64,000 nucleotides of DNA from an uncultured Spirochaetota bacterium (lineage in GTDB: Bacteria; Spirochaetota; Brevinematia; Brevinematales; JAOACQ01), in contig CAWAOD010000012.1 of NCBI GenBank assembly GCA_963783575.1, positions 1-64,000 of the forward strand, in the 5' to 3' direction. Within the stretch, counting starts at the first letter, position 1; every line of letters begins with the position of its first letter. The notes under the pieces are model-generated. The model saw only the letters and a list, made by a program, of their open reading frames with translations. It searched no databases and was not told the DNA's origin. This document shows positions 1-64,000 of the stretch, in pieces. The translations under genes were made by a program, and so were the position numbers.

Positions 1-281
1 GGGTGGGGGTGGTTTTTCATAAACACCTATTAGGTAAATGTTACCACCCCTTACCCCACATTCGACAGGCTCAGTGCATCGCTCCTAAAATAGGAAGGGA
101 ATAGTTTTCACAAATATAAATCGCTCAGTTTAGGGTATATTTATATTAAACTTCTATTTTTGACATATTTCATATTATTCTTTATTATATTTTATTGGAA
201 TATTATAGGATAGAAAAATATATTCTTAAATTAACATTTTTTATTAAACATATCTTTTAACTCGGGAAGTAAATAAACAGA

Positions 282-641
282 ATGCATGAATACCCTGTTA
301 CACAAAGGATCCTGCAGATCGCCGTAAAAACAGCCAATGAAAATCACGCCTCGAAAGTAACAAAAATCTCGCTTGTAGTCGGTGAACAATCCGGTTTTAT
401 CGGGGAATCCATTCAGATGTATTTTGACATATTATCCAGGGGCACTGTAGCCGAGGGAGCGGAAGTAATTATTCGCCCGGTCAGGTATAAATTAAAATGC
501 GAATCCTGCGGCAATTATTTTAGAAGGAAAAATTATTCCTTTATATGCCCAAGATGCGGCGGAAACGGTATTCCATCAGAAGTTGGTAAAGAGTTTTTTG
601 TTAAAAATATTGAAATTCTCGAATCGGAAAAAATGGAATAA
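282..641 (+). CDS. hypA: Hydrogenase nickel metallochaperone HypA
   Basis: N-terminal MHE Ni motif; CESC and CPRC zinc-binding pairs; 119 aa. Confidence 0.95.
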   Translation: MHEYPVTQRILQIAVKTANENHASKVTKISLVVGEQSGFIGESIQMYFDILSRGTVAEGAEVIIRPVRYKLKCESCGNYFRRKNYSFICPRCGGNGIPSEVGKEFFVKNIEILESEKME

Positions 642-678
642 ATATTAGTTAATTTTCATACTGAAATAAGAGGTTGTA

Positions 679-1341
679 ATGGCAAAGGAAACTATAGAAA
701 TAATGCAGGACATTTATGACGAAAATACAAAATTATCTGATAATATTCAATGGAAATTGACTGGCAAGAAAATTTTTTCCGTTAATATTCTTGGGGCACC
801 CGGTGTCGGCAAGACATCGGTGTTGATAAAACTTATCGATAAATTAAAACAGCCCGTTACTGTAATTGAAGGGGATGTCGAATCCGACATTGACACTAAA
901 ACCCTCCGCAATCTTAACATCCCCGCTTATCAGATCAATACTCATGGAGGTTGTCATCTCGATGCGCCGATGCTTTCAAAAGCAATTGACGAATTTCCAA
1001 TAAAGGAAAACAGCTTTCTTTTTATTGAAAATATAGGCAACCTAATATGTCCTGCCGAATTTGAAATCGGCGAACACATAAAGATACTGATTTGTTCCAC
1101 AACCGACGGGAGTGATAAACCTTATAAATACCCGCTTGCTTTTGAAAAGGCAAATGCCGTAATTGTAAACAAATCGGATTTACTTCCATATACCGATTTT
1201 AACAGGACTTTTTTTATTGAAGGGATAAAAAAACACAATAAAAATTCTGAAATATTTTTTACATCATCAAAGAATGATGATGGATTTGATGAAATAGCAA
1301 AATGGCTTTTAAAATATAAAACAAATATAATGGCGGTTTGA
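679..1341 (+). CDS. hypB: Hydrogenase nickel-insertion GTPase HypB
   Basis: GAPGVGKT P-loop, IEGD, GGCHLDA, ENIGNLICPAEF, DKPYKYP, NKSD. Confidence 0.95.
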   Translation: MAKETIEIMQDIYDENTKLSDNIQWKLTGKKIFSVNILGAPGVGKTSVLIKLIDKLKQPVTVIEGDVESDIDTKTLRNLNIPAYQINTHGGCHLDAPMLSKAIDEFPIKENSFLFIENIGNLICPAEFEIGEHIKILICSTTDGSDKPYKYPLAFEKANAVIVNKSDLLPYTDFNRTFFIEGIKKHNKNSEIFFTSSKNDDGFDEIAKWLLKYKTNIMAV

Positions 1342-1343
1342 AA

Positions 1344-2645
1344 ATGTGTTATGCAATACCCGGAAAGGTTACAGGATTTGAAAATAATAAAGTAATAGTT
1401 GATTATTTCGGTGAAAAGAAAAAGGCCATCAATGAATTCCATAATTTAAAGATCGGTGATTATATTTACGCGCAGGGAGGTTATGTCATCGATAAAATCC
1501 CGGCAAAAGAAGCCAGGCAAACATTATCATTATGGAAAGAGGTCTTTTTTGACCTTCAGGAAACAGATGTTAAGCTTTCCAGAATGGATACAGATGGAAA
1601 AAATATAGGAAAGAATGTTGTTCAGATCCTTGATAAAGCTACACAGGGAATATCATTAAAACAAAGCGAACTAAATGAATTAATTAATCTTAAAAAACCC
1701 GAAGAACTGGAAACGCTTTATCATTCCGCGAATTTTTTAAGACAGAAGCATCTTGGAAATTCCTGCTGTGTACACGGAATCATAGAATTCTCAAATTATT
1801 GTGAAAAAGCCTGCCAGTATTGCGGTATTTCCGGAATTGCAAAAAATATTGAACGCTACAGAATGACAAAAAATGAAATTGTCGATTGCGCTTATGAAGC
1901 GGTTTCAAGATATGGATTTAAAGCCCTTGTTCTTCAGAGCGGAGAGGACACTTTTTATTCACCGGATGATCTTGCCGAGATTATTTCGGAAATAAAAAAG
2001 AAAATGCCGGTACTGATCTTTATCAGCACCGGTGAAATAGGAATTGAAGGTCTTCAAAAACTTTACAACGCAGGCGCCAGAGGACTTCTGATGAGGTTTG
2101 AGACAAGTAATCCTGAGTTGTACTCAAAATTGCGGCCCGGGCAGAATCTTAAATCAAGGCTTGATCATTTGAAGGCGGCTTACAGGATGGGATATCTCAT
2201 CATAACCGGCGGGCTCATCGGTCTGCCGGGCCAGACTGAACAGGATTTGATAAACGACATTATTTTGACAAAAGAACTCCATACCGAAATGTACAGCTTC
2301 GGCCCATTCATTCCAAGCCCAAATACACTTCTATCAAAAGAAAAGCTGACCGATACGGATACGATACTCAAAGTACTGGCACTAAGCCGTATCATCGACC
2401 CCAAAAACGCTAAAATACTTGTTACGACAGGGTTTGAAACATTTGACAAAGATGCCCGCAGTAAGGGGCTTATGGCGGGAGCAAATTCAGTGATGCTTAA
2501 TGTAACCCCGGAAAGGTTTAAAAAGAACTATACTATTTATCCGAACAGGGCACATATCGATGAAAGCCTTGAAAGTCAGATCGATATAACACTTTCACTA
2601 CTTAAGAGCCTTGGAAGAGCGCCAACGGATTTAGGAATAGGCTAA
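1344..2645 (+). CDS. Fusion of a HypC/HupF-like domain with a HydE-like radical SAM protein
   Basis: ATG at 1344 gives MCYAIPGKV...VDYFG...GDYIYAQGGYVI (HypC pattern, about 70 aa), followed by CEKACQYC, LQSGED, GLPGQT, GPFIPSPNT and GANSVMLNVTP...YTIY (HydE/BioB-like). Confidence 0.85.
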   Translation: MCYAIPGKVTGFENNKVIVDYFGEKKKAINEFHNLKIGDYIYAQGGYVIDKIPAKEARQTLSLWKEVFFDLQETDVKLSRMDTDGKNIGKNVVQILDKATQGISLKQSELNELINLKKPEELETLYHSANFLRQKHLGNSCCVHGIIEFSNYCEKACQYCGISGIAKNIERYRMTKNEIVDCAYEAVSRYGFKALVLQSGEDTFYSPDDLAEIISEIKKKMPVLIFISTGEIGIEGLQKLYNAGARGLLMRFETSNPELYSKLRPGQNLKSRLDHLKAAYRMGYLIITGGLIGLPGQTEQDLINDIILTKELHTEMYSFGPFIPSPNTLLSKEKLTDTDTILKVLALSRIIDPKNAKILVTTGFETFDKDARSKGLMAGANSVMLNVTPERFKKNYTIYPNRAHIDESLESQIDITLSLLKSLGRAPTDLGIG

Positions 2646-4054
2646 AAATATAAATCCCTTTCGCCATTCTTAATTTTATCCAGGTTATCAATCATCTTTT
2701 TCTTTAGCTCCGGCTTTTCTATCCCGCCCAATATGGAATTGATTAACTTGAGACCCTTTACTTTTGTTTCCGGTTTTGCGTAATCCATAAGATATTCCTG
2801 GAATGTAAAAACACCGTTCGGCATGCAGAATTCTTTTATTAAACCGGGTTTTGCAAGATCCATGAAATCGTTCCCCACCCTGCCCTTCCGGTAACAGCCA
2901 GTGCAGAAAGAGGGAATATATCCCTGGTCTATAAGGTTTGAGATCACTTCATCAACTGAGCGGTGATCGCCAAGCGAGAACTGGCTCCCGGAATTCTCAT
3001 TCCCAGAATGGGAATAAGCCCCTGGGTTTGTTCTGGAACCAGCCGATATCTGGCTTATTCCATAATTGAAAAGCTCGGTCCTTAAAGTCTCGTTTTCTCT
3101 TGTGCTTAAAATCATTCCTGTATATGGAAGCGCAATTCTGATTATTGCAACAAGCTTTTTAAAATCCTTATCGCTCACAGGATAAGGAATGTGCGATGCA
3201 AGCGGTGCGTTTTGAGCCGGTTCAATCCTTGGAACACTGACGGTATGGGGTCCGCACCCGAATATTTTTTCAAGATGGCTCGCGTGTTCCATCATAGCAA
3301 GGACTTCAAAACGGTAGTCTGCGAGCCCGAATAAAGCGCCGATGCCTATATCATCGATTCCTCCGTCCATAGCCCTGTCCATAACAGTCAAACGGTATTC
3401 GTAATCGGATTTTGATCCGACCGGGTGGTATTTTTTGTATAAAACCGGATCATAAGTCTCCTGAAAACAAACATAAGTTCCGATTTTTTCCTTTTTTAAT
3501 GCTGCAAAACCCTCCTTTTCAAGAGGAGCAATTTCAACATTTATGCGCCTGATTGTACTAGTACCTGCCCGGGCTTTATAAGCCGTTCGAATTGCTTCAA
3601 AAAAATATTCAAGAGGATTCTCAGCATCTTCTCCGCAAAGCATTAATATTCTTTTATGTCCCTCGTTTAAAAGGGATACCACTTCCGAATCGATCTGCTT
3701 CATATTCAAAACCACACGCCGGAGTTCAAGATTATCTTTTCTAAAAGCACAGTATAAGCAATTATTGGAGCATTTATTGCCTATATAAAGAGGGGCAAAT
3801 AAAACAATCCTTTTACCGTATATTTTCTCTTTTACCATTCCGGCAGTTTTAAATATCTTTTTTATTTCAGTATCGTCCTGTAATCTCAACAATTTCGATA
3901 CATCAATCAGATCGAGGCCTTTCAATTTCAGAGCCTTGTTCAAAATCCCATCGACCTCAGCCTCCGAAGGCTCTTTACCTTCAATCAATTCATATAGTTT
4001 ATCCCTATCTATAAAATTATAATTTTTTAAATTATTATTTTTTGCCGCATTCAT
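2642..4054 (-). CDS. hydG: [FeFe]-hydrogenase H-cluster radical SAM maturase HydG
   Basis: FAPLYIGNKCSNNCLYCAF, FQETY, GPHTVSVPRIEPA and C-terminal CTGC-x22-C auxiliary cluster motif, which ThiH lacks. Confidence 0.92.
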   Translation of the reverse strand: MNAAKNNNLKNYNFIDRDKLYELIEGKEPSEAEVDGILNKALKLKGLDLIDVSKLLRLQDDTEIKKIFKTAGMVKEKIYGKRIVLFAPLYIGNKCSNNCLYCAFRKDNLELRRVVLNMKQIDSEVVSLLNEGHKRILMLCGEDAENPLEYFFEAIRTAYKARAGTSTIRRINVEIAPLEKEGFAALKKEKIGTYVCFQETYDPVLYKKYHPVGSKSDYEYRLTVMDRAMDGGIDDIGIGALFGLADYRFEVLAMMEHASHLEKIFGCGPHTVSVPRIEPAQNAPLASHIPYPVSDKDFKKLVAIIRIALPYTGMILSTRENETLRTELFNYGISQISAGSRTNPGAYSHSGNENSGSQFSLGDHRSVDEVISNLIDQGYIPSFCTGCYRKGRVGNDFMDLAKPGLIKEFCMPNGVFTFQEYLMDYAKPETKVKGLKLINSILGGIEKPELKKKMIDNLDKIKNGERDLYF

Positions 4055-4147
4055 TTATCTTCTCCTGTTTTATTCTTTGTTATAAATGATCTTCTGATCA
4101 AGAAGTCATTCATTGCCCAAAACTTGCAATACTGTTTTGGGACACAC

Positions 4148-5578
4148 TTAATCTCCCAATATCTGACCGATATAAATTCCATTAGCACCGGCCTGCATTA
4201 AACCCCGTGTTATACCCGCCCCGTCGCCGGCGACAAATAAATTTAAAATATTTGACTGAAAATATTGGTCAATATGTATAATATTGGAATAAAATTTAAC
4301 TTCCACACCATATAAAAGGGTTTCATTTCCGGCTACTCCGGGTACAATTGTATCAAGAGCCTCTATCATCTCTTTAATATCAAGCAAAATCCTGTAGGGA
4401 ATAACAAGGCTCAAATCACCCGGCAAAGCATCATTTAAAGTAGGTTCGATATTATTCCTTTTTAGACGTTCTATAGTTGTTCTCCTGCCTCTGCGAAAAT
4501 CACCATACCTCTGTACGATAATTTTATTACCGGCAAGCATATTTCCGAGGCCCGCTATATATTTCCCGTATTCGATCGGATTGTGAAAAGGCTTTGTAAA
4601 ATAATTCGAAACCAGGATGGCAAAGTTTGTGTTGTTTGATTTGAGCTCTTCTTTATAGCTATGGCCATTCACTACAGCCAGGCCAGGAATGGCATTTCCT
4701 GCAATTGAATCAGCATCTTGAATCGTGTCCGCAAACTTATTATCGTAATATTCCACTGAAACCATACCGGAAGGATTCTGGCAGAAAGTCCTGACTTTAT
4801 CGTCAAATGTGGGGGTATAAAAAATGAATTTACCCTCGTACAACGCTTCATTTATCACTTTCATAACTTCATTTCTGACTTCAACCCTGACTCCGATATC
4901 TACCGGTCCAACATCTGTCTCTATACTGAATTTATTGCAGATTTTTGACAGCCAGTCCGATCCTTCCCTGCCGACCGCAAGAACAACTCTATCTGCATAA
5001 TATTCTTTATCGGCAATTACACCCTGTATTGCGCCGTCTTTTATTATCAGGTCAGATACCGGATTTTTAAATGATAGTGAAATTCCCCTATCCAGCAAAT
5101 AATTTTGAATCTGTGTATAAATCTGGTAACTTTGCTCCGTTCCCAAATGCCTTATGGGACATTCAATCAGCCTCATATTGCTTCGAATCGCTTTTGTCCT
5201 GATTTCTTCAATCATTTCCGGATGATCTACACCGTAAACTTTTTTATCGGCATTGTAGGACAAATATATTTGATCCACATACCGGATTAACTCATTTGTT
5301 TTATCGAACCCGATATAACGCGGCAATTCGCCTCCAACATCGGCGGAAAGAGACAGCTTACCGTCGCTATAGGCCCCCGCTCCTGAAAACCCGGATGTGA
5401 TGCTGCAGGGGATGCAATTGGCGCACTGGCCTGTTTTTCTTTTAAGACAAATCCTATCCTGAATAGCCCTGCCTTTCTCCAGAACCAAAATTTTAAAATC
5501 AGGATGTTTTTTATTGAGCTCATAAGCCGTAAATATCCCCGCCGGCCCGGCTCCCACAATGATTACGTCATATTTCAT
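4148..5578 (-). CDS. NAD(P)/FAD-dependent oxidoreductase with N-terminal Cys cluster
   Basis: GAGPAG, C..C..C..C, GFSGAGAYSDGKL, GDGAGITRGL. Confidence 0.85.
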   Translation of the reverse strand: MKYDVIIVGAGPAGIFTAYELNKKHPDFKILVLEKGRAIQDRICLKRKTGQCANCIPCSITSGFSGAGAYSDGKLSLSADVGGELPRYIGFDKTNELIRYVDQIYLSYNADKKVYGVDHPEMIEEIRTKAIRSNMRLIECPIRHLGTEQSYQIYTQIQNYLLDRGISLSFKNPVSDLIIKDGAIQGVIADKEYYADRVVLAVGREGSDWLSKICNKFSIETDVGPVDIGVRVEVRNEVMKVINEALYEGKFIFYTPTFDDKVRTFCQNPSGMVSVEYYDNKFADTIQDADSIAGNAIPGLAVVNGHSYKEELKSNNTNFAILVSNYFTKPFHNPIEYGKYIAGLGNMLAGNKIIVQRYGDFRRGRRTTIERLKRNNIEPTLNDALPGDLSLVIPYRILLDIKEMIEALDTIVPGVAGNETLLYGVEVKFYSNIIHIDQYFQSNILNLFVAGDGAGITRGLMQAGANGIYIGQILGD

Positions 5579-5755
5579 TCATTCAGCCTTCTATTGTATA
5601 GCATAACACACCAGAAGCAAGCATATAATATTATTATCAAATTTTTAAGAAAAGTCAAGCCAGGGCATTCTATAATTCACAGTTTGACTTTTGTTTCATC
5701 TTAGGATAATATAATCGTTTATATATAAATATCCAAATAAACAAAGGTTTAATTT

Positions 5756-6520
5756 GTGAGTAAAAGAAATATTAAATTACATTTATGTTTTGACGGGAAG
5801 AATTACTGCGGCTGGCAGAAACAGCCAAATCATGCCAATGTACAGGGTGTGCTTGAAGCCAAACTTTCAAGGATATTGAAAGACAGGATTAAAATGACAG
5901 GTATCGGCAGAACTGACGCGGGAGCGCATGCCATTTTTTTTACCGCAAATTTTTTTACAACGAATTTTACGCTTCCTGTAGAAAAAATGGCTTTTGTTTT
6001 TAATAATTCCCTCCCGGAAGATATCAGGATTATCTCAGCAAATGAAGTTGATTTAAGTTTTCATTCAAGGTTCGATGCCGGCGCAAGAGAATACATTTAT
6101 ACCATTATAAATACAAAAATACCTTTGCCGTTTTTCCATGATTATGCTCATATAGAAACAAGGCCGTTAAATATTAATAAAATAGGTGAAGCATGCAGAT
6201 TGTTCAAAGGGGTAAATAATTTTAATAATTACTGTCATGGCTATAATATCGATATAAATTATCAACGTGAAATCTTCTATTTCAGGGTAAGAAAAATCAA
6301 TTTTCAAAATTTCCCGGTTATAATATTCTTTATAAAAGGAAACGGGTTTCTCTGGGGGATGATAAGGACAATGGTTTCTGTGTGCTTAAATTATGCATTA
6401 GGGAATATTACTCAGGATGATATTGAAAAATCTCTGAGGAGTAACGAAAAAATAGATTCCCGCTACAGGTCACCGGTCTCTTCCAGCGGACTTTACTTTA
6501 AAAGAGGATTTTACAGTTAA
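5756..6520 (+). CDS. truA: tRNA pseudouridine(38-40) synthase
   Basis: GWQKQ, GRTDAGAHA, FHSRFDA, GFLWGMIR; GTG start. Confidence 0.93.
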   Translation: MSKRNIKLHLCFDGKNYCGWQKQPNHANVQGVLEAKLSRILKDRIKMTGIGRTDAGAHAIFFTANFFTTNFTLPVEKMAFVFNNSLPEDIRIISANEVDLSFHSRFDAGAREYIYTIINTKIPLPFFHDYAHIETRPLNINKIGEACRLFKGVNNFNNYCHGYNIDINYQREIFYFRVRKINFQNFPVIIFFIKGNGFLWGMIRTMVSVCLNYALGNITQDDIEKSLRSNEKIDSRYRSPVSSSGLYFKRGFYS

Positions 6521-6543
6521 GATTTCCTTAACAACACAGGTTG

Positions 6544-7389
6544 TTAATAACCCATAAACTTAAGGATAACATAAAATACCGGAGCAGAAAATAATATACT
6601 GTCAAACCTGTCAAAAAACCCGCCATGCCCGGGCAGCAAGTCTCCGGAATCCTTGGAGTGCGACCATCTTTTTATGGTGGATTCTCCCAGATCTCCGATA
6701 ATACTCGCAAGGATCACCGAAAGAGAGATAATAAACATTTCTGAAACACTGAAATTAGTTGATAAAGCAAAGATTTTCTGTATGATGAAGCAGGCTGTAG
6801 CTGCTATAAATCCGAACAGGAAAGAACCGATATATCCTTCTACAGTTTTGTTCGGACTGGATAAAAACGGAATTTTATGTTTTCCGAAAATATTACCGAG
6901 TAACAACCCGCCCGTATCAGTTAAAAAAGTTATTATTGCTAATATAGCCAATAACCATCCTGAAATATCCATCATTTTAATAAGCCCCATTAATGGAGCA
7001 AATACTCCAAGGATTATAAAGCCGAATAATGAAATGCCTATATTTTCCATTGAGGATTCAAAATTTCCGGATGTCGATTCGATTATAAGTATAATCAGGC
7101 AGAATAGTGTTATGATTGTGATAAGTATTGTAAATAAATAGCCGACGTCATAAATGCCGAGCCCGAATAAATAGTAAGCAATAAAACTTAAAGTCACTGA
7201 AATTGAATTTATCCAGACATAAAATCTATAACCTCTCCTCTCCATCAGACTGAATATTTCAAATGAAATAACCAATGATATTATTAATAAGCAAAGAAAA
7301 GCCGGTAAGCCGTTCGCAATTCTGGTAAATACCACAAAGATTCCTATTGGGAGAAGCACTAAGGCTGTAATCACACGTTCGCGTAACAT
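6544..7389 (-). CDS. cdsA: Phosphatidate cytidylyltransferase
   Basis: SPNKTVEG and KDSGDLLPGHGGFFDRFDS; follows uppS. Confidence 0.95.
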   Translation of the reverse strand: MLRERVITALVLLPIGIFVVFTRIANGLPAFLCLLIISLVISFEIFSLMERRGYRFYVWINSISVTLSFIAYYLFGLGIYDVGYLFTILITIITLFCLIILIIESTSGNFESSMENIGISLFGFIILGVFAPLMGLIKMMDISGWLLAILAIITFLTDTGGLLLGNIFGKHKIPFLSSPNKTVEGYIGSFLFGFIAATACFIIQKIFALSTNFSVSEMFIISLSVILASIIGDLGESTIKRWSHSKDSGDLLPGHGGFFDRFDSILFSAPVFYVILKFMGY

Positions 7390-7403
7390 TTTCCCTCCTA
7401 AAC

Positions 7404-8136
7404 CTATAAACTCCCATACCTTCTTTTTCTTTTTTGGAAATCATTTATCGCTCTGCAGAAATCTTTCGGTTTAAAATCGGGCCATAATTTTTTAGTAAAC
7501 CAGAATTCGGCGTAAGCTGACTGCCATATTAAAAAATTACTGATTCTTTGCTCTCCGCTTGTCCTTATAATCAAATCAACATCGGGTAAATCAGGATGAT
7601 AAAGATAATTTCCGAAATCCCTTTCCGTTAATTTGTCAATTTCAACACAATCATTTTTATAATCAGCCGAAAGCTTTTTAGCCGCATCCAGGATTTCCCT
7701 CTTCCCTCCATAATTAAAAGCAATATTTAACGTATAGGATTTACAATCTTTTGTTCTATCAATGGATTCTTTCAGCAATTTCAGCAAATCTTCGTTAAGG
7801 TTCTCATCAGTGCCGGTGATCATTAACCTTATATCATTCTTCAATAGAGTATCCGTGTATTCCTTAACAAGATTTTTAGCCAGTTCCATAAGAAATTCCG
7901 ACTTCATCCTGAGGCCTTTGCCAATTTTCAGTGGAAAACGCAAATACTGTAATATACTTAACCCCAATCTCCCTATTAAATTCTATAATATTTTTAAGGA
8001 CACGATAGCCTTTTTCATGTCCTCTTATTCTTGCAAGATCTCTTTTTTTAGCCCATCTCCCATTGCCATCCATTATTATAGCAATGTGACCGGGCAGGTT
8101 CATCTCATCTATTTCTATACCATTAAAATTCATCAA
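7404..8136 (-). pseudogene. uppS: Undecaprenyl diphosphate synthase split by a single extra base near 7896-7900 (probably a sequence error)
   Basis: HIAIIMDGNGRWA...FSTENWQRP in ORF 7876-8136; NYGG and IRTSGEQRISNFLIWQ in ORF 7404-7967; removing one base joins them. Confidence 0.85.
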
Positions 8137-8156
8137 AACCCCGACAGTTTAGAAGC

Positions 8157-8723
8157 CTATACTTCCATGATTTCTTTTTCTTTTTTAACTATAAGATCAT
8201 CAATTACTTTTATATGATTATCAGTTACTTTCTGAATTTCATCAAGTTCTTTTCTTTCATCATCTTCACTGATGTGCCCATCTTTTGCAAGTTTCTTTAT
8301 ATGGGCATTTATATCTCTTCTTTCATTCCTGATTCCCACTTTCACTTCTTCGGCGATCTCTTTTGCTTTTTTAACATATTCTTTTTTCGTATCTTCTGTT
8401 AGCGGAGGAATTGAAACACGAATAACTCTCCCATCATTGGTAGCCTGAAAACCTAAACCGGAATCGGATATACCTTTTTCAATACTTTTTAAAATACTCT
8501 TATCCCACGCATCTATTACAATAGTATGGGGATCGGGAGTTGAGAGTGAGGCCGCCTGTTTTACAGGAGTTAAATTACCGTAATAATCAAAACGAATATC
8601 TTCAACCATTGCCGAATTAGCCCTGCCTGTCCTTAATTTTTTGAATTCATCTTTTAAATGTTGAATTGTTTTGTCCATCCGTTCATTGGCTTCCTGCTTA
8701 ACTTTTTTAAACTCTTCTACCAT
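8157..8723 (-). CDS. frr: Ribosome recycling factor
   Basis: LRTGRAN, DYYG, IPPLTED, IRNERR; start at 8723 after GGAGG. Confidence 0.95.
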   Translation of the reverse strand: MVEEFKKVKQEANERMDKTIQHLKDEFKKLRTGRANSAMVEDIRFDYYGNLTPVKQAASLSTPDPHTIVIDAWDKSILKSIEKGISDSGLGFQATNDGRVIRVSIPPLTEDTKKEYVKKAKEIAEEVKVGIRNERRDINAHIKKLAKDGHISEDDERKELDEIQKVTDNHIKVIDDLIVKKEKEIMEV

Positions 8724-8795
8724 AATTATTCCTCCACTATATAAATTTACTATCATTATTTTATCTGAAATCAATTATAATTTCAATTTATCTAT

Positions 8796-8965
8796 AGTAA
8801 ATGACAAAACACCATGGCGGTGTTTTGTCATTTACTTTACAGTTTTGATTAGAACAATTCTGGGCCGGACAAAACTATTGTCTGTTTTATATATTTTTAT
8901 TACTTCTTTTATTTTCTATTTACAATACACCATGGCGGTGTTTTGCATTTACTTTACAGTTTTGA
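8796..8965. repeat. Perfect 18-bp inverted repeat (8796-8836) plus a roughly 40-bp direct repeat copy (8809-8850 and 8927-8965)
   Basis: AGTAAATGACAAAACACC-atggc-GGTGTTTTGTCATTTACT; ACACCATGGCGGTGTTTTG(T)CATTTACTTTACAGTTTTGA occurs twice. Confidence 0.85.
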
Positions 8966-9043
8966 ATTGACTGCTTGTATAAAATTCCAGTTCCTTATTT
9001 GCGGGCTTAATTCATAATTATAAAAAATAAATAAAAAAATATC

Positions 9044-9070
9044 TAATATAAAATTTAATCCTTCCGAAAA
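9044..9070 (+). promoter_or_regulatory. Putative sigma-28 (FliA) promoter of flaB
   Basis: TAAT-N15-TCCGAAAA versus consensus TAAA-N15-GCCGATAA, upstream of flagellin. Confidence 0.55.
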
Positions 9071-9080
9071 ATAAAAATAG

Positions 9081-9119
9081 CTGAGGACAAGGATGTTCTC
9101 AGAGAAATATCAAGGAGGA
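9081..9119 (+). promoter_or_regulatory. CsrA-binding hairpin and SD-overlapping GGA site in the flaB leader
   Basis: CTGAGGACA-AGGA-TGTTCTCAG stem-loop containing ACAAGGATGT; second site CAAGGAGGA at the RBS. Confidence 0.75.
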
Positions 9120-9123
9120 TATT

Positions 9124-9996
9124 ATGATTATCAATCACAATATCAGCGCTATCTTCACGAATAGACAGTTGTCTATTAACAGCAGAGAGGCTGATAGGAA
9201 CATCGAAAAGCTCTCGTCCGGAATGAAGATCAACAGAGCGGGCGATGACGCATCAGGTCTGGCAGTTTCCGAAAAATTACGCAGCCAGGTTCAGGGATTG
9301 AAAAGAGCCAATCAGAACATTATGGATGGCATATCTTTCATCCAGACTGCTGAAGGTTACTTAGAGGAAAGCCACCAAATTTTACAAAGGTTGAGGGAAT
9401 TGGCTGTCCAGGCTTCCAACGGAATTTACACCACGGAAGACAGAATGCAGATTCAGGTTGAAGTATCCGAGTTAATCAGTGAAGTTGACAGAATCGCATC
9501 CCATGCACAATTTAACGGTTTGAATCTCTTAACCGGAAGGTTTGCAAAATTCACGGGTGAAAATACCGTCGTAGCAAGTATATGGCTGCATATCGGAGCC
9601 AATATGGACCAAAGGGAAAGATTGTATATCGGCACAATGAATACACAGGGTCTCGGCCTTAAATCGCCGGTTGGCAATGCAGAAACCGCATCTTTCATCA
9701 GTTTAAGCACTCCCGATAAAGCTAACATGGTAATCGGAATGATCGATAAGGCGCTTGAAAAAGTTTCCAAACAGAGAGCCGATATGGGTGCTTATCAGAA
9801 CCGCATGGAAAAAGCCGCTAACGGCATAATGGTCGGGTATGAAAATATGCAATCTGCAGAATCTAGGATTAGAGATACTGATATGGCAGAACAGATGTCA
9901 GAATTCGTAAGGGCTCAAATACTTACACAGGCAGCAACAGGGATGCTGGCACAGGCCAATCAGAAACCTCAGTTGATGCTCCAGTTATTGAGATAA
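9124..9996 (+). CDS. flaB: Flagellar filament core protein FlaB
   Basis: [42 protein letters not shown]; 290 aa, spirochaete type. Confidence 0.95.
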
Positions 9997-10011
9997 GTTT
10001 TTACAATGATT

Positions 10012-10043
10012 AAGGCGGCGTTTTAAGCGCCGCCTTTTATTTT
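10012..10043 (+). terminator. Intrinsic terminator between convergent flaB and acpS
   Basis: AAGGCGGCG-loop-CGCCGCCTT followed by a T-rich tract. Confidence 0.85.
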
Positions 10044-10053
10044 GACCGATTCG

Positions 10054-10425
10054 TCATTTTAATTCTAAAATTACAACTGCCGAAGCGGTATAATTAGTAT
10101 GGGTCAAACTAATTAATATTTGCGGAGAGCCGATTTTATTCCATTTCTCAAGGGTTTTCCCATAAAGCCTGATAAAAGGTTTGCCGTTTGTTTCATTTAA
10201 AACCTCTATTTCATTAAAATATAACACACCTTCGCCTATACATTTATAATAGGCTTCTTTTGCGCTGAACCGGGCGGCAAGATGAGTAAAAGGATCTATA
10301 AATTTGCCGGAATATTCAAGCTCATGTTTTGTAAAGATTTTTTCAGTAAATCGTGCGCCTCTTTTCTCAAAAACTTTTTTAATCCTTTCAATTTCAACAA
10401 TATCAATCCCAATTCCAATAATCAT
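10054..10425 (-). CDS. acpS: Holo-ACP synthase
   Basis: GIGIDIVEIER, AARFSAKEAYYK, GKP, ISLTH. Confidence 0.95.
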   Translation of the reverse strand: MIIGIGIDIVEIERIKKVFEKRGARFTEKIFTKHELEYSGKFIDPFTHLAARFSAKEAYYKCIGEGVLYFNEIEVLNETNGKPFIRLYGKTLEKWNKIGSPQILISLTHTNYTASAVVILELK

Positions 10426-10709
10426 TTAATTTCCCCACAATGAGTTATTAAGTATCAATTCATTCTTTCATGGTATTATAAAGACAAGTTTTATTTTAAA
10501 CAATTCCAGTCCTGTTACAAAATGAATTATTATTTTACTAAAACTTAGAATTCAAAATAATCACTCTGTTTTACCATTGTATACAAATGTACAAAATTCT
10601 AAAAAAAATAACAATAAATTGTGTCATAATGATACATCAATTACCTGTTAATTAATTAGAATAAAACATTTAATTTATTTAATTTGTTATACTTATAAAA
10701 AATGAACTA

Positions 10710-10725
10710 TGGCACAACTATTGCT
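10710..10725 (+). promoter_or_regulatory. Sigma-54 (RpoN) -24/-12 promoter
   Basis: TGGCAC-AACTA-TTGCT, an exact match to TGGCAC-N5-TTGCW, 25 bp before ATG 10751. Confidence 0.85.
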
Positions 10726-10750
10726 AAAATACTTCTGGAGGGTTAATAAT

Positions 10751-11647
10751 ATGATTAAAAAAGCAATAAATGAAAAAGAAAGGGCTTTAAAATTTGACAG
10801 ATATGATAAAATTTTAAGGACTAATGCAATATCTCTCTATCTAAAAGAGATCGATAAGATTCCTCTATTAACTAGGGAACAGGAAATTGATCTTTCAATG
10901 AAAGCTGAAATGGGCGATAAAGAATCCAAAGACAGGTTAATAATATCCAATTTAAGATTTGTGATTTCAATTGCAAAAAAATACCAGGGATACGGTATTC
11001 CACTGTCGGATCTTATAAGTGAAGGAAATATCGGTTTAATAGCGGCAGTTGATAAATTTGATTATAAAAAAGGTTTTCATTTTATATCATATGCTATTTG
11101 GTGGATTAAACAGTCGATAATGAAAGCAATTTCAGACAAATCAAGGATTGTAAGGCTTCCAATGAACCGGACAAATGAATTGATACATATCTGGCAATAT
11201 ATTGATGAATATAGAAAAAATAACAGCAAAAAGCCAACGGATGAAATGATAGCCAAATATATGTCTATGGAAAAAAGTGAAGTAAAAAAGATTCTGGATT
11301 TTTCCCAATCACATTCATCGCTTGAAGAGATTTATTTTAATGATGACAGTAATGATGGATTTTCCAGTGAGTCATTTTTTTCACAGGACGAAAACCATCC
11401 TGATGAGATAGTAATTCAGGAATCACTTCATGAGGGTATAGATAAAATTCTCAGCAAATTACCAACTCGTGAAAGAAAAATAATAGAATACCGCTTCGGG
11501 TTGAACGGTGAAGAACCGCAATCTTTATCTTCAATCGGAGAAAAACTGAACCTTACAAAGGAAAGAATCCGGCAAATTGAGCAATGGGCAATTAATGAAC
11601 TCAGGAATTTGAAAGAAAGCTCATATCTATACACTTACTTAAATTAA
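10751..11647 (+). CDS. Group 2 sigma-70 factor (RpoS-like)
   Basis: YLKEI..IPLLT, NLRFVISIAKKY, DLISEGNIGL, SYAIWWIKQ, LTKERIRQIE; no region 1.1; GGAGGG RBS before 10751. Confidence 0.85.
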   Translation: MIKKAINEKERALKFDRYDKILRTNAISLYLKEIDKIPLLTREQEIDLSMKAEMGDKESKDRLIISNLRFVISIAKKYQGYGIPLSDLISEGNIGLIAAVDKFDYKKGFHFISYAIWWIKQSIMKAISDKSRIVRLPMNRTNELIHIWQYIDEYRKNNSKKPTDEMIAKYMSMEKSEVKKILDFSQSHSSLEEIYFNDDSNDGFSSESFFSQDENHPDEIVIQESLHEGIDKILSKLPTRERKIIEYRFGLNGEEPQSLSSIGEKLNLTKERIRQIEQWAINELRNLKESSYLYTYLN

Positions 11648-11887
11648 TTTTATCTTAGCAGCTATACATTTTTCAATTAACAGGGTAATATCCGGGAAAA
11701 TAATTAATTTATTTATGAAACCTATCATTTAACTATCTATACTCAAATATAATATTTATTTCTTTTCAAAAAAATTATTATCAAGTATAATAAATCTCAT
11801 TAAAACATACTCTTTATAATAAAAAGGAACTGGTACTTTTATAAATGAGTTTTTTAGAAGTGTAAGCTTCAGGAGGTTATTTTTCAA

Positions 11888-13264
11888 ATGTCCGGAATTA
11901 ATATAACTTCTTTATTATGGATTTCAATTATTATATTTGTAATAGGTCTAATAATAATGCTGATTATGAATTTTTTAAAAAAAGACAATGCCCTGGCTGT
12001 AATTGAAAAGAATTTAAAAGAAGGATATTATAAAAAAGCCTTGAATTTATCATTAAAATATGTTAACGAAAATCCGAATGATTTTCTTATTAAATTTTAT
12101 ATAGCCCAGGCTTACGAAGGATTAAAAGAAATTCAATTAGCCATTCAATATTTTGAAAAAGCATCAATTACCGCATCACTATCATCCCAGGATGATATTA
12201 AAACTCAGATATTTTTAAAAATAGCGGAACTTTATAAAAAAACAAAAAGATTTAATGAAGCGCTAGGATATTATGTCCTGGCTCTGGAAAAAGACCCGAA
12301 AAATTCAAAGGCTCTGCTATCCGCATCCGAATTATTATTTGAAATGAAAAATTACAAAAAAGCAAAGGATTACCTTGAATCTGCAATAAAAATAAAACCC
12401 GATAATTTAAGGGCAAGATTTATACTTGCAAAAGTCTATATTTTTTTGAATTATCTTCAAGATGCGGCCAATCAACTGGAATATATTTTACAGAACATAA
12501 AAGTTAATGACGAAGTACTAATAGCAAACTCCACTCTTCTTTTAGCGGATGTCTTTTTATCATTAAAAAATTATCAAAAAGCCATACAAACCCTAAAACC
12601 TTTCCTTGAAAACAGCGATCAATTTGAGAGCATCCTTAATAAAATAATTGAAATATATATTAAAATGGGACAAACCAGACAGGCTGTTGAAATGGCTAAT
12701 AGTAATATGAACAGGGTTTCAAAACAAAAAGAAGCAGAAATTTTATATTTAATAGCAGCCGCTTATTTTAAAGAGGGGGATATTTATAGAGCCGTAAAGA
12801 TCTGGGAAGAAGCTTTTAAGAAAAACCCGGTTTATAAAGATTTAAAAAATCTTGTCAATCGCTATTTATACATAATACACAATCCTTCACTGGAGCCTTT
12901 GTTTTCAAAAAATGAAGGCGTTTTTGGAGAGTTCGCAATTAAACTCCTTAAGGTTCCATATATCAAGCAAACTATTAAGAAAGATACATTCTGGGCTTTC
13001 GAATCGGGGGAAAAAAGCTACGTTATATATAAAAGACCTTATCCCATACCTACTTCCGAATTAATTGAGGTCCAGAGAGTGATTAATCAAAATTTCAAGG
13101 CAAACACTCTTTTCACACTTTATTCTCTTTACGGAATTACTAACGATACAAATACCTCAAACACAAGTTACAATGCCAATAAAATGGAATTAGTGGCCGA
13201 CTCGGATTTTATCAATTCTGTAAACGGGGTGTTCTCAAACAATTCACCGCATTCTGAGAATTGA
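11888..13264 (+). CDS. Membrane-anchored tetratricopeptide repeat protein
   Basis: N-terminal TM helix and several TPR-like repeats (A..YF..A, KDPKN, IKPDN). Confidence 0.8.
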   Translation: MSGINITSLLWISIIIFVIGLIIMLIMNFLKKDNALAVIEKNLKEGYYKKALNLSLKYVNENPNDFLIKFYIAQAYEGLKEIQLAIQYFEKASITASLSSQDDIKTQIFLKIAELYKKTKRFNEALGYYVLALEKDPKNSKALLSASELLFEMKNYKKAKDYLESAIKIKPDNLRARFILAKVYIFLNYLQDAANQLEYILQNIKVNDEVLIANSTLLLADVFLSLKNYQKAIQTLKPFLENSDQFESILNKIIEIYIKMGQTRQAVEMANSNMNRVSKQKEAEILYLIAAAYFKEGDIYRAVKIWEEAFKKNPVYKDLKNLVNRYLYIIHNPSLEPLFSKNEGVFGEFAIKLLKVPYIKQTIKKDTFWAFESGEKSYVIYKRPYPIPTSELIEVQRVINQNFKANTLFTLYSLYGITNDTNTSNTSYNANKMELVADSDFINSVNGVFSNNSPHSEN

Positions 13265-13324
13265 TTATACTAAATAAAGTTGAATTAGCATTACAGAAGG
13301 GCCTGTTCTAAGCCTTGCGCTGAT

Positions 13325-13379
13325 GGTTCGACCTGTCTACCGTCTACCTGCCGGAGATCCCGGCGTAGGCAGGCTCACC
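13325..13379. repeat. Nested REP-like palindromic element
   Basis: GGTTCG/CTCACC shell around CCTGTCTACCG-TCTACCTGCCGGAGATCCCGGCGTAGGCAGG; near-identical reverse copy at about 54407-54451. Confidence 0.75.
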
Positions 13380-13387
13380 AGAAGCAT

Positions 13388-13471
13388 TGCCGAAGGGGGG
13401 GGTCGAACCCCCACGAGATTGCTCTCACTGGATTTTGAGTCCAGCGCGTCTGCCAGTTCCGCCACTTCGGC
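13388..13471 (-). tRNA. tRNA-Leu(CAA)
   Basis: GCCGAAG acceptor stem, CT-CAA-AA loop, long variable arm, GTTCGA. Confidence 0.95.
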
Positions 13472-13482
13472 TTAGAAATAAA

Positions 13483-14748
13483 TTATTTTGTTTTTATTAA
13501 TGGCAGCCTGGTTTTTGACTTGAATTTTATTTTTCCAATGAGAAAATTAATTGTTGTTTCAAGTTTTGCCGTTTCAGTAATGGAATCCCATTCATCTTTT
13601 GAAGCTTTTTCCTTATATTCATCAAGACTCATTTTATGTTCTTTCGCATAAGAAGCGGCCACATTGTCAATAGCCGATTTTTCCGGCTGTATCGATTGTT
13701 TATTGGCAATATCATCAATAGCTAAATAGAATACGATCCCCTGATATATTTTATCGGGTAATAGAGAAAACTCATCCCTTATTTTTTTATCGGAAAGAAG
13801 GCTGTTTAAAGAAATTTCAGTAACAAAAAAATTATTTTCAATAAATTTTAATACTTCGTTCCTGGAATCTTTGATAAAATTGGTCTTTGGGAATTCCGCT
13901 TTTGCGGTTTTACTTATGTATGACATAAGCGCTGTTTTTTTGCTGATAATATTAAACTCCTGTTCCATATTATCAAATTTATTTTTCATTGCATTTCTAT
14001 ATTCGGTTACTGTCTTGAAGGCAGACACCTGCGAGACAAGTTCATCCGTAATCTCCTGTATTGAAGGCCTCTCTACTTTAATAATTTCAATTTCAATCTC
14101 ATTATCGATTTTACCAAGAAAGTCCACAACATATGAATCCAGATCGGAGAAAGATAATTTTATTTTATCACCGATCTTTTTCCCGATAAGTGTTTTTACT
14201 ATGCTGCTGTCAAAACTTTTCTCTTTTTCACCGGTAAAATTTTGATTTAAAATATTTACTGTAACATTATCTTCATTTTCAATTTTTCCGGTTACCTGGT
14301 TTAAAGTTTTAAAATCTTTTTGAATGGAATAATCTATCATTTTATCATCATAATAGTATTCTTCATATTCGACTAAGGCCGAATCAATGTCTATATTTTC
14401 AATCACGCTCGGAACAATATCAAATATTATGGAAAAGGAAAATGGATTCCCTTTTGTCAGATTCTGGAAAGGCTTAAACCTTGGTTCCGAGTACATATAG
14501 ATGCCATCGGAATTCAATTTTTCAGCGGCCTTCATTACCATATTATTAACAATCGACCTCATTAAATCATCCGAATAATTTTTTTCAATAAGATCAAAAG
14601 GAACTTTACCTATTCTGTAACCCGGGAACTGCACTTTTTTCTGAAGTGCCGCCAGGGCCGTTTCATATTCAGCATTCACCTCTTCAGGCTTAAAGTTAAC
14701 ATATACCTGCCTCAGGCAGTCCGTAAACTCTTTTACAAAAATATCCAT
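13483..14748 (-). CDS. tig: Trigger factor (divergent)
   Basis: [10 protein letters not shown] variant of the GFRxGKxP ribosome-binding loop; start at 14748 after GGAGAG. Confidence 0.85.
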
Positions 14749-14790
14749 TTTACTCTCCGGTAAATTAAAAATGCCCTTATAAAAAAAAAC

Positions 14791-14863
14791 AGCGGAAAAC
14801 GGGATTCGAACCCGCGACATCCACCTTGGCAAGGTGGCGCTCTACCAACTGAGCTATTTCCGC
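14791..14863 (-). tRNA. tRNA-Gly(GCC)
   Basis: GCGGAAATAGCTCAGTTGGTAGAGC...TT-GCC-AA...GTTCGAATCCCG. Confidence 0.95.
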
Positions 14864-14895
14864 AATGTAATTTAACCTACGTTTTTCTTTGTTTT

Positions 14896-14943
14896 AACAA
14901 GCGTGACCTGTCTGCCGCCAGGCAGGCTGCTTGACCCGGTTAA
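14896..14943. repeat. REP-like element with one nested insertion
   Basis: AACAAGCGTG[ACCTGTCTGCCGCCAGGCAGG]CTGCTTGACCCGGTT; related to 48627, 54384 and 62793. Confidence 0.75.
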
Positions 14944-15228
14944 TTCATCGCAGTCTTGCTGCGATTCCTTTCTCAACTCCTGTACAATACCCCGCCGCTT
15001 AATGCGGGATATTTTAAATAAAGCGGAAATATTATAAATAATTCTTGCTGTCATGTCAATTTTGAATAAGGGTATTTTATTATATAGTGCCTGAACGAAA
15101 ATTGATTTATACATTGATATTAATAATAACAAAGACATTTTTCTATATCAAAGATTTAATATAACCACAGAGGCACGGAGATTGTTTTAGTTATGTCAAG
15201 TAAAAACTTAAAAATTTTTGTAATTTTT

Positions 15229-16620
15229 TCAAATATTGACAATCCCCGGTATTTTATTATAATATTCTTGAGTAAGAACGGGAGAAAATGGAGGTGTTGT
15301 TTGCGGAGATTCTCCGCGGGGTTTATTCCATTTTGCCACCCCATTTTCTTCCATATTATTTATACTCAGGCTATTTTTTTCACATTCCAAAATATATTGT
15401 TGTTTTAAAGTCCTGAATATTATGCGAATCAAAGCCCTGGCTACTCTTTTATATGCTTCCAGATTGCTCATTCCTCTCTTTATGAAATTTATGAACATTC
15501 CTGTTAAGCGATGGTCCTTATTCCAAAAAACAACCTGCTTAGCTGCGTTAATCATTGCATTTTTCAGTCTTCGATTATATCCAAGAAAATGTTTCAGTTT
15601 CTTTCTTTTACCCGGTTTGTCCCTTTTTCCAGTTTCATCTTCAATCATACCTAATCCCGCATATAGCGCAAGGCTGTCTTCTTTTACAAACCGGCCTATA
15701 TGGACAATTTCAGCAACAATTGTGGATGCTATTAGTGCTCCAATACCTTTTAATCCGGTATGATTATCCTTGTTATACATTAATGCTTTTATAGTATTTC
15801 TTTCTCCGGCCAAAGATTCAATCACTTTCTCAATCTCTTTCTTCTGCTTTTTTAACCGCAATAGATTATCAGAAAGATGCCTGATTATCAAAACTAAACT
15901 GCCTGGAAGAGGCTGTATCTTTTGTGAAATCTGTTGAAGCATTGAAATAATTTTTTCACGACCTTTATATTGTCCTCCCCCCATCAGTTTAATCATTTCT
16001 TCACGTTTCAATTCCTTCCATTTATCAAGCTCCGGACAATTGTTTAATAAATTCAATACCCCTATATTGTCCAATATCTTGCTTTTGTTGTCTGTTTCCT
16101 TGTTCTTACCTCCAAAGAATAAGTAGATATCGGGTGAACTGTCATGCAATACCTTCCATAAGTCAGAAATATCCATATTAATCTTTTTGTTTACCTTTTC
16201 ATGGCTTCTGGTTATAATCTGCAATTCCTCATCGACAGCGAACACTCTTTTCCATCTGTCCAGAGAGCCGTTCCTTTCGTATTCCATTGCAAGCAGTGCT
16301 GCCGCATGCGCGTCTTTCTCATTGTTTTTCCCTGGCAACAGTTGGCTCTGTCTCTTGCGTTCAACATCAATTGGCTTAAATGAATAAAATACTACATTAT
16401 TTTTTCGTAAAACCTTCTCAATTGGTTTACTTTGCCCATTACTTCCTTCAATAGAAATTGTAACATCACCCTTGCTTTTTACCCATTGAACAAACCTGTC
16501 CAAACTATCAGTTGTAATTGGGAAAGCTTTTCTTTCCGGATTTCCTCCTTCAGCCCTTATAAACATACACACAAATTGTTCTGAATCCGGATCGATTCCG
16601 ATTGCATCTCTTACTAGCAT
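15229..16620 (-). CDS. IS110-family recombinase/transposase
   Basis: GIDPD, IEGS, KNNEKDA, KGIG, EIVHIGRF, LYAGL, RVARAL. Confidence 0.9.
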   Translation of the reverse strand: MLVRDAIGIDPDSEQFVCMFIRAEGGNPERKAFPITTDSLDRFVQWVKSKGDVTISIEGSNGQSKPIEKVLRKNNVVFYSFKPIDVERKRQSQLLPGKNNEKDAHAAALLAMEYERNGSLDRWKRVFAVDEELQIITRSHEKVNKKINMDISDLWKVLHDSSPDIYLFFGGKNKETDNKSKILDNIGVLNLLNNCPELDKWKELKREEMIKLMGGGQYKGREKIISMLQQISQKIQPLPGSLVLIIRHLSDNLLRLKKQKKEIEKVIESLAGERNTIKALMYNKDNHTGLKGIGALIASTIVAEIVHIGRFVKEDSLALYAGLGMIEDETGKRDKPGKRKKLKHFLGYNRRLKNAMINAAKQVVFWNKDHRLTGMFINFIKRGMSNLEAYKRVARALIRIIFRTLKQQYILECEKNSLSINNMEENGVAKWNKPRGESPQTTPPFSPVLTQEYYNKIPGIVNI

Positions 16621-16850
16621 TTTTTCCTCCTTAGTAATAAAATTATTGGCCGTTCCATTCTAGCACCCTTGTAATGAGCATCAGGCTAATTTTGCATAAA
16701 ATGCCTGGCAATTGTTTTAAGAGTCTAAAACGGCCCTTATGGAGTTGGCAATCTCCGTGTCAGCACTCTTTTTAAAGGCACTCACAGAGTAAGCAACAAC
16801 TTCCATAAGGTATTATACTACCGAGGAAAAAATTTAGAAAACTTTATTTT
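16621..16850 (-). ncRNA. Putative IS110 bridge RNA
   Basis: Two large stem-loops (CCTTATGGAAGTTG/CAACTCCATAAGG and GGCCGTT/AACGGCC) whose loops match the target flanks and the IS ends; RNA boundaries approximate. Confidence 0.8.
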
Positions 16851-17096
16851 ACTAAATATAGTTTACAAGACACGAAGATCGTTACCATCGGCATTTTATT
16901 AAGTTACAAATAAAATTTAAAACTCCGTGACTGTGACTCTGTGGTAAAATTTGAATTTCCGTTTAAGAACTATATAAAAAAATAAGACAGGCCTGAATAT
17001 TGCGCCCCAGCATTAAATATCAAACAGACACCGCGAAACCGGAAATAACTTATTAAAACACGCCGGAAAATTTTCTTTGTATTCATAAAAATATAT

Positions 17097-17126
17097 TTGA
17101 CAGACCGTTAAAGGCCATGCTATAAT
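17097..17126 (+). promoter_or_regulatory. Sigma-70 promoter at the head of the cassette-like array
   Basis: TTGACA-N18-TATAAT with extended -10 TG. Confidence 0.7.
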
Positions 17127-17135
17127 CTTTCCAGT

Positions 17136-17185
17136 GGGGAAATGTGCCGTATAGCGATATGCTTGCCGCGAATTTCCCCTTTTTT
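17136..17185 (+). terminator. Hairpin plus T tract directly after the promoter
   Basis: GGGGAAAT...ATTTCCCC-TTTTTT. Confidence 0.6.
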
Positions 17186-17325
17186 ATTTATATAGTTTGC
17201 TATGATTTAGTAGGGGTAGATTTGGAGATTAATCTGGGTTTTATTTGAGGGAAAGAGGAATTATTATTGTTGTTTTTACAAGTTATATGTAATTCAATAT
17301 TATAATTATATATTGAGAGGGAAAT

Positions 17326-18390
17326 ATGATATGGGATACAATTATTAAGAATGAAGATGGATCTTATATTATACCTTCTAACTGGATATTTCCTTATTAT
17401 TATGAAGCTTTAAATATTTTATTCAGGATAGAAAATGCGTTGCGAGTTTTTGTTTATATCATTTTAAAAAAGGAGTTGAATGAAAAGTGGGATGATATTA
17501 CTATTAATACTGATGAAAGTAGTAGTAGTACATTAAAAGCAATTGCAAAGAAAAGAATTGAACAAGATAGTATATTTGGATATATTGGTTATGATATTAC
17601 ATCTCCTATGTTATATTTAACAAGTGGAGAACTTATTAGAATAATTACTTCTGATGGATATTGGAAATATTTTAAAAATTACTTTCAAGGAAGTAAAGAA
17701 ATAATAAAAAATAAATTAGATGAAATAAATAATATAAGAAATGCTTTATCTCATTTCAGACCAATAAAAATTGATGATATAGATGTTATAAAACAAAATT
17801 CTAAACATGTTTTATTATCAATTGAATCATTTCTTATAGATATTATTTCTTGCTCCAAAAGAATTCCGTCGAATACAACTGATGAGTGGTACAAAAAAAT
17901 TACTTCAATATCTTCTGATTTAATAACTTTATCTTTGACACAAAACGATAAAGAAGATTGGGTAAAAATTAAATTAAAGGTTAAGCTAAATATTTTACAA
18001 AGATCACGTTCACCTCGCATATATAAATATTTTATTGTTTCTAATTTAATAACTCCAAGAATTATTTCACACATGCCAATATCTTCAATATTCCATATAT
18101 TAATTTTGAAAATATTGAAAATAAAAGAAATTGAATTGATGAAAGAAGATATAATGGCTCGTGGTGATTTATTAACTATAAATAATATTAAAGCGCAAAC
18201 TATAAAAGTTGAAGAAGACGGTTCAAATCATTGGTATGTTGATCCTAGTGAACTATATATAACAACTGAAAAAGAAAAGTGTGCAGAGTTTTGGGGTAAA
18301 ATGTATACTTTTATTAACAATGATTTTATATCGCATAGTAATAAATATCCATGGATCCCTATTGATATAGCTAGATGGGATTTATTCTAA
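17326..18390 (+). CDS. Swt1-like HEPN domain protein (putative RNase, possible defence cassette)
   Basis: IENALR, YLTSGELIRII..YW..F and RNALSH (R-x4-H); very low GC. Confidence 0.7.
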   Translation: MIWDTIIKNEDGSYIIPSNWIFPYYYEALNILFRIENALRVFVYIILKKELNEKWDDITINTDESSSSTLKAIAKKRIEQDSIFGYIGYDITSPMLYLTSGELIRIITSDGYWKYFKNYFQGSKEIIKNKLDEINNIRNALSHFRPIKIDDIDVIKQNSKHVLLSIESFLIDIISCSKRIPSNTTDEWYKKITSISSDLITLSLTQNDKEDWVKIKLKVKLNILQRSRSPRIYKYFIVSNLITPRIISHMPISSIFHILILKILKIKEIELMKEDIMARGDLLTINNIKAQTIKVEEDGSNHWYVDPSELYITTEKEKCAEFWGKMYTFINNDFISHSNKYPWIPIDIARWDLF

Positions 18391-18407
18391 AAAATCAAAT
18401 AAACCTT

Positions 18408-18580
18408 ATATAACATGAATATGTAGACCGGTTATTTAAGGCTGCTTTTGATTTATAGAATAAATTAATTCGAAATTAATATTTTTATTCATCTGGTTTG
18501 CTATGTTTTAGTATGGGTGGATTTGGCGATTGATCTGGATTTTATTTGAGGGGGCGAGGGCCGGATATTTTGAGTTGTAC
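18408..18580 (+). repeat. Degenerate attC-like site
   Basis: ATATAAC...GTTGTAC; 18496-18558 resembles 17195-17258. Confidence 0.55.
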
Positions 18581-18659
18581 GAAAGGCATGGCAAAGCTGA
18601 TTATTTATAATTTCCGCCATCCTTGGCGGACAAAGATTTTGAAAGGAGGTGGTATGATA

Positions 18660-18880
18660 AAAAAGGTTGAAAAATAAAAGAGCCCGCATCAAAATAGATG
18701 AGGGCTCTGAATAGGACAAAGATCGAATCAATTTGTGGGGATAAACCCCGTTAGGAGTATGATCGAATCCTTGTCCGAACCACCATTTTGAGGATAAACC
18801 TCGTATTGGAGTATGGTAATTTTTCAACCGGATTAATATACCACTAAAAGATTCAGGCCTCCCAAATAAATTAGGGAGGA
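18660..18880 (+). ncRNA. Putative guide (bridge-like) RNA region of the second IS110
   Basis: GGTTGAAAAAT/ATTTTTCAACC closing stem; twin hairpins GGGGATAAACCCC and GAGGATAAACCTC, each followed by GGAGTATG. Confidence 0.6.
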
Positions 18881-19813
18881 AAACGATGGACGCAAAAAAG
18901 TGGATCGGAATTGATATCCACAAAAAGCAAATTACCGTTTGCATTATTATAGAAAACGGTAAAAAATCAATCAAGCAATATGAGAGAAATGAAAAAGAAT
19001 TAGCGGAATTTGAGAAAGAGATTGACAAAGAAACGATAATCGGGATTGAATCGACAAACTGGACATGGGATTTAATCAAACGGTTAAAAGATAAAGCAAA
19101 AGATGCGGTTATTTTCAATACTATTGATTTAAAAAGATTAATGGAAAACAGACAAGGAAGATGCAGAAAGAATGGCGATTATATTACAAAGATTTGAAAA
19201 AGAAGAGCTAAGTACCTGTCAGATAAGAAGCGACGAAGACGCTGAAATAAGAGGATTATTATCTGTGAGGGAAGAAATGGTTAGCAATAAGAAAAGCTAT
19301 AAGACAAAGATAATAGCGATGATGGAGTATTGGGGGATTAAAACCGGAGACAAAATGTTCAACAATTTTGAAAAGAACACAAACTGGGTCAAAGAACAAA
19401 ACATACCTGAGAGTATAAAGAGAGCCGTAATCCAGATGTATGTTATGTTAGAAAATCTCAAAGAAGACATTAAGGTACTGGATAAAGAAACAGAAGCCTT
19501 AAGCATAAAGAGACCCGGATATAATGAGATTAAAGAATTAACGGGAATAGGCACAACAACCGGCGCATACATCATAACGAAGGTAGGCAATATAGACCGC
19601 TTTAGTACCTCAAAAAAATTTGTATCATATATGGGATTAGCACCAAGAGTTAGTGAAAGTGACGGAAAAGGAACAAATGGTCAAATTACACGAAAAGTTG
19701 GAAATGTCAAGAGTTTTTCCCATACCTGTACTCGGGTAATTTCCCACCCCTTCCACAAGAGTATTTCCCATATGCTTCACAAGAGTTTTTCCCATAGGAG
19801 GAGGCAAGAATGG

Positions 19814-20563
19814 TTACTCAACCTCCTTATTCAAATTTTGTATTCTGTAAGATTCTCCGCTCAAGTTATAAATATTTGAATGATGTAAAAGCCTGTCCAG
19901 AAGAGCTGTTGTCATAATCGGGTCTCCCATCATTTCAGCCCAATCCTGAAATCCCTTATTCGATGTTATCACAATTGATGTCTTTTCATACAATTCACTT
20001 ACAAGACTAAAGAATAGATTTGCCTCCTTCTTTTCGATAGGCGTGTAACCTATCTCATCAATGATTAATAAGTGTGACTTCATCATCCGGTTCAGCCTGA
20101 AAGCAGAGCTTCTCTGGATGTCCGCCGTTTTCAGAAACTTAATGAGAGTAGTCATCCTTTCAAAGCAGACAATATATCCCTTTTCAACTGCCCGGATTCC
20201 GATACTAATTGCCAGATGCGTTTTCCCCAGCCCCGGAGACCCAAAGAACAACAGGTTATGATGATTATCAATCCAGCAGAAATCCAATAGCTGTGAAACA
20301 TCCATTTTAGATATTCCATTCACTTTTTCAAAATTAAAACCTTCCACATCTTTGCGGACCGGGAAGTGTGCTCCTGCCATATTCCGCTGAAAACGTTTTT
20401 CCACTCTATAATTCAATTCCAGAGAAAGCAGCCTCTGCAGAAAACTCAGATAAGACTCTTTTGCCTTTTCAGCCTCACCAATTTCCTCATCAATCCGTTT
20501 TATCATACCCTTCAACCCGAGAGTTGTAAGCGCAGTTATGATTTGTTCTCTTATCTTCAACAT
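19814..20563 (-). CDS. istB: IS21 helper ATPase IstB
   Basis: GSPGLGKTHLA, LLIIDEIGY, ITSN, LLDRLLHH, GESYR. Confidence 0.95.
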   Translation of the reverse strand: MLKIREQIITALTTLGLKGMIKRIDEEIGEAEKAKESYLSFLQRLLSLELNYRVEKRFQRNMAGAHFPVRKDVEGFNFEKVNGISKMDVSQLLDFCWIDNHHNLLFFGSPGLGKTHLAISIGIRAVEKGYIVCFERMTTLIKFLKTADIQRSSAFRLNRMMKSHLLIIDEIGYTPIEKKEANLFFSLVSELYEKTSIVITSNKGFQDWAEMMGDPIMTTALLDRLLHHSNIYNLSGESYRIQNLNKEVE

Positions 20564-22119
20564 TGCCGGCCCCCGATGGAGTCACAGAAACTCTGGTATT
20601 TCCCGATGTCTGATTTAGCTACTTCAAGATAGTGTTCAGGATTCACTGAAGGCCTGACAATCTTTTCAACATTCAAGGGTATTTCTGCCTTTTCTGTTAT
20701 AAAACAGTTCAGGTAATTATCCCACAAATCCTTCATGGAATAACTATCACTCTCCAGGCAGTTTGAGATCGCTTGTGTAAGCTTCCCGGTATCAATTATC
20801 TTGTCCCTGAAGTATTTTCTTCCGGAAAGACATTGGTCCCTTACATAACGATTGAACTTCCTGAAATTACATTCAAGAAAATCCTTCCAGCCGGGAATAT
20901 CAAAGTACCCGCTTACTTCTTCTTTCAATAACTGCACAGTCTTTCCCATTTCCCGGATCATTGCCCTGTTGGTTACAATCTGCCCCGGAATCACTGAAAG
21001 CCGGTATTCGGCGATTTGCTCTCCCGTTATCCTGTCAAAGACAAAAAGCCGACTGCCCGTCTTGTAGATGTCCACCGAACCGTTCCTGTATTTTTCGGGA
21101 ATATCATACTGGCTTGCATCAACTGCGATCCGGCATTTATCGCTTACACTGCGCTCTTCCCTTGCTCCTATCCTGTCTTTACGGAATATCGAATTCCTGA
21201 CAGATTGGAGATATGGTCTTTCCGTTTCAATCTCTATCAGCGGTATTTTCATTGTAGCCTGGGATATTCTCCCGTTGGCTTTTCTTTCCAGCCATTTCGT
21301 CAGGCTTTCTTCCGCTTCCATTAAACTGTTGAACTCCCGGACTGAGAAGAAACCGTGCTTGATGAATTTGACTACGTTTTCAATCTTTCCCTTACTTTCC
21401 GGGTCAGCAGGCCGGCATACATACATTTTAAGACCCATTTCCCCGATGAAATACTGAAAGTCTTTCGTGTAGATGATATCGCCTGAGTTCTCACTCGCAA
21501 CCATCGTGCAGTCCTGATCGATGACAAGTTCATGCGGTATCCCGCCCATATATGCGAAACAGTCCAACAGATGATTGATCAGGTCTTCTGTCCGGAATGG
21601 CCTCTCCTGGAGGGCCGCATACTTAAAACGACTGGCGGATAACACCGCGGCAAATATGTAATACCTTCTGCCATATCTGTCGGTATATTGACCGAAATCA
21701 AGCTGGAGCTGCTTTCCATATGGCATGTCAGGCACTTTTGTGTAATACCGGCGCTTTTCATTCAAGGTAAGCTGCCCGCTTTCAATCAGGTAATGTACGA
21801 AATTCCTCATCGTATTTTCATTCGCCGGAAGTTTGCCTTTTACCTCCAATAAATAGTCATACACAGCAGACATATTTAGCCGGATGTAATCATTCTTTTC
21901 ATATATTTTCAATATGTCTGTTTTTATTCCCTCGAATTCTTTTTCACGGAAAGAGAATTCCATCAGGCTTTTCTGGTATTCGGAATCGTTCATAGCCCAA
22001 TATTTTCGGACTGTCTTAATATCTATTGACAGTTCCCGGGATACACCATTTTTACTTTTCCCCAAAAGTTTCAGTTTTTTTATGTCCTGATACATAATAT
22101 TTTTCACCATTCCTGCCAT
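20557..22119 (-). CDS. istA: IS21 transposase IstA
   Basis: N-terminal HTH (KTVRKY), QLDFG, GGIPHELVIDQ, PESKGKIENVV. Confidence 0.93.
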   Translation of the reverse strand: MAGMVKNIMYQDIKKLKLLGKSKNGVSRELSIDIKTVRKYWAMNDSEYQKSLMEFSFREKEFEGIKTDILKIYEKNDYIRLNMSAVYDYLLEVKGKLPANENTMRNFVHYLIESGQLTLNEKRRYYTKVPDMPYGKQLQLDFGQYTDRYGRRYYIFAAVLSASRFKYAALQERPFRTEDLINHLLDCFAYMGGIPHELVIDQDCTMVASENSGDIIYTKDFQYFIGEMGLKMYVCRPADPESKGKIENVVKFIKHGFFSVREFNSLMEAEESLTKWLERKANGRISQATMKIPLIEIETERPYLQSVRNSIFRKDRIGAREERSVSDKCRIAVDASQYDIPEKYRNGSVDIYKTGSRLFVFDRITGEQIAEYRLSVIPGQIVTNRAMIREMGKTVQLLKEEVSGYFDIPGWKDFLECNFRKFNRYVRDQCLSGRKYFRDKIIDTGKLTQAISNCLESDSYSMKDLWDNYLNCFITEKAEIPLNVEKIVRPSVNPEHYLEVAKSDIGKYQSFCDSIGGRQC

Positions 22120-22468
22120 CCTTTAATGAATTTTCATTAAAGTTTAACTTCTATTTCCCCCTATGGGAAATCTGTTTGTGACAGGTATGGGAATTTCATT
22201 TATTGCTACCCTGGTAAATTAGTTTATCATTTCCAAAAGTAGACGGTGCTTTTTTAAGGGTCATAGTACAAGCAGCCTGGGTTCGTGTGAGATATGATAA
22301 AGAAATGAAATCGTTTTATGAGAATATTCGAACAAGAAGAGGAAAACAAAAAGCGATCATTGCAGTAGCGAGAAAAATTATTGTGGAAGTATATTATAAG
22401 TTGTTGAATCTGAAATCTGAGGCTTGAATCTTAAAATAAAACTTGACAAATTACATAGGAGACAGTTT

Positions 22469-23155
22469 ATGAATAATTTAGAAAGTTTTTTTAGATACAT
22501 TATACCCGGTTTGATTTTTTTTATTGAACTTATTTTATTAATGATTTTTTCTGGCGATTTAAGTATGAATCAACTGAAAGATATAATAAAAGACTTTTCA
22601 ATTATTATTACAGCATTTGTAGTTTCAGGTGGAATAGGTTTTTTATTTGGTATATTTTATTATACTATTAGCTGGAGAATACCTTGTTTTTTAATTAACT
22701 TTAGAAAAATTATTATAGAGGCAAAAAATAAAGGGTGGTTAGTAATAAAACCTTTCAAAAATACCATGAAAATTGATAATAGAACATCTTATTATTGGAT
22801 AACATTCTCCTTATGGGATTCTCTTAAAGTAAAACCAGAGATAAAAGAAGTAAATGATCATGCTGTCAGAATAGCTCATATAGCAAATGGCTTAGGCACT
22901 ATATGTTTTGCTACTTTTATTTCCTTAATATACTTTTCTATTAATCATTTTTGTAATCTTAATAAAAATATTTATTCTTGGATAATATGGTTTTTTGTTG
23001 GTTTATTCGTATTATTTATACAAATTATTAATTTTATTCATGTTGTAAAAGATCATCACATATTGATTGGCTCTGTTTTACTTAATTATTTATATAAATA
23101 CACAATAGACCATGATGATAAGCCTATGGTATATTATTATTTTAAAGAAAGATAA
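22469..23155 (+). CDS. Hypothetical membrane protein (about 4 TM), cassette gene
   Basis: ATG 22469 after AGGAG; hydrophobic segments; low GC. Confidence 0.7.
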   Translation: MNNLESFFRYIIPGLIFFIELILLMIFSGDLSMNQLKDIIKDFSIIITAFVVSGGIGFLFGIFYYTISWRIPCFLINFRKIIIEAKNKGWLVIKPFKNTMKIDNRTSYYWITFSLWDSLKVKPEIKEVNDHAVRIAHIANGLGTICFATFISLIYFSINHFCNLNKNIYSWIIWFFVGLFVLFIQIINFIHVVKDHHILIGSVLLNYLYKYTIDHDDKPMVYYYFKER

Positions 23156-23365
23156 TAAATTAACAAACAATGCTTATAGTTTACAGCAAACTAATCTTGA
23201 TATTTCAGTTATTAATCGAATTACAGAGATATTTTCTTTAGTGAACTATAATTATTATTTTATCATGCCATTAATTAATATATCACCGGAAAATATTCCA
23301 GGATATAAAAATGAAAAATTATAGTTTTAATAATTCTTTAATTTTAAAAAATTGTCAAACACTTC

Positions 23366-23490
23366 GTACAACGGCCTTATAGAAAAAGTTAATTTCAGGT
23401 AATAATCCTCCCTTTCCAAACAGTCTGTTTGGCTTTTGTTATTAAGCGGGAGGAGAGGCGTGGGGCGGGGTTTGATATTTCGAGATGTAC
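23366..23490 (+). repeat. Degenerate attC-like site
   Basis: GTACAAC...GATGTAC; similar to 25004-25158, and its 3' end resembles 18551-18580. Confidence 0.6.
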
Positions 23491-23621
23491 GCCATTTTTC
23501 CGCAAAATAATATTTAAGAAATAAATAGTATATTTTATGATATTGATAAATTACTGGAAATAAAATATTTAAAGTTTTAAAATTAATTGCTCATGAATTA
23601 GTACATGAAAAAGGATTATTA

Positions 23622-23852
23622 ATGCCTACTATTTTAAGAAAAGATGGATTTAAATTCTTCTTTTATGCAAATGAACATTTACCAAAACATATTCATGTTG
23701 TTAAAGGAGATAATTTTGCCAAAATAAATTTAGAAACACTTGAAATTATAATTAATTATTTTAAAACAAATGAAACAAATAAGTTATTAGATATTATAAA
23801 AGAAAATAGAACAAAGTTTTTGGAGAAATGGTATGAATACTTTCAAAGGTAA
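23622..23852 (+). CDS. DUF4160-family protein (putative toxin)
   Basis: MPTI...GFKFFFYANEHLPKHIHV...W. Confidence 0.85.
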   Translation: MPTILRKDGFKFFFYANEHLPKHIHVVKGDNFAKINLETLEIIINYFKTNETNKLLDIIKENRTKFLEKWYEYFQR

Positions 23853-24084
23853 AAAAGTTCATTTTAATGATGATTTTTTAATAGTAGAATTACAAGATGG
23901 AAGAATAATATCAACACCATTAGATTGGTACCCTGAATTGAAAAAAGCTACTATTGAACAGATTAAAAATTATCATTTCATATGTAGATCAACAGGAATA
24001 GAGTGGGAAGACATAGATTATCAATTAAGTATTGAATCTATGTTAATTGGGGAAAATAAATCTCATCAAACAGCTGTCGCTTAA
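23833..24084 (+). CDS. DUF2442-family protein (putative antitoxin)
   Basis: LQDGRIISTPLDWYPEL..AT..Q, GIEWEDIDYQLS; overlaps the DUF4160 gene. Confidence 0.85.
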   Translation: MNTFKGKKVHFNDDFLIVELQDGRIISTPLDWYPELKKATIEQIKNYHFICRSTGIEWEDIDYQLSIESMLIGENKSHQTAVA

Positions 24085-24122
24085 TAAATGAAAACTTTAC
24101 ATTAAACCTGCGGAAAAAAGAC

Positions 24123-24374
24123 GTATATCAGCGGCTATATCGCTCCGGTGCTCAAAAAAACTTTTCAGGGCGTAATGGAGTAGAAAGAGAAAAGTTTTTC
24201 CTGCGCTCCTCGGATTCGCCCGTTTTTGATTTTTGTAAAAGAGAAAGGAGTACAACTTGACTATGATAATTATTAAAATAGAAGTCATTATTTACGGGCT
24301 CACCAAACCCGCAAACCTAAGCGCGCGGGGCTGGTGTTAAGGTTTGCGTGCTTCGTATAACCGCACCGTTGTAT
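24123..24374 (+). repeat. Long attC-like site
   Basis: GTATATC-AGCGGCTATA ... TATAACCGC-ACC-GTTGTAT: paired outer and inner boxes. Confidence 0.65.
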
Positions 24375-24439
24375 GCAATAATACCGGCATAGATTTCAGT
24401 TATACATAATTGATAGTTTTAAATTTGGAGGAAATAACA

Positions 24440-24955
24440 ATGAAGGATCAATTACTATTACTGGCAAAATATAATTTTTTTACTGATAATGAAGTTATAA
24501 AAATCCTTGATCAAATTGAAGAAGTTGAAAGATTAAAAGATAGAAAATCATTCGCAGTAAGCCTTCATGGTCTACTTGATCATAATTTTGAAGCAACACT
24601 ATACTTTCAAAAACAAATAAAAAATTCGTTTCCTAATCTAAAATGCTTAAATCATGATTTCATAAATTTTGAAACTGTTTATAGAAAAATAAATCTAATT
24701 AATTTCAATGAATTAAAAGAAGCTATAAAATTAATTGATAATTCTTTTGTTTATTTTGTATCAAATATAACAGAAGAAGAACTAAATAAATCAATTCCTG
24801 TAACTTCTTTTTATGGAGTAGAAAATCAATTTGTCTGGTTTATTTTGATTCAATGTTTTACACATGCAACACATCATAGAGGTGAAATTTCTCAAATATT
24901 AGATGAAATGGGAATTGAAAATGATTATTCTGGAATAAAACAAAAATATGATTGA
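24440..24955 (+). CDS. DinB-family protein
   Basis: KYN, SLHGLLDH, HATHHRGEISQIL; GGAGG RBS. Confidence 0.85.
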   Translation: MKDQLLLLAKYNFFTDNEVIKILDQIEEVERLKDRKSFAVSLHGLLDHNFEATLYFQKQIKNSFPNLKCLNHDFINFETVYRKINLINFNELKEAIKLIDNSFVYFVSNITEEELNKSIPVTSFYGVENQFVWFILIQCFTHATHHRGEISQILDEMGIENDYSGIKQKYD

Positions 24956-25003
24956 TTGGATTATTATATTAAGATTTTATATAACATATGCCAATTTTAT
25001 GGC

Positions 25004-25189
25004 GTACAACGGCTTTGTATAAAAAGCTAATTTCATATATTAACATTTCCTTCCCAAACAGCCCACAGGGGCAGACGGCATCGAATAGCTCCAGGCGATG
25101 TTAAGGCTTCGCCCGTTTTGGTTTTTGCCCTTAGGCGGGAGAAAAGACGTGGGGCGGGTTGTTTTAGGCATTTCGTTATTAAGTTAAAC
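25004..25189 (+). repeat. Degenerate attC-like site
   Basis: GTACAACGGC...AAAAAGCTAATTTCA...CCAAACAG...GCGGGAG...CGTGGGGCGGG shared with the 23366 copy; 3' end uncertain. Confidence 0.55.
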
Positions 25190-25246
25190 ACAAGCCCAGT
25201 CGAAGCTTTATATTAATAAGGATTCCGGCATCCACAGGAGAAAAAA

Positions 25247-25501
25247 ATGAAAGCAGTACTTACTTACGATACAGGTTCTTCAACAATGGAAGACATAATG
25301 AAAGTCTTTCCAAAACACAAACTGTACCTTGAAGACTTCAAGAAAGAAAACACAGTAATTGGAATTGGTCCATTCAAAGATCGGAAAGGTTCAATGGGAA
25401 TTTTTCTTGATATCGAAACGGCTACAAAGTTCAGCAAAGATGACCCTTTTGTTATTGAAGGAATTGCGAAAAACGTCCAAATACGTGAGTGGGCGGATTA
25501 A
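25247..25501 (+). CDS. YciI-family protein
   Basis: H..YL, GPF, GSMGIF, DDPFV, IREW. Confidence 0.8.
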   Translation: MKAVLTYDTGSSTMEDIMKVFPKHKLYLEDFKKENTVIGIGPFKDRKGSMGIFLDIETATKFSKDDPFVIEGIAKNVQIREWAD

Positions 25502-25564
25502 TAATAAAAATCACATATTATGTTTTTCTTTTATCTCTTAAATTATATCTTGGGGGTCTTGAGT

Positions 25565-26926
25565 ATGAAACACAGTATTATTCGAACGTATTTTATTGCT
25601 TCAATATTGTTTGGGATAATAATGGGTATAATATTTCCGATATTTTCTTCAATATTTATTTCTTCGTATAAATCAGTTCTCTATTACCATATTTACCAGG
25701 CTGGCTGCGTAATAGCCGGTATTATAGTCGGATTATTATCATTTATAATTGGTAATATACTCATTATAAAAAATATAAATATTATTGGTTCAAAAATAAA
25801 AGAATTGTCTTTAGGTAAAGGTGATTTAACCATATCAGTAGATATTAATTCAAATGATTCTATAGGTAATTTATGTAAAAATTACAATGAATTTCTTGGA
25901 TTTTTAAAATTTTTTATAATTCAGCTATTGGAAGTTAGTAACAAAGGTTCACAAATGAGTAACGGCTTGCGTTCGGTTGCCGAGGAATCTCTGGCCTCAA
26001 TAGAGAATATAGTATCGATTATAAATTCATTTTCTGACAGAATTCGTAATATTGATAATGGAATTGAAATTACAAAAGCCAATAAAGACAAATTACTTGA
26101 ATCAAATGATGTAATTACAACCATTATTAATAAAAATAATATATTTGTAAATAATTTATCTTCAATTATGAATAATTTGCTTTCTTCATTTAAAATAATA
26201 GATAATAATACCGACAAGGAAAAATCATTGAGTAATGAAGTTTTAACTCTTTCAAAATCAAGCAAAGATACTTTGACAACTACAATAACGTTATTTGATA
26301 ATTTTTCTGAATCAGCAAAAATGATTGTAAATCTAATAGCTGGTATTAATGAAGTCGCGGAAAAATCAAAGCTTCTTGCCTTAAATGCCGCTATAGAAGC
26401 TACCCGAGCCGGTGAATCAGGAAAAGGATTTAGAATTGTCGCCGGTGAAATCAAAACCCTTTCAGATACGGCAAAATCAAATGCTGCTATGATGAATAAT
26501 CAAATTAACATCATGATAAATATTTTAGATTCATTGTCAGGCATAATAACTCAATTAAGAGAAGCATTTGATGTTGTCTTCAATAAAATTACAGATAATT
26601 CAAATAATATTAGTGAAATTTCGGAAAATATTAAATCAGCTTTTATAGTTAACGGAAATGCAAACAATATATTGGATGAAATGAAGATATTGTCTGAGGA
26701 ATTAAATAACTCTTCAATGATATTCTCAAATAGTATCAATTTAATAAATAATTCAAGTAATGAAATTTCGATTGAATCTAAAAAGAATAAAATTATTGTA
26801 TCAGAGATTTTAAATGGTATTAATGAAATAAAAAGTGCCGCAGAACAGGTTACAAAAGCAAGCTTGGATAATTCCGAAATCACAAATATCATCAATGCAA
26901 AAATAATGAATTTTAAAACCGAATAA
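25565..26926 (+). CDS. Methyl-accepting chemotaxis protein
   Basis: Two TM helices, HAMP (GDLT..DSIG), LLALNAAIEATRAGESGKGFRIVAGEIK. Confidence 0.92.
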   Translation: MKHSIIRTYFIASILFGIIMGIIFPIFSSIFISSYKSVLYYHIYQAGCVIAGIIVGLLSFIIGNILIIKNINIIGSKIKELSLGKGDLTISVDINSNDSIGNLCKNYNEFLGFLKFFIIQLLEVSNKGSQMSNGLRSVAEESLASIENIVSIINSFSDRIRNIDNGIEITKANKDKLLESNDVITTIINKNNIFVNNLSSIMNNLLSSFKIIDNNTDKEKSLSNEVLTLSKSSKDTLTTTITLFDNFSESAKMIVNLIAGINEVAEKSKLLALNAAIEATRAGESGKGFRIVAGEIKTLSDTAKSNAAMMNNQINIMINILDSLSGIITQLREAFDVVFNKITDNSNNISEISENIKSAFIVNGNANNILDEMKILSEELNNSSMIFSNSINLINNSSNEISIESKKNKIIVSEILNGINEIKSAAEQVTKASLDNSEITNIINAKIMNFKTE

Positions 26927-27242
26927 TATAAATTTGATAATAAATAGGGAATGATTTAAACAGCGCTGTTTCTGGCGTTGCTGCCTGAGAGGGCATCCTG
27001 CGCCCATAAGCATACAGAGGTTTTAATGCGGCGGCGCATCCTCACTAGTATTCCGGGTGCTCGTTGGTTTTAAAAAGACAGATAGAACGAGGACGCTGCT
27101 CAACTTTTGTCCTTAGTTTTTGAATTTTCTTTCTGGAAAAGAAATTACTAAAATAGAATAATTTGGATTTGACTTTAATACCCTGCCAGCTAAATCATCT
27201 TAGCTGTGTAACATTAAATTACTTTTAAATTCTTCTAAACAT

Positions 27243-27324
27243 TGCGAGTAGAGGGACTTGAACCCACACGCGTCGCCGCACCAGATCCTAAGTCTGGCGT
27301 GTCTGCCAATTCCACCATACTCGC
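27243..27324 (-). tRNA. tRNA-Leu(TAG)
   Basis: GCGAGTA stem, CT-TAG-GA loop, long variable arm. Confidence 0.95.
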
Positions 27325-27392
27325 GCTGTAACAAAGCTTCACTTTGTTTCACAAATTTTAAAACTTTGCTCTTCAAGCCCAGGATACAACTT

Positions 27393-27465
<73 letters not shown>

Positions 27466-27738
27466 CAATTTTTTACTATTCTATAAGCCCGTGATTATTC
27501 TACTTGGTTTTATCTATTTTATGGTCAGTTGCTCTACCAACTGAGCTAACGGCCCCAACAATTTATTATTCTATAAAGCCCGTGATCATTATACTTGTTT
27601 CTATTTTATCTATGGCCAGTTGCTCTACCAACTGTGCTAACGGCCCCAACAATTTATTATTCTATAAAGCCCGTGATTATTCTACTTGTTTCTATTTTAT
27701 CTATGGCCAGTTGCTCTACCAACTGTGCTAACGGCCCC
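27466..27738 (-). repeat. Three tandem 90-91 bp repeats derived from tRNA-Lys
   Basis: CAGTTGCTCTACCAACTG(A/T)GCTAACGGCCCC at 27526, 27617 and 27708, with near-identical intervening sequence. Confidence 0.9.
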
Positions 27739-27754
27739 TTTCCAGGCCATCTTA

Positions 27755-27828
27755 CGCGCCCGGCAGGACTCGAACCTGCGGCCTTCGGATTCGAAGTCCA
27801 CTGCTCTATCCAGCTGAGCTACGGGCGC
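27755..27828 (-). tRNA. tRNA-Arg(TCG)
   Basis: GCGCCCG stem, CT-TCG-AA loop. Confidence 0.93.
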
Positions 27829-27871
27829 AACCGTTAATACCTATATATTTTAATTCAATTTTATCTTTCTG

Positions 27872-27945
27872 GGTGGACAATGGGATTTGAACCCACAGCC
27901 CCCGGTTCCACAGACCGGTGCTCTAACCGTTGAGCTATGTCCACC
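27872..27945 (-). tRNA. tRNA-His(GTG)
   Basis: G-1 present, CT-GTG-GA loop, GTTCAA. Confidence 0.93.
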
Positions 27946-27951
27946 AGGTTT

Positions 27952-28025
27952 TGCGCCTGACAGGAGTCGAACCTGTGGCCCACAGCTTAGAAGGCTGTTG
28001 CTCTATCCAGCTGAGCTACAGGCGC
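27952..28025 (-). tRNA. tRNA-Arg(TCT)
   Basis: GCGCCTG stem, CT-TCT-AA loop. Confidence 0.95.
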
Positions 28026-28029
28026 ATTT

Positions 28030-28104
28030 TCGGGGCGAGAAGATTTGAACTTCCGACCCCCTGCTCCCAAGGCAGGTACGCTAACCAAACTGCGCTACAC
28101 CCCG
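28030..28104 (-). tRNA. tRNA-Pro(TGG)
   Basis: CGGGGTG stem, CT-TGG-GA loop. Confidence 0.93.
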
Positions 28105-28428
28105 AGACAACAAGCTTCTTTCAGCTACAAATTGGTAATTATTTTAATTTTATTTTGTTGAAAAGTCAAATTTTACAGAAAAATAAAATTTTGTAAATAA
28201 TTTTTAAGTTACGATCATTGTTAGCTGTTTTAATGTTTATAAAAAGATTTTCATTTAATTATCATAATTATACAGTGTTGTAATTTCGTCAATTGATAAA
28301 GCTCTGTTATAGATAAAGTCCTAATGAATAAAAACTTTTTGTATCATTAAGATATAAAGTCTTCAGTGCGTGAAGCTGAATATTAATTATAAAGATTAAA
28401 ATGATGGATATTAAAATCTTCACCGATT

Positions 28429-28563
28429 TTAACCCTCCAGTCTAATCCGATTTGCCGGGGAAGGCTGCTTGTATATACCATCGATATCCACAGGCCAGGG
28501 GTCATACCACATTTTTCGGCCCTCGAGGTCGATGCCCCAAGTTTTAGTAATCTCAATCGGCAT
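28429..28563 (-). CDS. Unannotated 44-aa small protein
   Basis: GGAGG RBS then MPIEITKTWGIDLEGRKMWYDPWPVDIDGIYKQPSPANRIRLEG*; GC-rich patch in AT-rich intergenic DNA. Confidence 0.55.
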   Translation of the reverse strand: MPIEITKTWGIDLEGRKMWYDPWPVDIDGIYKQPSPANRIRLEG

Positions 28564-28838
28564 GCTTGTACCTCCGCTTTTTACCAAGCAAAAAGGACAA
28601 TACATTTATTTTTTATGTTGCATATAACATTGTACACCTGTATAATATATAACGCAAATGAAAATTGAAGAAGAAATCTGTCTATTATTATGCAAAAAAT
28701 ATAATTTAATACCCGTTGCACTCCTCGTTGAGCTTGTTCCCCGAGTGTTTTCATTGCGCAAGCGAGAAAATGTATCGAAGGAAACATGTTTAGCTGCATT
28801 TCTTTTGACTTTTAATAATTTAAGCATCTATTATTTTA

Positions 28839-28865
28839 TAAAGAGTTAAGCTTTATTTCCGATAT
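28839..28865 (+). promoter_or_regulatory. Putative sigma-28 promoter
   Basis: TAAA-N15-TCCGATAT about 30 bp before ATG 28895. Confidence 0.55.
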
Positions 28866-28894
28866 AATAATGTAAACCCTTTTCCGGAGTAGCT

Positions 28895-29824
28895 ATGAAT
28901 AGATTGTTTCTAATAATCACATTATTATTTATTTATATAACATCCGTTTATGCTCAGGAGGCTTCCGATTTTACGGTTGAACTCCAGTTTTACAGGCAGA
29001 CTTATCATTTAAATGAACCGATACCGGTAATGATTAATATAATTAATACATCAGATAAGCCTTTATCTTTTTTCCTGTCGCCACTGATCTATGAATCTTT
29101 TATATTTTCACTCAGAACGCCAAGAAATGAAGTGATACCGTATCTCGGTGAATTTGAAGTTGAGATGAAAGATAACAAATCATCAAGCGGGGAATTCAGG
29201 GAAATAAAATTACTCCCACGGGAATCATTTTCCAGGGTGATCGATATTTCAAAATGGTTCGATATTAGAGAATCGGGTTATTACTATATTAACGGGATTT
29301 TTCATCAGAATCCGGATAACAAATCGGAATTCATCGAATCATTCAACTACAAAATATTTATAAAACCTCCGGAAATGGTTGAAATTGAGCTTTCTGCCGA
29401 AGAGCAATCACAGATTTCCAATATGGAAGCTGTTCAAAAACTGCCGCCTTACGATGTAATACAGGATTTGCTGGACGCTAAGATGAAAAAGGATTGGGAC
29501 AGGTTTTTAAGCCATATCGATTCCGAAAGACTTATAATGTCCTTCCAGGATTATTACAGCGCTTATCTTAACGCGAGCAGCGGCAGATACCGGCTGGAGA
29601 TCATAGAAGATTTTAAAAAATATTTGACCGTACACTGGCAGGACAGGATATTAAGCTATAAATTAGTTGAAAGCCAGATTAAAGAGGATAAAGCAACTGT
29701 AATCTGTGATGTCGATTATAAAATGAAGCTATATTCCTATACAATGGAATACACTTTCAGCCTTTACAAAAATCATCTCAATCAATGGCAGGTTTATGAT
29801 TATACCGCTTTAAAAATTAAATAA
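28895..29824 (+). CDS. Exported hypothetical protein
   Basis: Signal peptide ending VYA; beta-rich N-terminal region. Confidence 0.75.
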   Translation: MNRLFLIITLLFIYITSVYAQEASDFTVELQFYRQTYHLNEPIPVMINIINTSDKPLSFFLSPLIYESFIFSLRTPRNEVIPYLGEFEVEMKDNKSSSGEFREIKLLPRESFSRVIDISKWFDIRESGYYYINGIFHQNPDNKSEFIESFNYKIFIKPPEMVEIELSAEEQSQISNMEAVQKLPPYDVIQDLLDAKMKKDWDRFLSHIDSERLIMSFQDYYSAYLNASSGRYRLEIIEDFKKYLTVHWQDRILSYKLVESQIKEDKATVICDVDYKMKLYSYTMEYTFSLYKNHLNQWQVYDYTALKIK

Positions 29825-29853
29825 AAATTTATGAAATAAATAAAGGATTAATA

Positions 29854-31068
29854 ATGCTGATTTACCCTGTATCTGGCAATAGTAACAATTTGGAAGACAT
29901 AATAATAAAAATCGGCTGCTCGGAAAAATCAAAAAACATATTTCCTAAAAAATTCGACACCCTGCCTATTAAAATAAACGGCATTAAAGCGCCAATGGCA
30001 AATATCATAAAACAGGAAATGATTTCCTGCAAAGGCGATGCCGTTGTCCATTCACTGACAATAGCCTGTGCCATAAAAACTACCGACATACTATTGCTCG
30101 GCAATTTATCAATTTATGAGAATTTCATCGAAAAAATGAAAATTCAGGATTCACATACATTAACTGAGCTTGCGAAGAATCTCAAAGAAGTTTTAGCTGC
30201 AATCATTAACAAAAACGGCATTCAGAAGACCAGGAATAATAAGATTTTGAATTATACCAGACCGGTAATAATGGGAATTCTTAATATTACTGATGATTCA
30301 TTTTATGATGGCGGAAAATTCAGTAATTATGAAAAAGCTTTGAAACATTGCGAAGAAATGATTCATGCCGGTGCTGATATTATCGATATCGGGGGAGAAT
30401 CCTCACGGCCAGGCGCGGAGCCTGTATCCGTGCAGGTGGAACTGGACCGGATAATCCCGATTGTAAAAGAAATCAGCAAGAATTTTAAAGCAATTATTTC
30501 CGTGGATTCATGCAAATCTAAAGTCGCCGAAGAAGCATTGAAAGCCGGGGCCGATATAATCAACGACATCAGCTCATTCCGGTTTGATCCGGATATGGCC
30601 GGTGTTGTAAAAAAATATGGAGCGCTGGCAGTTTTGATGCATATGAAGGGTACCCCGAAGAATATGCAGGAAAATCCCGAATATTCAGATGTTATCAGTG
30701 AATTGATAGAATTTTTTGACGAAAGGATCAGCTTTATAAAAAATTATGGAATTGATGTAAACAGCATGATAATCGATCCCGGAATCGGATTCGGAAAGAG
30801 TCTTAATCATAATAAAGAAATATTAAGACATCTATCTTCATTTAAAAAATACGGACTGCCTGTAATGATTGGAGCTTCCAGAAAGTCCTCAATCGGGATG
30901 ATCCTTAATGATACCGATATTCCAAAAGAAGCCTCAAGCCCATCGGAAAGATTATACGGCACACTTGGCGCCAACGCGTTTGCTTTTTTTATGGGCGCTG
31001 ATATTTTCAGGGTTAATGACGTAAAGGAAAATTATGAGCTATTAAAAGTAATGAATTCTATAAAGTAA
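29854..31068 (+). CDS. folP: Dihydropteroate synthase with N-terminal extension
   Basis: MGILNITDDSFYDGG, DIGGESSRPG, DPGIGFGK, GASRKS. Confidence 0.95.
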   Translation: MLIYPVSGNSNNLEDIIIKIGCSEKSKNIFPKKFDTLPIKINGIKAPMANIIKQEMISCKGDAVVHSLTIACAIKTTDILLLGNLSIYENFIEKMKIQDSHTLTELAKNLKEVLAAIINKNGIQKTRNNKILNYTRPVIMGILNITDDSFYDGGKFSNYEKALKHCEEMIHAGADIIDIGGESSRPGAEPVSVQVELDRIIPIVKEISKNFKAIISVDSCKSKVAEEALKAGADIINDISSFRFDPDMAGVVKKYGALAVLMHMKGTPKNMQENPEYSDVISELIEFFDERISFIKNYGIDVNSMIIDPGIGFGKSLNHNKEILRHLSSFKKYGLPVMIGASRKSSIGMILNDTDIPKEASSPSERLYGTLGANAFAFFMGADIFRVNDVKENYELLKVMNSIK

Positions 31069-31107
31069 TGGCTTTATTTTTTCGAAAATATAATATTAGA
31101 GGTTTTT

Positions 31108-32283
31108 ATGCTTGATTATAAATTCACCTCAGATTATAAATTTAAAAAACTGGATAAAGATTTTAATAAATGTTTTAAATCAATCAGGAGATTGGACAAT
31201 AATAAAAAACCTCACAAATTAGCCGCTTTATTAAAAGGTATTTTTACAATTTTTAAATTTCCGGGGATCAAAAATTTTTCTATTTCCAATAGAATGCCTG
31301 ATTTTATTAGAAAACCGAGTCTCAAGAAAAATATTTTATTACCTTCATTAATTGCTGTTCTTATCATAACAGTTTTATTGATAATATTTTTATCCTTTAA
31401 ACCTCAGCAAAAAATCGATAATTACGGCATCTCATATATCGGAAAAGTTAAAATCCAGGAAGAATTTGATTCTATGGCCAATCCGGAAGGTTCGGGCGGT
31501 AACGAAATAAAGTCTTTTGACACTAACAGTTCCGAATTGAAGTTTTTTTTCTATAAAATTAAACAGGGTGAATCCCTTTACACCATTTCCAAAAAACTCG
31601 GTATGAGTATGGATACCCTGATCAGTTTAAATAGCCTGGAAAACGCGCATAACCTTGGTGAAGGAAAGAGGATAATTGTTCCGAATCTTCAGGGAATATT
31701 GTATTCAGTGAAAAAAAACGATTCTGTTGAGGAAATATCGAAAAAATATAAGATTGCCAAGGCAGATATCCTTGATGCAAATGATCTTGAGGACGAATCC
31801 ATAGCCGAAGGACAGATTTTATTTCTTCCCGGTGCCCAGCTTACCGAAATGGAAAGGGCTAAGGCTCTCGGTTATTTATTTATGAAACCTCTTTTTGGAA
31901 GGCTTACATCCGGTTTCGGTATACGCAGAGACCCTTTCACAGGCGGTACAGGCTATCATCCTGGGATAGACATTTCAGCCCCGATCGGTACTCTGGTCAA
32001 AGCCTCAAAAGAAGGCCGTGTTATCTTTACGGGATGGAACGGCGGTTACGGCAAATGCATTATTATCCAGCACCAGTTTGGATTTGAGTCGGTTTATGGA
32101 CACCTTTCCAGCATCGGCATACAGAAAGACACATGGGTCAAGGCCGGTCAATATATCGGGCGTGTTGGTTCAACCGGCTATTCAACAGGGTCTCATCTTC
32201 ATTTTGAAATAAGAAAATTCGGAAGGCCGACAAACCCTCTCCGTTTAGGCGGTTTGATGAAAGGCCGGGGAATGTGGTATTGA
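31108..32283 (+). CDS. LysM and M23 peptidase domain protein
   Basis: Two LysM repeats; HPGID and HLHFE. Confidence 0.92.
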   Translation: MLDYKFTSDYKFKKLDKDFNKCFKSIRRLDNNKKPHKLAALLKGIFTIFKFPGIKNFSISNRMPDFIRKPSLKKNILLPSLIAVLIITVLLIIFLSFKPQQKIDNYGISYIGKVKIQEEFDSMANPEGSGGNEIKSFDTNSSELKFFFYKIKQGESLYTISKKLGMSMDTLISLNSLENAHNLGEGKRIIVPNLQGILYSVKKNDSVEEISKKYKIAKADILDANDLEDESIAEGQILFLPGAQLTEMERAKALGYLFMKPLFGRLTSGFGIRRDPFTGGTGYHPGIDISAPIGTLVKASKEGRVIFTGWNGGYGKCIIIQHQFGFESVYGHLSSIGIQKDTWVKAGQYIGRVGSTGYSTGSHLHFEIRKFGRPTNPLRLGGLMKGRGMWY

Positions 32284-32398
32284 ACCCGCATTAACAATAA
32301 TCTATTTTCTTCCATATAAAGAAATTATATGATAAAATATTTCAATAACAATAAAACATATTATAATTTAAGAATTGTAATATTCGGGATTATAACTC

Positions 32399-33349
32399 AT
32401 GGATCAAATACTTTTATACCTCTTGCAGAATCAAAATATTTATGTATCCGGAGAAGATATAGCCAGTAATTTCTCTATTTCCAGAACGGCTGTCTGGAAG
32501 CATATTGAAAGGGCAAGAAAACTTGGTTTTGAGATTGAGTCCAATAATAATAAAGGATATTTAATAAAAAAAATCCCGGAAGATAAAATTATCCCGGAAG
32601 TTGTGGAATATTTTTATCAGGGTAAACTTCCTTTTGAAATGATTGTTCTGGATTCGGTCGATTCGACAAATAATTACGCAAAAAAGATTGTAATAGACGG
32701 CAGGGTTGATGATTTTATTGTCACTGCAGACAGCCAATTAAACGGTAAGGGAAGGCTTTCAAGAAAGTGGGAAAGCGAACAGGGAAAAGATTTAACATTT
32801 TCTCTCAATTTATTGCTGAACAGAACAATAAATGAATTTTATCAATATACAATTACAGCGGCTTTGTCTGTTTTTGAGGTTCTATCGGATATCCTGAGAT
32901 CAAATCCCATTGATATAAGAATTAAATGGCCGAACGATATATATGTAAACCGTAAAAAGATCTGCGGCATCCTTTCGGAAATGATTACCGAAGGCTTGCT
33001 GATCAAGAATATAGTCATTGGAATAGGCGTAAATATAAACTCTAATCCGGCTTTAACCAGCGCCATATCAATAAAAAACATTTTAAATACGGGGACCGAT
33101 AAAAATCTGATCTTTTCATTAATAATTAAAAAATTGTATGAAAACCTTTTATTTGTTAAAAACAACGATTTTAATAATGTTTTTTTAAGATGGAAAACCA
33201 ATCTAGGGTGGCTGGGAGAGGAAATAAAACTGGATCTGGGCGACGAAATTATAACCGGCATTCTGAAGGATATTAACAGCGATGGTGCTGTTATTATTTC
33301 AAACAATGGCTTTGACCGGGTTTTCTATACCGGGGATTTGATAACATAA
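32399..33349 (+). CDS. birA: Bifunctional biotin ligase/repressor
   Basis: HTH SGEDIA..SRTAVWK; STN, GKGR, KWPND, KICGIL. Confidence 0.95.
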   Translation: MDQILLYLLQNQNIYVSGEDIASNFSISRTAVWKHIERARKLGFEIESNNNKGYLIKKIPEDKIIPEVVEYFYQGKLPFEMIVLDSVDSTNNYAKKIVIDGRVDDFIVTADSQLNGKGRLSRKWESEQGKDLTFSLNLLLNRTINEFYQYTITAALSVFEVLSDILRSNPIDIRIKWPNDIYVNRKKICGILSEMITEGLLIKNIVIGIGVNINSNPALTSAISIKNILNTGTDKNLIFSLIIKKLYENLLFVKNNDFNNVFLRWKTNLGWLGEEIKLDLGDEIITGILKDINSDGAVIISNNGFDRVFYTGDLIT

Positions 33350-33352
33350 ATT

Positions 33353-34747
33353 ATGGAAAAATACCTTTATACATATAAAAAAAAGAAAATCAAGATAAAT
33401 ACCGTATTAGTCTTTCCCAACAGTTATTTTATTGGAATGTCAAATCTCGGTTATCAGGCCGTTTTTCATCTGTTGAACTCCAATCCCCGGATAAATTGCG
33501 AAAGGGCCTTTCTTGAGAAAGGAACCCCTAAAATCAAGACCCTGGAATCCGGAAGGGAAATCTCACTATTTGATGTTATTTTGGTCTCAATCTCATATGA
33601 AACCGATCTGTTAAATTTGATCAAAGTTTTACAAATGTCGGGTATCGAAATACATAATGACAGAAGAAATTCCCCGCTTATAATTATAGGAGGAATTGCA
33701 ACAACAATTATACCATATTACTTGAAAACCATTGCCGATATAATTGTATCAGGCGATGCCGATTTGTTGCTGCCAATCTTATTCAAAGTCATCCTGGACT
33801 ATTACCCGGGTAAACCGAAATTTGAAATTTTGGATAAGTTGTCAGATATTCCGGGAATTTACCCCTATAATATAATTAACTCCGATACACTCTGTTACCA
33901 GAGGCCTGAGCCGGATAGCCGGAAACCTGTTCATTCCGTTATTCTGACCGATAAAACGGAATTTTCAAACAGGGGCTTGATTGAAGTGTCTAAGAGCTGC
34001 CTTTTTAACTGCTCATTCTGCCTTGTAACAAATGCTTACGGCCGGTATTATCCGCTTCCGTCGGATGAAATTTTAACCGCTGCACAGAGATTCATACCTT
34101 TTACAAATAAAATCGGGCTTGTGGCGGCTACTTTAACGAACCATCCGGATTTTAAAATGATCATTAAGGAATTAAATAAAATGAAATTTCAGGTTTCATT
34201 CTCAGCCTTCAGGATTGAAGGCCTTGATGACGAACTTCTTGAACTAATCGTAAATAATGAAAATAAGACTCTGGTAATTGCTCCCGAAGCGGCAACAACG
34301 GAATTGAAAAATGAAATCAATAAAATCATTCCGAATGAATTGATATTATCAACAATCAGCAGGGCTTGCGGTCTCGGTATAAAAAGACTCAAACTCTATT
34401 TTATAATAGGGTTACCCGGTGAAAAACAGGCTGATATAGATGAAATTATCAGACTTATTGAAGATATCCGCAAAATATCTTTACAAAATGTAAAAGGTTT
34501 CGGTTATATTCCGGAGATTATTATTGACATCAATCCTTTAGTACCAAAGCCGCTTACCCTTTTTCAAGGTTATCCTATGGAAGATATACAAATTTTAAGA
34601 AAAAAAATTATTTATCTGAAAAATAAATTAAGGGGATTGGGAAGGACTTTTGTTTATGGTGAAAGTCCAAAAGAAGCTTTACTCCAATATCAAATTGCCA
34701 ACCATACTATTGAGATAGATAAATTGATAGATCAATTTGAGCTTTAA
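33353..34747 (+). CDS. Radical SAM protein with B12-binding-like N-terminal region
   Basis: FPNSYFIGMSNLG; CLFNCSFC; APEA; KLYFIIGLPGE. Confidence 0.85.
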   Translation: MEKYLYTYKKKKIKINTVLVFPNSYFIGMSNLGYQAVFHLLNSNPRINCERAFLEKGTPKIKTLESGREISLFDVILVSISYETDLLNLIKVLQMSGIEIHNDRRNSPLIIIGGIATTIIPYYLKTIADIIVSGDADLLLPILFKVILDYYPGKPKFEILDKLSDIPGIYPYNIINSDTLCYQRPEPDSRKPVHSVILTDKTEFSNRGLIEVSKSCLFNCSFCLVTNAYGRYYPLPSDEILTAAQRFIPFTNKIGLVAATLTNHPDFKMIIKELNKMKFQVSFSAFRIEGLDDELLELIVNNENKTLVIAPEAATTELKNEINKIIPNELILSTISRACGLGIKRLKLYFIIGLPGEKQADIDEIIRLIEDIRKISLQNVKGFGYIPEIIIDINPLVPKPLTLFQGYPMEDIQILRKKIIYLKNKLRGLGRTFVYGESPKEALLQYQIANHTIEIDKLIDQFEL

Positions 34748-36266
34748 ATTAAAGGAGCCGGTAATGTCATTGCAAGTCAAACTTTCTATTTCACTTATAC
34801 GAAGCAATCCGCTATCTTTTATTTTAATTTCCATAATAATTTTTCTTTTGCAATTTAGAATTATATTTGGGGATACAAATCAGATTGGGGTTTCAGAACA
34901 AAAAATACCGCTTGTTAAGACTATTGTAGCCGGATATTCAGTTAAAAACCGAACTATTCAGCTTATTCAGATTGGAAAAGATGAAGTTAAAACAATATTG
35001 TATCTGGGGGTTTTTCATGGAAATGAACCTCAGGGCAAAGATTTACTGGAAAAATTTCTGGAATATTTAACTTTAAATCCTGATATTTATAAAGGAATAA
35101 AAATATTAATTATGCCTCTGGTTAACCCCGACGGTTTTTCATTAAAAAAGAGAACCAATGCGAGGGGAGTTGATATTAACAGAAATTTCCCTACATCGGA
35201 CTGGAGAAAAACATATACAATGGAAAGGTATAAGCCTGGAAAAAGACTGCCGGAACCTGAAACAAGAACAATCATAAGCATTCTAAAGCAAAACTCACCG
35301 GATGTTATCATATCGATACATTCACCGCATCGCTGTATTAATTATGACGGACCCGCAAAGGATCTTGCCGATTTAATGGCAAGATACAACCATTATCCCG
35401 TTAAGCCGACAATGGGTTACCGCACACCCGGTTCTTTCGGTACATATGCCGGAAAGGAAAGGAATATACCATGTATAACTCTGGAATTATCCAGGCAAAA
35501 TCCCGATTATGCCTGGAAGCAAAATAAAGAAGCTTTGCTTGCGCCAATATATTATCTTCAGCAAATTATCACAAATATAGCTTTTATGGATTTCAGCGCT
35601 AAAGGTGATATTGACCGGGTAGAAAATTTATTAAACAGTGGATTCCCGGTTAATGAAAAAGATAAATACGGCTGGAGCGGACTGATGTATGCCGTTTATT
35701 ACGGAAGGAACAATACTGCCGAATTGCTGGCAGACAGGGGAGCGGATTGCAATATCAGCGATAATCTTGGATGGAATCCACTTATTATAGCATCACAAAA
35801 GGGAAATAAATATTTAGTTAATTTATTAATTAACAAGGGAGTGTCGATAGATATAAAAGATAATTTCGGATCAACGGCTTTAATGGAAGCGGGCAGGAAC
35901 GGTTATAATGAAACTGTAAAAATCCTTATAAAAAATGGCGCAGATACAACCATTAAAGATGATGAAGGCAAAACATCCCTTCTGGATGCTGCCAGGGAAA
36001 ATTATCTATTAACTGTAAAAGCCCTGATTGAAGGCGGTGCGGATGTAAATGAAAGAAGCAGTTCAGGCAGAACGCCTCTTATCGAAGCGTCTCTTTACGG
36101 TTATTCAACTCTTGTTAGATTTCTTCTGAAGAAGGGCGCGGATCCTTTCATAACCGACAATCAGGGGCATACAGCTTTGAAAGAAGCGCAACTGGAACAT
36201 AACACAAAAGTTGCCGCCTTTTTAAAAAAATTTCAATCTAAATACAAAAGTAATAATCATATGTAA
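34737..36266 (+). CDS. M14 zinc carboxypeptidase (MpaA-like) fused to ankyrin repeats
   Basis: HGNE, NARGVDINRNFP, SIH, TLEL; about six G.T(P/A)L..A ankyrin repeats; start uncertain. Confidence 0.85.
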   Translation: MSFKLKEPVMSLQVKLSISLIRSNPLSFILISIIIFLLQFRIIFGDTNQIGVSEQKIPLVKTIVAGYSVKNRTIQLIQIGKDEVKTILYLGVFHGNEPQGKDLLEKFLEYLTLNPDIYKGIKILIMPLVNPDGFSLKKRTNARGVDINRNFPTSDWRKTYTMERYKPGKRLPEPETRTIISILKQNSPDVIISIHSPHRCINYDGPAKDLADLMARYNHYPVKPTMGYRTPGSFGTYAGKERNIPCITLELSRQNPDYAWKQNKEALLAPIYYLQQIITNIAFMDFSAKGDIDRVENLLNSGFPVNEKDKYGWSGLMYAVYYGRNNTAELLADRGADCNISDNLGWNPLIIASQKGNKYLVNLLINKGVSIDIKDNFGSTALMEAGRNGYNETVKILIKNGADTTIKDDEGKTSLLDAARENYLLTVKALIEGGADVNERSSSGRTPLIEASLYGYSTLVRFLLKKGADPFITDNQGHTALKEAQLEHNTKVAAFLKKFQSKYKSNNHM

Positions 36267-36300
36267 AAAACAAATTGAATTAATAGCCAGAGGCCGGAAT

Positions 36301-37681
36301 ATGAAAATAACATCAACCACCCTGTTTTTTTTACTGCTTACAATATCAGGTTTCTGCAGCTTTACTGAAAGATCAAATGATGGAAAAATACTATCGAATG
36401 TTGAAATGGTACAATGGATTATTGACACAATATCTTACAATCGTGAGGAAGAAATAGACAATTCTTTATTACAGCACCCTTCATGTTTTTTCAAACATCA
36501 ACCTGAGTGAAGCATATTATACAGCCGGACTGGATTTCTATGATCGAAGACTGAAGATGCTGGCATATAAATCCTTTAATAAGGGTTTTTCAATAGACAC
36601 TTCCGTTAAAGATTCCGTTAATATTTCTGAAAATGATTTCATAATTGATGAATCTGATAAATTTAAATGCGGTTACCAGGCCGCAAAAATTTTATACCAG
36701 ATAGGGAAGAGAATTGAAGCCCTGCATATTGTGAATAAAATTATGGAGATCAGCAATATTGAACCCGGATTAAAATATATAGCTTCGCAGTTTAAACAAA
36801 GAATTTCTTGGGAATATATTTCCAGGAGCGAGGGTTTACCGAATGAAAGCATCAGTGATATGAAATGGGAAGGAAATAATTTATGGATCGGGATGTGGAC
36901 AGGCGGACTCGCGAAATATTCCGGAGATTCACAACAGCTCACAATTTATCGAAATAAAAGGAATGGTTTGATTTCACCGCAGGTCAGGAATATAATGGTA
37001 GCAGGAAATAAAATCTGGATCAGCACATATGACGGACTTTGTTATTATGATACAAAGAAAATCCGCTGGGTCAGGGAAAAGGGTAAATTGGGACATTCCC
37101 TTGTTAAAATGATAAAGATAGTTAACAGCGATTATTACGCTTCCATTCTGGGAAGCGGTTTGTACCGCTATGACAATAAAAAAAACAGGTGGCAGCTGTT
37201 CTTTAATAAATCCAGGCAGGTAACCGACTTTTTGGAATTTAATAACAAGCTTTATCTATCAACACTTGATCATGGATTATTCGTTTATAAAAATAATAAT
37301 TTTGTTAATATCACTGGAAATTACTGTATTAAGACACTATGCGGCTTTGACGGAATGATATGGGCCGGTACTCACAGTAAAGGGATATTGCTCATAAATA
37401 ACAATGATATGATTGAAAAAGAATTGACTGTAAAAGACGGTTTATCTTCTGATTATGTTGAAACAATTGAAAGTATAAGCAATAAATTATTAATAGGTAC
37501 TCTCGGCGGCGGGGTCTGCATCTTTCACCCGGAAACCGGCAATTTTTACATAATGGACATTAAACAGGGACTTCCCGGCAATGATGTAATTCGGATTGCT
37601 TTTAAAAACAACAAAATCTGGTTCGGAACAATTTCCGGAGGGATTGGTATCCTCCTGACAGAAAACTATAAGGATATATAA
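36301..37681 (+). pseudogene. Exported beta-propeller protein split by a frameshift near 36486-36491
   Basis: Signal peptide in ORF 36301-36510; GLP/GLS..WIG repeats in ORF 36557-37681; dropping one T from the T6 run joins the frames. Confidence 0.65.
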
Positions 37682-37683
37682 TT

Positions 37684-39294
37684 ATGAAGATTGCTTTAAA
37701 AGAAGATATTTATAGAATCGACCGCCTATGCCATGAAAATTTTCATATACCGGTTTCAATTCTTATGGAAAATGCAGGGATAGCAGTTTACACATTTATT
37801 CTGGAAAATTTACGGGAATATTTGGGCAAGAAGTTTTTATTTCTATGCGGAACAGGAAATAATGGCGGAGATGGTGCCGTTGCAGCCAGAAAGTTAATTC
37901 TCGACGGCTGCATTGTCAGTGTAATTTTAGCCGATTCGATATCATCCATTAAGGGCGATGCAAAAACGAATTTTGATATTCTCAACGATTTAAAATGCCG
38001 GTTTATCCTTTTAAAAGATATTGACAAAATAGAAAGTTTTATTCCCAATTTTGACATTATAATTGACGCGGTTTTCGGTATAGGATTCCATGGAGAACCT
38101 GACTCTGAGATTTCAGGGTTATTTAAGGCAGTCAATCATTCAGGCAAAACGATAATATCCGTTGATATCCCCTCGGGCGTATATGCGGGAGGAGGCGCTT
38201 CAAAAGATGCGATAAAAGCTGACTTTACAATTACATTAGGACTCCCCAAGCTCGGTATGATTGACTTCCCGGGCCGTGAATTTACCGGTAAAAGGATTAT
38301 CAATAAAATAAATATTCCTGATTCACTATTAAACGATAAAATAATGATAAATAATTTGATTACCGATGAAGAAATATGCAATATTTATCAGCCCAGGATA
38401 AGAAATACGTATAAAGGAAGCTATGGTCATCTTCTCATTATCGGGGGCAGCGCCGGTAATATCGATAACGGCGATCCGGGTATGAGCGGAGCGGTCATTA
38501 TTGCCGGAACAGCGGCTTTAAGAGCAGGAACGGGTTTATTGACAATAGCATGCGAGGATAAAAATTCTATCCCCGTTAAAACAAGCCTTCCGGAAGCGCT
38601 GACTTTAGGGATTGACCCGACGGATTTGGAAAAATCAATTCAATGCCTCAATAAATATATCATTAAAAGAAAAATAAAAAGCGTTCTTTTTGGAAATGGA
38701 TTTGGAACCGGGGAGTTTCAAATGAGAATGTTGAAGTATATACTTGAGGAAAAGCAAATAAAAAAACTGGTGATTGATGCCGACGGCTTAAATATACTCG
38801 CTAATTATCCCGAAATGAAGAAAATTATGAAAAAAAGCGGCAAGGAAATAATTTTGACCCCGCATATCGGAGAGATGGCAAGGCTTGTAAATACTGAAAC
38901 AGGTCTTATAATAGCAAATAAAATTAAAACGGCCGGAGAATTCTCCTCCGAATTCAATTCAGTTGTCATATTGAAAGACTCAATCAGTGTAATAGCCGGG
39001 TCCGGAGAAATCTGGCTGAATGAAAAAGGGAGCTCTTCCCTGGCAAAAGGCGGCAGCGGTGATATACTGGCCGGACTTATAGCAGGGCTTTTCGAGTCCG
39101 GTTATTCTGCGTTAAATTCTTCAATTCTTGGAATATATATCCTTAGCCGCGCCGGAGAAATTTATGATGACCGTTTTGGAACAGAATCCGCCCTTTCAAG
39201 AGATATATTATCTTTAATACCGGATGTCTGGAAATTAATTTATAAAGATTTCTCTTCAGATAAGACTTTTATTAAAAAAGGAATTATGGGTTAA
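37684..39294 (+). CDS. nnr: Bifunctional NAD(P)H-hydrate epimerase/dehydratase
   Basis: LMENAG, GNNGGDG, DIPSG; KGSYGH, VIDADGL, TPHIGE, GGSGDILAG. Confidence 0.95.
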   Translation: MKIALKEDIYRIDRLCHENFHIPVSILMENAGIAVYTFILENLREYLGKKFLFLCGTGNNGGDGAVAARKLILDGCIVSVILADSISSIKGDAKTNFDILNDLKCRFILLKDIDKIESFIPNFDIIIDAVFGIGFHGEPDSEISGLFKAVNHSGKTIISVDIPSGVYAGGGASKDAIKADFTITLGLPKLGMIDFPGREFTGKRIINKINIPDSLLNDKIMINNLITDEEICNIYQPRIRNTYKGSYGHLLIIGGSAGNIDNGDPGMSGAVIIAGTAALRAGTGLLTIACEDKNSIPVKTSLPEALTLGIDPTDLEKSIQCLNKYIIKRKIKSVLFGNGFGTGEFQMRMLKYILEEKQIKKLVIDADGLNILANYPEMKKIMKKSGKEIILTPHIGEMARLVNTETGLIIANKIKTAGEFSSEFNSVVILKDSISVIAGSGEIWLNEKGSSSLAKGGSGDILAGLIAGLFESGYSALNSSILGIYILSRAGEIYDDRFGTESALSRDILSLIPDVWKLIYKDFSSDKTFIKKGIMG

Positions 39295-39654
39295 TAAATC
39301 TATCTTATTAATGATATTTTTATAATACAACGGCAGATCGATGAAATATATGTTATTCAAGCTTATTGATTCCATATACTTTTCTTCAAAAAGATGGTTT
39401 GAAACATATAGAATTGGTGTTTGTCCATTTTCCCTGATCTTTTGTGAAAACTTTATGGCTTCCCATAAAGCATGAAAATCGATTAAAATAATTTGAGGCT
39501 TATATTTTAAATACAGATTAAAAGCATCGCCGCTGTTTTTCGCGACAAGCAGTTTCTTAACTTTATTTACAAGATATTCAGAGATTAAAATCCTCAGTTC
39601 TTCATTATCTTCAGCATAAAGCAATGTAATATCAAACATTCCCTTGATTTTCAT
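39256..39654 (-). CDS. Single-domain response regulator (atypical receiver)
   Basis: LLYAEDN and IILID present; the conserved KP appears to be replaced (DLP). Confidence 0.75.
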   Translation of the reverse strand: MKIKGMFDITLLYAEDNEELRILISEYLVNKVKKLLVAKNSGDAFNLYLKYKPQIILIDFHALWEAIKFSQKIRENGQTPILYVSNHLFEEKYMESISLNNIYFIDLPLYYKNIINKIDLLTHNSFFNKSLI

Positions 39655-39675
39655 ATGTCTTGCTTCCTTAAATAA

Positions 39676-40824
39676 TCATAATAAATATCCGGAATCCATT
39701 ACAGCCCGGAACCCGTATAGAACCTCTTTAATTTCTTTTCTGGTTCCAAGGTATATCTGGCCGTCCGAAAGCATCACCAGGTTTTTTGTTCCAAGTGACA
39801 TTGTGTTGACAATCCGGATATTCTCAGTATCAGTCTCATTATACAAGTGCTCCCAGACAGAAGGAATATTAAAAGGCAGATATAATTCGGGATGAATAAA
39901 AGCCAATCTTTCATATTTATTAATAAAGAACTGAATATTTGAAAATAAATTTATTGTTTGATCATTTTTTTGAATGATAACCTGAATTTCCGGTAATAAA
40001 ATCTTATTAGAAGCATCGGTTATTAAAGATATTATTGAAGAAGTATATTTTGATAAACTTTGTAAACCCTTTGGTATCAGTATATTTTTACCAATGCAAT
40101 TAAACGTCATTGTTTTAGTGTTTTCAACAGGTGTTTCAGGAATTAAAATCAAATTATATTTATTATATTTTAAGTATTTTAATGTGGAAGTAAGGTTTTC
40201 TTTAATTTTACTATCATAAAAAATCATTTCACTTGAATTGCAGCCTTTTCCAAAATATCTGCTAAAGTAATTCATTTTTAGCCGGAAACTACTGTTGTTC
40301 GCTGAGTATTCATCGGAAATACCAATGTTTTTGAGAAGTGATTTGAAAATTGATTTTATTATTATTAACATTGGTTTATCTACAAAAATGATGGCGCTTT
40401 CACCGATAGTTATCAATTGGGTTATTAAAATTAATATTGTCAATTTAGAATCGATAAAATTATGGACCAGAAATAATTTATTTCCTTCAATATTTGTCAA
40501 TTTTAAATTTGAATAATACGGCTTTAAGCAATAAGCGGAAAAAAACAGAAATAACCCGGGGAAATATATTGCAAATAAAAACATTGATGATTCAAAATTA
40601 GATAAACGGAATAACTTTCTTGCAGTAAGTATCATATCTGTGATTTTATCCCCCTCCCCGGCCATAGAACCGCTTAATACTTCAATAACCCGTATAATAT
40701 TTTTCTGTTCGGGGGTAAAATCAGTTTTATCTTTATGGAAAAACATAAATATTTTTGTTTTAATATAAAAAAAACGGCAAAATAATGAAATGAAAAAATA
40801 AATAAATAAACTGCCGATATTCAT
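39676..40824 (-). CDS. Hypothetical protein with weak resemblance to LpxL/HtrB-type acyltransferases
   Basis: AAGGAG RBS before 40824; HNFID, IGKNILIPKG and YE...HPELY recall the acyltransferase layout. Confidence 0.4.
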   Translation of the reverse strand: MNIGSLFIYFFISLFCRFFYIKTKIFMFFHKDKTDFTPEQKNIIRVIEVLSGSMAGEGDKITDMILTARKLFRLSNFESSMFLFAIYFPGLFLFFSAYCLKPYYSNLKLTNIEGNKLFLVHNFIDSKLTILILITQLITIGESAIIFVDKPMLIIIKSIFKSLLKNIGISDEYSANNSSFRLKMNYFSRYFGKGCNSSEMIFYDSKIKENLTSTLKYLKYNKYNLILIPETPVENTKTMTFNCIGKNILIPKGLQSLSKYTSSIISLITDASNKILLPEIQVIIQKNDQTINLFSNIQFFINKYERLAFIHPELYLPFNIPSVWEHLYNETDTENIRIVNTMSLGTKNLVMLSDGQIYLGTRKEIKEVLYGFRAVMDSGYLL

Positions 40825-41050
40825 ATTTATTTCTCCTTGAAACCGTATTGAAGCATAAACTCCAATTAAAATACAAGGGGCTTCCTCATTATTAATCCTT
40901 TGGCAAATGAGTGGGGTTGGATACATTAATAGGCAGGCTGGTTAGGTGGGGGGTACTTTACCATGCTTGGACCTAAAACAATACGTATCCATTTACATAT
41001 TACCAAAAAATAATCTTTGGATAGCCCCGTTGTATTAGATTTTTAGATTA

Positions 41051-41230
41051 TTAACATAATGCATCCGTCTTTTTACATAACAGTTTACTTCTATTAAAAG
41101 TTTCAAATACGCAAGCATAGGGTTCTTTCAGATCATTAAGGTCGATCCTTTTTAATTTGCTAATGTTTTTTAACAAGTATTCATTAGCACTATTTAGATT
41201 TTCAACAATACCGACTACTGCACCTTTCAT
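41051..41230 (-). CDS. Unannotated 59-aa protein with three C-terminal cysteines
   Basis: AAGGAG RBS; MKGAVVGIVENLNSANEYLLKNISKLKRIDLNDLKEPYACVFETFNRSKLLCKKTDALC*. Confidence 0.6.
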   Translation of the reverse strand: MKGAVVGIVENLNSANEYLLKNISKLKRIDLNDLKEPYACVFETFNRSKLLCKKTDALC

Positions 41231-41301
41231 AACACAACTCCTTAATTTTATTTATAATTGAAACTGTGTTTATTATGTTTGGAGTCGTGTGGTGAGTCAA
41301 T

Positions 41302-41339
41302 AGTACTTTAGGTAACAATTTTAATGGTACTAAAGTACT
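41302..41339. promoter_or_regulatory. Inverted-repeat operator candidate
   Basis: AGTACTTTAG-N18-CTAAAGTACT between the LuxR-type gene and the small ORF. Confidence 0.6.
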
Positions 41340-41366
41340 TTTCTTAATTTAAAAGGATATTGTAAG

Positions 41367-42302
41367 CTAAAAAAATTGTGCTATAGAATTAATTAATTCA
41401 GTACGGCTTTTAATCTTCATCTTCTGATAAATATTGTAGATATGATTTTTGACAGTCTGAGTTGCAATGAAAAGATGATCGGCTATTTCCTGATTAGAGT
41501 ATCCTTTTAGAATGAGGGATATTATTTCAAATTCCTTTTCCGATATAAGAAACTCTTTTACAAATGACTCGGGAATTCTAACGCTTGGAAGAATATTGAT
41601 TTTTGTGATAAAGTATTGAATAACATATATAATACTTATTATATTCCAGGATAAATAATAAATACTAGAGAAAGTAAATCCTAATGGTAAAATTTTCCAA
41701 TCAAGCTGTGTCTTTAAATGAATAAAATCTAAAAGAAGGCCAGGAAGAAATAATATACTCAGAAAGAAAATGCTGTTCAATATTTTTTTATTGACTTCAT
41801 TTTCAATCTTAGTTTTATAATACCATAGAAGATAAAGTATGTAAAATATTATGGGAATAAGTGAAGGTGTAGCAATGACATTAAGCTCAAATTTAAGAAT
41901 ATTATTAATTACCAACAATTTATTATTAGTTAAAAAAGGAATAACAAGCATTATATAAATAATTGATGTCAGAAAAATAAAAACATATTTTTTAAAACCA
42001 CTAAACCCTAATCCAAGTAGTTGATGAATAAAAAGAGGCATATAATATACGAATAAACCTAACCAGATAAAGTACATTGTATAAATAAAAATAAAATGAT
42101 ATTCGTTATTATTATTAATTATTGTTGCCGAATATGTTGAAAAAAAAGCAATAATAATGTAAAAAGTAAATAGGAATAAAAAAATCAAATAACTTTTAAT
42201 TATTTGTATTTTGTATTTTAAATAAACAATAAAAAATAAAAGTGTTGCTGCGATACCTACAGAAAAAGATATGATATATATAAAAATAACAAAATGACGC
42301 AT
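41367..42302 (-). CDS. Multi-TM sensor fused to a LuxR-type HTH
   Basis: About 7 TM segments; ISEKEFEII..GYSNQEIA..TVKNHIYNIYQK. Confidence 0.88.
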   Translation of the reverse strand: MRHFVIFIYIISFSVGIAATLLFFIVYLKYKIQIIKSYLIFLFLFTFYIIIAFFSTYSATIINNNNEYHFIFIYTMYFIWLGLFVYYMPLFIHQLLGLGFSGFKKYVFIFLTSIIYIMLVIPFLTNNKLLVINNILKFELNVIATPSLIPIIFYILYLLWYYKTKIENEVNKKILNSIFFLSILFLPGLLLDFIHLKTQLDWKILPLGFTFSSIYYLSWNIISIIYVIQYFITKINILPSVRIPESFVKEFLISEKEFEIISLILKGYSNQEIADHLFIATQTVKNHIYNIYQKMKIKSRTELINSIAQFF

Positions 42303-42535
42303 CGCTGACTCCAGTATTGCATCAGAACACTTTGCACATTGCATTTAGCATCGATACTTATTATATCATACTTTAAACCCATGTCAATATTATTATTATT
42401 ATAGTTCATCAGTTCATGCTTCAAATAAACCTATAAATAAACAATCCTCAGGTTTGACTTTTTATATCAAATATATTATATTGTATAATTGTTATATCAT
42501 GAAACAAACTTGAAAACATTTATTAGGAGTATTTA

Positions 42536-43897
42536 ATGAAAAGAATATTAATCTCATTATCGGTACTGATTCTTGCAGGAAATATCTTCGCGGAGATAAG
42601 GACAGTCACACTCTCCAACGCCATCGAACTTGCACTTCGTAACAATCTGTCTATAGCGAAAACAGAAAAAGAAATAGAAATAGCGGAAGCACAATACAGC
42701 GAGTCTCTGGCGGATTTTGCTATGCCATCGATCAATGGCACAGCCACTTTCACCGAACTGGATCCTCAAACTGTCCAGGACGGAATTATGAGTCTTGATC
42801 TCCCCTTAGGGACAAGGACCTTCTCTTTGGTAATGACCAATGTTTATCCCGACAATTACCACACTGGTATTTCAATAACAAAGCCTCTTTTTGCCGGATT
42901 TAAGCTTTGGAATTTAATGTCTGTAAGAAAGGATTATCTGGAACTGGCGAAAGCAAAATTCAAAGACATGAAAAGCGAGGTGGTTTCAAGCGTTACGATT
43001 TCTTTTTATAACCTTTTTCTAATTAAGGAAACCATTAAAAGCCAGGAGGATTATACCCTGTCGCTTAAAGACCATGTGACCTATACGAGCAATAATTATG
43101 TTTCAGGGAATGCTACCGAGTACGATTTTATAACAGCCAATCTCAGGTACAAGCTCAATATCCCGAAATTGACCGACCTGTCGAATAATTATAAAAATGA
43201 AAAGCTTTTATTCTGCCAGCAGATAGGTATAAATGATCCTAAGTCAGTGGAGATCATCGGCGACTTACAGGATACCACAAACATATCGCTCCCTTTAACA
43301 AATAATGATGAAATCCTCAATATGGCTTTTTCAAACGATATAAACCTTTTAAATATCGACACTTCCATAAAAATTGCAAAACTTTCAAAGGAGATAGCGA
43401 AAGGCGGTATGTACCCAACGCTTGGTGCTTTCTTCAACTATGGGTACGACCTCAGTAAAACCAATTCTTTCTCCACGGTAGACAGAACCTGGAACAGTTC
43501 CTGGAGTGCGGGCCTTCAATTGTCAATGTCTTTTGACAGCCTTATTCCTGTAGTATCGAAAACCTGGAATAGCGTACGGGAGGCTGAGAAGAATATCGAG
43601 TCGCTTGAATTGCAGAGAAGCATGGCAACAAACTCAATAACCCTGCAGGTTCAATCCCTTCTTCTCCAGCTTGAAGAAGGCAGGGAGAATATAAGCGTTT
43701 CCCTGGATGATATTAATCTGGCAAAACTCGGTCTTCGCCTTGCCGACGCGAGATACAAGGCCGGAAACTCGACCGAGCTTGAAGTTGTTGACGCGGAGAA
43801 TTCAGTGGTCGAAGCAGAGGCCAGGTGGTTTAAAACGATTTTCGATTATTACAGCTCAAATATCAGGCTTAACCGCCTTATAGGCAAATTGGATTAA
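42536..43897 (+). CDS. TolC-family outer membrane efflux protein
   Basis: Signal peptide, AIELALRNN, PLFAG, RYKAG..TELEV. Confidence 0.9.
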   Translation: MKRILISLSVLILAGNIFAEIRTVTLSNAIELALRNNLSIAKTEKEIEIAEAQYSESLADFAMPSINGTATFTELDPQTVQDGIMSLDLPLGTRTFSLVMTNVYPDNYHTGISITKPLFAGFKLWNLMSVRKDYLELAKAKFKDMKSEVVSSVTISFYNLFLIKETIKSQEDYTLSLKDHVTYTSNNYVSGNATEYDFITANLRYKLNIPKLTDLSNNYKNEKLLFCQQIGINDPKSVEIIGDLQDTTNISLPLTNNDEILNMAFSNDINLLNIDTSIKIAKLSKEIAKGGMYPTLGAFFNYGYDLSKTNSFSTVDRTWNSSWSAGLQLSMSFDSLIPVVSKTWNSVREAEKNIESLELQRSMATNSITLQVQSLLLQLEEGRENISVSLDDINLAKLGLRLADARYKAGNSTELEVVDAENSVVEAEARWFKTIFDYYSSNIRLNRLIGKLD

Positions 43898-43927
43898 TAT
43901 ATATTTTATATAATCTAAGAGGTATTT

Positions 43928-44398
43928 ATGATCGAATCCGACATTGATAAACTGGTAGATTCTTTCGCGACTCTTATCCCGGTATTTATGAAAGCCGTAA
44001 AGCAGGTCATGTCCGAAGTGCTCCTGAATCACGATATTTCCAATGTTCATATGCAGATAATGTTTATTCTGCAGCATGAGGGGCAACTTAATATGTCGGC
44101 ACTCGGTAAAAAAATAATGGCCCCGAAACCCAATGTTACCGTTTTCATAGATAAATTGATAAAAATGGGCTACGTTGAGCGTTTATACAATGATTCCGAC
44201 CGGAGAATTATTTCCGTGAGACTCACGGAATCAGGCCATAACAGAGTCACCGAGTATATGAAAGAAATGAAAAAGTATTTCAGGCAGATGCTGAACAGGT
44301 ATAGTGAAGAAGACCTTGAAATACTTAAAACCTCAATTGAAAACTTAAATCACTATATTGAAAAATATAAGTATAATAAGGAGAAGAATAATGGCTGA
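43928..44398 (+). CDS. MarR-family regulator
   Basis: L..MGYVER..DRR..V.LT..G. Confidence 0.9.
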   Translation: MIESDIDKLVDSFATLIPVFMKAVKQVMSEVLLNHDISNVHMQIMFILQHEGQLNMSALGKKIMAPKPNVTVFIDKLIKMGYVERLYNDSDRRIISVRLTESGHNRVTEYMKEMKKYFRQMLNRYSEEDLEILKTSIENLNHYIEKYKYNKEKNNG

Positions 44399-45326
44399 TA
44401 TAGCTAATGAATCGAAGAAAAGAAGCGGAAATAATAAATTTCTTATAGGTTTAATTATATTGATTGTTTTGATTGCGGGCGGATGGTTCTGGTACGTTTT
44501 CATAAACAGTTCCCTAACCATAGACGACGCTTATATAGACAGGGACAAGGTTTCTATCAGCCCTAAAATGCTAGGGAAAATCTCGAAAATATACGTTCAG
44601 GAAGGTGACCGGGTAACAAACGGACAACTGCTTGTCGAACTCGATAAGTCGTTCCTGACAGCCCAGGAGAAACAGGCTAAGGCCGCTTATAATGTAGCCC
44701 TGGGAAACATTGAGTCCGTAAGAATAAATCTTGAACGTGCACAGGATGATTATACCCGCGCCGATACTCAGTTTAAAAGCTCGGTCATTACCGTTGAGCA
44801 GTATTCACATGCGAAAAAGGCGCTTGAGGCTGCAAACGCTTCGTATTCAGTAGCCGTCAGCCAGGCAAACATGTCTATGGCCCAGCTCAATATTACAAAG
44901 GTTAATCTTAACGATGCCTCGCTCTATTCGCCATATAATGGAGTCGTCGCCAAGAAATGGCTCATGGAAGGCGATGTCGCCCAGCCGGGCGAAGCTATCC
45001 TGACTGTAAATGATATGGAAGATATCTGGGTAACGGCGAATATAGAAGAGGTCAATCTGTCAAGCTTCAGGGTCGGTAAGGAAGTCTCAATACATATTGA
45101 TGCGTACCCCGGTATTCATTTAAAGGGAAAAGTCAGGGAAATAGGGACAGATACAGGTTCACAGTTCTCGCTGGTACCTCCCAATAATGCTTCAGGAAAC
45201 TTTACAAAGGTTACGCAAAGAATACCTGTAAAAATATCAATCGATACAAATAATCCGTCAATCCGTTCTTCGGCAAATTTTTTGCCGGGAATGTCGGTTG
45301 AGGTTATGATTAAAAAAAGAGGGTAA
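44391..45326 (+). CDS. emrA: EmrA-like efflux adaptor
   Basis: DDAY, FSLVPPNNASGNFTKVTQRIPVKI. Confidence 0.9.
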   Translation: MADIANESKKRSGNNKFLIGLIILIVLIAGGWFWYVFINSSLTIDDAYIDRDKVSISPKMLGKISKIYVQEGDRVTNGQLLVELDKSFLTAQEKQAKAAYNVALGNIESVRINLERAQDDYTRADTQFKSSVITVEQYSHAKKALEAANASYSVAVSQANMSMAQLNITKVNLNDASLYSPYNGVVAKKWLMEGDVAQPGEAILTVNDMEDIWVTANIEEVNLSSFRVGKEVSIHIDAYPGIHLKGKVREIGTDTGSQFSLVPPNNASGNFTKVTQRIPVKISIDTNNPSIRSSANFLPGMSVEVMIKKRG

Positions 45327-45335
45327 AATAATTTT

Positions 45336-46967
45336 ATGCCTGGAAATAGCCAATTCAGAAGAGGCAGAGGCTTTCTGCCGCGTGCAAATCATGATCATGG
45401 TTTTTATAAATGGCTCGTTCTTGTCAACATTATGGTCGGAACATTTATGGCTGTATTAGACTCAACAATCGTCAATGTAGGTCTTACAAATATAATGAAC
45501 ACCTTTGGAACAAGCGTTGACAAAATAGAATGGATAATGACGGCATATATGCTGGTAATGGCGGTAATGCTGCCCGCTTCCGGCTGGATAGCCGACCATT
45601 TCGGCTATAAGAGGAGTTATTTCGCAGCCCTGTTTTTTTTCACTCTGGGATCGTTGCTTTGCGGGTTTGCCTGGAATGAAACAATTTTGATCGCATTCCG
45701 TGTCATCCAGGGTTTAGGAGCAGGCCTGCTTATGCCTGTCGGTATGGCCATTCTCACCAGGACCTTCCCGCCTGAAAAAAGAGGTATGGCCCTGGGTTTC
45801 TGGGGTATTGCGTCCGCCGCTTCAGTTTCTTTCGGTCCTGTAATCGGCGGGTACCTAATAGATAATTTCAGCTGGCATGCTATATTCCTTGTTAATATCC
45901 CGGTCGGCATATTAGGGCTTGCGGCCACAATCATTATCCAGAAGGAATACAAAACTGAAAACATACGTTCGTTTGATTTTGGAGGAGCCATCTCAATGGG
46001 AATTTTCCTGACATCTTTCCTTCTCGCGCTTGCCTGCGGAAATTCCTCATGGAATACTGGCGGATGGCATTCCAATTTTATAATAACCTGTTTTGTATTG
46101 TCAGCCATCGGTTTTGCCGTCTTCCTTTACATTGACCTGCGCATTGAACACCCAATTGTAGAGTTGAGACTTCTTAAGGATTTTAACTTTTCAATTGCAA
46201 ATATAGTTTTCTTTATTTTCGGCTTTGGAATGTTCGGGAGTACCTTCCTTCTTCCATTATTTTTGCAGAACTCCCTGGGATATACCGCTTTACAGGCCGG
46301 GCTGGTTTTCCTTCCGGTTGGTGTAATACAGGCTATACTTTCTCCTGTTTCAGGGATTGTATCGGATAGAATTAATCCAAAAATTCCGGCTTTCATAGGA
46401 ATAGGAGCACTTGGCATCGGCCTTTATATGCAGAATTTTCTCTCTCTGGATTCAAGCAACTTTCAGATAATACTGCCCCTTATAGTACGGGGAATAGGCA
46501 TGGGAATGATCATGGCGCCTCTCGGAACACTGGCCATGGGTAAGTTGCCGCCGCAAAAACTCGCCCAGGCATCGGGGCTTTTTAATGTAATACGCCAACT
46601 TGGAGGCAGCTTCGGCGTCGCGGTTATGGGAACTATCCTTTCACACCAGGTTGTCGTCCACTCCGCAAATTATTTTCAGGCGGTAAAGAGGTATTCACCA
46701 ACTTTTAAGAATTCAGTTCTTTCAATGAGGACAATGATCGAGCAATTCTCGGGAAAAAGCATGAAAGAAGCCCTCTCTATTTCTCAGATGTCCATCTTAC
46801 AGAATGTTGCAAATCAGGCTTTCGTTAAATCAATCTGCGATGATTTTCTTATCGCAGGTCTGGCGACTTTTCTTAGTCTCATCCCGCTCTTAATGATAAG
46901 ATATCATAAGAAGCAAACCGGCAAAGGTTCTGCGAGAAGCGCCGAAAGCCCTCCCGATCTCGGTTGA
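45336..46967 (+). CDS. emrB: EmrB-like DHA2 MFS transporter
   Basis: FMAVLDSTIVNV, FRVIQGLG, GPVIGG, RQLGGSFG. Confidence 0.92.
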   Translation: MPGNSQFRRGRGFLPRANHDHGFYKWLVLVNIMVGTFMAVLDSTIVNVGLTNIMNTFGTSVDKIEWIMTAYMLVMAVMLPASGWIADHFGYKRSYFAALFFFTLGSLLCGFAWNETILIAFRVIQGLGAGLLMPVGMAILTRTFPPEKRGMALGFWGIASAASVSFGPVIGGYLIDNFSWHAIFLVNIPVGILGLAATIIIQKEYKTENIRSFDFGGAISMGIFLTSFLLALACGNSSWNTGGWHSNFIITCFVLSAIGFAVFLYIDLRIEHPIVELRLLKDFNFSIANIVFFIFGFGMFGSTFLLPLFLQNSLGYTALQAGLVFLPVGVIQAILSPVSGIVSDRINPKIPAFIGIGALGIGLYMQNFLSLDSSNFQIILPLIVRGIGMGMIMAPLGTLAMGKLPPQKLAQASGLFNVIRQLGGSFGVAVMGTILSHQVVVHSANYFQAVKRYSPTFKNSVLSMRTMIEQFSGKSMKEALSISQMSILQNVANQAFVKSICDDFLIAGLATFLSLIPLLMIRYHKKQTGKGSARSAESPPDLG

Positions 46968-46994
46968 GGTTGATTCCGGAAGTTTATAATACGG

Positions 46995-48002
46995 CTATAT
47001 TTCTACTTCCATATGTGGCATTCCAATTATAAAAGAAGCAATTGTTTTATTGCCGGAGGAATAAGGCACATTCACTTTTCCGTATGTTCCATAGATGCTT
47101 CTATTAGCTTCAATAACAAAGGCACACTGAATATAACCCATCCCGGCAGAAAAACGAAGGTTGTCCGGTTCTTCTTCTTTTTTAAATGTTGAACGTAATT
47201 GCTGATAAACTGTTGCATAATAGGGATAAAACGAGGTATGAGTTCCGGCTGACATTAGCAGGAAATATGGACAGGAATTCCAGTAATCATCAAAACTCTC
47301 ATCAAATGTTTTTCCCCAGAGATTTTCAAACCTATCTTCGGAATATTCCGGTAAAAACAAATTCTTTATATAAACAGATAATTCGGAATAAGGACGCATT
47401 TCGAATTCCTGCCGTAAATCAAAATCAGATAATTCACATCCTAATTTAATTTTGTTTTCAACCATTTTTTGAATGGAAGGGTTGATATTTCCGTAATTTT
47501 CAATCTCAAAATATAAAAGATTATCTTTTAAAAATATATTTAAATTCACAGATATTTCCGGGTAATGATAAAGCAATGGAATATCACTGTTTCCAAGCTG
47601 CAGTTTCTCTTTTAAAATTTTACCCATCAAATCAAGAGGGGCATGCAATTCATCAGGTTTTATCAAACCCGCCTTTTTAGCTATAATAGTAGCATTTTCC
47701 TTTTCAGCGTTCTTTACAAGCTCACGGAGAAGAGGATCTATTTTAAAAGAAACATCCTTGATGAAAATATCCGAAATTCTGTGAATTGCTTTAAGCACAA
47801 ATGGAGCCTGAGAAGAATAAAATTTCAAACAAACTCTTTTTTCGTTTTTAACAAGCTTAAATATTTCATTAAATCCCCAATCTTCCGGGCTTAAACTATT
47901 GAGAAGAATTTTTTTTCCTGCCACGGATAAAACTAAGGGGTAATGAATATAATTTGATTTTTGAGAATTTCCGGAGGCAGCGTTTGTCTTTATTCCATCC
48001 AT
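46995..48002 (-). CDS. Hypothetical protein with GHKL/HATPase-like motifs
   Basis: RELVKNA (N box), IENYG, SAGMG (G2-like). Confidence 0.5.
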   Translation of the reverse strand: MDGIKTNAASGNSQKSNYIHYPLVLSVAGKKILLNSLSPEDWGFNEIFKLVKNEKRVCLKFYSSQAPFVLKAIHRISDIFIKDVSFKIDPLLRELVKNAEKENATIIAKKAGLIKPDELHAPLDLMGKILKEKLQLGNSDIPLLYHYPEISVNLNIFLKDNLLYFEIENYGNINPSIQKMVENKIKLGCELSDFDLRQEFEMRPYSELSVYIKNLFLPEYSEDRFENLWGKTFDESFDDYWNSCPYFLLMSAGTHTSFYPYYATVYQQLRSTFKKEEEPDNLRFSAGMGYIQCAFVIEANRSIYGTYGKVNVPYSSGNKTIASFIIGMPHMEVEI

Positions 48003-48213
48003 AATTAACCCTGTAACTCTGATTTATTTAATAACAAGTAAATTTATTATTTGAAAAACAATTTACCAGATATTTTATTATATATGAAAAATACATTTTC
48101 TTCAATAATATTTTTATCTAATTATAATTCCCGGATTATAGGAATAAAATGCTTGAAATTTTAAATCGGGCAATTTAAAATTAATTCAAATTAAAAATTG
48201 GGAGGATCGGGAA

Positions 48214-48618
48214 ATGAAAAATTTTCATGAGTTTTCTATAAGGACCAAACAAAGGAATGATTTTTATAATATTACGTCCGAAGTTGCAGGATGCATAAGG
48301 GAATCTGGAATTAACGAAGGAATATGTTTTGTTTTCGTTCCTCATACAACTGCAGGTGTAACAATAAACGAAAACGCAGACCCGGATGTAACCATGGACT
48401 TAACCGGCCACTTAAAAAAAGTCGTACCGGCCGATTCTAACTTCGCCCATTCGGAAGGCAACTCTGACGCTCATATTAAAACAAGCCTTGTCGGTTCATC
48501 GCTATCGATAATAATAAAGGAAGGAAAACCGTATTTAGGCATATGGCAGGGAATATATTTTGCAGAATTCGACAGACCAAGGGCCCGCAAATATGCGGTA
48601 AAATGTATTGAGGGATAA
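48214..48618 (+). CDS. yjbQ: YjbQ-family protein
   Basis: HTTAGVTINENADP, HSEGNSDAHIK, LGIWQGIYFAEFD. Confidence 0.92.
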   Translation: MKNFHEFSIRTKQRNDFYNITSEVAGCIRESGINEGICFVFVPHTTAGVTINENADPDVTMDLTGHLKKVVPADSNFAHSEGNSDAHIKTSLVGSSLSIIIKEGKPYLGIWQGIYFAEFDRPRARKYAVKCIEG

Positions 48619-48626
48619 ATATTAAA

Positions 48627-48644
48627 TCAAGCGGCACGCTTGTT
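48627..48644. repeat. Minimal REP-like hairpin, identical to 62793-62810
   Basis: TCAAGCGGCACGCTTGTT abutting a TAA stop. Confidence 0.75.
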
Positions 48645-49323
48645 ATAAATTGCCTTTAATGAATTTGCCGTTATTATAATTATATAAAACCGGCTTGCCC
48701 GTTGCTAGCTCAAGTTCAATAACTTCAGTCTCGTTAAGCTTTTCCAGGTACATCACAATAGACCTCAGACTATTACCATGAGCTGATATCAATATGTTTT
48801 TATCATCCTCCAGCTGCGGAACAATCCTTTCGACAAAAAAAGGGATTGTCCTTAAAGCCGTGTCTTTAAGAGCCTCGCCGCCCGGAGGCGGGACATCATA
48901 ACTCCTCCGCCAGATATGAACCTGGTTTTCTCCATAGATTGCTGCCGTTTCCGCTTTGTTCTTACCCTGCAGTTCGCCATAATATCTTTCATTTAACCGC
49001 CAATCCCTGAATACCGGAATAAGCTCTTTTTCAATTTCCGGGTTATAAATTTTAGACCATTCCGTCATTTTTCCTTCCTCGTTATGAATAACCCTTGGAA
49101 CCTTTGAAGATTTATTTTTTGAAAGCACAAGCAGCAATGTTTCCATAGCCCTTACAAGGGTTGAAGTAAAAACGGCATCAAATTCCAGTTTCGAAATGAT
49201 GCCGCCGGCGTTCAAGGCTTCCTCAATTCCTTTCACGGAAAGCGGAACATCAACCCAGCCGGTAAATACATTTTTACTGTTCCAAACAGATTCGCCATGC
49301 CGGAGTAAAACTAAATACGGCAT
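48643..49323 (-). CDS. gpmA: 2,3-BPG-dependent phosphoglycerate mutase
   Basis: LRHGESVWN, FTGWVDV, LNERYYGELQG, AHGNSLR. Confidence 0.95.
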   Translation of the reverse strand: MPYLVLLRHGESVWNSKNVFTGWVDVPLSVKGIEEALNAGGIISKLEFDAVFTSTLVRAMETLLLVLSKNKSSKVPRVIHNEEGKMTEWSKIYNPEIEKELIPVFRDWRLNERYYGELQGKNKAETAAIYGENQVHIWRRSYDVPPPGGEALKDTALRTIPFFVERIVPQLEDDKNILISAHGNSLRSIVMYLEKLNETEVIELELATGKPVLYNYNNGKFIKGNL

Positions 49324-49398
49324 AAAATCAATTTACCTTCCTTGTTTTATTTTTATTTAAATCAAATTCAAAAATAATGTTTCAAAACTGAAAATCAT

Positions 49399-51201
49399 TT
49401 AAATATGATAAGTTCTTTTTATTTTCTCAAATGTTATAACATCGGCAACCCGTTCAAGATTTTGTTTCACCCTGATTATCTCATTATTAACTTCCGCTTC
49501 TTTTTCAAGAGAAGACATCATTTTTGATCCGGAAAAAAATGCCCCAATCAATAGACAAATTGATGTTATAATGTTAAGTATTTCACCAAAAGTCTTGTCC
49601 TGAAAAACACCGCTGATGTTAATCTTCTGATCCCAGAACGGCACGAAAAAACCATTTCTTACAAGAATTGAAGGATCAAGAGGCTTAAAGATCTTTTCCT
49701 GTGTTTTGTTAATTTCCGGATTATCAGGTTCCGGACGATATGTCTGGTATAATTGACCGGTTTTTTTGCCGAGATCAACCATTAAATTTGAAATTTCATC
49801 AACAATTTGAACCGCAAAAACCTCATCTTTTGTTAAATTACCCGAATCTATATTTTTCCTGACCTCCCTGAACCTATCAACTGAAACCTGTACCGATGCG
49901 ACAGCCATTTTTGATAATTGATTTTCCACAGTCTTGATCTTACTAAGTTCAAAATAAAAAAAATCCGGCGTAAAGACATTAATTTCACCCCAATTCTCAA
50001 TTCCAATACTTCTCGTTAAAAAAGGCTCAATTTCTTTATTAAAACGTATCATTAAATTATTTGTAAAAATCAACAGATTATCTTTATCCCTGTTATACCA
50101 AAACTTATCAAGGCCGGAACCGGATTCATAAAATGAAACAAGTAATGCGAATTTATATCTTTCTTTCCCTGTTTCATCCTTTCTAATAAATTGTTTTAAA
50201 AAATGGTTCATCTTTATAATATCTGATTTCTGATGTAATAAATCTTTTAAAATTTTTTCATTATCGCTGATATAGAAGTCTATTTTATTATTGATGGAAT
50301 CACTGCAGTCAAAGTTAAAATCATTTATTACTGCGCCTGATTTACGCTGAATAAGATCTTCCAGGCTGAAAAATTGACGAAAAATGACGATGTTAAGTCC
50401 TAGAATGATATGGTAGAGAGAATGCTGATCTCCGGAAGGCAAAAGAATTTTTTTTGTTAGAGTAACCACATGCTCAATATGAACATCCTGTTTTAAAAAG
50501 TCCCTCATAAACTCGCTCAAACACCGGCTAATAATATCCGGATATTCAGGTTGATAATTACAGATTAAAAACCTGGATTCAATTGATTTTATTTTTGCTA
50601 GAAATTGAATTTCATTATTATTATAAGTCAAATCTGTCCTGGAAATATCCTCACAAAGTTTCTTAAATTGGTTAAGTAGATTATATTCAAATTTTGTAAA
50701 AAGAGTCCATCCGGTTTCCAGAACCGGATTTATGTAATTTAGAAGGAGAGAGGCTTCTTTTTGCAAAGAAACAAGAAGATATTTCTTAAAGTTTAATTTT
50801 ACCGAAAATGCAGTCAAATGAAGAATTCGAGAATCTTTAGCGTAATTCCGGATTTTAAAATATTCTTTGAAGAAAAACTGGAAAAATTGTTTCTTATAGA
50901 TAGGTTTCTTTAAATAATTAATATTTTTATTAGCCGTTTCTTCAGTTGTAACATTATATCTTGTTAAAATTTCAGCAATTTCATTCTCATTAATAACAGC
51001 ATGTTCTTTGATAACAGACTTGTCTGAAGCGTCGATTTCCTGAATTCTCTTGATTTTATCATCCATGCTGATTTCACTGTTTAATACCTGAAAAACCAGT
51101 TCCTGAGCTTCATGGGAGCGGTTTTTCTTTAGTAATTTCCCGACTTTTATATAGACTTCGGCTTCAGTATCAAGTTTTTTACCCGGTACCTCTTCGGTCA
51201 T
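49399..51201 (-). CDS. Hypothetical protein
   Basis: 600-aa ORF with GGAGG RBS; no recognised motif. Confidence 0.75.
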   Translation of the reverse strand: MTEEVPGKKLDTEAEVYIKVGKLLKKNRSHEAQELVFQVLNSEISMDDKIKRIQEIDASDKSVIKEHAVINENEIAEILTRYNVTTEETANKNINYLKKPIYKKQFFQFFFKEYFKIRNYAKDSRILHLTAFSVKLNFKKYLLVSLQKEASLLLNYINPVLETGWTLFTKFEYNLLNQFKKLCEDISRTDLTYNNNEIQFLAKIKSIESRFLICNYQPEYPDIISRCLSEFMRDFLKQDVHIEHVVTLTKKILLPSGDQHSLYHIILGLNIVIFRQFFSLEDLIQRKSGAVINDFNFDCSDSINNKIDFYISDNEKILKDLLHQKSDIIKMNHFLKQFIRKDETGKERYKFALLVSFYESGSGLDKFWYNRDKDNLLIFTNNLMIRFNKEIEPFLTRSIGIENWGEINVFTPDFFYFELSKIKTVENQLSKMAVASVQVSVDRFREVRKNIDSGNLTKDEVFAVQIVDEISNLMVDLGKKTGQLYQTYRPEPDNPEINKTQEKIFKPLDPSILVRNGFFVPFWDQKINISGVFQDKTFGEILNIITSICLLIGAFFSGSKMMSSLEKEAEVNNEIIRVKQNLERVADVITFEKIKRTYHI

Positions 51202-51418
51202 TTAACCTCCGGCATTTTCGATATCTTTTCAGTGATTTCTAAAATTATTATGATTAGACCGTAAAATAACTTTTTTTATAAAAATGATCATGTTAAAACT
51301 GGAATGATTTTAATATTTTGATTACTAAAATTTTAATGATTTTCAATTTTATAAAATAAACATCTTTTTGTCAAAAAAAACAAGCAATTTCAGCGATTAT
51401 GTTTTGGCTATAAATATT

Positions 51419-53047
51419 TTATAAAAATTCAATCAAAGAAGGTTCATAATCATCGGGTTTTTCATAGCCCAAAAAGTTGCAGATTGTAGCCGCAATGTTT
51501 GCAAGACCTTTGACCGGAAGATCCGCCATTTTGTATTCATTTTGATATTGCGGGTCAACAATAATAAATGGGACAGGATTTAGAGTGTGCGCAGTTTTAA
51601 CACTCCGCTTTCCGTCTTTTTCTGTAAACATTTCATCGGCATTTCCATGGTCGGCGGTAATAAAAGTGACTCCTCCAAGGCTACTGACAGTATCAATCAA
51701 TTTTGCCACACAATCATCAACTGTTTCAACAGCTGTAATTGAAGCTTCCATATTTCCGGTATGCCCAACCATATCACCATTTGCCAGGTTAAGCCTGCCG
51801 AATTTGTATTTGCCTGATTTCAGCAATTCAATGGTTTTTGCTGTGATCTCAACAGCCTTCATTTTTGGAGCTTTATCAAATTGAATTTTATCCGAAGGAA
51901 TTTCAATATAAGTTTCCAGTTTTTCATTTATATAACCAGATTTGTTGCCGTTCCAGAAGTATGTTACATGGCCGAATTTCTGGGTTTCCGAGATCGCAAA
52001 TGAAGTAACTCCCTGCGCGCAAAGATATTCTCCAAGCGTTCTGTCAATCTCCGAAGGCTGTACAAGAAAATTCTTCGGCAGGTGAAGATCCCCGTCATAT
52101 TGCATCATACCTGCATAATAAACCTCGGGTCTTTTTACCCTGTCGAATCCTTTAAAATCATCATTCTCAAATGCCATACTGATTTCTATCGCCCTGTCTC
52201 CCCGGAAATTAAAAAATACAACGCTGTCGCCATCAGATATTTTGCCAATTGGATTTCCGTTTTCCGCAATAACAAATGATAGCAGGTATTGATCCGTAAT
52301 TTTAGGGTCTTCATAATAATATGTTTCAACAGCTTCATGAGCCGATGAAAATTGCCTGCCTATCCCCAGCACATGAGCTTCCCATCCCAGTTTGACGACA
52401 TTCCAATCCGCGAAATACCTGTCCATTGTTGTGACCATCCTACCGCCCCCGGAACCGATACGGTAATCGAACCCGCCTTTCGCAGAAATTGATTTTAATA
52501 ATAATTCAAGTTTATTTATGTATATCAAAGCCGATTTCTCAGGAACATCCCTGCCGTCAAGAAGGGGGTGAACCCTTAATCTTTTTACACCATTCTCCAC
52601 CGCCTTGTGAATCATTGTGAAAAGCTGGTCAATATGCGAATGAACATTACCATCCGACAGAAGGCCTATGAAATGAAGCGTTCCTTTATTGTTCCCGCAT
52701 CTTGAAATTAAGTTCTTCCAGACATCGGTTTTAAAAATGCTTCCGTCGGCAATTGCCTGGTTAACCCTTTTTGCCCCCTGGGCAAAAACCCTTCCTGCCC
52801 CAAGGGCGTTATGGCCGACTTCACTGTTCCCCATATCATCGTCGGAAGGCAGGCCAACGGAAACTCCATGAGCTTGAAGTGTTGTATAAAGTTCGCTTTT
52901 AAAGAGTTTTTCAAGAATAGGTTTTTTTGCCATATATACCGCATTTCCCGGGTATTCTTTGCCGATTCCGATCCCATCCATTATAATTAGCAGAACCGGG
53001 CCTTTGCGGCCTTTAAATCCATTTAATTTCTTCAAATCAAAACTCAT
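51419..53047 (-). CDS. gpmI: 2,3-BPG-independent phosphoglycerate mutase
   Basis: MGNSEVGH, SDGNVHSH, DGRD, NFRGDR, DMVGHTG, TADHGNA, TAHT. Confidence 0.95.
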   Translation of the reverse strand: MSFDLKKLNGFKGRKGPVLLIIMDGIGIGKEYPGNAVYMAKKPILEKLFKSELYTTLQAHGVSVGLPSDDDMGNSEVGHNALGAGRVFAQGAKRVNQAIADGSIFKTDVWKNLISRCGNNKGTLHFIGLLSDGNVHSHIDQLFTMIHKAVENGVKRLRVHPLLDGRDVPEKSALIYINKLELLLKSISAKGGFDYRIGSGGGRMVTTMDRYFADWNVVKLGWEAHVLGIGRQFSSAHEAVETYYYEDPKITDQYLLSFVIAENGNPIGKISDGDSVVFFNFRGDRAIEISMAFENDDFKGFDRVKRPEVYYAGMMQYDGDLHLPKNFLVQPSEIDRTLGEYLCAQGVTSFAISETQKFGHVTYFWNGNKSGYINEKLETYIEIPSDKIQFDKAPKMKAVEITAKTIELLKSGKYKFGRLNLANGDMVGHTGNMEASITAVETVDDCVAKLIDTVSSLGGVTFITADHGNADEMFTEKDGKRSVKTAHTLNPVPFIIVDPQYQNEYKMADLPVKGLANIAATICNFLGYEKPDDYEPSLIEFL

Positions 53048-53148
53048 TTTCTCCTCCAATAATCCTTCTTAAATTATAAAATATAGAATATTTTAATGAA
53101 AATTTGAAAATTTAGCTATTTTAGGGAGCCTTAGCTTGAAACAATCGA

Positions 53149-54135
53149 TCAAAAATGGCTGAAGCTCTTTCTGATATTTGATAATTCAACCGGTTTGCCT
53201 TTCATTGTAAGCGAATATCCCTTTTCTGTCATCTTCCCGATTGAAGTCACCGCAACACCGGTAATTTCAAAAACCTTGCGAATATCTATAATTTCCCGGC
53301 TGGTAAAAATAAGTTCATAATCCTCTCCTCCGGAAAGAGCTAATTCAATAAAATACATTTCATCTTTTTCAAAGGATTGACCGATTTTTTCCCTTGAAAC
53401 TGGTATTTTTTCCAGAGTCAGTTCAAAACCCATTCCGCTCATTTCAGCTATGTGGGTTAAGTCCCCCAATAAACCGTCGCTCACATCTATGCAGGAATTA
53501 ATATTATAATTTTCTTCCAGGTATTTGATAAGCTCAACTCTCGGAGTTGGAAGATAATGTCTATTTATAAAATAATCATGATCCGATACCGGGTACTTCA
53601 GATTATTTTGAATTTCAGCAAGTCCAACAGCGCTGTCACCGACCGATCCCGTGACATAAATATAATCACCCGGTTTTGCTCCGCTTCTTAAAAGCGGTTT
53701 ATCAAAGGCTTCACCTATTATTGTAACGGAAATGAAAAAAGTACCGGAGAATACAGTATCACCTCCGGTCAGGTCAAACGGAAATATTTTTCTGGTTCTA
53801 TTTATTCCGTTAAAAAATTCTTCAATCTGCCGGTCGTTAATTCTTCCGGAAATCCCGAGCGTCAGAAGCGCATAAAGCGGCCTGCCCCCCATTGCGGCGA
53901 TATCGCTTATGTTAACAGCCATCGATTTGTACCCGAGATCGGAAAAATCTATTTTATCCGAAATAAAATGAACACCGTCTACCAGGGCATCGGTTGTGAC
54001 CAGAAATTTATTATTTTTGAGCTTCCGGCAGTCAATAACGGCGGCGTCATCTCCAATCCCTAAAGTACCGGTAAGCTTAACCGGAAATTGAGTCTTAATT
54101 TTCTCAATTAGCTCAAACTCGCTTAAATGTATCAT
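53149..54135 (-). CDS. thiL: Thiamine-monophosphate kinase
   Basis: GIGDDAA, NISDIAAMGG, DVSDGL, GGEDYEL. Confidence 0.95.
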   Translation of the reverse strand: MIHLSEFELIEKIKTQFPVKLTGTLGIGDDAAVIDCRKLKNNKFLVTTDALVDGVHFISDKIDFSDLGYKSMAVNISDIAAMGGRPLYALLTLGISGRINDRQIEEFFNGINRTRKIFPFDLTGGDTVFSGTFFISVTIIGEAFDKPLLRSGAKPGDYIYVTGSVGDSAVGLAEIQNNLKYPVSDHDYFINRHYLPTPRVELIKYLEENYNINSCIDVSDGLLGDLTHIAEMSGMGFELTLEKIPVSREKIGQSFEKDEMYFIELALSGGEDYELIFTSREIIDIRKVFEITGVAVTSIGKMTEKGYSLTMKGKPVELSNIRKSFSHF

Positions 54136-54264
54136 AATTGTTCATCCTTTAAGTTAATAATATAATAATTATAATACAATTCCAAAAGTTTTGAAAATTA
54201 ATTAACTCCGTGAATTTGACAAACATTAAAAACCCCATTAAAATATTTCTACGATTTTTCCCAC

Positions 54265-54346
54265 GGACGGGTACCCGAGTGGCCAAAGGGGGCAGACTGT
54301 AAATCTGCTGGCATCGCCTTCGGTGGTTCGAATCCACCCCCGTCCA
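54265..54346 (+). tRNA. tRNA-Tyr(GTA)
   Basis: GGACGGG stem, CT-GTA-AA loop, variable arm, GTTCGAATCC. Confidence 0.95.
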
Positions 54347-54383
54347 ATCATTATATAATAAATTTCGTTCCATAACTAGGTTA

Positions 54384-54460
54384 AACCGGGTCAAGCAGCC
54401 TGCCTGGCCTGCCTACGCCGGGATCTCCGGCAGGTAGACGGCAGACAGGTCACATTTGTT
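54384..54460. repeat. REP-like element with two nested insertions
   Basis: Reverse complement matches the 14896 element plus a 31-bp insert also seen at 13343-13373. Confidence 0.8.
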
Positions 54461-54498
54461 AAAATAATTAAATTCGGCTAGAATTCGTTAATATGAAG

Positions 54499-54975
54499 TT
54501 AAACTTGTAGATTGCGGCTTATGTAGCCGCTATAGTCTTCGATTATTGGTGTGTATTTAACGTTCATTAAAGATGAGGAAATCATGTAATCTGCAGTCGA
54601 GCGGTTACATGCCGTCGGAACATTATAAACTACTGCAATTCGAAGGAGTGCCTTTACATCAACATCATGAGGCTGCGGTTCCATAGGATCCCAAAGAAAT
54701 ATAATCAAATCAATCTTCCCTTCAGCTATCATTGAACCAAGCTGCTGATCACCCCCAAGTGGTCCCGATTTAAGCTTTATAATATCATAACGCTGTGTCG
54801 TATTCAATTCTTCTGCGAGTTTTTTCTTTAAAGCCTCTTCAACCAGAATACCGGTTGTTCCTGTACAGATTAATTTATGCGGTATAATGTTCTTCCAGTT
54901 AAATTCCAGCCATTCGATCAAATCTTTTTTCTTATTATCATGAGCAACAAGAGCGATCCTTTTATAATTATCCAT
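54499..54975 (-). CDS. mgsA: Methylglyoxal synthase
   Basis: ALVAHDNKK, TGTTG, SGPLGGDQQ, PHDVDVKALLR. Confidence 0.95.
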   Translation of the reverse strand: MDNYKRIALVAHDNKKKDLIEWLEFNWKNIIPHKLICTGTTGILVEEALKKKLAEELNTTQRYDIIKLKSGPLGGDQQLGSMIAEGKIDLIIFLWDPMEPQPHDVDVKALLRIAVVYNVPTACNRSTADYMISSSLMNVKYTPIIEDYSGYISRNLQV

Positions 54976-55082
54976 ATTGACTCCCGCTATAATTTAAATA
55001 TTAATTCTGCATTCGTCAATACAGAAATTCCAATTGATATAAAAATATTTTTATATACTTATAATAATCTTTTTTACAACTA

Positions 55083-55111
55083 TTGACAATCGCAAAATAT
55101 TATAATATAAT
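55083..55111 (+). promoter_or_regulatory. Consensus sigma-70 promoter
   Basis: TTGACA-N17-TATAAT. Confidence 0.75.
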
Positions 55112-55290
55112 ATTAACGGTGGGTGGAATACATGTCATGTGTTCTGCCCTTTTTTATTTTAATTGTCAAATATCGTTATGAGATTCTCATTAGTTGGTTA
55201 ATATTTATCGGTAAAATATAGAATTGTGTATTTCTGTTATATGACTTCAAAAAGTAAGTTATAATAATTTCATATATCAGGAGAGTAATT

Positions 55291-56076
55291 ATGAATAGTC
55301 ATTTAAACAGTTACGGCTGGCTTCCGGACCTTCCGGATCATCGCGATCTGACTTACGCAGCTCCCGCTAAAATATTGGCCAAACTACCTCCGAAAATGGA
55401 TTTGCGGAAAAACTGCCCGCCTGTTTATGATCAAGGACAACTTGGAAGCTGTACGGCAAACGCTATTGGTGGAGCATTTGAATTTGAGCTGAATAAACAG
55501 AAAGCCCCGGATTTTATGCCATCCCGGCTCTTTATTTACTACAACGAGAGAGCGATCGAAAATACGGTAAATAGTGACAGCGGGGCCCAGATTCGGGATG
55601 GTATCAAAACTGTAAACAAGCTGGGTGTTTGCCCCGAAAAAATTTGGCCTTATAATACCAGCGAATTCACTCAAAAACCGCATGCCGTCTGTTATACCGA
55701 CGCTTTAAAACATCAGGTTATTTCCTATCAGAGAATCATCACCGATATCAATCATATGAAGGGATGCCTTGCCGAAGGCTATCCTTTTGTTTTCGGATTT
55801 ACAGTTTATGAAAGCTTTGAGAGTAGTGCTGTTGCCCAAACCGGTATTGTCAATCTTCCTCAAAAAAAAGAAAAAGTCCTGGGCGGGCATGCAGTAATGG
55901 CAGCCGGATACGATGACGCCTCACAGCGTTTTATAGTCCGCAACAGCTGGGGGATAAACTGGGGACAGAGCGGTTATTTTACAATGCCTTACGCTTATTT
56001 AACAAACCCCAACCTGGCGGATGATTTCTGGACGATCAGGCTTGTGGAAGTAAACCCGGCGGTGAAGAAGAAATAA
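55291..56076 (+). CDS. Papain-like C1A cysteine peptidase
   Basis: DQGQLGSCTAN, GGHAV, RNSWG. Confidence 0.93.
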   Translation: MNSHLNSYGWLPDLPDHRDLTYAAPAKILAKLPPKMDLRKNCPPVYDQGQLGSCTANAIGGAFEFELNKQKAPDFMPSRLFIYYNERAIENTVNSDSGAQIRDGIKTVNKLGVCPEKIWPYNTSEFTQKPHAVCYTDALKHQVISYQRIITDINHMKGCLAEGYPFVFGFTVYESFESSAVAQTGIVNLPQKKEKVLGGHAVMAAGYDDASQRFIVRNSWGINWGQSGYFTMPYAYLTNPNLADDFWTIRLVEVNPAVKKK

Positions 56077-56200
56077 ATTACAGCAATCCTAATATAGGGA
56101 AAAATGGCATGCAATACTATATTTTTTTTAATTTGGTATAGTTAAGGGTGTTATAAAGCTGAGTTTTTGACAATACGTATTAATATAGGAGGAGAATGTA

Positions 56201-57988
56201 ATGGTGATAAAAATATGGTATATCCCTATTCTTGTTATTACTCTTATTTCATTATATGGCTATGGATATTCTGAATCTCTTTTTAATATGTCTTTGAGAT
56301 GGCAGACTAATTTAGAAACGATTAAAGGCCTTGATATAAGATCTAATACTATATCTAGCATTCTATCAGATATCTATAACAATAAAAGTGATATACAAGT
56401 ATTGGATTCATTAATTACCAGTGAAATTAGTGTAGGTAAGAAAATAGATAATATAAGTAATAAAGCTTCAAAAAATGCGATAAAAAATTTAGTTACTGAA
56501 AATTATACAGGAATACCCACACAAACTCCTCAAGAAAATATTGAAACCGCAATCCTTTGGGGTTTGACTGATTTTATTGTGGACAGGGCAAAACAGGAAA
56601 TTATTTTAACCTTAATTATGGAATTACAAAACAACCCTATTTTTACTAATTATATGCCTAATACTTATAAAATACTTCCTATTGCTGATTCAATGAATTT
56701 TAAATATATGTTAAATACCCTTCAACAATCTGCAATAAAAGACTTTAATGAACTGCCTGATAATATTTATAAATATAATTCTTCTAATTCTAATTTTAAT
56801 AAAATTCTTTATAGTCTGAAGCTTTTTTGGGATATATCCTTATCTTTACAAAAAGGTAGTTCTCCATCAAATGTTCTAAATGCTATAGATTGGTCTGAAC
56901 TATACAAAGTATTTCCAAGTGATAAACTTAAAAAATTGATTTCTATGATCGATTCTTTTTCTGACAACAATAAAATTTCTATTAGCCTTGACGATTATCA
57001 AAGTCTTAATGACACAGGAGAGCAAATATTCCTTTGTATTCTACATAATAATGATACTAATTTATTTTCATATTCTTTAGATGAAATAAAAACGGATCAT
57101 GACAAATTGATGGAGCCATTGTCTGATTTATTAGATTTTTTTGGTACAATTGAAGACCAATATAATGATATTCAGGAATTGATAACAGATACAAATAAAA
57201 AAATAGAAATGAAAAATGATATAACAGAATATATAAATAATGATATTGACATTATACGTTTATTGATTTCAACTTTTTCTAATCAAAATGATAGTCAAGT
57301 AATTGAGTGTCTGACATTATTAGATGATTCCAAAAATATTTATAATGATATTTGCAATCACGACTATAGTTCAATAGTTTTACAAAGTTACCAAATCCTT
57401 TTGGAAATTGATCCAAAAATAAATAATAGTGATAAAATGAAAGAATTCGTTAGATACTCGTCAATGATTGCAAGTATGGCTTCAGCCTCTAACTCCAATC
57501 AAGTTCAAGAAATATTGGATAATACAGCATTACCTGCCGGAAGTTTCAGACAAAAATTCCAAACTCCCTGGTCAATTACTCTAAATGCATATCTAGGTCT
57601 TAATTTTGGATACGAACAAACAATAGATCCGTCAATAAATTATGGAGGATTTGTATTTGGAATTACTGCACCGGTGGGTATTGAATTTGATTGGAAATGG
57701 TTCGGGATATATATACCAATAATCGATGTTGGTGCTTTAGCAAGTGCCCGTATATATGGTGGTACTAATATTTCAACCAGTTCCGTTATTGGATTCCAAC
57801 AGGTATTATCACCGGGTTTATTTGTTAGATTTGGATTTAATGATTTACCACTAGCAATTGGTATAGGAGGGCAATACTGCCCTCAATTACGGGAATATCT
57901 TTATAATTCCGACTCATCAAAACAAAATATTGATGTATGGAGAGTTGTAGCATTTGTGGCTATTGACATACCAATACTAAATTTTTGA
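56201..57988 (+). CDS. Exported hypothetical protein
   Basis: Signal-like N-terminus, helical middle, beta-strand-rich C-terminus ending in Phe; low GC. Confidence 0.7.
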   Translation: MVIKIWYIPILVITLISLYGYGYSESLFNMSLRWQTNLETIKGLDIRSNTISSILSDIYNNKSDIQVLDSLITSEISVGKKIDNISNKASKNAIKNLVTENYTGIPTQTPQENIETAILWGLTDFIVDRAKQEIILTLIMELQNNPIFTNYMPNTYKILPIADSMNFKYMLNTLQQSAIKDFNELPDNIYKYNSSNSNFNKILYSLKLFWDISLSLQKGSSPSNVLNAIDWSELYKVFPSDKLKKLISMIDSFSDNNKISISLDDYQSLNDTGEQIFLCILHNNDTNLFSYSLDEIKTDHDKLMEPLSDLLDFFGTIEDQYNDIQELITDTNKKIEMKNDITEYINNDIDIIRLLISTFSNQNDSQVIECLTLLDDSKNIYNDICNHDYSSIVLQSYQILLEIDPKINNSDKMKEFVRYSSMIASMASASNSNQVQEILDNTALPAGSFRQKFQTPWSITLNAYLGLNFGYEQTIDPSINYGGFVFGITAPVGIEFDWKWFGIYIPIIDVGALASARIYGGTNISTSSVIGFQQVLSPGLFVRFGFNDLPLAIGIGGQYCPQLREYLYNSDSSKQNIDVWRVVAFVAIDIPILNF

Positions 57989-58124
57989 ACGTGTTGAAAT
58001 CATCCCCAATATAATAGTTTTGTCTGTTATATCTTTACTAACAAATAACTTCATTAATGTCTTTCTTCAATGGTTCATTAAATAATATTCCAAGTAATAT
58101 TATAAACATTTAAAGGAGGATTCT

Positions 58125-59027
58125 ATGAACAACCCAAACCCCCCAACTCCAAAAGGATCAAAGCTTCGTAAGCATGAAATCGCGATTCCCCATCTTGAGG
58201 ACTTATTGTGGGATGCTCCGAATGCCGTTAAATCAATTCAAACTATATACGACTATCTTCGGGATGATGCTTTATCATCTATAAACTGGTATACCAGGCA
58301 GAGGAAAAAAAAGCGTTTTTGGGCTATCTCTATTAGAAACATTTCCGTTGTTCTTGCTGGTATTGGAGCAATCATTCCATTGATATCCACTGTATTAAAT
58401 AACAAAATTAGTTTAGGAATAGATTCTGGTATTATAGTAACCATTGTTCTCGCTTTAGCTGGCGGATTAATACTTTTTGATAAAATTCTGGGCATATCAA
58501 GCGGCTGGATACGTTATATAAAAACAGAATTGAAAATAAGGCAGGCACTTGAACTGTTCGAACTTGACTGGGAAGCACAGCGGGCTTCATGGCTTGGAAA
58601 TCCACCGTCATCCGGTCAGATTGCTTCAATCTTACAGAAAGCTACAAATTTTGCTTCCGAACTGAATAATTTTATCAGTGATGAGACAAATGCATGGATT
58701 GAAGAATTTCAAAACTCTTTGAAACAAATCGATGATATGGTTAAGATTCGTTCTGCAGAAGCGCAGACACGATCCGATTCTGAAAAACCAGGTTTGGTAA
58801 ATCTGACAGTGACAAATGGTGATCAGTCGAATGGCGGCTGGAAGCTTTTAATTGACGATAATATTGTAAACACATATAATAATAAATCCGCAGTTTTACA
58901 AAGCCTTAAGCCCGGGCCGCATGTAATTAGAATTGAAGGGAATATAAGCGGTAAACCAGTAAATTCGGAAAAAGCTTTCAGTATTCCGGCCGGGGGAATT
59001 ATATCCTTAGAAATTGTATTAGAATAA
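58125..59027 (+). CDS. SLATT-domain two-TM protein with C-terminal beta domain
   Basis: A..SINWY..RKKKR, two TM helices, DK..G.SSGWIRY..TE..I. Confidence 0.75.
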   Translation: MNNPNPPTPKGSKLRKHEIAIPHLEDLLWDAPNAVKSIQTIYDYLRDDALSSINWYTRQRKKKRFWAISIRNISVVLAGIGAIIPLISTVLNNKISLGIDSGIIVTIVLALAGGLILFDKILGISSGWIRYIKTELKIRQALELFELDWEAQRASWLGNPPSSGQIASILQKATNFASELNNFISDETNAWIEEFQNSLKQIDDMVKIRSAEAQTRSDSEKPGLVNLTVTNGDQSNGGWKLLIDDNIVNTYNNKSAVLQSLKPGPHVIRIEGNISGKPVNSEKAFSIPAGGIISLEIVLE

Positions 59028-59067
59028 AATTCATCAACTATCTTAAATCTTTAACAGGAGTTGTTAT

Positions 59068-60456
59068 ATGTCAAAAATCAATGTCTGGACATTGAATGCT
59101 GCCGAAGGGCTTTTACCCGATCCTAACAGTCTTCTGAGCAATCTGACTTATACCACAGAAAGTTCGCAAAGGGGTGATGATCCTTGGGTCTTTAACTGGG
59201 ATGAAATCCAGGGCGGAATACGCAAAACCTTTGATGATCCTTCCCTGACTTATTCGGGAAGCGACCCGGTTATGAAATTTTTCTGGACGAACAACAACAA
59301 TCCGCATAATCTTATGCCTGATACCGAATATTTTGTACCAATAGCAGCCAAGTGCATTGGAAGCCGTTTTGATAGGACCGGTGATTTTCCCGATTTAATC
59401 CCTGTTAAAAATTTTTACTATAGTGAATGGAAAACAGCATTCCCTGATGGCGGTGAACTGTATAAAGTTTTCTGGGATATGGGATGCGGGCCGGGAAAAT
59501 TGTCCAAAATGATTACAAAAAATTATACTGGATATTATGACATACTTAAGCAAAGCGGCGATAAGCATATACTTATCGGCTACAGCCAGGGCGGCCTTGT
59601 TGCTCGTTACCTCGCTTGGCTTGACGAATATATTTTTAAAGAAAATCTAATAAAAGGCATTATAACAATAGCCTCGGCAAATTTCGGCTCACCGCTCGCT
59701 AATCCTGATAACCGAGAAAATATTACCGACCAGATTATAGCAATCCTTATACAAATCCTGGTAAGCAATGAATCGATGCGCAATGCATTGACCGGGAAAC
59801 TTCAGGAGAAAATCAATTTTTCGGATGTAATCTCGGCACTACGTTATCTTATAAGCATTACACCCCCGGATCAGGAGAAAGACCTTTTCGGAACCCTTGT
59901 TTCGGCTTTTAAATGGCTGAGCGGCCTGGACGCCAATGACCCCGACTGCAAGGCGATCAGCTTTATAGATCTCAATATTATGAATATCGAAAAAAATCCT
60001 GTTTCAGTACTTGCTTCCGTCAATAAAAAACCTTTATCAAGGATTATTCAGGGTGCTCTTCAAAACGGGGATAACCGAGCAGATGATATGCTCAGCGGCA
60101 TTAACGGCTTTTTATCAATTTTGACTCCTTCAAATATAAAAGATATGGTTACTGAAACATATAAAAGCAATATTATGAAGGAAACAACCGCGGTCATAAC
60201 CGATAATACGGTGAAAGATAAAATAGCCTCTTATTATGTAAACAGCAATATTCCCACCAAAGGCCATGATTTTGTTATCCCATCGGTTTATGAAAAAATT
60301 GACAGTGCAGGCAACAATTTCCTGGGAAACATTTTCAACGGAAAAACAAATCATATTACAGGCTGTAAAAGCTCTTTCCAGGGCGGTAATCTAATACCTC
60401 TGCGGAATATGCTTCGAGATATGAGAACAAAATTGAAAAATCAAGGCATGCTATAA
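59068..60456 (+). CDS. Alpha/beta hydrolase (lipase-like)
   Basis: LIGYSQGGLVARY nucleophile elbow, ITIASANFGSPLA, HDFVIP, NH. Confidence 0.8.
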   Translation: MSKINVWTLNAAEGLLPDPNSLLSNLTYTTESSQRGDDPWVFNWDEIQGGIRKTFDDPSLTYSGSDPVMKFFWTNNNNPHNLMPDTEYFVPIAAKCIGSRFDRTGDFPDLIPVKNFYYSEWKTAFPDGGELYKVFWDMGCGPGKLSKMITKNYTGYYDILKQSGDKHILIGYSQGGLVARYLAWLDEYIFKENLIKGIITIASANFGSPLANPDNRENITDQIIAILIQILVSNESMRNALTGKLQEKINFSDVISALRYLISITPPDQEKDLFGTLVSAFKWLSGLDANDPDCKAISFIDLNIMNIEKNPVSVLASVNKKPLSRIIQGALQNGDNRADDMLSGINGFLSILTPSNIKDMVTETYKSNIMKETTAVITDNTVKDKIASYYVNSNIPTKGHDFVIPSVYEKIDSAGNNFLGNIFNGKTNHITGCKSSFQGGNLIPLRNMLRDMRTKLKNQGML

Positions 60457-60555
60457 AAAAGGTAACAAGAAGCATTCTTTATTTTTTAGTAGCATTAGTT
60501 TATAATTATTACTTCCACAATATTATAGTCGATACAACAATCAGGGGTTTTTATA

Positions 60556-61659
60556 ATGAAATTGCTTAATTCAATCCGCGGAGAAATTCGCGGACTCAAT
60601 CATTATGCCGAGGGAAAGATGCCCTTAAAATCAAAGGTTAATAAATGTTTGAAGCTGTCCTCCAACGAAAACCTAATAGGAACATCACCTCTTGTTGCTA
60701 AAGCCATAGAAGTTGAGCTGAAAAAGGGTTTGACAATCTATCCCGATTCCGGAATGAAACTGCTTAAATCAGCGGTTATAGATTTCTGGAAAAGGCATTC
60801 GATTAAATTAAAACCAGGTGAATTATTGTTCGGCGATGCTTCCGGCGAAGTCCTTAATATGATACTTTCAGCGTTTGTCAGCCAGGGGGACACGGTCATC
60901 ATTCCCGAGAAAAGCTTTATTCTTTACGCCCTGCTTTCCGCTCCAAAAGGCGCTGATGTGATTGAAACAAAAAGGAATAATTTCAGAGCCGATCCGGAAG
61001 AAATAATAAAGGCAGTTAAAATTTCAAAAAATCCTAAAATAATTATCCTGGCAAATCCGGATAATCCGACATCAACATTCCTTGATTCAAGCGAAATCGA
61101 ACGGATTTTGAAAAATACGCCTGAAGAAATAGCGGTATTGATCGATGAAGCTTATATCCATTATGCCGGGATAGATAGTTCCATAATTAAATTTAAGGAT
61201 AAATACCCAAATCTGATCATCAGCTTTACATTCTCAAAAGTTTACGGTCTGGCAGGGCTCAGGGCGGGTTATGCCGTTATGAATGAAATGATTGCGGAAC
61301 AGATCGAGAAAATCCGGCTCCCCTTCAACCTGGGATCGCTTCAGCAGGCAGGCGCGGCAGCAGCAATAAAGGATGATGATTTTGTAAAACAGACCGTTGA
61401 GATAATTAATTACGGAAGAAAATATCTTGAAAAAGAAATGGATTCTTTAAGGATATGGCATTTAAAATCTTACGGCAACTTTATTTTTGCAGATTTTGGA
61501 GACCGATGCACAAAGATTATTGAAAAACTTGAGGAAAACGGTATTTCTGTAAGAACCCTTGGAGCTTTCGGATTCGGCGATAATTACGTCCGTATAACAA
61601 TCGGCAGGCCGGATGATAACGAATATTTAATTGAAAAATTAAGAGAAGCTGTTAAATAA
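60556..61659 (+). CDS. hisC: Histidinol-phosphate aminotransferase
   Basis: KLSSNEN, YPD, NPDNPT, DEAY, TFSKVYGLAGLRAGY. Confidence 0.93.
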   Translation: MKLLNSIRGEIRGLNHYAEGKMPLKSKVNKCLKLSSNENLIGTSPLVAKAIEVELKKGLTIYPDSGMKLLKSAVIDFWKRHSIKLKPGELLFGDASGEVLNMILSAFVSQGDTVIIPEKSFILYALLSAPKGADVIETKRNNFRADPEEIIKAVKISKNPKIIILANPDNPTSTFLDSSEIERILKNTPEEIAVLIDEAYIHYAGIDSSIIKFKDKYPNLIISFTFSKVYGLAGLRAGYAVMNEMIAEQIEKIRLPFNLGSLQQAGAAAAIKDDDFVKQTVEIINYGRKYLEKEMDSLRIWHLKSYGNFIFADFGDRCTKIIEKLEENGISVRTLGAFGFGDNYVRITIGRPDDNEYLIEKLREAVK

Positions 61660-61691
61660 AATTTTCTTTTAAGATATAAAGGAGCTGTCCG

Positions 61692-62279
61692 ATGAAAGCC
61701 ATAAGAACAGACAAAGAAATTGAGAACCTGTTAATGAAATCCGAAGCATTACTGACAGGACATTTTATTTTATCTTCAGGTCTTCACAGCAACCGTTACG
61801 TACAATGTGCAAAATATTTTCAATTTCCTCAGTTTGCGGAAACCGCGGCAAAAAAATTGAAAGCTCTTTATAAGAATGAAAAAATCGATGTGGTAATCGG
61901 AGGTGCTTTCGGCGGTATTACCATCGCTTATGAACTGGCAAGAGCTTTTAGAGTAAGAGGTATTTTTGCCGAGAGAGTAGAAGGTAAATTTCAGCTAAGA
62001 AGGGGATTTGAGATAAAAAGCGGGGAGAATGTGATTATTGCCGAAGATGTTATTACAACTGGAAAATCAATCGGCGAAGCGGCTGACCTTGTGAATGAAA
62101 ATGACGGTAAAATAATCGGGGTTGCTTCCTTAATCGATAGGAATATGGCAGAACCGGAGAACCTTCCGTTCAGGATCGAATGGCTCCAAACTGTTCGGGC
62201 AGAGGCCTTTAAGGCTGAAGATTGCTTTTTATGTAAAGAGGGGAAACTGCCCCCGGTAAAACCCGGCAGCCGGGTATGA
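61692..62279 (+). CDS. pyrE: Orotate phosphoribosyltransferase
   Basis: GHFILSSGLHS, AEDVITTGKS, KPGSR. Confidence 0.93.
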   Translation: MKAIRTDKEIENLLMKSEALLTGHFILSSGLHSNRYVQCAKYFQFPQFAETAAKKLKALYKNEKIDVVIGGAFGGITIAYELARAFRVRGIFAERVEGKFQLRRGFEIKSGENVIIAEDVITTGKSIGEAADLVNENDGKIIGVASLIDRNMAEPENLPFRIEWLQTVRAEAFKAEDCFLCKEGKLPPVKPGSRV

Positions 62280-62306
62280 AATAATCGTCTTAATAATTTC
62301 GGATCT

Positions 62307-62717
62307 TTATGATTCGCTTATAATTTTTATAGACTCAATAATTTTTGACTGATCATTGACACCATTGTTTTGTTTTAATGCTTTTATTTTATCTATATGG
62401 TAAGATTCTCCGGTTAAAAGGCTGTCAATATCGTAAAAACTCCTCAATTCTTCAAGGAAAGTATGAACAATTATATCGCCGAAATCAAGCAGGCTCCATC
62501 CTCCATGCCACTCTTCCATTGGGTTTTTAAGAATAACTTTGTGTTTATCCATATAATCGATAAGCTTATTCCTGACGGCCTCAAGCTGAATAATGCTATC
62601 CGCCGTGCTTACAATAAAGTAATCAGCAAGCATAGACTTCCCTAACCCGTTATAAACCTTTATATCCCGTATTTTTAACTTTTCTATCTCTTTTATAATT
62701 CCCGTTAATAACTTCAT
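62307..62717 (-). CDS. rsfS: Ribosome silencing factor
   Basis: ADYFIVST, WSLLDFGDIIVHTF, RSFYDI. Confidence 0.9.
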   Translation of the reverse strand: MKLLTGIIKEIEKLKIRDIKVYNGLGKSMLADYFIVSTADSIIQLEAVRNKLIDYMDKHKVILKNPMEEWHGGWSLLDFGDIIVHTFLEELRSFYDIDSLLTGESYHIDKIKALKQNNGVNDQSKIIESIKIISES

Positions 62718-62808
62718 TTATTCTCCATATTTCTTCTTAAATAAAAATCATTATTTCGATTTATTTATGTGCAAAAGATTATTCAATATAGCTCAAGCGG
62801 CACGCTTG

Positions 62809-63594
62809 TTAGAATTTCATCAAAGTTCTCGCTACTGCATAAGGATCCATTTCTTTCAAAATAACATTATAATAAACATCCAGCAGTTCGGATGTATTCA
62901 ATCTCGTAAGGCTTGTTCTTTTCTTTAATTCGTTAAACGCCATATCCGCAGTAACAAGTTTGGTTACTCCGGAATCAACCTTTTGAGCCGCTAATATGAC
63001 ATTACCGTTAGTAAACTCATTCACCCCTTGAAAGTCTTTTAAAATCTCAAAGACATGATAAAGCTCTCTTCTCGAAACCTCTGGAAAAGAAATATTCCTG
63101 AAAAATTTAATAATTTGATCGTTGGAGTATCCATTTAAACGGTATTCCGTCTTAAGATTATCAATAAATTTTTTAAATTCGCGGTTATTATTATAGAGGT
63201 TATTGAAATCTTCTGAAAAATTACTATTCCTGGCAAAATCAAGCTGGGATTTTTCATTAAAAAAGTTCATAAAAGAGTAAAAATTATTCCTGTTAAGTTC
63301 TTTCAATATAATTTCCCTGAAAAAATGGGCAGTCTGTTTTGCATCAAAAGTAGTGATTGCTTCATATTGCTGGACTTTAATGAATTCATTCGAAAGTTTT
63401 TTGTCTGCTTCTATCCTCTTTGAAAAAGAAGCTGCCAATTGATCGTAATCTCCATTTCTGAATGCGTCCTTTTCGTCATTATTCAAAAGCTTATAGTAAT
63501 TGTCTATTCTCCCCTGGTAGCGGTACTTTTCACTCGTAACTGCGCATCCTGAAATAAAAACGATCATAAAAAAGATGATTAATGATTTATTCAT
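62809..63594 (-). CDS. Hypothetical lipoprotein
   Basis: Lipobox ISGC after a hydrophobic leader. Confidence 0.75.
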   Translation of the reverse strand: MNKSLIIFFMIVFISGCAVTSEKYRYQGRIDNYYKLLNNDEKDAFRNGDYDQLAASFSKRIEADKKLSNEFIKVQQYEAITTFDAKQTAHFFREIILKELNRNNFYSFMNFFNEKSQLDFARNSNFSEDFNNLYNNNREFKKFIDNLKTEYRLNGYSNDQIIKFFRNISFPEVSRRELYHVFEILKDFQGVNEFTNGNVILAAQKVDSGVTKLVTADMAFNELKKRTSLTRLNTSELLDVYYNVILKEMDPYAVARTLMKF

Positions 63595-63609
63595 ATTTTT
63601 CCCCTGAAT

Positions 63610-64000
63610 TTATTCATTCTGATTATCTTCTTCATTAAGAGTCTGCCCGCTAGGTATCAATATATTTTCATAAATCTGGGTATATTCGTCAGGTTCATAT
63701 TCAAAATCATCATCGGAAACTGTCTGATTAAAACTATCGTATTTTATTGCCAACTCAATACCTACTCCCAGCGGATTTTGCGCGTCAACTTTTAATATAT
63801 CCCCGGCATCGCTGGCAATCATATTAATGCTTTTAAAGCCCGCCGTGTTGCTTTTCGGAACGAAAGTCAGTTTATATGCAATAACGTTCCCGTATTGTAC
63901 TTTGTATCCTGTTTTCGGCAGTGTAGGTATGTATTCTTTTAACAACCTGTTCAAATTCCAGCCGATCATCGGATTATTTTTACTCTTCTCCAGAATCTCA
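63610..64000 (-). CDS. Partial gene, possibly a LolA-like lipoprotein carrier (5' end outside the window)
   Basis: Frame open to the window edge; YKLTFVP...F.YEP C-terminal pattern. Confidence 0.5.
   Translation of the reverse strand, partial: EILEKSKNNPMIGWNLNRLLKEYIPTLPKTGYKVQYGNVIAYKLTFVPKSNTAGFKSINMIASDAGDILKVDAQNPLGVGIELAIKYDSFNQTVSDDDFEYEPDEYTQIYENILIPSGQTLNEEDNQNE

Follow-up and report, generated by a model that had tools for sequence, protein, structure and literature searches.

The locus encodes a HypC::HydE-like fusion protein

The window, that is, the whole 64,000-nt stretch of DNA analyzed here, starts with base 1 of contig C12, and a contig end lies upstream of hypA. Inspection of positions 282-4054 reveals three genes on the + strand facing a fourth on the - strand. 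hypA (282..641, + strand) encodes a 119-aa Ni metallochaperone matching PF01155 at 99.2 bits and TIGR00100 at 88.9 bits (cut-off 88.1), and hypB (679..1341, + strand) encodes a 220-aa Ni-insertion GTPase scoring 209.1 bits with TIGR00073 (cut-off 121.2); tblastn finds each as a single copy in the genome. The third gene (1344..2645, + strand) encodes a 433-aa protein in which profile matches identify a HypC domain and a HydE-like radical SAM domain within one open frame (1338/1344-2645), where the ATG at 1344, two bases past the hypB stop, gives a Met-Cys start. Facing it is hydG (2642..4054, - strand), which encodes 470 aa and scores 503 bits with TIGR03955 (cut-off 312). On opposite strands, the TAA that ends the fusion (2643-2645) and the hydG stop (2642-2644) share bases. 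ORFs and family profile scores thereby bear out the initial annotation, which had described hypA, hypB, one continuous fusion ORF and a full convergent hydG with overlapping stops. It had also listed no hypD/E/F, hydF or hydrogenase gene in the window, and none is found within it; HydF, HydA and [NiFe] subunits are encoded on contigs C13 and C14.

The HydG of the window carries a CX3CX2C motif at residue 95 and a C-terminal CX2CX22C motif at residue 384, and shares 63-74% identity with the HydG proteins encoded elsewhere in the phylum, two of them from genomes that lack a match to the fusion. It is an ordinary single-copy spirochaete HydG. Upstream of hypA, a sigma-70-like promoter match (TTGACA-17-TATTAT, 11/12; 160..188, + strand) is a consensus match only and provides no evidence of function, since 24 such sites are found versus 20.1 expected in shuffled sequence.

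The HydE-like domain is remodeled relative to canonical HydE

Residues 1-64 (1344..1535, + strand) comprise the HypC domain, which begins with the N-terminal Met-Cys. For this region, in which the initial annotation had reported the HypC pattern, the PF01455 (HupF/HypC) score of 44.7 bits exceeds the cut-off of 28.5 and the TIGR00074 score of 42.5 bits falls under the cut-off of 48. The domain can be aligned with the solved structures 2z1c and 3d3r (HypC) and 3vyr (of the HypCD(E) set), and Gln44 of the fusion there replaces a conserved His of stand-alone HypC, the His of the GDW/YV-x-x-H-x-G motif (H51 in the E. coli protein). All 44 aligned fusion homologues open with MCYAIPG, and M1, C2 and Q44 are invariant among them. 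Unlike small stand-alone HypC, which acts with HypD, this HypC domain is joined to a 340-residue enzyme.

The HydE-like radical SAM (TIM-barrel) domain occupies residues 97-411 (1632..2576, + strand). It scores 245 bits with TIGR03956 (HydE), just under the cut-off of 254.6 and compared with 340.3 bits for the canonical HydE of the same genome, and 66.2 bits with PF04055 (Radical_SAM). An AlphaFold2 model of the fusion (pLDDT 92.5, pTM 0.92) places its barrel close to T. maritima HydE 3cix in Foldseek (E 6.7e-32, rmsd 1.5 Å, 336 columns, 39% identity). The radical SAM motif Cys153-x3-Cys157-x2-Cys160 (1800..1823, + strand) is invariant in fusions and canonical HydE, and Met316 (TmHydE M224) and Thr361/362 (T268/T269) are retained together with this SAM cluster. 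In contrast, the fusion-specific Cys141-Cys142-Val-His144 motif (1764..1775, + strand), invariant in 26/26 fusions, occupies columns where 21 canonical HydE show V/F and an invariant R, with His144 standing at the position of Arg54 (TmHydE numbering taken from the alignment). Four TmHydE residues, R54, T134, R155 and K309, each with a conservation of 95% or more among the canonical HydE compared, become H144, F226, G247 and R402 in the fusions. PMC11826987 assigns these HydE residues to CN contacts and a radical relay. The 26 fusions form a single clade apart from canonical HydE (SH-aLRT 100, branch length 0.97). The initial annotation had called the domain HydE-like; judged from its sequence, it belongs to a separate, remodeled clade rather than to ordinary HydE. 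Relatives of the fusion are often named HydE by NCBI.

The fusion and HypD show complementary distributions in [NiFe] genomes of the phylum

The HypC::HydE-like architecture recurs in at least 398 protein clusters (E ≤ 1e-5; 413 candidates) and is present in 23 species genomes of other phyla and, within the phylum of the window, in 7 additional genomes, so the fusion is not unique to this assembly. Because at least 398 clusters share the architecture and 26 copies form one clade, it is no assembly artefact.

Within the genome of the window, profile searches return zero matches for HypD, a best HypE score of 43 bits (cut-off 251.6) and a best HypF score of 133 bits (cut-off 466); a 537-aa protein with only the Kae1-like domain of HypF occurs here and in 4/5 spirochaete fusion genomes. 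As this genome is 89.85% complete and most others are MAGs, the absence of HypDEF reads as "not found". The fusion provides the sole HypC match, and the sole HydG is that of the window. The genome additionally encodes two group-4 [NiFe] clusters, HypA, HypB and HycI (L023:11768-12262; PF01750, 73.6 bits). Two [NiFe] large subunits, HydF, canonical HydE and HydA are distributed over contigs C13 and C14, with canonical hydE, hydF and hydA of the [FeFe] system on C13, a system that the hydG of the window probably serves as well.

A sample of 151 genomes of the phylum was divided by presence of a [NiFe] large subunit over cut-off. Among the 59 that have one, 50 encode HypD without the fusion, 8 encode the fusion without HypD and 0 encode both; the one genome with neither (G128) is 80% complete and in 770 contigs. 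The 92 genomes without [NiFe] contain neither HypD nor the fusion. One fusion carrier in which HypD is not found, G162, is 94% complete in 2 contigs. None of the 58 other genomes of the sample that bear HydG carries the fusion, and a same-family contrast is available in G089, where HydA, HydE and HydG are present and [NiFe] and the fusion are not found. In its distribution the fusion tracks [NiFe], not [FeFe], hydrogenases. The 8 fusion genomes span just 5 families and are therefore not independent, and all 8 also carry one HydG together with HydA and canonical HydE, such that the presence of HydG alone gives no tie to [NiFe] among them.

The 23 fusion genomes sampled from other phyla, mostly MAGs, all encode a [NiFe] large subunit, and 21 encode HydG over cut-off. 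HydA and HydF are each found in 8 and neither is found in 14. In twelve of the 23, the fusion accompanies HydG and [NiFe] while HydA, HydF and HypDEF are not found; one of these is the closed genome G001, which consists of one contig of 1.67 Mb under the title "curated_complete". The co-occurrence proposed for tabulation in the initial annotation thus yields fusion genomes without hypCDEF, with HypD in 1/23 of the other phyla and 0/8 of the phylum sample. HMM searches recovered HypD, HypE and HypF in 4/4 control genomes that have them. Two observations count against the maturation route proposed below. HypD, HypE and HypF are each found in 1/23, all in MAG G013, where HydG is not found; the fusion of G013 lies on a 3-kb contig and may reflect mis-binning. 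HypB exceeds its cut-off in only 1/5 HydA-less fusion genomes tested. The L1/L2 motifs RxCGxCxxxH and DPCxxCxx[H/R] are kept in 15/15 large subunits checked and both Cys motifs in 22/22 HydG, and by these motifs the hydrogenases and HydG look functional.

Gene order and natural fusions link the fusion with HydG

Flanks of 30 fusion loci were inspected for hydrogenase-related genes. [NiFe] structural genes, HycI, HypA/B or HydG are present at 20/30 loci, and a hydrogenase-related neighbor is missing at 10/30, including 4/6 from the phylum of the window, which counts against the proposed route. One such arrangement is the order beta-gamma-SSU-LSU-HycI-HypA-fusion-Rex-HydG. Elsewhere, Fer4-HycI-HydG-fusion ends Mrp/Mbh-type clusters in genomes where HydA and HydF are not found, and at L083 the fusion and HydG sit between the gamma and small-subunit genes. 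Around the 23 loci of other phyla, no flanking HydF gene is found. Gene order thus repeatedly places the fusion with [NiFe] hydrogenases, HypA, HydG and the HycI protease. In other genomes of the phylum, hydG adjoins canonical hydE and lies far from the fusion.

Among 26 longer relatives, 20 contain HypC and radical SAM domains, and 19 of these also contain BATS. All six scanned among them terminate in a complete HydG (489-635 bits) and represent HypC-HydE-HydG triple fusions, one of them inside a [NiFe] operon (L082).

A proposed HydG-fed route to the [NiFe] site

We consider it likely that the hypA-hypB-fusion operon and the hydG facing it constitute a maturation set for the two group-4 [NiFe] hydrogenases of this genome, in which HydG and the fusion would replace HypC/D/E/F. 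This reading draws on the complementary distribution, gene order, triple fusions, remodeled domain and gene set of the genome itself. The initial annotation had suggested that HydG and the HydE-like domain supply the tethered HypC domain while bypassing HypDEF; that suggestion gains support because the N-terminus matches HypC, the fusion is widespread and HypD turns up in just 1/23 and 0/8 of its carriers, and it is the reading that the comparative data appear to support best.

HydG is established to cleave tyrosine and produce an [Fe(Cys)(CO)2(CN)] synthon. In the proposed route, HydG would build this synthon from tyrosine, and the synthon would then enter the HydE-like barrel, where radical SAM chemistry would attack the cysteine sulfur as in HydE, a step suggested by retention of the SAM cluster, Met316 and Thr361/362. 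The resulting Fe(I) unit would not be dimerized for HydF, as other residues stand in for R54, T134 and R155, which hold CN in the cavity, and for Lys309, which acts in the relay. Rather, the new Cys142/His144 pair may catch a mononuclear Fe-CO/CN unit and hand it to the tethered HypC domain at Cys2, and this domain would then insert it into the large subunit in its apo form. Ni addition by HypA and HypB and cleavage of the C-terminal tail by HycI, both established roles of these families, would complete the process. Besides this set, the one HydG of the spirochaete would supply the separate HydE/HydF/HydA system encoded on contig C13.

The HydG synthon carries 2 CO and 1 CN, in contrast to the 1 CO and 2 CN of the canonical [NiFe] iron, and this ligand mismatch counts against the proposed route. 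A more far-reaching version, which we regard as a minority prospect, is a complete second pathway where all CO/CN derives from tyrosine via HydG, the barrel doubles as radical enzyme and HypD-like scaffold, Cys142/His144 and Cys2 hold the iron, and the enzymes may carry a non-canonical ligand set such as Fe(CO)2(CN). The same mismatch could be read to mean that HydG is no partner here, with the fusion a [NiFe] maturation factor whose HypC domain carries iron and whose radical SAM domain has some other product or target, for instance CO only or the large subunit, CN coming from another source, and hydG facing the fusion by chance while serving [FeFe] only. HydA and canonical HydE would account for HydG in all 8 spirochaete fusion genomes, consistent with the hydG-hydE adjacency elsewhere in the phylum, but this explanation is improbable given the full HydG in 12/23 carriers of other phyla without detected HydA/HydF, the direct adjacency of HydG and fusion within [NiFe] operons, the triple fusions, and the failure of profile searches to find HypE/HypF as another CN source. 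Somewhat less probable again is an organometallic centre of another kind as the product of the module, whether a [NiFe] site bearing non-canonical ligands or a cofactor for an enzyme encoded elsewhere. Such a centre would fit the synthon stoichiometry, which differs from Fe(CN)2(CO), as well as the His to Gln44 exchange and the new Cys-Cys-x-His, yet large subunits beside the fusion retain ordinary L1/L2 cysteine motifs and protease-cleavable tails, and no partner except [NiFe] hydrogenase genes is conserved.

HypD/E/F might be present but missed through incomplete MAGs or divergence, leaving the fusion as an accessory HypC paralogue, like HybG/HupF, with an added enzyme domain. Genome incompleteness, the HypDEF of G013 and the Kae1-like-domain-only protein would all agree with this, but the contrast at similar completeness between HypD in 50/51 [NiFe] genomes without the fusion and 0/8 with it, the lack of a HypD match in G001 and G162, and the 4/4 detection in control genomes make it decidedly improbable. 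We assign the smallest likelihood, a very slight one, to a specialized HydE isozyme for [FeFe] with the HypC-like OB fold as a mere carrier or docking domain. HydE is indeed the top family match and fold, NCBI names relatives accordingly, and hydA, hydE and hydF exist in the genome; against this, the fusion is missing from the 58 other HydG-bearing genomes and occurs in the phylum only with [NiFe] and without HypD, HydA is not found in 15/23 fusion genomes of other phyla, HydF is not found in the flanks of their 23 loci, and the dimerization-cavity residues of HydE are replaced. Should the more far-reaching version of the HydG-fed route hold, the [FeFe] and [NiFe] maturation machineries would share a working intermediate, and an answer to the anoxic origin of CO in these lineages would be at hand.

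Comparison with known maturation systems

The canonical HypC-HypD-HypE-HypF system (E. coli, T. kodakarensis; HypC 2z1c, HypCD(E) 3vyr-3vyu) derives CN from carbamoyl phosphate via HypF and HypE. The fusion resembles this system in its N-terminal HypC domain and in its placement beside hypA, hypB, HycI and [NiFe] structural genes, the usual place of hypC-F, and the genome of the window retains HypA and HypB over their cut-offs and the HycI endopeptidase. It differs in that HypD/E/F are not found in this genome, HypC is fused to an enzyme with Gln44 in place of His, and CN in the proposed route would come from tyrosine via HydG. With HydG-HydE-HydF maturation (T. maritima HydE 3cix, 7o1o, 8qmk) the module shares a full HydG, the HydE fold and the SAM cluster. 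In contrast to that system, the fusion forms a separate clade with a sub-cut-off HydE score, the R54/T134/R155/K309 to H/F/G/R replacements and a new Cys-Cys, and HydF and HydA appear dispensable, as 12/23 fusion carriers of other phyla keep HydG where neither of the two is found.

One published mention of a HypC-HydE fusion, a passing one, was found. A preprint on Ca. Centrionella anaeramoebae (bioRxiv 10.64898/2026.04.11.717937) describes in one sentence a protein, termed unusual, that fuses HydE with HypC in this same architecture, lies in a [NiFe] operon alongside HybD, HypA and HypB, and is counted towards a "full maturation machinery"; the preprint proposes no pathway, and its main text does not mention HydG, HypD or radical SAM. 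Fused [FeFe] maturases also join consecutive maturases, as HydE-HydG (P0220-P0223) or HydE-HydF (P0224-P0225), but these are without a HypC domain, and P0220, the one scanned, scores 397.9 bits with TIGR03956, well over the cut-off. HypX belongs to an unrelated family and acts alongside HypCDEF rather than replacing it. As an aerobic CO-supplying accessory enzyme of [NiFe] maturation (PMC6802093), HypX is an earlier case in which a diatomic ligand for the [NiFe] iron has another enzyme as its source.

A HypC-HydE-like fusion gene closes a hypAB operon and faces hydG

Inspection of window positions 282-2645 reveals three close-packed genes on the + strand, with one further gene converging on them. 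The first two encode HypA (282-641, +; PF01155, 99.2 bits; TIGR00100, 88.9 versus a cut-off of 88.1) and HypB (679-1341, +; TIGR00073, 209.1 versus a cut-off of 121.2). The third (1344-2645, +) encodes a 433-aa protein with PF01455 and TIGR03956 matches, whose ATG lies two bases after the hypB stop and whose start reads Met-Cys. Residues 1-64 of this fusion resemble HupF/HypC (PF01455, 44.7 versus 28.5; TIGR00074, 42.5, below the cut-off of 48), and residues 97-411 resemble HydE (TIGR03956, 245 bits, slightly below the cut-off of 254.6). The converging gene is hydG (2642-4054, - strand; TIGR03955, 503 bits versus a cut-off of 312), and its stop overlaps that of the fusion. The initial annotation had described hypA, hypB, a HypC-HydE fusion and a convergent hydG. 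ORFs and profile scores bear this out on all points, since the gene calls, profile matches, start and stop overlaps agree. The FAD-dependent oxidoreductase gene upstream of hydG (4148-5578) was considered as a conserved partner and rejected; the FAD proteins adjoining HydG in genomes G001 and G003 belong to another family and have only the Rossmann motif in common with its product.

The source genome pairs [NiFe] clusters with [FeFe] maturases

In the source genome (G000; 4.9 Mb, 18 contigs, 89.85% complete, 4.91% contamination), the window makes up the initial 64 kb of contig C12. Contig C13 carries a formate-hydrogenlyase-like group-4 [NiFe] cluster. Directly after this cluster come canonical hydE and hydF (340.3 and 469.2 bits, respectively) with an ammonia-lyase-like gene between them, such that [NiFe] structural genes and [FeFe] maturases adjoin. 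HydA is present in one copy, also on C13. A second group-4 cluster, Mrp/Mbh-like and with a HycI protease, lies on contig C14. In the large subunits of both clusters, the RxCGxCxxxH and DPCxxCxxR motifs are intact and a C-terminal tail is present. No match to HypD, and none above cut-offs to HypE or HypF, was found in this 89.85% complete genome, where the fusion is the sole HypC match and the window hydG the sole HydG. The latter is of the ordinary spirochaete type, with 63-74% identity to HydG of other Spirochaetota genomes, non-carriers of the fusion included.

Several further features of this genome were recorded. At L020:3325-19146 (C13), a formate-dehydrogenase-like molybdopterin subunit accompanies the group-4 hydrogenase directly ahead of hydE and hydF, and the hydrogenase large subunit is a fused 30-kDa/49-kDa protein of 563 aa. 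The Lyase_1 ammonia-lyase-like gene between canonical hydE and hydF occupies two overlapping ORFs (L020:16549-17145 and L020:17142-17636, +), matching profile positions 31-172 and 178-311 respectively, which is a frameshift or assembly indel. Judged from translations only, an undecaprenyl-diphosphate-synthase-like gene in the window (7404-8136, - strand) apparently also lies in two overlapping ORFs (7876-8136, 86 aa, with DGNGRWA; 7404-7967, 187 aa). Together, the two split genes hint at indel errors in the assembly. Contig C9 encodes a 537-aa protein (L006:997-2610, +) with only the Kae1-like carbamoyltransferase domains of HypF (PF22521, 98.3 bits; PF17788, 37.8 bits) and without the acylphosphatase, zinc-finger and YrdC parts. 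Similar Kae1-type matches occur in four of five spirochaete fusion genomes (124-128 bits, TIGR00143 positions ~380-739); in the genome_contigs set, 22 of 23 fusion genomes gave no such match at E<=1e-20.

The fusion and HypD are distributed in a complementary manner

To describe co-occurrence with other maturation genes, 23 fusion genomes (one per species) were compared, drawn from Margulisiibacteriota/Saganbacteria/WOR-1, Omnitrophota, 'Planctomycetales', one spirochaete and one deltaproteobacterial MAG. All 23 contain a [NiFe] large subunit and 21 contain HydG above cut-off; HydA and HydF are each found in 8 of 23. HypD, HypE (above cut-off) and HypF are each found in 1/23, in every case the same MAG (G013), where the fusion sits on a separate 3-kb contig and mis-binning is therefore possible. 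The same MAG has a large subunit of the [NiFeSe] type whose reading frame contains a single TGA (G013:C8:12092-13417). Twelve of the 23 genomes combine fusion, HydG and [NiFe] hydrogenase with no HydA, HydF or HypD/E/F found, among them G001, a single 1.67-Mb contig titled 'curated_complete'.

The same relationship was examined in 151 evenly drawn Spirochaetota genomes, 59 of which have a [NiFe] large subunit above cut-off. Within these 59, HypD occurs without the fusion in 50, the fusion without HypD in 8, and both together in none; the one genome with neither is 80% complete and in 770 contigs. The remaining 92 genomes have no [NiFe] hydrogenase, and HypD and the fusion are missing from all of them. 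HypD and the fusion are thus complementary in this sample. Each of the eight carriers encodes a single HydG together with one or more HydA, and neither HypE nor HypF scored above cut-off in the five carriers tested. Because the eight fall in five families, they do not represent independent events. The fusion is missing from the other 58 HydG-bearing genomes of the sample, and G089, from the same family as the source genome, has HydA, HydE and HydG and lacks both [NiFe] hydrogenase and fusion. The co-occurrence counts therefore indicate that the fusion tracks [NiFe] hydrogenases without HypD, not [FeFe] hydrogenases.

Fusion genes lie among [NiFe] hydrogenase genes

Gene neighbourhoods were compared at 30 loci (23 from genome_contigs, 6 from Spirochaetota and the window itself), and at 20 of these the available flanks contain [NiFe] structural genes, HycI, HypA/B or HydG. 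The order Fer4_22 subunit, FAD/NAD subunit, small subunit, 441-aa large subunit, HycI, short HypA, fusion, Rex and HydG is found at L028, L033-L036, L039, L040 and L042. Group-4 small and large subunits, ferredoxin, HypA and fusion follow one another at L044, L046 and L047, and an Mrp/Mbh cluster is followed by ferredoxin, HycI, HydG and fusion at L048 and L049. No hydrogenase-related neighbour was found at the other ten loci (L027, L029, L030, L032, L038, L041 and L071-L074), several of which have short flanks, and no HydF gene was found in the flanks of the 23 genome_contigs loci. A subfamily further removed has fusion and HydG placed between the gamma and small-subunit genes at L083 and joined into a single 886-aa protein at L082. 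HypB as a universal partner was rejected, being above cut-off in just one of five HydA-less fusion genomes tested.

A Rex-type redox-sensing repressor gene (CoA_binding and Put_DNA-bind_N) commonly lies 3' of the fusion (L028, L033-L036, L040, L042 and L045), and at several loci it stands between fusion and hydG. At L044:4983-5903 (+), the group-4 [NiFe] small subunit (Oxidored_q6) carries a fused C-terminal GNAT acetyltransferase domain.

The fusions form a single family

The relatives listed by a whole-protein search comprise 120 full-length proteins with 59-69% identity; PF01455 and PF04055 are both on record for 118 of these, and two slightly shorter ones have PF04055 only. A search with residues 1-95 recovered at least 398 clusters at E<=1e-5 among 413 candidates (proteins of 238-758 aa). 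Database names of the relatives include 'biotin synthase', 'radical SAM protein', 'HydE' and 'HypC', and none of the NCBIfam models compared with the fusions scored above its own cut-off. A tree was built from the radical SAM part of 26 fusions, 21 canonical HydE and 3 outgroup rows, and it groups the 26 fusions as a single clade (SH-aLRT 100, stem length 0.97) in which phyla are interleaved. The root within HydE is provisional, as rooting relied on a pair of HydG cores plus one BioB-like ORF with a very long branch; two distant radical SAM paralogues of the source genome (C15, C9) were dropped as outgroups.

Among 26 longer relatives, 20 contain the HypC domain, and all six scanned end in a full HydG at the C-terminus. 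These HypC-HydE-like-HydG proteins connect the three components by a Rosetta-stone link. Canonical HydE-HydG fusions without a HypC domain (803-847 aa) and HydE-HydF fusions (769-771 aa) also occur among metagenomic proteins P0220-P0225.

Predicted structure and residue replacements

A confident AlphaFold2 model built from 44 homologues (pLDDT 92.5; pTM 0.92, which speaks only for a confidently predicted domain arrangement) begins with a HypC fold of five strands and one long helix, followed by two or three linker helices and the barrel. The barrel superimposes on T. maritima HydE (TmHydE) with an rmsd of 1.5 A over 336 columns at 39% identity. The HypC part can be aligned with the solved HypC structures 2z1c, 3vyr and 3d3r, with Cys2 kept; in contrast to the conserved His of these structures, the fusions have an invariant Gln44.

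Residues of the 26 fusions were compared with those of the 21 canonical HydE, with TmHydE numbering taken from the alignment. Both groups have the SAM-cluster cysteines, Met316 (M224) and Thr361/362 (T268/T269). The fusion stretch 'TTGFET' was considered as the GFETT motif of HypD and set aside, both Thr being common to canonical HydE. Other TmHydE residues are replaced in the fusions, namely R54 by His144, T134 by Phe226, D154-R155 by Arg246-Gly247, K309 by Arg402 and G272 by Glu365. According to PMC11826987, M224 binds an Fe(I) intermediate and K309 takes part in the radical relay. Immediately ahead of His144, the fusions have an invariant Cys141-Cys142 that is new relative to canonical HydE. 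The model makes a strand of residues 142-148, from which Cys142 and His144 are expected to point into the cavity, on the same side as R54 of HydE. A complex prediction for fusion and HydG, run without controls, scored 0.00 and speaks neither for nor against binding.

A candidate hybrid maturation route

The initial annotation had proposed that HydG and HydE may supply an Fe-CO/CN unit to the tethered HypC domain and bypass HypDEF. Comparative genomics supports this reading, for which we offer a hypothetical mechanism. As established in PMC11826987, the HydG product is [Fe(Cys)(CO)2(CN)], and the HydE 5'-deoxyadenosyl radical attacks its cysteine sulfur. The fusion would take up this synthon and perform HydE-like radical chemistry on it, and would leave the product undimerised. 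A mononuclear Fe-CO/CN unit could then be held on Cys142/His144 and passed to Cys2 of the fusion's own HypC domain, which would load the large subunit. In the source genome, the single HydG would supply both fusion and canonical HydE. The roles of HypA/B and HycI in [NiFe] maturation are established for those families. The HypC His presumably binds CO2/Fe, and its replacement by Gln44 would fit a HypC domain that no longer needs to do so itself. Any conversion of (CO)2(CN) to (CN)2(CO) is left unexplained by this proposal.

No paper proposing HydG or HydE for [NiFe] maturation was found, with most subscription journals and preprint supplements outside the search. A 2026 preprint on the Ca. Centrionella anaeramoebae [NiFe] operon (bioRxiv 10.64898/2026.04.11.717937) mentions the fusion in one sentence, and its main text never names HydG, HypD or radical SAM. 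Hyp and Hyd maturases are likewise not named in the main text of a 2019 paper on Margulisbacteria/Saganbacteria hydrogenases. To this record, the window adds an operon that links fusion and hypAB directly, the source genome adds a fusion beside a complete canonical HydE/F/G/A set, and the Spirochaetota sample adds clean complementarity of fusion and HypD inside one phylum.

If the proposal is correct, tyrosine would be a testable CO and CN source for [NiFe] enzymes, and a two-gene cassette (with HypA/B and protease) would become available for heterologous [NiFe] production trials. Annotation of fusion genes as 'biotin synthase', 'HydE' or 'HypC' would need correcting, and at stake would be the current practice of taking HydG/HydE to indicate [FeFe] hydrogenase and a lack of HypDEF to indicate non-functional [NiFe] hydrogenase. 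HypCDEF is the route generally assumed for the Fe(CN)2(CO) unit. Fusion and HydG would constitute a hybrid, apparently undescribed route, by which whole lineages (Margulisiibacteriota/Saganbacteria, Omnitrophota and several spirochaete families) would build [NiFe] hydrogenases without HypCDEF, via radical SAM enzymes of the [FeFe] type.

Follow-up and report, generated by a model that had tools for sequence, protein, structure and literature searches.

The window analysed here, a stretch of 64,000 nucleotides from contig CAWAOD010000012.1 of an uncultured Spirochaetota bacterium, carries an insertion sequence that an initial annotation had described as an IS110 element with a readable bridge RNA programmed against a REP-like repeat. 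A bridge RNA and repeat targeting are ordinary by themselves, as IS621 does likewise. The most unusual feature of the locus, overlooked in that annotation, is an active site built on threonine and asparagine: the clade to which the element belongs is IS110 by its domains, fold, ends and RNA, yet departs from the group at two defining sets of residues, the D-E-D-D tetrad and the serine. The nucleophile, serine or tyrosine, is the basis on which site-specific recombinases are classified, and a threonine recombinase is not known more widely.

Element ends, core and bridge RNA

The element, its ends and its predicted RNA comprise the following features, in window coordinates:

15179..16869, minus strand: IS110-group element in full, from one CT core to the other, 1691 nt, with the same two ends in homologues with other flanks
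16868..16869, minus strand: left CT core (left target / right donor junction)
15179..15180, minus strand: right CT core (left donor / right target junction)
16863..16867, minus strand: right donor TGTAA, near-invariant in the clade
15181..15189, minus strand: left donor TAAAACAAT, near-invariant in the clade
15194..15199, minus strand: -35 box TTGACA of a predicted circle-junction promoter, at the position of the TTG hexamer in right ends
16860..16865, minus strand: -10 box TAAACT of the predicted junction promoter, the TAnnnT hexamer in left ends
16812..16817, minus strand: TATAAT directly upstream of the RNA, possibly a second, internal promoter
16648..16810, minus strand: predicted bridge RNA, about 163 nt, a target-binding hairpin followed by a donor-binding hairpin, presumably expressed
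16780..16789, minus strand: left target guide, 8 nt plus the core-C position (here G, a mismatch) and an invariant U
16753..16759, minus strand: right target guide, 5 nt plus AG opposite the core, matching its own site at 5/5
16751..16752, minus strand: AU, the handshake dinucleotide of the target loop, complementary to the AT that precedes the core in the donor, in the layout of PMC11208158
16711..16719, minus strand: left donor guide, first 7 nt conserved and last 2 free in the clade, core not covered
16668..16674, minus strand: right donor guide, 5 nt plus AG opposite the core
16666..16667, minus strand: donor-loop handshake dinucleotide GG

The strings that the initial annotation had quoted for the two junctions (16878-16861 and 15189-15172, minus strand) were all found at those positions, and its coordinates for four guide strings (16789-16783, 16759-16752, 16719-16711 and 16674-16668) and for a partner arm (16945-16923) were all correct. 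The same ends recur in one related genome, where six copies of the ORF (L001-L006), which differ from one another by 0-3 nt across 1275 nt and share 58% identity with the window protein, all begin with CT then TGTAA and finish with TAAAACAAT then CT at six different flanks; these are the ends of the window element. The four uninterrupted copies have an intact left end and a length of 1649 nt, and longer flanks show an identical left end in the two copies that carry a 506-aa IS between RNA and ORF. The ends of all six copies are scarless at the CT core, with no target duplication beyond it. That TCT is common to both window junctions follows only from a T ahead of the core in the window target; since relatives carry C or A before the left core, the core is CT, and one of three nucleotides, TCT, was ruled out. 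With a left end of 247 nt (clade median 312 nt over 61 loci) and a right end of 48 nt past the stop codon, the window element has its bridge RNA in a long left end and a short right end, an arrangement that fits the IS110 group and not IS1111.

A tblastn search of the element's own 4.9-Mb genome returned no second copy, the only other trace being a 114-nt decayed right end on C9, so that a check of whether other copies sit in the same repeat was possible only in a relative. The plasmid collection gave no tblastn match, and 0/31 genomes of relatives covered both flanks of an empty site. Among sequencing runs none of RNA was listed, and three DNA runs with small shares gave five short pieces and zero joints, which speaks neither for nor against. 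The single hint of a circle or tandem copy is contig L064, whose last bases run from the left donor through the core into 7 nt of its own left end, a joined donor sequence. Joined ends are predicted to form a junction promoter as in IS621: a TTG hexamer begins exactly 10 nt before the donor in 60/64 right ends, and every one of the 62 left ends tallied carries a TAnnnT hexamer after the left core, leaving a 17-nt spacer once the ends are joined. For the possible internal promoter at the TATAAT upstream of the RNA, TTG hexamers 31-33 nt upstream of the RNA stem gave 44 hits over 82 loci and are absent from the window copy.

Two long hairpins make up the predicted fold of the region 16815-16640, at -57.1 kcal/mol (z -4.73); none of 200 shuffles was as stable, and no Rfam family matches the window RNA. 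Related loci were collected by homologue searches whose hits share words with the query, and 109 of them were fetched (29 from genomes and the best 80 of at least 128 from metagenomes). From these and the window, 91 sequences entered RNA parsing, all of them having an N-terminal match and no fewer than 230 nt upstream. A four-guide RNA was parsed in 82 of the 91 with a loosened parser, a stricter version having parsed 5/91; the nine misses include the two IS-interrupted copies. A conserved UG comes after each of the four guides, which are about 9 nt long; the same has been described for IS110, TIGR and box C/D RNAs (PMC12045711).

The junctions were located via the donor motifs, independently of the target guides. 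On the right side (57 loci with a usable junction, 31 distinct 5-nt guides, with flanks shorter than 7 nt and the donor-like flanks of L064 and L090 left out), guides match their targets at 137/155 positions, compared to 46.4 +/- 6.4 in 10,000 shuffles, and the signal ends after position +5. On the left side (61 loci, 46 distinct guides, the TT-core candidates L039 and L068 having been removed by hand), 279/368 positions match in the best of three registers (shuffled 142.1 +/- 8.3) and 226/368 in one fixed register (shuffled 97.8 +/- 9.8). Among 31 same-register elements the left signal spans -8 to -1 (0.52-1.0) and drops to 0.29 at -9. These shuffles ignore kinship; the gap is large, and guides vary even between close relatives. 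The stems covary as well, with 17/32 pairs changed on both sides, compared to 7.2 in shuffled alignments (0/500), and 98.0% of cells paired, compared to 30-53% in slid controls. The stem alignment comprised the window and 48 of 69 distinct locus RNAs and also served to derive the structure; in it the inner stem of the target loop failed to align. The donor is almost invariant, leaving little variation with which the donor guides could covary; the guides are complementary to it, with single-base agreements in L014, L076, L080 and L085. Guide-target and stem covariation across homologous loci thus bear out the proposal of a bridge RNA with the IS621 layout.

Two of the guides required redrawing. 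The right target guide, read initially as 16759-16752, holds in position and pairing, except that its last A is the handshake position and does not belong to the target guide. The left target guide, read as CTCTGTG, is actually 8 nt plus two core positions, with 5/8 matches to the window site and G opposite the core C. In IS621 the core is included in all four guide pairings (PMC11208160), and the initial annotation had suggested that only the right guides span it here. The right target and right donor guides do both cover the core, and the claim stands for the left donor guide clade-wide and for the window copy as a whole; it fails for the clade's left target guide, which has C at the core position in 26/31 same-register elements, followed by the invariant U, the best left-target register skipping the core C in 10/46 guides. 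The left donor guide consists of TAAAACA and two free bases (TA 21, CA 20, AA 15, AT 12, GA 10, TT 3 and TG 1, of 82), which show no covariation with the target (10-12/46, shuffled 11-13). The target loop reads AGAT in 63/82 RNAs, the core-pairing AG being followed by the AU that complements the donor's AT. Of the two handshake bases in the donor loop, the first complements target position -1 in 24/46 cases (shuffled 16.7 +/- 2.4, p 0.003), and the second gives no signal (14 vs 12.9 shuffled). This handshake follows the rule described in PMC11208158.

Target site and palindromic repeat

The element interrupts one arm of an inverted repeat, with the following parts:

16870..16877, minus strand: left target, the first unit in the repeat arm that the element interrupts
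15163..15178, minus strand: right target, together with what remains of the interrupted arm, in units of 8-nt period that end in GTGG
16923..16945, plus strand: partner arm of the inverted repeat

The window site matches the right guide at 5/5 and the left guide at 5/8 positions, the left match in the clade ranging from 3 to 8 with a mode of 6. Together with the partner arm, the modelled empty site folds at -17.6 kcal/mol, compared to -7.4 +/- 2.2 for controls (0/200). In the element's own genome, 17 sites match at least 6/8 of the left and at least 4/5 of the right guide; nine of these, including both 7/8-left sites, are arms of one repeat of 8-nt units, an assignment made by reading the sequences. 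No remaining site in that genome combines 5/5 on the right with at least 5 on the left. Loose genome scans for arms were uninformative (81 mostly chance hits; with one mismatch, 9 vs 5 shuffled), and the exact two-unit pattern was used, which gave 5 arms in the 4.9-Mb genome, 0 in the reversed control, and 1-12 occurrences each in 7/31 genomes searched. The guide therefore points to a real palindromic repeat, as had been proposed, although the term REP-like is loose because the repeat is low-copy, with five exact arms.

Among 44 elements with both ends, this type of repeat is targeted by five, the window element and four of the six-copy family, and repeat targeting appears to occur only in this sub-branch. 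A variant with an 8-nt period is likewise the target of the closest multi-copy relative, and one truncated relative abuts the end of a repeat arm. None of the 44 elements passed a narrow motif test for integron attC targeting by other clade members, and the literature searched yielded no paper supporting a link of the repeat to GxxExxY genes.

The two target guides of the window RNA are complementary to each other because the target itself is a tandem repeat. No other target loop among 70 pairs with itself as strongly: 6.95 pairs are expected, and opening it costs 12.0 kcal/mol, compared to a median of 3.8. This guide-guide pairing may damp the window copy. Single in its genome, with a 5/8 left match and the strongest such self-pairing of the 70 loops, the window copy may for these reasons be sluggish.

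The recombinase and its active site

The protein is encoded on the minus strand, with two codons of particular interest:

15229..16620, minus strand: IS110 recombinase ORF, 463 aa, with a RuvC-like domain, a long helical insertion, a Tnp domain and a low-confidence tail (424-463)
16321..16323, minus strand: codon for Asn100, aligned to IS621 Asp102 (D-E-N-D vs D-E-D-D)
15631..15633, minus strand: codon for Thr330, aligned to the IS621 nucleophile Ser241

The window protein matches PF01548 over residues 7-160 (43.9 bits, cut-off 29) and PF02371 over residues 290-369 (40.9 bits, cut-off 21.3). It scores 113 bits with NCBIfam NF033542, vs a cut-off of 140 that clade member P0013 passes at 143, and gives only weak scores with NF052498. 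The ten best fold matches of its AlphaFold model (mean pLDDT 85.3, pTM 0.73) are IS621 and ISCro4 chains, and the Nop-domain fold is also among the matches. The two Pfam domains, the fold matches, the ends and the RNA agree with the initial assignment to the IS110 recombinases. In place of the D-E-D-D tetrad the protein has D10, E58, N100 and D103, and in place of the conserved catalytic serine of the Tnp domain it has Thr330. A profile of 40 clade proteins aligned with IS621 (8wt6) places N100 on D102 and T330 on S241 with no gaps in either motif, at an identity of about 17%. Because the AlphaFold model is weak just past the catalytic loop, with blocks over 321-340 at pLDDT 76 and 59, the correspondence of T330 and S241 rests on the sequence alignment at that identity.

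In the 120 hits listed of 171, position 330 is Thr in 112 and Ser in 8 and nothing else, N100 and G331 are present in 120/120, D10 and E58 are invariant, D103 is found in 119/120, and position 329 is variable, with eight residue types. The serine that precedes the threonine in many relatives (STG) was rejected as nucleophile on account of this variability, column 329 being Glu in the window and six-copy proteins. Throughout residues 318-345 the window protein has no serine, and at Tnp column 297, which is also rich in Ser and Thr, it has Ile, so that, of the Tnp-domain columns conserved as S/T, it retains a hydroxyl residue at 330 only. Position 330 is encoded by all four Thr codons (36, 29, 13 and 8) across 92 distinct locus proteins, and the four Ser codons are AGC. 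In the six-copy relative the motif is ETG, which lacks Ser, and the six sites agree with the guides at 6-7/8 on the left and 5/5 on the right, indicating that a Thr-only element has recently spread to multiple copies. More generally, of 40 loci that bear Thr and have both ends, 36 show 4-5 of 5 matches to the right target.

A profile search without an index yielded 63 full-length representatives among the best 150, comprising 31 D-E-N-D proteins (29 Thr, 2 Ser), 25 with Asp and Ser and 7 with Asp and Thr. The clade, with these 31 full-length clusters at 50%, shares 26-66% identity with the window protein, and the 32 outgroup rows are the nearest sequences, at 14-21% identity. We inferred a quick tree from the 63 representatives and 17 chosen hits, among them 6 of the 8 Ser hits, which were deliberately included. 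The Asn group forms one branch (SH-aLRT 99), in which the 8 Ser rows need 6 changes, at least 4 of them forced by strong branches. Site 330 thus toggles repeatedly, between Ser and Thr only, and therefore behaves as a nucleophile should. The seven Asp/Thr rows fall on the other side of the tree and would constitute a second Thr lineage. Among the genome-collection loci, 26/29 are titled Spirochaetota, and the nearest multi-copy relative sits in a genome of the window's own family.

In IS621, cleavage proceeds through S241 to give 5'-phosphoserine links, D102 hydrogen-bonds G242 and so holds the S241 loop, and activity is abolished by mutating D11, E60, D102, D105 or S241 (PMC11208158). In a scan of IS622, substitutions at positions 102 and 241 were depleted (10.1101/2025.05.14.653916). 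Given these dead mutants and depleted substitutions, neither the Thr nor the Asn change is known as tolerated. The IS110 serine has been called highly conserved (PMC11208160), and an essential serine was confirmed in a longer IS110 (10.1101/2025.10.25.684509). A search of freely accessible literature gave no description of a Thr or D-E-N-D IS110. In their main texts, PMC11208158, 10.1101/2024.06.21.599552, 10.1101/2025.05.14.653916, 10.64898/2026.08.14.744561 and 10.64898/2026.10.21.760802 do not use the word threonine, which has one, unrelated occurrence in PMC13674456. The logos of PMC11208160 (about 210,000 domains), the supplementary alignment of PMC11208158 and the IS622 scan data may bear on novelty, and the 86 RNA models described in 10.64898/2026.10.21.760802 may already include the RNA family of this clade.

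Competing explanations and relation to known systems

Threonine 330 could be structural in an otherwise genuine bridge system, with the D-E-N-D RuvC centre cleaving and joining without a covalent link, through water or a DNA 3'-OH, or with another residue carrying the link. The Asn that replaces the third acidic residue is invariant among the 120 hits listed of 171, the position of Asp102 is often replaced in ordinary RuvC domains (PMC11208158), and the loop is poorly modelled, all of which are consistent with this explanation. We nevertheless regard it as unlikely, since the Ser241-aligned site is only ever Ser or Thr in those hits, with repeated T-to-S changes, since there are Ser members carrying N100, which is therefore compatible with Ser at the nucleophile site, and since the elements retain both the scarless junctions at a CT core and the handshake bases seen in IS621. 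It is more improbable still, and indeed very improbable, that the Thr-type proteins are weak or dead and that the elements depend for their movement on the host's ordinary Ser-type IS110 recombinases, acting in trans. Both the window genome and the six-copy genome do encode Ser-type D-E-D-D IS110 proteins, and the window element is single-copy; but the clade is old, its catalytic residues are invariant and their codons vary synonymously, which a dead enzyme would not keep, and its RNA and donor are clade-specific.

Another explanation leaves the reading of the clade untouched and makes the repeat incidental, the window insertion being a half-match event of the kind reported for IS621 (10.64898/2026.08.31.748434). 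The 5/8 left match, the core mismatch and the fact that this is one site only would fit such an event. The complete match of the right guide, which no remaining genome site pairs with as many as 5 left matches, the predominance of repeat arms among the best sites (9/17, including both 7/8 sites), the 8-nt-period variant targeted by the closest multi-copy relative and the truncated relative abutting an arm end argue against it, and we judge it decidedly unlikely.

The best explanation of the window locus is that it holds an IS110-group insertion sequence of a spirochaete-rich clade, which would work like IS621. We are rather confident that Thr330 acts as the nucleophile and that Asn100 is co-adapted to hold a bulkier loop, a reading drawn from sequence comparison. 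For the clade as a whole, it is likely that a widespread, recently active group of IS110 elements recombines DNA via a covalent 5'-phosphothreonine at a co-evolved D-E-N-D/Thr site and is thus a natural RNA-programmable "threonine recombinase", in which a compact bridge RNA serves one fixed donor and dozens of natural target programmes, Thr having arisen at least twice in the family.

By analogy with IS621 (PMC11208158; PMC13626964), rare excision would join the ends and create a promoter driving the bridge RNA. One RNA loop would then pair with the near-invariant donor and the other with a target of about 15 bp (8 nt, CT and 5 nt), which in the window branch would be programmed against a low-copy palindromic repeat of 8-nt units. 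A recombinase tetramer, again as in IS621, would swap strands at the CT core, top then bottom, with the handshake bases assisting. In this exchange Thr330 would attack the DNA backbone to give a 5'-phosphothreonine intermediate replacing phosphoserine, with Asn in place of the Asp that positions the nucleophile loop in IS621.

Taken together, these data suggest that the clade is a good candidate for a threonine-based DNA recombinase. If this is true, a Thr clade with an invariant Asp-to-Asn change adds a third covalent chemistry, and the Thr/Asn pairing shows how a composite active site can be re-tuned. At about 17% identity the clade is distant from the IS621-like group mined for editing tools, and since its ends are mapped, its donor is fixed, its target spans about 15 bp and 46 natural left-guide programmes are available, it could be assayed at once.

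The window element shares with IS621 and ISCro4 (IS622; PMC11208160, PMC11208158; PDB 8wt6, 9t56) both a RuvC-like and a Tnp domain, a four-guide bridge RNA in the left end, the CT core, AT before the donor core with an AU handshake, a predicted junction promoter and insertion into a palindromic repeat. Unlike IS621, it has Thr for Ser241 and Asn for Asp102, its protein is 463 aa long with a helical insertion (326 aa in IS621), and its clade has a left target of 8 nt instead of 7 nt and a left donor guide that misses the core and whose last two bases are free. A long recombinase and a two-loop bridge RNA are also described for CazIS110-1 and IS110 recombinases of about 400 aa (10.1101/2025.10.25.684509), with which we group the outgroup rows; compared by description and not by sequence, CazIS110-1 needs E60 and S312, whereas the window protein has Thr.

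Insertion into a repeated intergenic sequence with the capacity to form a stem-loop is shared with the REP-targeting IS110 elements ISPpu9 and ISPpu10 (PMC12288879; 10.64898/2026.03.19.712850), a role for the target hairpin having been described for ISPpu10 (10.64898/2026.03.19.712850); unlike their targets, the window repeat is low-copy and built of 8-nt tandem units. With TIGR-Tas and box C/D RNPs (PMC12045711) the window system has in common the Nop-domain fold and guides of about 9 nt followed by UG, but it is neither an array nor a nuclease-only effector. Finally, the repeat resembles the GTAG/CGTC REP families (PMC3733652) in being a short intergenic palindromic repeat that pairs as inverted arms, and whereas those repeats are described there as tagged and often abundant, the window arms are without a tag by eye and occur 1-12 times per genome.

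Donor constancy and target diversity

Across the clade formed by the window recombinase and its relatives with Asn at the position of IS621 Asp102 (the D-E-N-D clade), the loci parsed for a bridge RNA keep one donor, whereas their targets number in the dozens and are unrelated, with several target motifs found repeatedly in different loci. Under a narrow attC motif test, 0 of 44 elements passed for the integron attC site as a target of the clade.

Ends of the window element and its surroundings

The window element is an IS110-group insertion sequence, and the following features were annotated within and around it.

14791-14863, minus strand: tRNA gene, after the trigger-factor gene
14893-15017: hairpin-containing stretch, recurring elsewhere in the genome
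16812-16817, minus strand: perfect TATAAT, candidate for a second promoter within the left end
17087-17245: hairpin-containing stretch, recurring elsewhere in the genome
17326-18390, plus strand: protein of 354 aa containing a Swt1-like HEPN domain (domain search), between the two IS110 elements
18886-19879, plus strand: second IS110, ordinary Ser-type, frameshifted and IS21-interrupted
19814-22119: IS21 interrupting the Ser-type IS110

In homologues, TTG hexamers are concentrated on the 5' side of the RNA stem at a distance of 31-33 nt (44 hits, 82 loci); the window copy lacks a -35 TTG hexamer at this spacing despite its perfect TATAAT. The left ends of the window element and its homologues may thus contain a second promoter, which, if real, would permit RNA expression without circularisation. 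In one related locus (L064:2631-2649), the contig terminates in the left donor, the core and then the 7 nt with which the element's own left end begins, representing either a circle junction or a tandem copy. Towards the right end, into which the coding sequence extends, the C-terminal 40 residues of the recombinase (15229-15351, minus strand) are of low confidence in the predicted model, and the recombinase of the closest multi-copy relative ends 39 residues earlier.

Several repeats and IS elements have accumulated at this locus. The HEPN protein is possibly a defence-type RNase.

Related copies and traces

The Ser-type IS110 has five further matching loci in the window genome. Elsewhere in this genome, the decayed right end of an element related to the window element (G000:C9:219395-219508, 80% identity) lies ~35 nt from one arm of the latter's target repeat, and no recombinase gene was detected in its vicinity. 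In a related genome with six near-identical copies of a relative of the window element, two copies carry the same 506-aa IS (L121:653-2170 and L122:679-2196), putatively IS1182-like, at one common spot after the bridge RNA and ahead of the ribosome-binding site; either the composite moved as one unit or the spot is an insertion hot spot. The same genome holds a truncated relative (L123 / L022), whose right junction leads directly into one end of an arm of the CTCTGTG type, the repeat variant that the window itself carries.

A second Thr lineage

The IS110 proteins P0209, P0228, P0238, P0242, P0244, P0252 and P0256 (~390-480 aa) retain D-E-D-D and carry Thr (motif QTG) at the nucleophile site. 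Because a quick tree places this lineage apart from the D-E-N-D clade, these sequences suggest a second origin of Thr at that site.
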